This document shows positions 1 to 32,189 of a stretch of DNA of 32,189 nt, piece by piece. The notes beneath the pieces were generated by a model. That model was given only the letters and a program-made list of their open reading frames with translations, made no database searches and was not told the DNA's origin. The stretch spans positions 1 through 32,189 of the IMG/VR virus record IMGVR_UViG_3300049142_000054; one strand, written 5' to 3'. Origin of the DNA: a virus. Lineage: Duplodnaviria > Caudoviricetes. The translations under genes and the position numbers were made by a program. Position 1 is the first letter of the stretch. Each line of letters opens with the position of its first letter.

Positions 1-1
1 C

Positions 2-100
2 TCACCCCGCACAGCACGCATGCGCTCTCAGCTGGCCGAAATCGGCGAGCTGATGGACGGCGTACTGGCGTCCATCGACACCCCGAAGGAGACCGGCTGA
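2..100 (+). CDS. 3' end of upstream gene, probably prohead protease or scaffold (partial)
   Basis: Open frame ...MRSQLAEIGELMDGVLASIDTPKETG* whose TGA (98-100) overlaps the capsid ATG; function inferred from position only. Confidence 0.5.
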   Translation, partial: SPRTARMRSQLAEIGELMDGVLASIDTPKETG

Positions 101-1581
101 TGCCTACTCTTCAGCTCTCACACGGCCAGGCGGTCATCCGCCTGCGTGACATCCGCGCCCAGCTCGAAGAGCTGGAGAAGCGCGACAGCCTGACCGCCGA
201 GGACGAGCAGACCTTCGACGAGCTCACCCGCGAGTTCGCCGAGGTCGACGAGCACCGCCGCCAGCTGGAGCGCCGCAGCGCCCTGGAGCGGGTCCGTGCC
301 GCCACGCAGGCCACCGACCGGCAGCCGCCCGCCCTGGGCATCGAGCGGGGCACTGCCCACGGCAGCGGCAGCGCCTACGATCTCGACCCGGTCCTGAACC
401 CCGACAGCGTCGAGGACCGCCGGTTCCGCAACCCGTGGGATCTCGGCGAGATGCGCACCTTCAACCGCTCGCCCGAGGACCTCGGGCAGGAACTGCGGGC
501 CCGCGCCCTGTGCGCGGTCGAGAAGATGGCCGGCGCCAACGACCGCATCCGGGCGACGGCCACGCAGATCATCGAGGCGTGGGACGACAAGCGCGGTTCG
601 ATCGCCCGGATGTGCCTGGCGACGTCGTCTCCGGAGTACATGCGGGCCTGGTCGAAGCTGGCCCGCGGCAAGGGGCACATGGTGACCCCGGAGGAGCAGC
701 AGGCCCTTGAGCGGGCCATGTCGCTCACCGACAACCAGGGCGGATACCTGGTGCCGTTCCAGCTCGACCCGACCGTCATCATCACGTCGAACGGGTCCAT
801 CAACCAGATCCGGCAGGTGGCCCGCCAGGTCGTGGCGACCGGCGACGTGTGGAACGGCGTCTCGGCCGGCGCGGTGTCGTGGCGGTGGGCGGCGGAGGGC
901 TCCGAGGCGGGCGACAACGCCCCGGCCTTCGGCCAGCCCAGCGTGCCCGTCTGGAAGGCGGACGGCTTCGTGCCGATCTCGATCGAGGCGATGGACGACG
1001 CCGACAACGTCACCACCGAGGTCGGGCGGCTGCTCGCCTTCGGCAAGGACACGCTGGAGGCCGCGGCCTTCATCAACGGCACCGGGTCCGGCCAGCCGAC
1101 GGGCATCGTGACCGCGCTCACCGGCACCTCGTCGATCGTCACCTCGACGACGACCGACACGTTCGCGTCCGGCGACGTCTACAAGACGGACACCGCCCTG
1201 CCCGGCCGGTACCGGCCGAACGCGGCCTGGCTGGCCAACCGCGGCATCTACAACGCCATCCGCCAGTTCGACTCCGCAGGCGGCACCAACCTGTGGGAGC
1301 GCATCGGCGCCGACGTTCCCCCGATGCTCCTGGGCCGCAAGGCGCTGGAAGCGGAGGACATGGACGGCGTCGTCAACGCCACGCAGGACAACTACGTGGC
1401 CGTGTACGGCGACTTCGACAACTACGTCATCGCCGACCGGATCGGGATGAGCATCGAGTTCCTGCCGCACCTGGTGGGCGCCAACCGCCGGCCGACCGGC
1501 CAGCGTGGTTGGTACGCCTGGTACCGGGTCGGCGCCGACTCGGTGAACGACGGCGCGTTCCGGATGCTCAACGTCACCTGA
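100..1581 (+). CDS. HK97-fold major capsid protein with long N-terminal coiled-coil (delta/scaffold) region
   Basis: 493 aa; AAGGAG RBS; motifs GGYLVP, AFINGTGSGQPTGI, AVYGDFDNYVIADRIGMSI, RGWYAWYRVGA; helical N-terminal ~200 aa. Confidence 0.95.
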   Translation: MPTLQLSHGQAVIRLRDIRAQLEELEKRDSLTAEDEQTFDELTREFAEVDEHRRQLERRSALERVRAATQATDRQPPALGIERGTAHGSGSAYDLDPVLNPDSVEDRRFRNPWDLGEMRTFNRSPEDLGQELRARALCAVEKMAGANDRIRATATQIIEAWDDKRGSIARMCLATSSPEYMRAWSKLARGKGHMVTPEEQQALERAMSLTDNQGGYLVPFQLDPTVIITSNGSINQIRQVARQVVATGDVWNGVSAGAVSWRWAAEGSEAGDNAPAFGQPSVPVWKADGFVPISIEAMDDADNVTTEVGRLLAFGKDTLEAAAFINGTGSGQPTGIVTALTGTSSIVTSTTTDTFASGDVYKTDTALPGRYRPNAAWLANRGIYNAIRQFDSAGGTNLWERIGADVPPMLLGRKALEAEDMDGVVNATQDNYVAVYGDFDNYVIADRIGMSIEFLPHLVGANRRPTGQRGWYAWYRVGADSVNDGAFRMLNVT

Positions 1582-1594
1582 TCAAGCCCGCCCT

Positions 1595-1628
1595 GACGGC
1601 CGGAGAACTGCACGGTTCTCCGGCCGTC
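1595..1628 (+). terminator. Stem-loop after capsid gene
   Basis: GACGGCCGGAGAAC-N6-GTTCTCCGGCCGTC, 14-bp perfect stem just after the capsid stop. Confidence 0.7.
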
Positions 1629-1652
1629 GGCATTCCTCGAGGGAGTCACCTC

Positions 1653-2063
1653 ATGAGGCAGAGCCTCTACAACGTGGCGCGGGCCAAGGCGACGCTGGCC
1701 GTGGCGCTCCGCACGAACGGCACGGTCAACGGGACCACCGTGGACCTGCACGAGAACAAGGACGCGTCTCGTTCGGCGATGCTCATCGTCCACACGGGCA
1801 CGATCACCGATGGGTCGCACGCCATCACCCTGCAGGAGTCCGACAACGGATCGTCCTGGGCGACCGTCGCCGCAACCGACCTGCAGGGCTCCGCGCCGAC
1901 CGTCACGTCCACTGACGACGACGTGCTGTTCGAGCTGGGCTACGTCGGCTCCAAGCGATACCTGCGCGCGGTCGTCGTCACTTCCGGCGCGACGACGGGC
2001 GGAACGCTCGGCGCCACCATCGTGCGCGCGTTCCCGCGCCGCACCCCGATCGCGCACAGCTGA
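1653..2063 (+). CDS. Putative capsid decoration/cement protein (136 aa)
   Basis: GGGAG RBS then ATG 1653 (3' part of the 849..2063 ORF); beta-rich, LQESDNGSSW and GSKRYLR motifs; directly follows capsid gene. Confidence 0.65.
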   Translation: MRQSLYNVARAKATLAVALRTNGTVNGTTVDLHENKDASRSAMLIVHTGTITDGSHAITLQESDNGSSWATVAATDLQGSAPTVTSTDDDVLFELGYVGSKRYLRAVVVTSGATTGGTLGATIVRAFPRRTPIAHS

Positions 2064-2071
2064 GGAGCACC

Positions 2072-2482
2072 ATGAAGCGCTGCACCGAGTCGTTCACTAT
2101 CTGGCGGGACGGCGCCCCTGTCGCGTTCGTCAACGGCCAGCTGGTCGAGGACAAGCACCCGATCCTGAAGACGCACAAGCACCTGTTCGCAGAGCTGGAG
2201 GCGTCCGCCGGACAGGCGCCGCCCGCTCAGCTCAAGCCCGTCGAGCAGGCGACCGCGGCCCCGGGCGAGACCCGCATCCTGACCCCGCCCGCCGCGGGTA
2301 CCGGCGCTCAGGAAGACAGGCGGGCCAGCGGCAAGCCGTTCGACCCGGGCGAGCACAACGCTCCCGAGGTCCTGGAGTACCTCCAGGACGCCGACGAGGA
2401 CGAGCGGGAACGGGTCCTGGCAGCCGAAGCCGCTGGCAGAAAGCGCAAGGGCATCCTCGGCGACGCCGGCGCCAAGGAGTAG
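2072..2482 (+). CDS. Conserved-type phage head-region hypothetical protein (136 aa)
   Basis: GAGGAG RBS; C-terminal helical module FDPGEHNAPEVLEYL...AEAAGRKRKGIL of a kind common in actinophage head modules. Confidence 0.75.
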   Translation: MKRCTESFTIWRDGAPVAFVNGQLVEDKHPILKTHKHLFAELEASAGQAPPAQLKPVEQATAAPGETRILTPPAAGTGAQEDRRASGKPFDPGEHNAPEVLEYLQDADEDERERVLAAEAAGRKRKGILGDAGAKE

Positions 2483-2490
2483 GAGCGAGC

Positions 2491-3306
2491 GTGCCGTTCG
2501 ACCTCGGCGCCACAGCGCGCCTGAAAGCCGACTGCCTCGATCCGGACGGCACTCTCACCACGGCCACCAGCGCGGTCGTGACCGTGACGCTGCCGGACGG
2601 AACAACCGCCACCCCACCAGCGACCGAGACGTCCACCCCGGGCCGCTACCAGGCGGACTACGTCACCACGGTGGCCGGACGGCACACGGTGCGCTGGGTC
2701 TGGTCCGGGCCCGCACACGCCTACACGGACATGTTCGACGTCAGCGAGGCCGCGCCGCCCGCCATCATGTCCCTGGCCACCGGGCGCAAGCACCTGAAGA
2801 AGGCCGACACCTCGGACGACGACGAGATCCGCGAGTGGATCGAGGCATGCACCAGGGCAGTGGAGCAGTTCGTCGGGCCGGTCGCCGTGCGGACCGTCAC
2901 GGAGACCGTCCACTTCAACAACGCCCGAACCGTGGCGCTCACGAACATCCCCGCCCTGAGCCTGGCGAGCGTCACGTCACTGCGGCCGGGCGGCCCGTCC
3001 TACAGCGCCGATGACCTGAGGCTGGACCCGGACACGGGCCTGGTCGACGCCGTGGATGGCGGGATTCTGTACGGCCCGCTGAGCTTCACCTACAGAGTCG
3101 GGCGGGTCATCGTGTCAGCTAACATCCGCGCCGCCGCGAAGATCATCCTTCAACATCTGTGGCGCACCCGGCAGGGCCCCGGCCGGCCACAACGCGGCAC
3201 CGACGACTTCGACGTCACCGAGCCTCTGCCCGGGCTGGGCTTCGCGATCCCCAACCGGGCCGTGCAGCTGCTCGACCCGGACCGACTGCCACCGGGGGTG
3301 GGATAG
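2491..3306 (+). CDS. Head-tail adaptor (gp6/gp15-like) with N-terminal Ig-like domain (271 aa)
   Basis: AGGAG RBS, GTG 2491 in the 1810..3306 frame; SLATGRKHLK...DDDEIREWIEA and IRAAAKIILQHLWRT...VQLLDP adaptor motifs. Confidence 0.75.
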   Translation: MPFDLGATARLKADCLDPDGTLTTATSAVVTVTLPDGTTATPPATETSTPGRYQADYVTTVAGRHTVRWVWSGPAHAYTDMFDVSEAAPPAIMSLATGRKHLKKADTSDDDEIREWIEACTRAVEQFVGPVAVRTVTETVHFNNARTVALTNIPALSLASVTSLRPGGPSYSADDLRLDPDTGLVDAVDGGILYGPLSFTYRVGRVIVSANIRAAAKIILQHLWRTRQGPGRPQRGTDDFDVTEPLPGLGFAIPNRAVQLLDPDRLPPGVG

Positions 3307-3798
3307 GTGGCCACCTCTGCCCTGCCCGCCGCCATCGACGCTCTGGTCTCGATCCTCGGCGCCTCCAGCGCGCTGCAGGCACTGGGCGTCGCCAGCGACC
3401 GAGCGGTGAAGGTCATCGACGGGCCGCCCACAGACGACATCGCCTTGGACGACTTCCTGGCCATCGGCTGGTCCGGCGGCGAGGACCAGGGCGCCGAGTC
3501 CGTGCAGGACTTCAATTCGGCTGGCGCCCGGACTCGGGACGAGGACCTCGCGATCGCAGGTGTCGTCGACGTCTGGTCCGGCGACGACACCTTCTCCGCA
3601 GTCCGGGCCCGGGCCTTCCAGATCCTTGGCGTCGTCGAGACGGAGCTGCGGGCCACCAACTCCAGCCCAGAGGCACCGACCCTCGGCGGTGCCGTGCTGT
3701 GGGCGCACCTGACGCGCACACAGCTGCGCCAGTACTTCACCGACCAGGGCGCACGGGTGGCCCTGGGCTTCACGGTGTCCTGCCACGCCCGAATCTGA
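3307..3798 (+). CDS. Putative tail terminator/tail completion protein (163 aa)
   Basis: Abuts adaptor gene; VIDGPP, ARAFQILGVVETELR, PTLGGAV motifs; precedes tail tube. Confidence 0.65.
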   Translation: MATSALPAAIDALVSILGASSALQALGVASDRAVKVIDGPPTDDIALDDFLAIGWSGGEDQGAESVQDFNSAGARTRDEDLAIAGVVDVWSGDDTFSAVRARAFQILGVVETELRATNSSPEAPTLGGAVLWAHLTRTQLRQYFTDQGARVALGFTVSCHARI

Positions 3799-3808
3799 TG
3801 GAGGAACC

Positions 3809-4036
3809 ATGGCGCGTGTGCGCTACATCGGGCCCGAGCCGGTGACCGTGCCGGAACTCGGCGGCCGCGAGGTCCAGCCCGACGAGGTGGTCGAGGTGCC
3901 CGACGAGCGCTTCGACGGCTACGTGTGCCAGGCCGGCACGTGGGAGGGCGTCGAGGAGCCCAAGGACGAGCAGGCGCCGCCGGCGCCGGCGAAGAAGACC
4001 GCGCCCAAGTCGGCGCCGCAGACGACGGAGGGCTGA
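3809..4036 (+). CDS. Small phage structural-region protein (75 aa)
   Basis: GGAGGA RBS; compact beta N-terminus and P/A/K-rich tail. Confidence 0.7.
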   Translation: MARVRYIGPEPVTVPELGGREVQPDEVVEVPDERFDGYVCQAGTWEGVEEPKDEQAPPAPAKKTAPKSAPQTTEG

Positions 4037-4039
4037 TCC

Positions 4040-5026
4040 ATGGCGATCGGATCCGGGCTCGGCGCCCAGCTGGGCATCAGCGCCGAGACCACTTACGGCA
4101 CGTTCGTCGCGCCGACCAAGTTCATCGAGTTCACCAAGGAGAGCCTCGCTCTCAAGAAGACGACCGCGCAATCCTCCGGCATCGCGGCCGGCCGACTGCT
4201 GGCGCTGGCGTCGCGGCGGGTGCTGACCCGCAAGGAAGTGCAGGGCAGCATCGACCTTGAGGTCACCAACAAGGGCATGGGGCTGCTGCTACAGGCCCTG
4301 ATGGGAACGAACGTCACGCCGGTGCAGGGCGGCGCCACAGCGGCCTACACGCAGACTCACACGCTGGCATCCGTGGCGGGCAAGAGCCTGACGATCCAGA
4401 AGGGCGTGCCGCTCACTACGGGGACGGTGACCGACAAGACCTTTCTGGGCTGCAAGGTCACCTCGGGCGAGTTCTCGTGCGGCACAGGCGAAATGCTCAC
4501 CGCAACGTTCGAGTTCGACGGCAAGGACTGCGACGAGGGCCAGACCCTGGCGACCGCGTCGTACCCGTCGATGTCGCCGTTCCACTTCGGGCAGATGGCG
4601 GTCAAGACGGGCGCGTTCGGCACGGAGACGGCGCTCGACGGGATCCGCAAGGTCAGCTGCAAGATCGAGCGCCCGCAGGACGTCGAGCGTTTCTACGCCG
4701 GTCAGGCGGGGCTGAAGCGCGAGCCGATCGAGAACGACCAGGTCAAGATCACGGGCAGCCTGGAGTCGGACTACGTCGCCACCACGCTGGACGACCTCCA
4801 CACCAGCGACGGGACGACCAGCCTGGTGTGGGAGTTCATTGGCCCGCTGATCGCCACGACGTTCTTCGAGACGTTCCGGATCACGCTGCCCGCGATCAAG
4901 CTGGACGAGGGGCCGCCGGTCGTCGACGGCTTCGGCGTCGTGAAGCCCACGTTCAACTTCACCGGGCTGTACGACGGGACCAACTCCCCGAAGATCGAAT
5001 ACATCTCGACCGACGTCACTCTGTGA
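4040..5026 (+). CDS. Major tail tube protein
   Basis: 328 aa; GSGLGAQLGISAETTYGT start, T/G-rich, position in the tail module. Confidence 0.9.
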   Translation: MAIGSGLGAQLGISAETTYGTFVAPTKFIEFTKESLALKKTTAQSSGIAAGRLLALASRRVLTRKEVQGSIDLEVTNKGMGLLLQALMGTNVTPVQGGATAAYTQTHTLASVAGKSLTIQKGVPLTTGTVTDKTFLGCKVTSGEFSCGTGEMLTATFEFDGKDCDEGQTLATASYPSMSPFHFGQMAVKTGAFGTETALDGIRKVSCKIERPQDVERFYAGQAGLKREPIENDQVKITGSLESDYVATTLDDLHTSDGTTSLVWEFIGPLIATTFFETFRITLPAIKLDEGPPVVDGFGVVKPTFNFTGLYDGTNSPKIEYISTDVTL

Positions 5027-5033
5027 GCCCGGC

Positions 5034-5543
5034 ATGGTCGGGCAGATCCGCGTGACTGGCACCGGCCAGCTGCTCACCCTCGCCGCGCAGCTGCGCCGGG
5101 CCGGTCACGAGAACATCCGCCAGTCCTACCTGCGTCGCATCCGGCGGGCCGCCGAGCCTCTGCGCGACGACCTGCGGGACAACATCCGTCACCTCGACAT
5201 CCGCTCGCAGGGCCGCAGCACGGGGAAGCGGGGCGGGCCGTCGCCGACGACCCGCCCGCTCCGGGCGACGATCGCCGCGGCGATCCGCCTCTCGGTCCGC
5301 ACCACCGGCGCCCCGGGCGCCCGGGTGTGGGTGGACCGGGACCGGCTGCCACGGGACCTGAAGAACATGCCCACCGTGATCAACACGGGCAGGGTCCGGC
5401 ACCCCGTGTTCGGCAACCGGCGCCGGTGGGCGCAGCAGACCACCACCCCGCTGTGGTGGGACAGAACCGTGCGCGCACACCAGCCGCGCATCACCCGCGA
5501 AGTCGAGCGCGTCGTCGACGACGTCCGCCGACGCCTTGAATAG
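5034..5543 (+). CDS. HK97 gp10-like basic tail-completion/neck protein (169 aa)
   Basis: Arg-rich; RVTG...LAAQLRRAG, LRATIAAAIR, GRVRHPVFGNR...W..Q...P.W motifs. Confidence 0.6.
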   Translation: MVGQIRVTGTGQLLTLAAQLRRAGHENIRQSYLRRIRRAAEPLRDDLRDNIRHLDIRSQGRSTGKRGGPSPTTRPLRATIAAAIRLSVRTTGAPGARVWVDRDRLPRDLKNMPTVINTGRVRHPVFGNRRRWAQQTTTPLWWDRTVRAHQPRITREVERVVDDVRRRLE

Positions 5544-5551
5544 GAGCACCC

Positions 5552-6121
5552 GTGATCATCGTCTACACGCCCAAGGGCGGCGAGCCCGAGCACTACGACG
5601 CCACCAGCCTGCGGGTGTCCGAGGCGGCGATCGTGCAGCGCACCGTCGATATGAAGTGGCAGGAGATCCTCGCAGGCCTGGAGCAGGACGACCTGGAGGC
5701 TATGCGCGGCATTGTCTGGGCCATCAAGAAGCGCAGCGAGCCCAGCTTGCGGTGGGGCGACTTCGACCCCGGGGTCACCGAGATGACCTCCCGCATGGAC
5801 AACGACGAGATCGAACGCTGGCTCGACGCCACCTTGCAGGCCATCGACGAGGACGCGGAGTGGGAGCCGATCGAGCGGCTGATCTCCAGCCGGATCCCTG
5901 ACGTCGCAGCCGACCCCGAGCACGCCCTTGGCCTTCTCGCCGCCAGGAGCCGGACCCCAAAAGCGACGGCCGGGGAAACGGCCGACGCGCCGCCGGAGCC
6001 CGAGACGGACGCGGAGGGCGAGCCTTCGAGCCCGAGCCAGACATCGCCTACGCCCGGACCGTCTACCTCGGACTCTTCGCCCACCTCCTCCACATCCCAC
6101 CCCGAGACGTCGATGACCTGA
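5552..6121 (+). CDS. Tail assembly chaperone (gpG-like, zero-frame product)
   Basis: AGGAG RBS, GTG start; acidic 189 aa upstream of tape measure; low-complexity S/T/P tail after TPK. Confidence 0.85.
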   Translation: MIIVYTPKGGEPEHYDATSLRVSEAAIVQRTVDMKWQEILAGLEQDDLEAMRGIVWAIKKRSEPSLRWGDFDPGVTEMTSRMDNDEIERWLDATLQAIDEDAEWEPIERLISSRIPDVAADPEHALGLLAARSRTPKATAGETADAPPEPETDAEGEPSSPSQTSPTPGPSTSDSSPTSSTSHPETSMT

Positions 6122-6198
6122 CGGTCGGCGACTTCTACGCCCTCACCGCCTGGATCGACCAGCACCAGGCCCTGCAGTCGGAAGGCGGTGAGCGCTGA
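5552..6198 (+). CDS. Tail assembly chaperone extended product (gpGT-like) via -1 frameshift at C CCA AAA (5956-5962), about 215 aa
   Basis: The -1 frame is open from 5962 to TGA 6196-6198 and encodes YLGLFAHLLHIPPRDVDDLTVGDFYALTAWID; its stop overlaps the tape measure ATG. Confidence 0.8.
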
Positions 6199-9100
6199 TG
6201 CCGTCGATGACGTTCATCCTCGAAGGACGCGACCGGCTCTCCCGGACCCTGGACGATGCCGGCGACGCCGCCCTCCGGCTGGCCAGGCGCCTGGATGACT
6301 CCGCCCGCCGCAGCTCGGGGTCGGTGGACCATTTCACCCGGGACGCCAACGGGCGGCTGCACGACCTGCAAGGTCGCTTTGTCGCCACGTCCAGCAGTTC
6401 CGACCTGATGGCCGGCTCTCTGGGAGAGCTGCGCAAGACGACGCTGCTGCTGGCCCCGGCGGCGATTCCGGCAGCCGCGTCCCTCGCGCCCATTGCTGCG
6501 GGCGCGGGCACCGTGGCGGTGGCGGTCGCGGCGATGGGCGCGGCCATCGCCCCGCAGATCGCGCAGCTCGGCGAGGTCTCTGAGGCGCAGAAGAAGTACG
6601 ACGACGCCGTCACCAAGTCGGGCGCGCACTCCCAGGAGGCCGTCCAGGCGCAGACGGATCTGGCGCGGGCCACGGCCAAGCTGCCGCCAGCGACCCGTGA
6701 AGCGGCAGCCGCCTACGCCGTCCTGAAGGACGACTATCAGGCCTGGTCCGACTCGCTGGCCGGGGACACGATGGCCCCGCTCACCAAGGGCCTGATGCTG
6801 ACCAACGCCCTGCTGCCGAAGACCACGGGCCTGGTCAAGGCGGCATCCGGTGAGTCCGACCGGTTCATGACGATCATCGGCGGGGAGATGGCCTCGCCCG
6901 GCCTGGACCGCCTCAACGGCAAGTTCACGGCCTTTGCGCAGAAGACGCTGCGCAGCGTCAACGACGAGATCGTCCACATCCTGCGGGTCAGCGACGGCGG
7001 CCAGGTCGGCGGGAACGCACGCGAGTTCATGCAGTGGGCGCGCGCCCAGGGCCCGACCGTGGCCAGTGTCCTGTCCAGCGTCGCGTCCGCCCTGATCCAC
7101 GTGCTGCAGGCGGGCAGCGACGTCGGGGTCGGTCTGCTGCAAGCCGTCGAGGTCCTGGCCCACCTCGTCTCCGCAGTTCCGCCGGGCGCGATCTCGACGC
7201 TCCTCCAACTGGCGATCGCGCTGAAGCTCACGAAGGCGGCGGCTCTGGGGCTGGCCGCCGGCCGGATGGCACTGGGCGGATTCGCTGCTCAGATCCTCGC
7301 GATGAACGCGGCGGCCACCGCGACCCCGGGCCGTATGGCCGGGGCTCGGGCGGCCATCGCCGCGCTGTCGCGCACGGCGAAGGTGGCGATGGCCGGCACC
7401 GGTATCGGTCTGCTGCTCCTCGCGCTCGGCGAGCTGTCGCAGCGCAGCAAGCAGACACCCCCGGACGTCGACAAGCTGACCAGTTCCCTCAAGCAGCTGG
7501 GCGCCACCGGCAAGACGACCGGGGAGGCGGCCGACGCGTTCGGTGAGGACCTGAGCGGCCTGTACGACAAAGTCCGCTCCCTCACGGACCCGAGCACCAG
7601 CGACAAGGTGCAGCAGTTCCTCGTCGGCTGGACGGGCTGGGACTCCACTCCGGTCGCGGACGCCAAGGCCAACATCGACGCGATCGACAAGTCCCTCGCG
7701 GCGATGGTGCAGAACGGCGACGCTGACCTGGCTGCCGCCGCTGTGAAGCGGTTGACGGCTGAGTACGGCAAGGGCGGCCGGGACACCGGCGAGTTCACCA
7801 AGCAGCTCGGCGACTACAAGTCGGCGCTGGCCGATGCCAAGTTCGAGGCCGCGCTGGCGGCGGAGTCGCAGGGCGTCTTCGGCGCGCAGGCGCAGCTGGT
7901 GCAGCAGAAGCTGGCTGCGCAGAAGCTGTCGGCGGACGGGCTGCGGCAGTCGATCCAGGCGCTGTCGGACACGTCGAGGAACGCCTTCGACGCGCAGACG
8001 AAGATGGAAGCCGCGATCGACGCGGTCACCAAGTCGCTGCAGGAGAACGGCCGGACCCTGGACGCCGGCAGTGAGAAGGGTCGCGCGAACCGCGACGCCC
8101 TCAGCCAGATGGCCGCGGCGACCGAAGAGGCCGCGGCCAAGGCCCGCGAGAACGGCGCGAGCTGGGAGACCGTCAACGGCATTTACGACCGGGGCCGAAA
8201 GACCCTCGTCGACAACATCGCCGCGATCACTGGCAACCGCCGGGAAGCCGAGGCGCTCGCGTCGACGCTGCTGAAGATGCCCGACAGGAAGCTGCACCTG
8301 GAGATGCGGACCGAGGACGCGGTCCGCGGCCTGGACTCCGTCATTTCCGCGATCAAGAAGACGCCTGGCTCCAAGTCGGTCACGGTCTCGGCCTTGACCA
8401 AGGACGCGGTCGGCCTGCTTCGTGACCTGGGCTTCAAGGTCGAGCGGATGAAGGATGGCCGCTTCAAGGTCACCGCAGACACCAAGAACGCCAAGGACAA
8501 CATCGGCGCGGTGCAGCGGGCCCGCGATGCGCTGAAGGACAAGACGCTCACCCTGTCCGCCCGGGACCGGGCGAGCGCCGCGGCACGTGCGATCCAGCGG
8601 GCGATCGCCGCGCTCAACTCCAAGACCGTGACTATCACGACTGTCCGGCAGACCATCGCCACGTACTCGACGGATACCCGGCCAGTCACCGGCCAGGGCG
8701 GCGTCAGCAAGTACGCGGCAGGCGGTACTCCCGAGGCCGGCGAGATGGCGATGGTCGGCGAGAACGGGCCCGAGCTGGTCGTCTTCGGCGAGGCTGCCCG
8801 CGTCTTTGACTCGACCACCACCAAGGGCATGCTGAAGGGAACGGCCACCGCAGGCCGGGCCGCCGCGCAGGGCCTGGCCGTGGGCCTCGGCTCTGGTGGC
8901 GGCGTGTACGTGGCGGCCCGGGCGATGGCTGCTCAGGTCACCAGCGGAATCCGGGATGAGCTGGAGATCCGGTCGCCGTCGAAGAAGACGAAGGCGCTCG
9001 CCGCGGACGTCGGCAAAGGCTTCATCGTCGGCCTGACCGGGTCCCGCGACAAGATCAAGGCAGTGGCCGCCGATCTCGCCAAGGACATCAAGACGGCCTT

Positions 9101-9989
9101 CTCCGGCAAGAAGGAATCGTCCCTGCTCAAGATGGTCGACCAGCAGACGAAGAAGCTGCTCGACCTGGCGAAGAAGCGCGACAGTGTCGCCGCGAGGATC
9201 GCCACGGCGAAGAAGTACGCCGGTGAGCTCACCTCGTCGGCCCGCGAGGGAGCGGGCCTCAGCAACCTCGGCATGGACGCAGAGAACGTCACGGCCGGTG
9301 GTATCAAGGCTGGGCTCGCGGGCAAGCTCGCGCAGATCCGGACCTTCACCCGGTACATCGACATCCTCGCGAAGAAGGGCCTCAACAAGGGACTGCTGCG
9401 GCAGATCCTCAACATGGGCCCTGAGGCCGGGTACGCCTACGCCTCGGCTCTGGTCGGCGCGGACAAGAGCACCTTCAAGCAGATCAACTCTCTGCAGTCG
9501 CAGCTGGACAAGTCGACAACGGACCTCGGCCGCCTCGGCGCCGACCGGATGTACGACAGCGGCAAGAACGCGTCCAAGGGCTTCCTGGCCGGGTTGACGT
9601 CGCAGGAGAAGCAGCTCGAAGCGACCATGGTGAAGATCGCCAAGGCCATGCAGAAGAGCCTGCGCAAGGCGCTGGGGATCAAGAGCCCTGCCCGGGCGAT
9701 GATCCCCGACGGCGTCAACACCGCCCGCGGCGTCGCCGTTGGCGTGATGGAGGGACTGCCGCACGTCGACCGGGCCATGCAGGCGGTAGCCGGGCGCATG
9801 GCCGGACATGCGGCGGCCAGCCCCGTCGCCGGCCGTGCGGCCGTCGCCGCCAGGGGAGGCGGCGGAACAGTCATCCACATCCACGTCGACGGCACGGTCG
9901 TCGACCAGCTCGGCTTCGCACGCGCCGCACGCCAGGCCCTGCTCGAGCTGAAGCGGACGAACGGCAACGCCGCGCTCGGCCTGGACTGA
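6198..9989 (+). CDS. Tail tape measure protein
   Basis: 1263 aa, Ala-rich and helical; YAAGG...VGENGPELV and two LxIxSP motifs; follows the chaperones. Confidence 0.95.
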   Translation: MPSMTFILEGRDRLSRTLDDAGDAALRLARRLDDSARRSSGSVDHFTRDANGRLHDLQGRFVATSSSSDLMAGSLGELRKTTLLLAPAAIPAAASLAPIAAGAGTVAVAVAAMGAAIAPQIAQLGEVSEAQKKYDDAVTKSGAHSQEAVQAQTDLARATAKLPPATREAAAAYAVLKDDYQAWSDSLAGDTMAPLTKGLMLTNALLPKTTGLVKAASGESDRFMTIIGGEMASPGLDRLNGKFTAFAQKTLRSVNDEIVHILRVSDGGQVGGNAREFMQWARAQGPTVASVLSSVASALIHVLQAGSDVGVGLLQAVEVLAHLVSAVPPGAISTLLQLAIALKLTKAAALGLAAGRMALGGFAAQILAMNAAATATPGRMAGARAAIAALSRTAKVAMAGTGIGLLLLALGELSQRSKQTPPDVDKLTSSLKQLGATGKTTGEAADAFGEDLSGLYDKVRSLTDPSTSDKVQQFLVGWTGWDSTPVADAKANIDAIDKSLAAMVQNGDADLAAAAVKRLTAEYGKGGRDTGEFTKQLGDYKSALADAKFEAALAAESQGVFGAQAQLVQQKLAAQKLSADGLRQSIQALSDTSRNAFDAQTKMEAAIDAVTKSLQENGRTLDAGSEKGRANRDALSQMAAATEEAAAKARENGASWETVNGIYDRGRKTLVDNIAAITGNRREAEALASTLLKMPDRKLHLEMRTEDAVRGLDSVISAIKKTPGSKSVTVSALTKDAVGLLRDLGFKVERMKDGRFKVTADTKNAKDNIGAVQRARDALKDKTLTLSARDRASAAARAIQRAIAALNSKTVTITTVRQTIATYSTDTRPVTGQGGVSKYAAGGTPEAGEMAMVGENGPELVVFGEAARVFDSTTTKGMLKGTATAGRAAAQGLAVGLGSGGGVYVAARAMAAQVTSGIRDELEIRSPSKKTKALAADVGKGFIVGLTGSRDKIKAVAADLAKDIKTAFSGKKESSLLKMVDQQTKKLLDLAKKRDSVAARIATAKKYAGELTSSAREGAGLSNLGMDAENVTAGGIKAGLAGKLAQIRTFTRYIDILAKKGLNKGLLRQILNMGPEAGYAYASALVGADKSTFKQINSLQSQLDKSTTDLGRLGADRMYDSGKNASKGFLAGLTSQEKQLEATMVKIAKAMQKSLRKALGIKSPARAMIPDGVNTARGVAVGVMEGLPHVDRAMQAVAGRMAGHAAASPVAGRAAVAARGGGGTVIHIHVDGTVVDQLGFARAARQALLELKRTNGNAALGLD

Positions 9990-10017
9990 GCCGGCACTAC
10001 GGAAAGGGGGTGGGCGC

Positions 10018-12771
10018 ATGACGCGCGTGTGTGTAGAGGCGGCGTTCGGTACGACGCTCGCAGCGGCTGTCTCCACAGGCGGCACGTGGACCGACATCAC
10101 ACAGCGCGTCGACATCCCGGAGGGCATCTCTATCACCCGGGGGGCGCAGGATGAGCTGTCCCAGATCCAGCCCGGCACGTGCACCATGAAGCTGGACAAC
10201 TCGGATGGCGCGCTGACTCCGGAATACACCGGCTCGCCGTACTACCCGAACGTCGTCGACGGCGTGCCAATCCGGGTCAACGTCGCCACGGTCACCACGA
10301 ACCTCGTGCGCAACCCCTCCTTCGAGGGGGGCGCCCTCGATACGTGGGAATGGGCCACCGGCGTCGAGGTCACCACCCCGGTCACCCCCGTGAAGACCGG
10401 ATCGAACGCGGCCCGGATCGCTTGGAACGCCTCCGTCTCGGACTACGTCCAGACGACGGTGTACGGGCTGACGATCGGCGCGACCTGCACAGCCAGCGCC
10501 TATGTGCGGGTGCCCGCCGGGGACGTCGCCGTCCGTATCCGGATGGGCGGGGTGACGTCATCGGCGTCGGCCGTCAACGACACGTACACCCGGCTCACCG
10601 CGACGTTCACCGCGACCGCGTCCGTGATGACCCTGCAGGTCATTCCCTCCACGACCCCGGCGGCCGGCGACCTTGTGTTCGTCGACGCGGTCATGGTCGA
10701 GGAGTCGGCCACGGCCTCCGCGCTGAACTACCTCACCAACACCACCTTCGAGACGAACACCTCAGGCTGGTCCAGCTCCGGCACGCCCACGTTCGCCCGG
10801 TCCACGGTCCGCGCGAACAACGGCGCGGCCAGCTTGCTCGTGACCTGGGGTACGACCGCGGACCAGTTCATCGAAACGATCGCAACGAACCTCGACGTCG
10901 GCTCGGTGTACACAGCGAGTGCCTACGTGTGGGTACCGGCAGGAGGAACGCCGGTGCAGCTGCGTGCGGCTGGCGTCGTCAGCGGCGCGGCCAGCACCGT
11001 CACTGATGCGTGGCAGCGGATCAGCGTCACGTGGACCCAGCCCGCCGGGGGTACGACACGGAACATCCGTGTGCAGCCCGCGACCACACCCGCTGTCGTC
11101 GGCCACCAGGTGTGGATGGACGCCGCCCAGGTGCAGGAAGGCAGCAGCGCCACCGCCTGGAACGCCTCGCTGGAGGGGGCGCAGCTGCATGAGCGGTTCT
11201 GGGGGCTCGTCAACCAGTGGCCCGTGCGCTGGGGCGGCCTGTACTCGACGGCCATGGTCACGGCCACGGACGTCCTCAGTGTGCTCTCGCGCGCTGAGGA
11301 ACAGATGCGGCCCATGCTCATCCAGGAGTGCCTGCTGTGGGGGCCGAACGCCTTCTACCCGATGGACGAGGGCGCGGATGCCACGTCGGCCGGTGACGTC
11401 TCCGGGCTCACCGGCCCGCAGTCCCTGGCCCTCCAGCAGGCCGGATCGGGCGGGACGCTGGAGTTCGGGGCAGGCAGCGCGCCGCTGGGGCTGAGCGGGG
11501 CACCCCTGTTCACGCCCGCGTCGGCGTCCGCGGGCAAGTTCCTGCGGGCCGAGCTGGGCGGCAGCGCACAGGGGTCCTCGCTCACGCAGGCCCTGCTGCT
11601 GGAGTTCTGGTTCGCGACGTCGACGGCCGGCCGGAGCATGGTGGCGATCGCCAGCGCTGACCGCGACTACTACCTGGTGCTCTCCCTGGCCTCGGCGACC
11701 GGATTCCTGACGGTGACGTCGAAACAGTCGGGCGGCACGGCCGTCACGACCACGGCAGGGGCGACCAACCTGGCGGACGGGCGACTGCATCACCTCATCT
11801 ACGACGCCGAGGTCCAGGAGCTCTATGTCGACGGCGTCAGCATCGGCGCCTTCGCCGGGATCCTCGCGGTGCAGGACCTGTCCACGCTCACGGTCGGGGC
11901 GAACCAGGTGGGCGGCAGCCTGTGGTCGGGAAGCATCAGCGCCGTGGCCGTGTACTTCGACACGTCCATGTCGGCGTCGAGCCTGGCCGACCACTACACG
12001 TGCGGCACGACCGGGTATGCGGGCGAAACCGCAGACGAGCGGGCGTTCCGGCTGACCGCCTACATCGGCCTGAACTTCGGCGACATCGGCATCTTCACCA
12101 CCGGCATCGCCGAGCAGGCCGCCCTGGGCCGGACCTGCCTGGAACACCTGCGAGACGTGGAGGCCACCGAGTCCGGGAAGCTGTACGCCTCCCGCGGCGC
12201 CCCGCAGATCCAGCTGCAGGCCCGGTCGGTGCGCTACAACCCGTCATCCGCGCTGAGCATCGTGTACGCGGACTTCGAGCCCGGCGACTTCGAACTGGCC
12301 TACGACACACAAAAGGTCGCCAACGTGCTGACCCTGTCCCGGCCGGGCGGGGCAACCCAACGCATGGTGCATGCCGCATCCAAGGCGGCGCGCGGACCGA
12401 TCGGCCGCGCCGTCGACACCCTGTGCACGTCCGACCTGGTCGTCACCGACCTGGGGAACTGGCTGCTGTACCGCTACGCCGTCCCGGTGCCGGAGCTGCG
12501 CGGCGTGACGATCGAGGCGTTCACGATGGGGCTGGCCACCTACCGCACCCTCATGGCCGCCGACATCAGCACGGTGTTCACGGTGACGTCCATGCCTGCC
12601 CAGGCGCCGACGTCGTCGATGTCCGCGACGGTCGAGGGCTACCGCGAAGACATCCGCCACAACCAGCACAGCCTGCAGTTCCTCACGTCGAGGACCGTCA
12701 CGTCCACGGTGTGGGTGCTGGACGACCCGCTCTACTCCGTCCTCGACTCCACCACCCGCCTCGCCTACTAG
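10018..12771 (+). CDS. Tail-tip/minor tail protein with two CBM4/9-like carbohydrate-binding domains and a LamG-like domain
   Basis: 917 aa; ITRG...QPGTCTMKLDNSDG hub-like start; two N.sFE...TASAYV.VPAG...DA.(M/Q)V.E repeats; YPMDEG...LEFWF...DGRLHHL...LYVDGV...WSGSISAVAVY LamG motifs. Confidence 0.85.
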   Translation: MTRVCVEAAFGTTLAAAVSTGGTWTDITQRVDIPEGISITRGAQDELSQIQPGTCTMKLDNSDGALTPEYTGSPYYPNVVDGVPIRVNVATVTTNLVRNPSFEGGALDTWEWATGVEVTTPVTPVKTGSNAARIAWNASVSDYVQTTVYGLTIGATCTASAYVRVPAGDVAVRIRMGGVTSSASAVNDTYTRLTATFTATASVMTLQVIPSTTPAAGDLVFVDAVMVEESATASALNYLTNTTFETNTSGWSSSGTPTFARSTVRANNGAASLLVTWGTTADQFIETIATNLDVGSVYTASAYVWVPAGGTPVQLRAAGVVSGAASTVTDAWQRISVTWTQPAGGTTRNIRVQPATTPAVVGHQVWMDAAQVQEGSSATAWNASLEGAQLHERFWGLVNQWPVRWGGLYSTAMVTATDVLSVLSRAEEQMRPMLIQECLLWGPNAFYPMDEGADATSAGDVSGLTGPQSLALQQAGSGGTLEFGAGSAPLGLSGAPLFTPASASAGKFLRAELGGSAQGSSLTQALLLEFWFATSTAGRSMVAIASADRDYYLVLSLASATGFLTVTSKQSGGTAVTTTAGATNLADGRLHHLIYDAEVQELYVDGVSIGAFAGILAVQDLSTLTVGANQVGGSLWSGSISAVAVYFDTSMSASSLADHYTCGTTGYAGETADERAFRLTAYIGLNFGDIGIFTTGIAEQAALGRTCLEHLRDVEATESGKLYASRGAPQIQLQARSVRYNPSSALSIVYADFEPGDFELAYDTQKVANVLTLSRPGGATQRMVHAASKAARGPIGRAVDTLCTSDLVVTDLGNWLLYRYAVPVPELRGVTIEAFTMGLATYRTLMAADISTVFTVTSMPAQAPTSSMSATVEGYREDIRHNQHSLQFLTSRTVTSTVWVLDDPLYSVLDSTTRLAY

Positions 12772-12780
12772 GAGCAACCT

Positions 12781-13218
12781 GTGCCCATCGCTGTCGTGCG
12801 CGCCGAGACGTTCTACCTGCCGCCGCCCGACCAGCCCGCGAACGCCTGGGCGGACGTGCCCGCAGCCGAGTTGGTGTGGCGCTGGTACGAGGCCCGGATG
12901 GGGCGCCGCGTCGTACCGCCCGAGGAAGCCGTCGACGAGAGCTACTTCGCGCGGATCAATCAGAACCGGTGGCTCGCCGACTGCTCGAGCTGCGGGTCGG
13001 CGGCCGTCGTCTCCCCGACCGACCCCCGCTACGCCTGCACCGAATGCCAGTGGGGATGGTGCGCGCTCGTCTTCCCCGCCGACGTCGCCGCGGTGGAGGC
13101 CTCCCTGATGGGGCTGCGGCCGGGCCTGCGGAACTGGTGGCATCCGGACGACCCCAACAACCCGGACCGCCCGGCCGACCCCGCCCCCGAGCCCGGCCCG
13201 GAGGGTGAGACGCCATGA
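12781..13218 (+). CDS. Cys-rich (CxxC...CxxC) tail-region protein (145 aa)
   Basis: AGGAG RBS, GTG start; DCSSC and ACTEC motifs; overlaps next gene (ATGA). Confidence 0.75.
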   Translation: MPIAVVRAETFYLPPPDQPANAWADVPAAELVWRWYEARMGRRVVPPEEAVDESYFARINQNRWLADCSSCGSAAVVSPTDPRYACTECQWGWCALVFPADVAAVEASLMGLRPGLRNWWHPDDPNNPDRPADPAPEPGPEGETP

Positions 13219-13733
13219 CGTTCACACCGAGGACCTGGGTCGTCGGCGAGGTGGTCTCCGCCGCGACCATGAACCAGGAAATCCGCGACCAGTTCAACAG
13301 CTTCTTCGGCGCCTGGACGTCGTACACGCCCAGCTGGATCGCCGAAGGCGGTGCCGCCCCCACCCTCGGCAACGGCAGCATCACCGGCCGGTACCTCAAG
13401 ATCGGCCGCACCACGGACTTCGTCATCCAGCTGACGTGGGGATCGACCACCGCAGCAGGCGGCGGTGCGGGCTCAGAGAACTGGGCGTTCACGCTGCCCG
13501 CCCTCCCGGCCGCCGGCTTCACATTCCGCACCGTGAAAGCAGACGCGCTCGACAACAGCTCGGGCCTGCACTACGGCGCGGCCGGCACGTACAGCACCAG
13601 CAACGGCGGCTGCATCCGCTCCCTCGTCGACCAGCAAGGCGTCAGCGGCGCCATCTGGGACAGCGTCTACCCCTTCACCTGGGCAGCCGCCGACATCCTC
13701 TACATCTACGGCCGCTACGAAGCCGCCAGCTGA
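13215..13733 (+). CDS. Short minor tail protein, putative receptor-binding protein (172 aa)
   Basis: PRTWVVGEVVSAATMNQEIRDQ anchor followed by WTSYTPSW...GRYLKIG...FTLP...YGRYEA beta-sandwich-like head. Confidence 0.7.
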   Translation: MTFTPRTWVVGEVVSAATMNQEIRDQFNSFFGAWTSYTPSWIAEGGAAPTLGNGSITGRYLKIGRTTDFVIQLTWGSTTAAGGGAGSENWAFTLPALPAAGFTFRTVKADALDNSSGLHYGAAGTYSTSNGGCIRSLVDQQGVSGAIWDSVYPFTWAAADILYIYGRYEAAS

Positions 13734-13750
13734 CCCGCGTTCACCCCACT

Positions 13751-13774
13751 CGCCCCGCGCCGATGGCCGGGGCG
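13751..13774 (+). terminator. Hairpin between tail and lysis modules
   Basis: CGCCCCG(C)GCC-GAT-GGCCGGGGCG followed by TTCGTC. Confidence 0.5.
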
Positions 13775-13798
13775 TTCGTCATGTCTGGAGCACTCACG

Positions 13799-14638
13799 TT
13801 GAAGATCGTCACCAGATCCCAGCTCGGGTGGCCCGCGTCTGCCGCGCCGACGCAGACGTCCACCAATGGCGTGAAGGTCCACTACGAGGGGACCGAGGTG
13901 AGCGCCAAGCTGCTCACCGACCACACCGCGTGCATCGCCGAGTGGAAGGCCATCCGCAAGTCCCACCTGGCGAATACGCAGGAGAACTACTCCGACATCG
14001 CCTACAACTACGGTGCCTGCCCGCACGGCTATCTCCTCGAGGGCCGCGGCATCGGCAAGCGCACCGGCGCCAACGGCAACCAGACCCTCAACATCGCGCA
14101 CTACGCGATCGTCGGACTCGTCGGATCGTCCGGGCTGACCGAGCCCACCGACGCCATGCTCGGCGCGATCCGCGACGGCATCGAACTGCTCCGCAAGAAC
14201 GGTGCAGGCAACGAGATCAAGGGCCACAAGGACGGCTACGCCACCGCCTGCCCCGGCCCGAAGCTGTACGCCTGGGTGCAGAAGGGCGCACCGCGACCGG
14301 CCGGTACCGCGACCGCGCCCGCCACGCCCACCCCGGCCAAGCCGAAGGTGTCGCTGGCCCACGTCATCTACGCGGCCAAGCACGACCCGGCCGCCGCGCA
14401 GGGACACACCACGCACAAGGCCGAGGTCCTCATCGTCGAGAAGGCGCTCAAGGCTGAAGGCCTTCTCGCGTCCCAGTACGTCGACGGGTCCTTCGGCACC
14501 AAGACGCTGGAGGCGTATGCCCGCTGGCAGCGCTCCCCAGCGGGCGGCGGCTACGTCGGCGCCGCCGCCGACGGCATTCCCGGCGCCGCATCCCTGCGCC
14601 GCCTCGCCGCAAAGCACGGCTTCACCGTCACCGCCTGA
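13799..14638 (+). CDS. Endolysin: N-acetylmuramoyl-L-alanine amidase (Amidase_2/PGRP-like) with C-terminal peptidoglycan-binding domain
   Basis: GGAG RBS then TTG 13799 (alternative ATG 13781); VHY, YSDIAYNY, EGRG, GHKDGYATACPG; P/A linker; DGSFGTKT...WQ...ADGIPG. Confidence 0.92.
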   Translation: MKIVTRSQLGWPASAAPTQTSTNGVKVHYEGTEVSAKLLTDHTACIAEWKAIRKSHLANTQENYSDIAYNYGACPHGYLLEGRGIGKRTGANGNQTLNIAHYAIVGLVGSSGLTEPTDAMLGAIRDGIELLRKNGAGNEIKGHKDGYATACPGPKLYAWVQKGAPRPAGTATAPATPTPAKPKVSLAHVIYAAKHDPAAAQGHTTHKAEVLIVEKALKAEGLLASQYVDGSFGTKTLEAYARWQRSPAGGGYVGAAADGIPGAASLRRLAAKHGFTVTA

Positions 14639-14658
14639 CCCACGAGAGGAACCCACTC

Positions 14659-14925
14659 ATGTCCGAGATCCACGTGCCCGACACCGAGACCGTCGTGAAG
14701 ACCGGCGCAGCTTACGCCCGTGACCTCGCCGAGCGCACCCTCGCCACCTTCGTCGTCACGGCGGCCGGCGTCGCCGTCGCCGCCGGGCCCGGCGACATGT
14801 TCTCCGCCTCCTTCTGGGAGACCGTCGCCGCGGCTGGCATCGCCGCGACTGGCTCTCTGCTGAAGGGCATGGTCGCCAGAGCGTTCGGCACGAAGAACAG
14901 CGCGAGCCTCGTCAAGGGCGTGTGA
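14659..14925 (+). CDS. Holin (r1t-like, two hydrophobic segments)
   Basis: 88 aa; YARDLAERTLATFV...SLLKG...ASL pattern; follows endolysin. Confidence 0.85.
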   Translation: MSEIHVPDTETVVKTGAAYARDLAERTLATFVVTAAGVAVAAGPGDMFSASFWETVAAAGIAATGSLLKGMVARAFGTKNSASLVKGV

Positions 14926-15356
14926 TGCGTGCGGCGGCCCGGCGGCTCGGCCAGCAGCTGGGCCGCCGCGGAACAGCGCTCGCCCTGCTCGGCACGGGCA
15001 AGGTTTGCTTCGGGCTCGGCTACATCCTGACCCCATCGCCCAACCCGCGCGGCCTCGAACTCCTCAACCGGTACGCGGACATCCGTACCTGGGCAGTGCT
15101 CTGGGTCGTGTGCGGCGCCGTCACGTTCTGCTCCGCCTGGCTGCGGATCGGCAGAGACCGGTTCGGCTTCATCGCCGCCCTGGTCCCGCCGTTCGTGTGG
15201 GGCTTCGCATTCCTGTGGGGGGCCGCGGCCGGGGACTTCCCGCGCGGGCTGGCCATCTTCGGCTGGTACGCCACCAGCCACGTCGGCATGATCCTGTGGG
15301 CCGCCTCAGTACCCGAGTACGAGGTGCCCCACCCTGCACGTCGGGAGAGACCGTGA
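14925..15356 (+). CDS. Lysis-cassette membrane protein, about 4 TM segments
   Basis: Four hydrophobic stretches; translationally coupled to holin (ORF track starts at GTG 14922; ATG at 14925). Confidence 0.8.
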   Translation: MRAAARRLGQQLGRRGTALALLGTGKVCFGLGYILTPSPNPRGLELLNRYADIRTWAVLWVVCGAVTFCSAWLRIGRDRFGFIAALVPPFVWGFAFLWGAAAGDFPRGLAIFGWYATSHVGMILWAASVPEYEVPHPARRERP

Positions 15357-15733
15357 CTGGAGCGTGGGGGGTAGCGGCCGCGATCGTCGGCTCAGTACTG
15401 GGCGCCCTCGCCCTGCTGGGCAGCGGCTTGTTCGCGGCCCGGGCAACGCGTGCGGCGGCACGCACAACGGCAGAAGCGCAGCGCGCGTCAACTGCCGCTG
15501 CAGCAGAACCCGCCCAACGCCAGGCGGACCTGACCGCGTTCAAGGAAATCCGCGACGAGCTGAAGGCGAAGATCGAACGGCAGGACCGCCGCATCGACAG
15601 CCTCTCCGCCCTGGTACTCGCCTACTCCTGGACGGTGGACCGGCTCATCAGCCGCATGCGGGAGGCCCGCGTCACCCCAGATCCGGAGGACATCCACGAA
15701 CGCGTGCGCGAACACATGCGAACCGGCGCCTGA
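15353..15733 (+). CDS. Lysis-cassette protein with one N-terminal TM and a coiled coil (126 aa)
   Basis: GGGAG RBS, GTG 15353 overlapping the upstream TGA; hydrophobic residues ~4-28, then FKEIRDELKAKIERQDRRIDSL. Confidence 0.8.
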   Translation: MTGAWGVAAAIVGSVLGALALLGSGLFAARATRAAARTTAEAQRASTAAAAEPAQRQADLTAFKEIRDELKAKIERQDRRIDSLSALVLAYSWTVDRLISRMREARVTPDPEDIHERVREHMRTGA

Positions 15734-15779
15734 CGAAAGCGGCCCCGCTCTCCTCCGGGAGAGCGGGGCCGCTTTCGTC
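15732..15779. terminator. Strong intrinsic terminator closing the late operon
   Basis: 22-bp perfect inverted repeat GACGAAAGCGGCCCCGCTCTCC-TCCG-GGAGAGCGGGGCCGCTTTCGTC. Confidence 0.9.
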
Positions 15780-15853
15780 GTTCTTGGGCGCCCTGTTGCC
15801 AGCGGGACGCTTAGGGCTACCGTGCGCCCCACATCTACCGAAGGGTGAAGACC

Positions 15854-16588
15854 ATGACCCGACGCCTCTGGAAGGTCGGCACCAACAGCGGCAACGATGG
15901 GTGCCCAACGCTGTACGAGATTCCCGGCACGGACCAGTACGTCGTCCAGGGCGACCGCGTCACCGACTCCGGCGAACTCGGCCAGCTCGAGAACCTCACG
16001 GCCGAGGAAGACGCCGTCGTCGTCCCACGTGAGCTGCTCGCCAACTTCAGCCCCAAGGAGCCCGTGCACGTGCCACAGCCCATCTCGTTCGCCGAGTTCG
16101 GCGGCATGTTCACCACACTCCGGCACTCCGCTTGGAGGCTGGAGACGCGCCGCCGCTACGCCGAAGACGAGATGACCGAGACCTACCGCCAGTTCGCCGC
16201 GGGCGAGCCCGTCACGTGGGACCTGAATGACCCGTGGTGCACCAACCGCCGTGAGCAGTCCGCGCTCGGCAAACGGTTCGAGCGGGTACGGATCCTCGAC
16301 GAGCCGCCCACCCTCGGCCAGCGGTACCTCCTCGACAACGCTCGCCGCAACAGCCAGGCCGGCGAGGACATCCGCGTCCTCACCCGCAGCAAGGCCGACG
16401 AACTCCAGCTGCCGCGCGAAGACTTCTGGCTGTTCGACGCCCGCGTCGTAGCCCTGCTCCACTTCGACGACGCCGACCAGATGACCGGCGTTGAACTCAT
16501 CACCAACCCCGTCGAGGTCCTCCGCTACGCGCAGGCCCGCGAGGCCGCATGGCACCATGCAGTGCCATACGACCAGGCCGGGCGGTAA
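15854..16588 (+). CDS. DUF6879-like protein with a fused small N-terminal domain (SGxxGCPTLY type)
   Basis: AWRLETRRRY, GKRFERVRILDEPPT.GQRYLL, N..AGEDIR.L.R, DFWLFD motifs; start ATG 15854 or GTG 15845; TACCGT candidate -10 at 15818-15823. Confidence 0.85.
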   Translation: MTRRLWKVGTNSGNDGCPTLYEIPGTDQYVVQGDRVTDSGELGQLENLTAEEDAVVVPRELLANFSPKEPVHVPQPISFAEFGGMFTTLRHSAWRLETRRRYAEDEMTETYRQFAAGEPVTWDLNDPWCTNRREQSALGKRFERVRILDEPPTLGQRYLLDNARRNSQAGEDIRVLTRSKADELQLPREDFWLFDARVVALLHFDDADQMTGVELITNPVEVLRYAQAREAAWHHAVPYDQAGR

Positions 16589-16597
16589 CTTCGCTGT

Positions 16598-17437
16598 GTG
16601 ACCACGGACTTCCAGCAAGCCCGCGAGGCCCTCGGCCGAAGGCTCCGTGAGCTGCGCGACGGGAAGACTCAGCGGGAACTGGCGGCCGTACTGGGGTGGC
16701 CGCAGGCAAAGGTGTCCAAGCTGGAGACCGGGCGCCAGACGGCCACCCCCGAAGACCTCATGGCGTGGGCCCAGGCAACAGAGCAGCCCGCGACCACCGA
16801 GGAACTCCTCGCCCGGCGCCAGGGCCTGGAGACCCACGTCCGCTCGTGGCGGCGCCAGCTGCGCGCCGGCCACCGCCCGGTGCAGGACGTCCTCACCGTC
16901 GAGTACGAGCAGTCAACCGTGCTGCGGGCGTGGCAGGGCGCCATGGTCGTCGGGATCCTGCAGACCCCGGACTACGCCCGGCACGTGTTCGCTCGGATGG
17001 CTGAGCTGCAGCAGTCGCCGCGCGACATCGAGGACGCCGTGCGGGCCCGTGTGCGCCGCCAGGACCTCCTGTACCAGCCCGGCCGGGAGTTCCACGTCCT
17101 CATGTGGGAGGCCGCCCTACTCGCGGGCGTGGCCCCGCCAGACGTCCTCGCGGCCCAGCTGGATCGGCTCGCGAGCGTCATCGGCCTGGACACCGTCCGT
17201 CTCGGCATCATCCCCCTCAGCGCGCACCTCAGCGTCCCGCCCGGCAATGGCTTTTGGCTGTACGACGACCGGCTGACGATCGTCGAGGAGTGGCATGCCG
17301 AGCTGTGGTTGAACGACGCCGACAGCGTGGCCCTGTACCGGCGGGTGTGGGAGACGCTGGACAAGTCGGCGGTGTACGGCACCCATGCGCGGCGCCTGAT
17401 CGGCCGGGCCCGCGCCCACTTCACTGACCTCACCTGA
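16598..17437 (+). CDS. XRE helix-turn-helix regulator with DUF5753 domain (Scr1/WhiJ-like)
   Basis: 279 aa; LGRRLRELR...TQRELAAVLGWPQAKVSKLETG HTH; VVGILQTPDYAR, RVRRQDLL, EAAL, QLDRL, LGIIP motifs. Confidence 0.9.
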   Translation: MTTDFQQAREALGRRLRELRDGKTQRELAAVLGWPQAKVSKLETGRQTATPEDLMAWAQATEQPATTEELLARRQGLETHVRSWRRQLRAGHRPVQDVLTVEYEQSTVLRAWQGAMVVGILQTPDYARHVFARMAELQQSPRDIEDAVRARVRRQDLLYQPGREFHVLMWEAALLAGVAPPDVLAAQLDRLASVIGLDTVRLGIIPLSAHLSVPPGNGFWLYDDRLTIVEEWHAELWLNDADSVALYRRVWETLDKSAVYGTHARRLIGRARAHFTDLT

Positions 17438-17467
17438 GCATCACCGCGAATCGCCTCAGGTTACGGG

Positions 17468-17517
17468 CGAATATTCGAGAATCACCGTGCCCGCTGATTC
17501 TCCGGTCTCCCTACCGT
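17468..17517 (+). promoter_or_regulatory. Operator-like palindromes and -10 element upstream of the 17525 gene
   Basis: CGAATATTCG (17468-17477), GAGAATCA-N10-TGATTCTC (17477-17502), TACCGT (17512-17517) 7 nt before ATG 17525. Confidence 0.6.
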
Positions 17518-17524
17518 GCTGGTC

Positions 17525-17989
17525 ATGGCCTTACCGATGCGACTCGCTGAGCTGTACGAGGCCGGGGACGCGTGGCTCGCCGACTGCTCCGCGCACCCGG
17601 ACCTCGTACGCCAGGCATGGGAGTTCGACGCCCTCGCCCCGATACGGTCCGGCGCCCGCTGGCTCGCCGCCGAATCGTGGCTCGTCACCGGCATGCAGGC
17701 CCTCAGCCGCATCCGCGAGGAGCACCGCGGCCCCGTGCTCGCCGATCCTCTCCTTGACCGGGCGTGGTGGCTCGTGCCCCTCGATGCCGCCGAGGAACTG
17801 GCAGATGTACGCCCTATAGCGGTGCGCCCGGCCGGCACGGTGCTGCGCTGCCCGCCCACCGGCTGGCAGGCGTGCGGACGCTTCTGGCTGCACCGGCCCG
17901 ACGGCTCCGGCCAACTCATCGATCCTGCCGTTCTCGCCGCCGCGCTCGGACCCGGCGGCCACCGACTCTCCACGGAGGCGCGAGCATGA
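17525..17989 (+). CDS. Degenerate prim-pol (AEP)-like Streptomyces protein, TTA at codon 3 (154 aa)
   Basis: WLA...P...W, GPVLAD...AWWLVP, GTVLRCPP, WLHRPDGSGQLIDP..LAAAL motifs; ATG GCC TTA at 17525-17533; start uncertain (17516, 17525 or 17537). Confidence 0.7.
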   Translation: MALPMRLAELYEAGDAWLADCSAHPDLVRQAWEFDALAPIRSGARWLAAESWLVTGMQALSRIREEHRGPVLADPLLDRAWWLVPLDAAEELADVRPIAVRPAGTVLRCPPTGWQACGRFWLHRPDGSGQLIDPAVLAAALGPGGHRLSTEARA

Positions 17990-18390
17990 CGACCAAGACC
18001 CGGGAACTGGTCACTGCCAGCGAGCCCGACCTGAGCAAGCTCGGCGAGCAGATCATCCGCGCCGCTGAGACGGTCGGCGACCGCGCGGCGGCGCAGGCCC
18101 TCGTCGAGGAAGGGAGCATCTTCGCCCGCCAGAACGTGCGTTCCGCTCTGATCGTTGACAGCAAGAAGGGCGCACAGGCTTGGTGGGAGGGCCTGTCCGG
18201 GCGGCAGTACAGCCTCGGCCTGGACGAGAACCAGCGGCGCTTCCTCGGCCTGGTGCTGTCGCTGGTGGGCATCGGGCACGTCACCATCGCAGCCGTGCGC
18301 GGCCTCGACGAGCGGCGCCTGCGCATCATCCTGCGGGCCATCCTGCAGCTCGCGGAGAACGACAGCCTCGCAGTCGGTACCCGCGTCTGA
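17986..18390 (+). CDS. Hypothetical helical protein (134 aa)
   Basis: GGAGG RBS; ATGA overlap with the upstream gene; 3' part of the 17764..18390 ORF. Confidence 0.75.
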   Translation: MTTKTRELVTASEPDLSKLGEQIIRAAETVGDRAAAQALVEEGSIFARQNVRSALIVDSKKGAQAWWEGLSGRQYSLGLDENQRRFLGLVLSLVGIGHVTIAAVRGLDERRLRIILRAILQLAENDSLAVGTRV

Positions 18391-18419
18391 CTTCGCAGCC
18401 ACGCCAGCGGCTGCGAGGA

Positions 18420-18462
18420 GCTGAGCGGCCGTCCCCGTCCCCCGCGGGGACGGCCGCTCAGC
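18420..18462. terminator. Bidirectional terminator between convergent genes
   Basis: 18-bp perfect inverted repeat GCTGAGCGGCCGTCCCCG-N7-CGGGGACGGCCGCTCAGC. Confidence 0.85.
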
Positions 18463-18685
18463 GAACGAGCTCAGCGAGCGGTACGTCGAGGGCGCGGGCG
18501 ATACGGATCAGGTGCACGTACTTGATCCCGGACCCAGCCTCGACACGTTGGAGCGTCGACCGTCCGAGGCCGGCGCGGTCGGCGAGTTTCTCCTGAGTGA
18601 GATTGGCGTGCTCGCGCACCTCGCGGATGCGGTCGCCCTGCTGCTGGCAGGCGAGGCGGATCCATTCGGGCTGGTCGTCGGGCAC
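18458..18685 (-). CDS. Small XRE-family HTH regulator (75 aa)
   Basis: GDRIREVREHANLTQEKLADRAGLGRSTLQRVEAG...IARALDVPLAELV; GTG 18685 preferred over 18724 because CAGCGT lies 6 nt upstream. Confidence 0.88.
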   Translation of the reverse strand: MPDDQPEWIRLACQQQGDRIREVREHANLTQEKLADRAGLGRSTLQRVEAGSGIKYVHLIRIARALDVPLAELVR

Positions 18686-19050
18686 CCGTCCACGCTGGTT
18701 CCCCAGGTGATCACCTGTCAGCACCAGAAGTGACGCATTCTTTGATCATGACGCTGAAGGAAGCGGAGCAGTAGGCCAAGACCCCCGCCGACGGCCGACG
18801 CGCTGACGCGCCGCCGACGGGTGAGACCCGCTGACGGTGGAACAGGGGCAGGCGGTGCCCCGGAGAGGCCACCGGAAGCGGGAGGGTGGCCGTCCCCCGT
18901 GGGGCGGCCACCCACTCCCTTGCACGCAGGGCGGAGTCGAACGGCCCCCAGCTAGGACTTTGGTCCGGCTGGGGGCCACTCTGCGTTTTCCCTGACTCTC
19001 GGGCCAGCGACGGGCCAGCAAACGATCATGAGGCTTACCCAAAACGGACA

Positions 19051-19085
19051 GGACCCCAGCTCATTCCTGCTCTGAGCTGGGGTCC
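19051..19085 (-). terminator. Hairpin just downstream of the tRNA-derived core
   Basis: GGACCCCAGCTCA-N9-TGAGCTGGGGTCC; placed to terminate the reconstituted tRNA after integration. Confidence 0.75.
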
Positions 19086-19090
19086 AGTAG

Positions 19091-19135
19091 GTAGGCCCTG
19101 TGGGACTCGAACCCACAACCAATGGATTAAAAGTC
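19091..19135 (-). tRNA. 3' half of tRNA-Lys(UUU): att core, not a functional tRNA
   Basis: Minus strand GACTTTTAATCCATTGGTTGTGGGTTCGAGTCCCACAGGGCCTAC: anticodon loop CTTTTAA, T arm GTGGG-TTCGAGT-CCCAC, 3' acceptor strand; no D arm or 5' acceptor strand. Confidence 0.9.
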
Positions 19136-19306
19136 TGATGAGCCCCCATGGCAGCGCACCCCGCTGAATTCAGCTCACCCCATTGCACCCCAAGGAGTGC
19201 AGCTCAGCGGCCATTCGCTGTCGTGCCCGGCTCGCCCTTCACCCCGTCTCACCCCACCGCGTATCGCCGTCTTGCGTGGCGTTCGGGCCAGCACGGGGCC
19301 AGCAAG

Positions 19307-19338
19307 AAGGGCCCCTGACCCGCAGGTCAGAGGCCCTT
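19307..19338 (-). terminator. Hairpin downstream of integrase
   Basis: AAGGGCCCCTGACC-CGCA-GGTCAGAGGCCCTT (one mismatch). Confidence 0.65.
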
Positions 19339-19376
19339 TGCCTGTCCCTCGATTCTACGCCCAGGCCTAGCCGTTG

Positions 19377-21014
19377 TCAGTGCTGGCCCGTACTGTCGGG
19401 GTCATCCATATCAGCGTCTGCTGGCTGCGTCGCTGAGCCCGGCCCCTGCTCCGGTACAGCGCCCGGTGCAGGGGCCGCTCCACGCCCGCGCCGAGCGCGC
19501 GGCACGGCGGCCGCCGCACGCTCAGTCAGGTCCTGCTCGTACTCCTGGAACAGGCTCATATACGTGTCGGCGGTCAGCACGATCGTGGAGTGCCGCAGCT
19601 TCTTGCTGGCGTCGTCGATGTCCCCCCCGCCCGCCTTCACCAGCGCGGCCGCACCGTGCCGCAGGTCGCGCAGGTTGATGGGCGGAAGGTCGGCGGCCTC
19701 GACCAGCCGCTTGAATTCCTTGCTCACGATGTCGGGGTGCAGCCAGCTGCCGTCCTCCGTGGTGAAGACCTTGCCGGTGTCCGTCCACGTCTTGCCGGCA
19801 GCCAGGCGCGCGTCGCGTTCGGCGTCCTGGCGGGCACGATGCTCTCGCAGCACGGACACGGTCTCCCGGTCGAGCATCACCGCCGACATGGACGAGTCCG
19901 TCTTGGGGGCCGTCTCGATGGGTGTCCAGCCGTCCACCACGATCTCCGTCAGGACATCGATCCGCGGCGGGTTGATGTCCAAGTGAACGTTCCCCCAGTC
20001 CGCTCCTACGCCCTCGCCGCGGCGCAGGCCGTGATGCGCGACCAGGTGGAAGAAGGCATAAAGCCGGGAGGTCTCGGCCTCGTCCAGGAAAGCTCCCAGC
20101 TGCTCGGGAGTCCACACCATGACCGGGCTGGGAACCGCTCCGGTCTCACGCCATCGGGCGATGCGCTCGGCCGTCCACAGGAGTCCCTTGGGGCGCGCGC
20201 TGGATCCCAGCTCAACATGCGCGGCCGCGTTGAAGGTGATGAGCTGCTGGGCGATGGCCGCATTCAGCGCCGTGCGCAGGGTGCGGCGGATCGCGTGTCG
20301 CGTGGCCGGCCCGTTCGCCTTCCGGTACGGCTTCATCTCGGCCAACTTGGCGCGCTCGGCGGCCAGGCGCTCACGCTCCTTGGCCGGCGGCCTTCCCGGC
20401 CTGGTCCACTTCGCCCGCGATTCCTGCTCGCGCCGTGCCTCATTCTCGGCGCGGATCACGTCGGATGCGTCGGCGATCGCGTCGAACATCTCCTGCACGT
20501 GCCCGACGTTCAGCCGGTCGAGACGGTAGTGCCCGATGCGCGGCTTCAGGTGGACCTTGATGTGGGAGCGGTAGCCCGCGTTCGTCGTAGTGCGCGTCTT
20601 CTTGGCGGCCATCCACCGGTCGAGCCATTCGGCCACCGTGGTTGTGCCATCGAGCGGCACACCAACGCCGAGGCGCCTCTGCACCTCGGAAGCCTGGGGG
20701 ATGTCTGCGCGGCGCCGGGAGATGTCGGCGAGTAGATCTCCCACACGCTGCTGTTCAGTTGGGTCATCACCGGGGAGGTCGAGGATGGCCTGCAGGCGGG
20801 AGAGGTCGCCTTGGGCCTCCGTGACTTGCTTGTACCCGGTACGCCGGAAGGTCCGGCGCTTCCCCTCGGCGTCCGGCGGCAACTCCTGGCGGAGCGCGAC
20901 GGCACCGTGGGACTTCTTCTTCAGCTGCGGGCAGGCGTTGCCCAGCAGCCTGCCGTCACCTCCGCGGCACTCGCATCGGCGGTAGATGCTTCCTGCGCGG
21001 CGCGCTGACGGCAT
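19377..21014 (-). CDS. int: Tyrosine integrase
   Basis: 545 aa; GLRRGE (R), PKT (K), RDLRH, LRH, ADTY (Y) catalytic motifs; N-terminal RRCEC...C arm-binding region; adjacent to att core. Confidence 0.95.
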   Translation of the reverse strand: MPSARRAGSIYRRCECRGGDGRLLGNACPQLKKKSHGAVALRQELPPDAEGKRRTFRRTGYKQVTEAQGDLSRLQAILDLPGDDPTEQQRVGDLLADISRRRADIPQASEVQRRLGVGVPLDGTTTVAEWLDRWMAAKKTRTTTNAGYRSHIKVHLKPRIGHYRLDRLNVGHVQEMFDAIADASDVIRAENEARREQESRAKWTRPGRPPAKERERLAAERAKLAEMKPYRKANGPATRHAIRRTLRTALNAAIAQQLITFNAAAHVELGSSARPKGLLWTAERIARWRETGAVPSPVMVWTPEQLGAFLDEAETSRLYAFFHLVAHHGLRRGEGVGADWGNVHLDINPPRIDVLTEIVVDGWTPIETAPKTDSSMSAVMLDRETVSVLREHRARQDAERDARLAAGKTWTDTGKVFTTEDGSWLHPDIVSKEFKRLVEAADLPPINLRDLRHGAAALVKAGGGDIDDASKKLRHSTIVLTADTYMSLFQEYEQDLTERAAAAVPRARRGRGAAPAPGAVPEQGPGSATQPADADMDDPDSTGQH

Positions 21015-21019
21015 GGGGG

Positions 21020-21256
21020 CTACTCCTCTCGCTCAGGGGGCTTGTGCTCGTCCCCAACGTCCAGACGGACCAGTCCTACCCCCACCAGAAAGTCTGCCGT
21101 CTCGTTGAGCTTGTCGAGCATCGGCTGATCCATCCCACTGTTGGGGCGCACGGCGACCGCCAACCCGTGCTTGCACTTGATGGGCATCAGGATTTCGCCA
21201 TCAGGCAGGTCCTCGCTGAAGAAGTACCAGGCTCGTGGGCGGCGCGGTGACTCCAT
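21020..21256 (-). CDS. Hypothetical protein between repressor and integrase (78 aa)
   Basis: GGGGGAG RBS on the minus strand; ends 5 nt before the integrase start. Confidence 0.75.
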   Translation of the reverse strand: MESPRRPRAWYFFSEDLPDGEILMPIKCKHGLAVAVRPNSGMDQPMLDKLNETADFLVGVGLVRLDVGDEHKPPEREE

Positions 21257-21423
21257 GCAGTCTCCCCCATCTCCCGCTCATGCGTTCGAATTTCGACTGG
21301 GACCAGCACCCTTCTGTCCAAAGGTGTGCGCACATGATCGCACCATGAGCCACAGGGGTCTACAGCCAGCAGCGGGCCGCTACTGGCTGTAATGTCAAGG
21401 GGAGGGGTCAGAAGGGGCTTGAT

Positions 21424-21852
21424 TTAGTCGCTGCCGTCGCCCGGTGGCACCAGCGTGTCGATGAGCCGCAGCAGCCTCTCCCTCTGATCGGCGGGGAGTT
21501 GGTCGAGTTTGTGCACGTATGCCTTGGCTTCCGACGACCCACTGACTAGCGGATCCACTCCATGGAACTGACTGCCGGCCGCATCCTGGAGCGTTTCCAC
21601 GGGCAGCTCACAGGCCGCCGCGAGTGCACAGAGTTCCTCATAAACCGGGGGGGTGACCGGTTCTCCCTGCTCCAGGCGGTAGACGTACCCGCGCGTCACG
21701 TGCGTCCCCGTGACTGGATCAACAGCCCGTTCGGCGAATGCCTTGAGGCCGATGTTCAGCTCCGCGCGGCGACTCCGGATGAGGTCCGCGAACTGGGTCC
21801 GCTGTTCAGGCCTGCGCACGTCTTCGCGCGGCTGAGGATCATTTGAGGCCAT
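21424..21852 (-). CDS. Immunity repressor, XRE family (CI-like)
   Basis: FADLIRSRRAELNIGLKAFAERA...VTRGYVYRLEQG...LAAACELPVETLQ; divergent from a Cro-like gene; same strand as integrase. Confidence 0.85.
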   Translation of the reverse strand: MASNDPQPREDVRRPEQRTQFADLIRSRRAELNIGLKAFAERAVDPVTGTHVTRGYVYRLEQGEPVTPPVYEELCALAAACELPVETLQDAAGSQFHGVDPLVSGSSEAKAYVHKLDQLPADQRERLLRLIDTLVPPGDGSD

Positions 21853-21957
21853 GGGGTAATCCTGCCATTCCTTGGTCAGAGGTCCTTACGTCCCGTTCAG
21901 GGGCTGCGCCGCCCATTGAGACGTACGGGCAGGTCGGTCGGGGCATTCATCACGCTC

Positions 21958-22121
21958 GCTGAACGGATTGTTCAGCACGTTGGACGATCCCGCCAGAGCG
22001 CTCTGAAACTTTGACCCATAAGTTATGCAACCCTAAGTTGTGTCACGTGCGCTGGACAAAATGTTCAGCTCGTGTGATGCTCCGTTCATCGCTGTCCCAC
22101 TCACGGGACAAAGTGTCCAGC
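21958..22121. promoter_or_regulatory. Lysis/lysogeny operators GCTGRAC-N5-GTYCAGC and rightward promoter
   Basis: Copies at 21958-21976, 22051-22069 and 22103-22121; TGGACA-N17-GATGCT (22053-22081) overlaps the second. Confidence 0.75.
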
Positions 22122-22130
22122 GAGGTGAAC

Positions 22131-22421
22131 GTGAGCGAATCTCCACCCACGATGTACGCGGTCGCCAGCGGCGACCGACTGAAGACGCTCATGGAGCGCA
22201 CCGGCTCGGGTGAACCCATCAAGAGCCGCGAACTGGCCGCCAAGGCGGGCGTCGCCCACGGAACCATCGGCGCCCTCATGTCCGGCGCGCAGCGCTTCGT
22301 ACCGGAGGACAAGGCCAAGGCCATCACCGCCGCCCTCGGCGTGGAACTGGGCGTCCTGTTCGACCGTGCCGAGCGGGTCGGCCGCACGTTCGTCCCCGTC
22401 CAGAGGGAGGCGACGTCATGA
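22131..22421 (+). CDS. Cro-like XRE HTH protein (96 aa)
   Basis: GAGG RBS, GTG 22131; SRELAAKAGVAHGTIGALMSG...ITAALGVELGVLF. Confidence 0.85.
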   Translation: MSESPPTMYAVASGDRLKTLMERTGSGEPIKSRELAAKAGVAHGTIGALMSGAQRFVPEDKAKAITAALGVELGVLFDRAERVGRTFVPVQREATS

Positions 22422-22741
22422 CCACCAAGGTCGAGCCGCTGACGCCGGAGCAGGTCCTGGGACTTCCGGCCATGCCCCCCGTGAAGCAGGCGTTCGCCGC
22501 CCTGAACATCAGCGAGGGGACCGGCTACCTGCTCATCCGCGAAGACAAGTTCCCCATCGAGGTCCTCGAATTCGGCCGCGCCAAGCGCGTGCGGAAGGTC
22601 GACCTGGTCGCCTTCCTCGGCCTCTCCCCGCTCGCTGCTGCCGAGGTCCAGTCGGCAGCAGCCACCACCAACGACGACGCCCCCGGGGTCCAGCCGGGAG
22701 CGCCGTCCGAGCAGTCCGAACCCACCCGCGCCAGCAAGTAG
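22418..22741 (+). CDS. Excisionase-like HTH protein
   Basis: VKQAFAALNISEGTGYLLIREDKFPIEVLEFGRAKRVRKVDLVAFL, MerR-like/HTH_17 pattern; GGGAGG RBS. Confidence 0.8.
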   Translation: MTTKVEPLTPEQVLGLPAMPPVKQAFAALNISEGTGYLLIREDKFPIEVLEFGRAKRVRKVDLVAFLGLSPLAAAEVQSAAATTNDDAPGVQPGAPSEQSEPTRASK

Positions 22742-22757
22742 AGAACGGGGTCCGCTC

Positions 22758-23240
22758 ATGGCTGAGCTTCCCACGGTCGCATCGGCGACCACCACGCCCG
22801 AGGCCGCCCGCGCCCTTGCCGGTATCGAGGCCGCCAAGCTGCTCGCGGACAAGGACGTCACCGAGTGCCTCGACGCCATCGGTGACCTCATCCGAATCAC
22901 CGGGGCCCCGGACGCCATCTTTACCTGGGTCCGCCGCCTCTTCGCCCGCGAGAACCTCAGGCAGTACGCCGCACAGCAGCACCTCAAGCTGCACGAGTCC
23001 CGCGCCGCTGACGAGGAGCAGCTGAACCGCACGGTCGTCATCTGGACCGTCGGCGGTGAAGGGCTCGCCATTGTGCCCGCAGGGCAGGACCCTGCCACCT
23101 CTCTCCTTCAGCTGCGCCAGGAGATCGCCCAGCGCGCGGAAGACCAGCAGCGCGCCGTGGACTTCCAGGCATCTGTCGCGGCCGGGCTCGTCGAGGACGC
23201 CGACACCTGGAACGCACGCACCACACAGGCAAAGAAGTGA
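22758..23240 (+). CDS. Hypothetical early protein (160 aa)
   Basis: Fills the operon; overlaps next gene (GTGA). Confidence 0.75.
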   Translation: MAELPTVASATTTPEAARALAGIEAAKLLADKDVTECLDAIGDLIRITGAPDAIFTWVRRLFARENLRQYAAQQHLKLHESRAADEEQLNRTVVIWTVGGEGLAIVPAGQDPATSLLQLRQEIAQRAEDQQRAVDFQASVAAGLVEDADTWNARTTQAKK

Positions 23241-23467
23241 CTGCCCCTACGGCGCAGGCCCGGGACACCCCCGGCCGTACGCCCACCCCCCAGCAGATCA
23301 ACGGCCTGCTCGTCATCGACGCGAAGAACATCCGCGCTCACTACGAGTGCTACCGCCCGGGGTGTCTGAAGCCCCGTGAAGAACCGGTCAAGCCCTCCGC
23401 CATCAGGGCGTTCATCGACGGGATTAAGGCCCGCCACCTGAGCCAGTACCACGGGGAGAAGCGTTGA
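23237..23467 (+). CDS. Small protein with possible C2H2-type zinc site (76 aa)
   Basis: YECYRPGC...RHLSQYH; coupled at both ends by 4-nt overlaps. Confidence 0.7.
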   Translation: MTAPTAQARDTPGRTPTPQQINGLLVIDAKNIRAHYECYRPGCLKPREEPVKPSAIRAFIDGIKARHLSQYHGEKR

Positions 23468-26319
23468 CCGACTCACAGATTCCGGACCTCCGGGCCGTCG
23501 CCCGCGAGCTGCACGACGCCGGTCTGTGCCCGCTCCCCGTCCGGGCCGACGGGACCAAGGCCCCGGACGTCCGCAGCTGGACCCAGTACAAGATCAGCCG
23601 GTCCACCCCTGAGGAACACGACCGTTGGTTTGGAGACGGCCGCCGAACCGGAATCGGCATCGTTACCGGCGCCGTGTCCGGCAACGTCGAACTGATCGAG
23701 TTCGAGGGCCTGGCCGTCCAGGAGGGGCTCCTCGACAAGGTCACCGAGCTGGCCAACAACAGCGGGCTCGGCGACATCTGGCAGGCCGTCACGAGCGGCT
23801 GGGCTGACGAGTCCCCATCCGGCGGCGTGCACTACAAGGTCGTCGTCCAGGGCAGGCCCGCCGCCGCGAACAAGAAGCTCGCGCAGCGGCTCGCACGGGA
23901 AGACGAGTACACCCCGGAAGAACGTCAGCGCATCGCTGAGAAGCCGACCGCGAAGATCGTGCGGACGCTGATCGAGACGCGTGGCGAGGGCGGGTTCGTC
24001 GTCATCGCCCCGTCGCACGGTTCCACGCATCTCAGTGGCAGGCCCTACGTCCGGCTCGCTGGTGGCCCCACCACAATGGCTGTCCTCGACGCGGAGGAAC
24101 TCGACGCGGTCTACGTCCTCTGCCAGGCGTTCGACGCGATGCCCACGGCCGAGTCCCCGAAGACGGCGCCGCGCCCTGCACCGCCCCGGCCCGACGGAAG
24201 TCTGCGGCCCGGCGATGACTTCGAGGCCCAGGCCACGTGGGAGGAGATCCTGCGGGGTGTCTTCCGTCCGCTGAACACCCGGGGCAACGAGACCTACTGG
24301 GGGTGGGCCGACGGCGTCGGCGGTGTGAAGGCCACTACCGGGCGCGACGAGCACGACCGCCTGTTCGTCTTCGCCACCGGATCAGAGTTCGAACCCGAGG
24401 TTCCGTACAGCAAGTTCGGCGCCTATGCCCTGCTGAACCACGGCGGCGACCACAAGACCGCCGCCAGGGAGCTGGCCCGCATCGGCTACGGCAGTCGGCA
24501 CCTCGCCTCGGTCGGCGCTCACCCCGTCGCACCTGCACGCCAGCCCTCGCACCCGACCGACACCACCCCGGCCGCCGACGAGCAGGAGCAGGAGGATCCG
24601 GCCTCGGCGGGAGACGCAACCCCGGAAGGCTTCGACTACGCCAGCACCTTCGACCTCCCGGCGTCGGTCCGCACTCCCTACGACTATCGGGTCACCGGGC
24701 GAGGCGTTGAGGTGCTCAGCACCAGCGGCGAGAACTGGCTCCGAGTCACGTTCGCGCCGCTGGTCATCACAGCAACGTTCGAGGACCCCGAAGGTGACCA
24801 GTACGTCGAACTGTCGTGGATCGACCGCAGCCTCGGGCGGCCCCGCCGGATCTCCCGGATCGTCAGCCGCGAGACCGCGAAGCGCGGACGCAAGCTGATC
24901 GAAACCCTCGGCTCAGCCGGTCTCCCCGCCGTCGAGGGCGACGCCCGCGCCGTCGAAAAGTGGCTCGCCGAGTTCGAGGCTGGCAACGTCGGGCGCATTC
25001 CGTCCGAGCAGCTGGCCCGCTGGCTGGGGTGGCAGGACGACGGCACGTTCGTCAGCTCGCCCGAGGACGGCATCAAGGTCGATGTCCCGTTCGAGGAGCA
25101 GCGCGGTCCGGCCCGTGCGCACGCCAGGAAGGGGACGCTGGAGGGCTGGAAGGAGACCGTCGCCCAGCTGGCCGGCTTCCCGGTGCCACGCGTCGCGGTC
25201 GCGGCCGCGCTCGCCGCTCCCCTGCTCAAGCCCCTCGGCCTGAACAGCTTCACCCTGGACATCTCCAGCCGGTCCACCAAGGGCAAGACGACTGCCCTGC
25301 AGTGCGCGCTCAGCGTGTGGGCAGATCCGTCCGAGCACGCCAGCGCTATGTCGAACTGGCGCACCACGCTGTACGCCATTGAGAAGCGGCTGAACCTGGT
25401 GCGGGGGATCGTCACGGTCTTCGACGAGACCATGGCCGTCACAGACGACAACCTCATTGACGAGGTGCTCTACCAGCTCCCGATGAACCACGGGAAGGCA
25501 CGGTCGGGCGGCGCGTTCGGCAACATGCTGCCCTGGGAGACCATCCTCCTGTCTTCTGGCGAGCGGCCAGCGCTGAGCTTCACGACCAGCCAGGGTGCGG
25601 CGGCCCGCATCCTCGGCACGACGATCGCCCCCTTCGGCGACAACGGCGGCGCGGTCGCGGCCGCGGCCCGGGAAGGCGTCCTGGCCCATCACGGGCACGC
25701 CGGCCCCGAGTTCGTCCAGTACATCCTCAGTGGCCTCGCCCACCCGAACGGCCGCGAGGTGCTGAAGCAGAAGCACCGCGCGCTGGTGGACGAGTTCCGC
25801 GGCAGTGGCGACATGACGAATCGGCGCGCGCCGATGGTCGCCGCCCTGGTGCTCGCTGAGACGTTGGCGTGCGGCATCGGGCTGCTGCCATACGAGTCCC
25901 TGGACCACGACGTGTGGCGCGGCCTGTTCACCGCGCACAACCCGACCGACAACCGGCCCGAGATGGCGCTGGATGTCCTCCGGGAGTACGTCGCGGGCCA
26001 CGCCCACGAGCTGTTCAGCGCGTCCCGGGCGGCCCTCGGGGAGCGCCCGCCCTACTCGGGGTGGCTGGGCGTCATCTCGGCGAAGAACGGCGTCCAGACG
26101 GTCGCCCTGTTGCCTGAGCGGGTCCGCAAGATCCTGGCCGAGGCCGGATACTCCCTCGACGCGGTCGTGGGCAGCTGGGTCGACGCCGGGTATCTGGAGA
26201 CGCTCAAGAGCCAGCGCCCGCCGCACCTGGTGCCCCGTCGCTTCGACGGCGCCCGGGCAAAGTGCCTCGCGTTCACCCCCGAGGGCATGCCCTTCGGCGA
26301 GCAGGACGAGGCGGCATGA
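23464..26319 (+). CDS. Bifunctional primase/polymerase fused to DUF927-type helicase/ATPase
   Basis: 951 aa, TTG start after GGGGAG; PLPVRADGTKAP, GIGIVTG, SPSGGVHY, IETRGEGGFVVIAPS prim-pol motifs; LGWQ, Walker A STKGKTT, Walker B VFDE, SSGE, HHGHAG. Confidence 0.9.
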   Translation: MTDSQIPDLRAVARELHDAGLCPLPVRADGTKAPDVRSWTQYKISRSTPEEHDRWFGDGRRTGIGIVTGAVSGNVELIEFEGLAVQEGLLDKVTELANNSGLGDIWQAVTSGWADESPSGGVHYKVVVQGRPAAANKKLAQRLAREDEYTPEERQRIAEKPTAKIVRTLIETRGEGGFVVIAPSHGSTHLSGRPYVRLAGGPTTMAVLDAEELDAVYVLCQAFDAMPTAESPKTAPRPAPPRPDGSLRPGDDFEAQATWEEILRGVFRPLNTRGNETYWGWADGVGGVKATTGRDEHDRLFVFATGSEFEPEVPYSKFGAYALLNHGGDHKTAARELARIGYGSRHLASVGAHPVAPARQPSHPTDTTPAADEQEQEDPASAGDATPEGFDYASTFDLPASVRTPYDYRVTGRGVEVLSTSGENWLRVTFAPLVITATFEDPEGDQYVELSWIDRSLGRPRRISRIVSRETAKRGRKLIETLGSAGLPAVEGDARAVEKWLAEFEAGNVGRIPSEQLARWLGWQDDGTFVSSPEDGIKVDVPFEEQRGPARAHARKGTLEGWKETVAQLAGFPVPRVAVAAALAAPLLKPLGLNSFTLDISSRSTKGKTTALQCALSVWADPSEHASAMSNWRTTLYAIEKRLNLVRGIVTVFDETMAVTDDNLIDEVLYQLPMNHGKARSGGAFGNMLPWETILLSSGERPALSFTTSQGAAARILGTTIAPFGDNGGAVAAAAREGVLAHHGHAGPEFVQYILSGLAHPNGREVLKQKHRALVDEFRGSGDMTNRRAPMVAALVLAETLACGIGLLPYESLDHDVWRGLFTAHNPTDNRPEMALDVLREYVAGHAHELFSASRAALGERPPYSGWLGVISAKNGVQTVALLPERVRKILAEAGYSLDAVVGSWVDAGYLETLKSQRPPHLVPRRFDGARAKCLAFTPEGMPFGEQDEAA

Positions 26320-26332
26320 GGGCCGTCGGGCC

Positions 26333-26610
26333 GGTGGTACGCACCTCGTGCGTACCACCCTGGCCCCACGGTTCCCGCAGGTCAGGCGCGTATCAGCCGC
26401 CGCTTTCGGGGCGGTACGCAGTCGCCCGGAAAAGACACCCCTCAGGCGTGGGCGCGTGTGCGTGCGCGTGCGTGCGTGCCTGCGCACATCGACCCCTGTC
26501 TGTTTCTGCGTACCTGCGTACCACTGTCTCTAGAGAGAGACATAACAGCAGGTCAGAGCCCATTTTTGCCCGGTACGCAGCCGGTACGCAGCCGGTACGC
26601 AGCGCGTACC
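26333..26610. repeat. Putative replication origin with GGTACGCA iterons
   Basis: GGTACGCA at 26336, 26413, 26572, 26583, 26594; inverted TGCGTACC at 26349, 26507, 26515; CCGGTACGCAG x3 tandem at 26570-26602. Confidence 0.8.
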
Positions 26611-26645
26611 GCCCCTCTCCCCTCTCCACCGAATCGAGGTGACGC

Positions 26646-28256
26646 ATGTCCTTCACACCCCGCCCCTACCAGCTCGACGCCATCGAGGCGCTCCGCCAGG
26701 GCTGGGCCAGCGGCAAGAACCGCGTGGCCGTCGTCCTACCGACCGGCGCCGGTAAGACCGTCGTCTTCTCCCACCTGGCACACCAGATGCTCGACAGCCT
26801 CGGAGGCCGCCGAGCGCTCGTCATCGCCCACCGTGAGGAGCTGATCGAGCAGGCCGCTTCCAAGCTCCTGGCCGTGGACCCGATGCTGCGGGTCGGGATC
26901 GTCAAGGCTCAGCGCGACGACCACCACGACGCCGACGTCATTGTGGCCAGCGTCCAGACCCTGGCCGTGGCCCGCCGCCGCGAGGCCATCCGGGATATCG
27001 GCCTGATCATCGTGGACGAGTGCCACCACGCTGCGGCTCCCTCCTACATGGAGGTGCTCCGGCACTTCGGCGCCTGGGACGGCGTCCCGGTGGCCGGCTT
27101 CACCGCGACGATGACTCGGGAGGACGGCGGCCTGGCCGAGGTGTGGGAGGACGTCGTCTTCCGCCTCGACATCCTCGACATGATCAGCGACGGCTACCTC
27201 TGCGACGTCCGCGGCAAGGCCATCACCGTCGACACCCTCGACCTCAACAAGGTGAAGACGCGGGGCGGCGACCTGGTCGACGGGCAGCTCGGGAAGGCGC
27301 TGGAGGACTCCGGCGCGCTGGACGCCATCGCCAAGGCGTACGTCGACCACGCCGCCGACCGGGCCGGCGTGGTCTTCACCCCGACCGTGGCGACAGCCCA
27401 GGCCGCCGCCGAGTCGCTGCGCGCGGTCGGTATCACCGCGGCCCCAGTGTGGGGCGACATGGGCCGCGACGAGCGGCGCGCGACCTTGGCCCGGTACACC
27501 GCCGGAGAAGTGCAAGTCCTCACCAACTGCATGGTGCTCACCGAGGGATTCGACGCCCCGCACACCAGCTGCATCGTGGTCGCCCGGCCGACGAAGAGCG
27601 CCGGCCTGTACGTGCAGATGGTTGGCCGCGGCCTCCGCCCGGCACCCGGAAAGCGCGACGCTCTGCTGCTCGACGTCATGGGCGCCGCGAGCCGCCACAA
27701 GCTCGCGTCGATGGTCGACCTCACCGAGCGCGAGATCGGCGAGCACGAGAGCGGCAAGAGCCTCCGGGAGGTCGCCGAGGAGCACGTGGCCGCGGAGAAG
27801 CGCCGCACGCTGGCGGCTCGGGTCGAGGCCGAGGAGATCAACCTGTTCGGCTCGTCGGCGATCCGCTGGCTGCGCACCCCGGACGGCGTGTGGTTCATCC
27901 GCCTGACCAGCGCCATGTTCCTGTTCCTGCAGCGTGACCCCGGGACGCGGTCCTACCGGATGCGCCGCTGGACCGAGGCGCACGGTGTGCACCCGCCGAA
28001 GGACGACGTGGCCCGGCCGCTGCCGGAGGCGCTGGCGTGGCTGGAGCAGCAGGCCAAGGTGCTGGCGCCTGGGGCGTTCGTGTCGAGGCAGGCCCGTTGG
28101 AGGGCAGGGAAGCCCAGCCCGAAGCAGCTGGGCCTGTGCCGCCGCCTCGGCATCACGGTGCCGCGCGGCGCGTCGGCCGGCGACGTCGCCGACCTCATCG
28201 ACCAGGACCGCGTCGGACGCGTCCTCGGCCAGCTGACCCTTCCCACCGCCGCGTAG
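26646..28256 (+). CDS. SF2 DEAD/DEAH-box helicase
   Basis: PRPYQ, LPTGAGKT, DECHH, TAT, LTEGFDAP, QMVGRGLR; GAGG RBS. Confidence 0.95.
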   Translation: MSFTPRPYQLDAIEALRQGWASGKNRVAVVLPTGAGKTVVFSHLAHQMLDSLGGRRALVIAHREELIEQAASKLLAVDPMLRVGIVKAQRDDHHDADVIVASVQTLAVARRREAIRDIGLIIVDECHHAAAPSYMEVLRHFGAWDGVPVAGFTATMTREDGGLAEVWEDVVFRLDILDMISDGYLCDVRGKAITVDTLDLNKVKTRGGDLVDGQLGKALEDSGALDAIAKAYVDHAADRAGVVFTPTVATAQAAAESLRAVGITAAPVWGDMGRDERRATLARYTAGEVQVLTNCMVLTEGFDAPHTSCIVVARPTKSAGLYVQMVGRGLRPAPGKRDALLLDVMGAASRHKLASMVDLTEREIGEHESGKSLREVAEEHVAAEKRRTLAARVEAEEINLFGSSAIRWLRTPDGVWFIRLTSAMFLFLQRDPGTRSYRMRRWTEAHGVHPPKDDVARPLPEALAWLEQQAKVLAPGAFVSRQARWRAGKPSPKQLGLCRRLGITVPRGASAGDVADLIDQDRVGRVLGQLTLPTAA

Positions 28257-28257
28257 C

Positions 28258-28312
28258 GGTCCGGGCCTGTCGCTATCAGGCCCGGACCTCCACCCATCAC
28301 ACCACGGAGGAA
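28258..28312 (+). repeat. Hairpin plus 23-bp start-associated repeat, copy 1
   Basis: GGTCCGGGCCTG-N7-CAGGCCCGGACC then CCACCCATCACACCACGGAGGAA (28290-28312). Confidence 0.8.
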
Positions 28313-28315
28313 AGC

Positions 28316-29515
28316 ATGGCTGTTCCCAACAAGTACGAGTTCCGCCTTTCGCCCGACCACCGTCAGTTCGCTATCTGGGAGCCTGGGAACGAGCCTTGGT
28401 TCGTTCCGGAGACCGCCATGACCGGCCGGTGGATCAAGCCGAACGACATGGACCGCCTCGGTTGGACGCGCTACGTGCCGGTCGACGAGGAGCCGCTGGG
28501 CGCTGTCGAACCCGGTGACCGACCGCGTCTGTTCCACCTTCAGCGAGACGTCGACATCAGCGGCGTGTCCGGTACCGGCCGCGTCGCGAACGGCGTGCTC
28601 TGGCCCGATGGGTCCGTGTCGCTGCGCTGGGTCGGCGAACGGCCGTCGACCGTGCACTGGGAGCGTTTGGAGGACGCTGAGGCCGTCCACGGGCACGGCG
28701 GTGCCACCCGCATCGTCTGGGCCGAAGACCGGCCACGCGTGGACGACCCGGCCTCCACCCTCGACGACACAGAGCGGCAGTTCCTCACCTTCGCCCTCGA
28801 ACTGGCCGCCGACCAGATGACTTTGCGTAGTGACGAGTTCGACGATGGGGACGCTGCCGCGCTGGAGAAGCTGCGCTGCATTGCCACCGAGGCGCAGCAG
28901 CCCAGGCCCGAGCGCGGCGAGCTGTGGTCGCTCCTCGACTGGACGTTCTGGGGCAGCGGCATGGGCGACGTCTTCCGCATGCCCCTCGCAGATACCATGC
29001 TCGCTGCGATCACCCCCGAGCAGCGCGAGCAGGCCGAGCAGCTCATGGAGGCCTGGCACGCCAGCGGCCGAAAGCCCCTCGGGCGCCGCCGTTACGAGGA
29101 ACTGTCGGCCGAGTTGCAGACGGCCCGTGACGAACTCGCCGAAGTGAAGGCCAGCCACGACCCGCGCCTGCGTTGCCTGATCATCAAGCCCCACCGCGAC
29201 AAGGACATGTACGTCGGCTGGTCCAACGTCTGCGAGATGCCCGTCGGCGTGTGGTCCCGCGAGACCGCCCTCGCCTACGGCTTCCCGTCCTCCCGCCTCG
29301 ACCGCGCCGACAAGAACGGCAGCAGCGACCTCAGCTGCAGCGACGGGCACTGGGACGACAAGGGGTTCATCGCCGAACAACTCGGCTGGCTCCGCCGCGA
29401 CAGGCTCGGTGACTACGCCGTCGAGTACCTGCACGGCGACCGCCAGGCCGCGTACGCCCTGCTGGAGCCGTTCGAGGGCGAGACCGAAGTACGCCGCCCA
29501 GGCGACGCGGGATGA
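28316..29515 (+). CDS. Mosaic multi-module early protein (399 aa)
   Basis: GGAGG RBS, ATG 28316 in the 28037..29515 frame; includes the FHLQRDVDISGVSGTGRVA.GV.WPDG module common in actinophages. Confidence 0.8.
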   Translation: MAVPNKYEFRLSPDHRQFAIWEPGNEPWFVPETAMTGRWIKPNDMDRLGWTRYVPVDEEPLGAVEPGDRPRLFHLQRDVDISGVSGTGRVANGVLWPDGSVSLRWVGERPSTVHWERLEDAEAVHGHGGATRIVWAEDRPRVDDPASTLDDTERQFLTFALELAADQMTLRSDEFDDGDAAALEKLRCIATEAQQPRPERGELWSLLDWTFWGSGMGDVFRMPLADTMLAAITPEQREQAEQLMEAWHASGRKPLGRRRYEELSAELQTARDELAEVKASHDPRLRCLIIKPHRDKDMYVGWSNVCEMPVGVWSRETALAYGFPSSRLDRADKNGSSDLSCSDGHWDDKGFIAEQLGWLRRDRLGDYAVEYLHGDRQAAYALLEPFEGETEVRRPGDAG

Positions 29516-29706
29516 CCGCCATGGAGTGGCTGATCTGGGGCGCCTTGGTCTGCCTCGTCTTCTGGGCCTACCAGGCCATCGACATCGCCCACTACCTGCC
29601 GCGCGCCGTCCGGCGGAAGCGCAGGCGCCAGCACATCCCGCACTGGGCGCGCACCGGGCACCTGCCGTCGTCCACCGCGAAGCACGGCCGGCACTCCCGC
29701 CGATAG
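29512..29706 (+). CDS. Small membrane protein (64 aa)
   Basis: N-terminal hydrophobic helix then basic tail; ATGA overlap. Confidence 0.65.
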   Translation: MTAMEWLIWGALVCLVFWAYQAIDIAHYLPRAVRRKRRRQHIPHWARTGHLPSSTAKHGRHSRR

Positions 29707-29712
29707 CCAGAC

Positions 29713-29767
29713 GGCCGCCCCTGCGCGAATCAGGGGCGGCCTCCCCACCCATCACACCACGGAGGAA
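29713..29767 (+). repeat. Hairpin plus 23-bp start-associated repeat, copy 2
   Basis: GGCCGCCCCTG-N7-CAGGGGCGGCC then CCACCCATCACACCACGGAGGAA (29745-29767). Confidence 0.8.
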
Positions 29768-29770
29768 CCC

Positions 29771-30160
29771 ATGAGTAACCCGAGCGTCACCACCGACCGC
29801 GTCCTGACCGAGGTCCTCGCCGAGCGCATCACCCAGGACGCCAAGTGGGGTGAGCAGAACCACCCCGACGGCACCGGCTACGACGGCAGCGACCAGCACG
29901 CCGACTTCTGGCGCCAGCGCTGCCAGGACGCGTTCGCCGACGGCGAGGGCACGTGGGGCCACGTCCTGCTGGAAGAGGTCTTCGAGGCCATCGCCGAGAA
30001 CGACCCGGCCAACCTGCGCGCTGAGTTGGTCCAGGTCGCCGCTGTTGCTGTCGCGTGGGTGGAGGCCATCGACCGGCGCCCGGCCGCCGTTGCCCGGGTC
30101 ATCGGGCACACCAGCCTCTTGGAGACGACCAACGCCTACGAGCACCGGGAGGACCGGTGA
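29771..30160 (+). CDS. MazG-like all-alpha NTP pyrophosphatase-fold protein (129 aa)
   Basis: ERITQDAKWG...WGHVLLEEVFEA...LRAELVQVAAVAVAWVEAID (EExxE...ExxQ pattern). Confidence 0.65.
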   Translation: MSNPSVTTDRVLTEVLAERITQDAKWGEQNHPDGTGYDGSDQHADFWRQRCQDAFADGEGTWGHVLLEEVFEAIAENDPANLRAELVQVAAVAVAWVEAIDRRPAAVARVIGHTSLLETTNAYEHREDR

Positions 30161-30324
30161 CCGTTCGCCCGCGCTGCTCGCGTGGCCACTTCCTGGCCGC
30201 CTCCGGCACCTGCCGCTGCGAGATCCCCCGCACCAGCTGGAGCGCCGACCTGTGGGGCCAGGGCCTCACCGCCCGCCAGCGCCACAGCATCACCACCGTC
30301 CCCATCACCGGGAGGTACCTGTGA
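30157..30324 (+). CDS. Small Cys/His-containing hypothetical protein (55 aa)
   Basis: GGAGG RBS; GTGA overlaps at both ends; RCSRGHF...CRC. Confidence 0.6.
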   Translation: MTVRPRCSRGHFLAASGTCRCEIPRTSWSADLWGQGLTARQRHSITTVPITGRYL

Positions 30325-30665
30325 CCCCGTCCGCCCGTGCCCTCTGGTGGCACTACCTACTCGGCTCCCTGTTCACCGCCCACTGTGGCATCACCAGCGC
30401 ACGCAACGGCGCCCTCTGGTACGCCGCCGGCCTGTTCGCCGTCTCGCTCCTGCTGATGGTCGCCCTCGCCCGCGAGTACATCGCCGCCGACGACCGGCGT
30501 GCGGTCGCCGTCCGGGCCGAGCGTGCGGCCAGACTGCGCCAGCCCCGCCCGGCCATCGACGGCGTGGTGGCCGTCGCCCTGGCTGGCGCCTGCTGCGAGA
30601 CCTGGTGGACATCGGCCGGCGCCGGACACGAAGAAACCTGCACCAACCAACGGAGGACTGCATGA
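30321..30665 (+). CDS. Membrane protein with two TM segments and C-terminal CC..WW...H...C motif (114 aa)
   Basis: GGAGG RBS, GTG 30321 in the 29850..30665 frame. Confidence 0.7.
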   Translation: MTPSARALWWHYLLGSLFTAHCGITSARNGALWYAAGLFAVSLLLMVALAREYIAADDRRAVAVRAERAARLRQPRPAIDGVVAVALAGACCETWWTSAGAGHEETCTNQRRTA

Positions 30666-30904
30666 GCCCGGAGCGCTACACCGCCGACAGCATTACCGAC
30701 GCCGCTCTGGACGCGCTGTACGAGAACGCAAACCGTGGCTGGCGGCGCGGGGACGAGTGGAAGGCACGCGCCGAGAAGGCCGAGGCCGCCGTCGAGCGCG
30801 CCGATCGGCTGGCCCGTAGGTGGGCAATCCTCCGGACCCATGGAGGCGCCGCCGTCGAACTGCGCGCCGCACTCGCGGAACCCAAGGAGACCAGCACCAA
30901 GTGA
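30662..30904 (+). CDS. Small coiled-coil hypothetical protein (80 aa)
   Basis: GGAGG RBS, ATG 30662; TADSITDAALDALY...ARAEKAEAAVER...LRAAL. Confidence 0.75.
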   Translation: MSPERYTADSITDAALDALYENANRGWRRGDEWKARAEKAEAAVERADRLARRWAILRTHGGAAVELRAALAEPKETSTK

Positions 30905-31524
30905 ACGCCTGCACCCTGTGCGAGGACGAGACCGGCGAGGCGTACCTGTGCGAGCGCGACACCCACGCGCTCGCCGGGCGCCTCGCCCGGCTCCCCGAGC
31001 TGTACGCCGAACTGGCCGTGCACCTGGTGCCGCGCTGTACCGGGCCCGCCGAGATCGTCACGGCGGCGGCGGCCGCCGGCCCCCGGTCCCCCTTGAACGA
31101 GGACGTATTCGACCTGGTGCACGGCCGCCACATGGTCACGGTCATGGAGTCATGGCGGGAGGACGTACAGCGGGTGCGCTGGCCGCAGCACTCGCCGCCC
31201 CCGCCGGCCGGACTCGCAGCGGCCTGCCGCTGGCTGGGCATGGAACTGGACTGGATCGCCAACCACTACCCAGCAGTCGGGGACCTCGCCCGCGAGGTGC
31301 GCTCCCTCGAGGGACAGGTACGAACCATCGTCGGCGACCCGCCGCCACGCCCGCAGCGGCTCGGCCTGTGTGTGGCGGTGACGGACGATCAGGGCACCGT
31401 GTGCGGCGCCGTCCTCTCCCGTCTTCCGGGCGGGCCGGTGCGGTGCCGGTGGTGCGGAACGGACTACCGCGCAGAGACAGACCTGCTGTTGCTGCGGCAC
31501 TACCAGCCCGGCACCCTTGCCTAG
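30901..31524 (+). CDS. Zinc-ribbon protein, possible transcription regulator (207 aa)
   Basis: AAGGAG RBS, GTG 30901; CTLC...LC at N-terminus, LGLC...CGAVL...VRCRWCG at C-terminus. Confidence 0.75.
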   Translation: MNACTLCEDETGEAYLCERDTHALAGRLARLPELYAELAVHLVPRCTGPAEIVTAAAAAGPRSPLNEDVFDLVHGRHMVTVMESWREDVQRVRWPQHSPPPPAGLAAACRWLGMELDWIANHYPAVGDLAREVRSLEGQVRTIVGDPPPRPQRLGLCVAVTDDQGTVCGAVLSRLPGGPVRCRWCGTDYRAETDLLLLRHYQPGTLA

Positions 31525-31553
31525 AACCCTAGTGTTCGGGTAGCGTGACCTGT

Positions 31554-31802
31554 GTGCCAACCACCAATTGGCGCGAACGAGTTGATGCCGAGGACGAGGA
31601 ACAGAAGCGGCTACTGAGCTTGATCTCAGACAGCGCCCAGAGACGAGCGGCAGCGCTCGAGGACGGTGTGCGGGACCTGGGAACCATCTCGGCCGTCGCC
31701 CGGGACCGCGGCATCAGCCCGAGCGCAGTCCGACGATCCATCCGCGAGCACGGAACGGGCACCCTACGCCCCACCCGAAGCTCCCCGACCACAACCGAAT
31801 AG
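31554..31802 (+). CDS. Small HTH DNA-binding protein (82 aa)
   Basis: RRAAALEDGVRDLGTISAVARDRGISPSAVRRSI; TAGCGT 7 nt upstream of GTG 31554 (ORF track starts at 31545). Confidence 0.75.
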   Translation: MPTTNWRERVDAEDEEQKRLLSLISDSAQRRAAALEDGVRDLGTISAVARDRGISPSAVRRSIREHGTGTLRPTRSSPTTTE

Positions 31803-31881
31803 GCCCGGAAAGCGGGCAGCCCCGGCAAGGCGACCCTACCGCCCGCCGGGGACCACCACTTGATCACGAGGAGCAAGCCTC

Positions 31882-32189
31882 ATGACCCAGCGGAACCCTA
31901 TCGCCCCCAGCCGCGGGGCCGAATCGCGCGTTGCCGAGCTGCACCGACTGGCCCGCGAGGACTACGCCAAGGGGCAGCAGCAGCGCGCCACCCCGAACCT
32001 CTCGCCGTCCTACGCCGTGGCCTCCCGCGCCGCCCGCCACCAGCTGGCCGAGCCCAGCGACCTCGACGTCGCCATCAGCCTCGCTCAGCAACTGCTCAAC
32101 AGCGACCAGGTGCTCTCACTGCGCGAGGCCCTGCGCCTCCTGCTGCGCGCCCTCGGTGCCGAGCCCACCACGCCGTCACAGCCGCTGGC
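31882..32189 (+). CDS. Hypothetical protein, runs off the window end
   Basis: GAGGAG RBS; ATG 31882 MTQRNPIAPSRG...LREALRLLLRALGAE... open to the end. Confidence 0.65.
   Translation, partial: MTQRNPIAPSRGAESRVAELHRLAREDYAKGQQQRATPNLSPSYAVASRAARHQLAEPSDLDVAISLAQQLLNSDQVLSLREALRLLLRALGAEPTTPSQPL

Follow-up and report, generated by a model that had tools for sequence, protein, structure and literature searches.

The four-gene cassette described here is, judged by sequence comparison with its relatives, a real, selected and widespread mobile unit, and it is a variant of the WhiJ/BldB/IosA kind, not a new kind of system. It lies in a virus record of 32,189 bases (the window, i.e. the whole stretch of DNA that was analysed), which comes from a temperate Streptomyces phage. 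An HK97-type capsid gene and a likely attP are present in the record, and the cassette is flanked by lysis genes on one side and by a tyrosine integrase on the other. The favoured reading, to which a probability of roughly 0.4 is assigned, is that of a mobile WhiJ-type switch: the regulator encoded by gene 2 would activate genes 3 and 4, and the IosA-like product of gene 3 would slow sporulation of the host in the lysogen.

Layout of the cassette

The cassette consists of four open reading frames on the same strand (15854-16588, 16598-17437, 17525-17989 and 17986-18390), as an earlier sequence-only reading had proposed, and the perfect hairpins noted at its two ends, with arms of 22 and 18 nt, were confirmed. 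The first hairpin (15732-15779, plus strand; arms 15732-15753 and 15758-15779; 22 bp) is followed by a T-rich tail and lies directly 3' of the last gene of the lysis region, so that it is likely the terminator of the late/lysis operon; hairpins of at least 12 bp occur at this site mainly in phage-type relatives. The second one (18420-18462, no strand assigned; arms 18420-18437 and 18445-18462; 18 bp) has no T tail and is likely a bidirectional terminator common to gene 4 and the convergent gene 5. Gene 5 (18458-18724, minus strand), which lies beyond the region covered by the sequence-only reading, encodes a stand-alone XRE HTH protein (HTH_3, E 5.5e-15); its end falls inside the second hairpin, and a homologue is present after the cassette at 19 of 53 loci. 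The idea of a dedicated insulation by hairpins is not supported: with one element likely a late-operon terminator and the other likely shared between convergent genes, insulation is plausibly a by-product. Further downstream, the likely attP core (19090-19135, minus strand) resembles, by eye, the 3' half of tRNA-Lys; neither ARAGORN nor Rfam called a tRNA there, and Rfam returned sub-threshold matches only over 15500-19500.

The regulatory pair

Gene 1 (15854-16588, plus strand) fuses an N-terminal domain of ~68 residues, which belongs to no known family, to a DUF6879 domain, the identity of which was borne out (E 2.5e-52). In a fold search, the DUF6879 part (residues 71-241) matched the PLD/Nuc/TrmB-like fold. 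The HxK(x)4D (HKD) motif is absent from both gene 1 (RED-FWLFD) and gene 2 (GNG-FWLYD), and an invariant Asp of the gene-1 DUF6879 stands where the HKD Lys would be; the fold is phospholipase-D/TrmB-like, and its catalytic motif is missing. Between DUF6879 and DUF5753 there is a weak relationship (P 1e-4). In the literature searched, DUF5753 turned up in three papers and DUF6879 in none.

The N-terminal domain was considered as a DUF397 domain and is not detectably one by sequence: hhalign gave P 0.13-0.15, a deeper local profile was likewise not significant, Pfam DUF397 matched none of 37 N-domain sequences, and an Atlas search with the domain yielded no usable match. At the positions of the CxE and RDS motifs, which mark DUF397 partner genes according to excerpts of PMC7159879, the domain has CPT and QGD. 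Its model, with a pLDDT of only 45-66 in this region, comprises four strands and a short helix (the DUF397 fold has four strands and a terminal helix), and gene-1 N-domains scored slightly above shuffled sequences on the DUF397 HMM (median -0.2 versus -1.8 bits). PDB sequence searches with the profiles of genes 1, 3 and 4 gave nothing below E 0.1. A complex prediction for the gene-1 and gene-2 proteins returned a score of 0.00, and the run yields no verdict.

Gene 2 (16598-17437, plus strand) combines an N-terminal XRE HTH (HTH_31, E 1.5e-10) with a C-terminal DUF5753 domain (E 1.9e-37), which upholds its original assignment and places it among the WhiJ-like XRE-DUF5753 regulators; on the Sco1979 equivalog it scores 77.6 bits, under the 350-bit cut-off. 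A DUF397 gene, as in XRE-DUF397 and whiJ-bldB pairs, was not found beside the regulator, and none of the cassette proteins contains an AbaA-like HATPase_c domain; a gene for the latter adjoins the regulator in some relatives (L128, L152). Genes 1 and 2 do behave as the linked regulatory pair that had been suspected: 29 of the 30 best gene-1-anchored loci have gene 2 after gene 1.

Predicted promoters and operator boxes

The -10-like hexamers noted earlier (TACCGT at 15818, TAACTT at 16586 and TACCGT at 17512) are present, and their positions are kept in relatives. A sigma-70 scan reported none of the three promoters; the evidence for them is conservation among relatives. The predicted promoter of gene 1, P1 (15796-15823, plus strand; TTGCCA-16 nt-TACCGT), has a pattern found in 9/9 loci of the window's clade and in 0/32 others. 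It is free of boxes in all nine loci of this clade, the window included, and two to four boxes accompany the gene-1 promoter in 31 of the 32 other loci, as expected for feedback through the partner. For gene 2, the predicted -10 TAACTT (16586-16591, plus strand) overlaps the gene-1 stop and would yield a leaderless transcript; a TAnnnT hexamer 6-7 nt before the gene-2 GTG recurs in most co-oriented relatives (exceptions: L024, L036, L037, L054, L055 and L056). The predicted -10 of P3 (TACCGT, 17512-17517, plus strand), which has no consensus -35, lies 7 nt before the gene-3 ATG, again implying a leaderless transcript. Among 40 co-oriented loci (45 minus five near-duplicate or frameshifted ones), a -10 hexamer stands 6-7 nt before the gene-3 ATG in 34, and the spacer measures 85-87 nt in 33 of those 34; the six outliers have 8-nt spacing (L040, L058, L060) or another layout (L036, L054, L055).

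Upstream of P3 lies a predicted operator array of five phased boxes (17438-17502, plus strand): GCATC at 17438, GAATC at 17448, GAATA at 17469, GAATC at 17479 and an inverted GATTC at 17496, the fifth box sitting at the -35 region of P3. The palindrome GAGAATCA-N10-TGATTCTC at 17477-17502, previously taken for a dedicated element, exists as such and is one portion of this array. At the sequence level, the regulator thus has phased repeats next to it and a target predicted to be leaderless.

The box type follows the recognition helix of gene 2: WQxSKVSR goes with CAAT/CAAC boxes (24 loci), WPQ(A/S)KVSK with GAAT boxes (8 loci, the window among them) and WP(P/A)SKVSK with GAAA boxes (2 loci), without exception in the first 34 loci. 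A further 25 loci include L020 a second time and two that seem near-identical to loci already counted; wherever parsing succeeded, in 23 of the 25, the rule held (16, 4 and 3 loci, respectively). This covariation spans only three or four independent clades. Box type changes once on the gene-2 tree (support 100/97), whereas the gene-3 tree requires seven changes (mean of shuffles 7.5; 43 rows); as box type follows the former tree and not the latter, the boxes appear to travel with gene 2 while gene 3 is exchanged.

Gene 3 and its relation to IosA

Gene 3 (17525-17989, plus strand) encodes an IosA-like protein of 154 residues with a likely catalytically dead prim-pol domain. In S. venezuelae, according to excerpts of PMC10294661, WhiJ9 binds 10-bp direct repeats and activates the leaderless iosA gene; overexpression of iosA, from which the IosA phenotype is known, blocks sporulation, and AbaA6 and IosA act jointly. 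The same excerpts report that no structural relative of IosA was found. Orthologues of iosA were located via the operator oligo of that study, which matched 17 of 401 genomes, and eight loci were fetched; the IosA profile comprises five orthologues of 135-148 residues with primer matches, and the S. venezuelae sequence itself is not among them. An uniterated profile comparison of gene 3 with IosA was not significant (P 0.07-0.21). A single iteration seeded from gene 3 alone gave 208 matches, of which 150 were listed and 100, retained by length and coverage, formed with gene 3 a profile of 101 sequences. This iterated profile aligned with the IosA profile over 114 columns (HHalign 97.7%, E 1.4e-12), and the five orthologues scored 47.6-50.5 bits on it, whereas no reversed or shuffled decoy exceeded 8.9. 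On profile comparison, the relation of gene 3 to IosA is one of remote homology, not orthology, and because of this remoteness a shared function does not follow. The proposed link to host development gains from this homology and is weakened by its remoteness.

The best structural matches of the gene-3 model are Prim-Pol proteins (PF09250; NrS-1, pRN1 ORF904), and PF09250 matched 5 of 81 gene-3 family members scanned; two of the 81 are fused to an AbaA-type HATPase_c_2 domain. Foldseek with the same model found nothing in PDB or BFVD at E 0.001. In an approximate alignment to true prim-pols, the catalytic DxD/E and His motifs are replaced by LAAES and AWWL. The label “prim-pol-like” is tentative for the fold and fails for the catalytic motifs, and gene 3 and IosA are both likely, on these alignments, to be catalytically dead prim-pol domains. 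Among 50,697 annotated phages gene 3 had no match, and the literature searched held no paper linking three of the terms IosA, primase, prim-pol and BldB.

The third codon of gene 3, counted from the ATG at 17525, is TTA (17531-17533); this start is supported by the conserved leaderless promoter that precedes it. A TTA-bearing allele of gene 3 should depend on bldA. “TTA-gated” holds for the window's allele, to which the gene-3 allele of L013 is close, and not for the system: TTA occurs in only 8 of 76 gene-3 copies (5/54 and 3/22), and at codon 3 in just three of the 76. The family nevertheless exceeds the background of 8/381, a figure that is probably too low; the binomial P is 0.0002 for a rate of 2.1% and 0.04 for one of 5%. 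In these copies, TTA is not a design feature of the cassette type. TTA codons are reported for some whiJ-cluster genes in excerpts of PMC4255298.

Gene 4, exchange of outputs and distribution

Gene 4 (17986-18390, plus strand) encodes a basic protein of 134 residues without a known family; several genes alternate at this position, of which it is one. Its descent as a paralogue of gene 3, IosA or DUF6415 found no support; an assignment to DUF6075 came from one Atlas row (0.90, with the family on 10% of members), which Pfam on 41 members did not confirm. A survey of 53 gene-3 loci, drawn from viral and genome scans with repeated contigs removed, bore out the expectation that genes 1-3 are conserved and the fourth gene is variable: genes 1 and 2 lie co-oriented upstream of gene 3 in 44 loci, divergently in four and are absent from five, and gene 4 is present in 24. 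In the near-identical phage L001, genes 1-2 share 92-100% identity with the window, compared with 60-79% over 17501-18200. Genes 3 and 4 thus qualify as the exchangeable output with a predicted promoter and operator of its own, as had been suggested.

Of 121 Streptomyces genomes sampled, 51 had a match to gene 1, 16 to gene 3 and six to gene 4, and genes 1-2 adjoin gene 3 at 19 of 22 loci. Starting from gene 1, a gene-3 family member lies within 1.5 kb at only 10 of the best 30 loci, which suggests that the switch formed by genes 1-2 drives other outputs too. Scanning the proteins around 32 genome loci revealed phage genes in seven, an FtsK/TraB-like gene in seven (an assignment with a weak family match in one of three tested), a relaxase in two and no marker in 16. 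A gene-1 homologue is found in 99 plasmid records, and one inspected plasmid holds all four genes. Among the 50,697 annotated phages, Kromp was the sole match to gene 1; in 12 of the 21 supplementary files on prophage Samy (PMC11302927), the terms DUF6879, DUF5753 and DUF397 do not occur. The module is hence not phage-specific, plasmids, conjugative elements and chromosomes carrying it too. Selection on the cassette is indicated by the strict maintenance of spacer length, boxes and promoters and by its occurrence in the same slot of distant phages including Kromp.

Proposed mechanism and alternatives

The cassette could operate in the following manner: The gene-2 regulator would bind the five boxes and activate the leaderless gene 3-4 operon. 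Gene 1 may take the role of the BldB/DUF397 partner and keep gene 2 inactive as long as no signal comes in, probably through pairing of its PLD-like domain with the related DUF5753 domain. The IosA-like gene-3 product would then act as a brake on host sporulation in the lysogen, as IosA does. Binding of the boxes by the gene-2 protein, and its control over genes 3-4, are judged quite probable. That it activates rather than represses them is moderately well favoured, by analogy with WhiJ9 and because P3 lacks a consensus -35 and has box 5 in its place; co-oriented genes with a box at -35, unlike the layout at WhiJ9, would fit repression as well. A developmental output of gene 3, suggested by its homology to IosA, is tentative. 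A broader scheme is rather unlikely to apply as a whole: in temperate Streptomyces phages and conjugative elements, a signal-responsive switch made of two dead phospholipase-D domains would turn on a dead prim-pol (IosA-like) protein and arrest host sporulation, with regulator-operator and output alleles shuffling independently and letting mobile elements reprogramme development.

Repression is central to a different and improbable scenario, infection-triggered defence or exclusion, in which genes 3-4 are kept silent by gene 2 until gene 1 perceives a signal and relieves the repression, whereupon a superinfecting phage is blocked or aborted by genes 3-4. The location between lysis genes and attP with predicted promoters of its own, the overlap of box 5 with the -35 region and the exchange of genes 3-4, much faster than that of their flanks according to the L001 identities and the trees, are all consistent with it. 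However, PADLOC 2.0 returned generic HTH matches for genes 2 and 5 and none for genes 1, 3 and 4, the HKD motif of gene 1 and the prim-pol catalytic motifs of gene 3 are missing, and IosA, the sole homologue studied, is activated and acts on sporulation (excerpts of PMC10294661).

Somewhat less probable still is that the cassette is selfish or near-neutral cargo, a self-regulating unit passed between mobile elements, with toxin-antitoxin-like addiction as one possible means, and of no phage-specific benefit. Its abundance would be accounted for in this way: besides the genome and plasmid matches to gene 1, seven loci with a small gene, DUF6879 and XRE-DUF5753 occur on one chromosome, and frameshifted or truncated copies exist (e.g. 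L023, L043, L119 and L125). The conservation of spacer, boxes, promoters and slot, however, implies selection, and in excerpts of PMC10364602, 14 S. coelicolor XRE/DUF397 pairs did not act as toxin-antitoxin systems. A replication decoy, in which the dead prim-pol domain of gene 3 interferes with the prim-pol replicases that related phages or conjugative elements bring in, is a distinctly weak candidate; it draws on the modelled prim-pol-like fold, on the phage's own large ORF (23464-26319), the start of which resembles the Prim-Pol protein of L019, and on conjugative elements among the carriers. Feeding of gene 2 or the cassette outputs into the phage's own induction is the least probable, since, for all that the cassette adjoins attP, the integrase and an extra XRE gene, box-like 7-mers elsewhere in the window occur only singly (three sites), a separate repressor-like gene is present at 21424-21852 and the cassette is also found without phage genes.

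For the favoured reading of a mobile WhiJ-type switch, the implications are as follows. The cassette bears on how WhiJ/BldB-type clusters work in Streptomyces development and on what IosA does there; it points to a dead prim-pol domain as the nature of IosA and supplies a three-way correspondence between helix and operator that is open to residue swaps. A switch together with a homologue of a sporulation inhibitor is now placed on phages, and if genes 3-4 affect sporulation, prophages would have a route to manipulate host development. This significance is tempered by the fact that the module is common on chromosomes and plasmids.

Comparison with known systems

At the level of single proteins, gene 1 differs from TrmB/Nuc/Zucchini of the phospholipase D superfamily in lacking HxK(x)4D, and gene 3 differs from the Prim-Pol proteins in its length of 154 residues, the absence of a helicase and the replaced DxD and His motifs. 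In Streptomyces phage Kromp (gp29-35, MH744420), the stretch from the lysis genes to the integrase likewise contains a small gene, DUF6879 and XRE-DUF5753, after which comes a stand-alone HTH gene; these genes are annotated but unstudied. In contrast to the cassette, Kromp has a split gene 1, a divergent layout and other output genes, with no homologue of gene 3 or 4; the switch half is thereby available in a cultured phage. The whiJ/bldB/abaA clusters and XRE-DUF397 pairs (SCO4542-4544; Scr1/Scr2), as described in excerpts of PMC4255298 and PMC10364602, use the same regulator family and share many paralogues per genome as well as a sporadic TTA in the output gene, whereas the cassette has neither DUF397 nor an AbaA-type ATPase.

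The closest parallel is the iosA-whiJ9-bldB9 locus of S. venezuelae, known here from excerpts of PMC10294661. In view of this parallel, the claim that the combination has no described function is overstated. Common to both are an XRE-DUF5753 regulator, boxes phased at 9-10 bp that adjoin the regulator, a small gene or domain as its partner, separate promoters for these two, and a leaderless target gene, that of the cassette being homologous to IosA. The partner in the cassette, however, is an unclassified small domain plus DUF6879 instead of DUF397, and its genes are co-oriented, whereas the locus is divergent, as are 4 of 53 cassette relatives. The WhiJ9 sites lie 113 bp upstream, whereas the boxes of the cassette reach the -35 region; finally, there are two output genes in the cassette, and its carriers are phages and other mobile elements.

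Genomic neighbourhood of the cassette

In place of gene 4, which encodes a protein of no known family in the window, many related loci carry small CxxC proteins, including L035 (66 aa, 8447-8644), L060 (68 aa, 8626-8829) and their relatives, and other loci have DUF6415 proteins or a second paralogue of the prim-pol-like gene 3. Methyltransferase, CYTH, radical SAM and ATP-grasp genes come 3' of the cassette in some non-phage loci (L019, 9258-10492; L023, 7863-9545; L027, 8951-10626; L018, 9326-10273). In two naturally occurring proteins, P0359 and P0401, an IosA/gene-3-like domain is fused to a HATPase_c_2 domain of the AbaA type.

In the window, the cassette is met convergently by gene 5, a stand-alone XRE gene (18458-18724, minus strand), homologues of which occupy the equivalent position in 19 of the 53 gene-3 loci from the viral and genome scans. 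The likely attP core (19090-19135, minus strand) resembles the 3' half of a tRNA-Lys gene, suggesting that the phage integrates at that tRNA. The large replication protein (23464-26319) starts similarly to the Prim-Pol protein of L019 and has a Cch-like helicase match; judged by these similarities, full and dead prim-pol domains would be present together in one phage.

Divergent variant and phage Kromp

In five loci (L016, L032, L034, L067 and L150), the switch genes 1-2 face away from the outputs; this divergent variant has GTTCTC-type repeats and the helix WPHSKVYK, and is devoid of the internal gene-2 promoter. The cultured Streptomyces phage Kromp (MH744420; gp29-35, 4005-7408 of L114) carries the same kind of switch as the window, arranged divergently and with other outputs; codon 3 of its gp33 is TTA, and its gp35 is a gene 5 homologue in the equivalent position.
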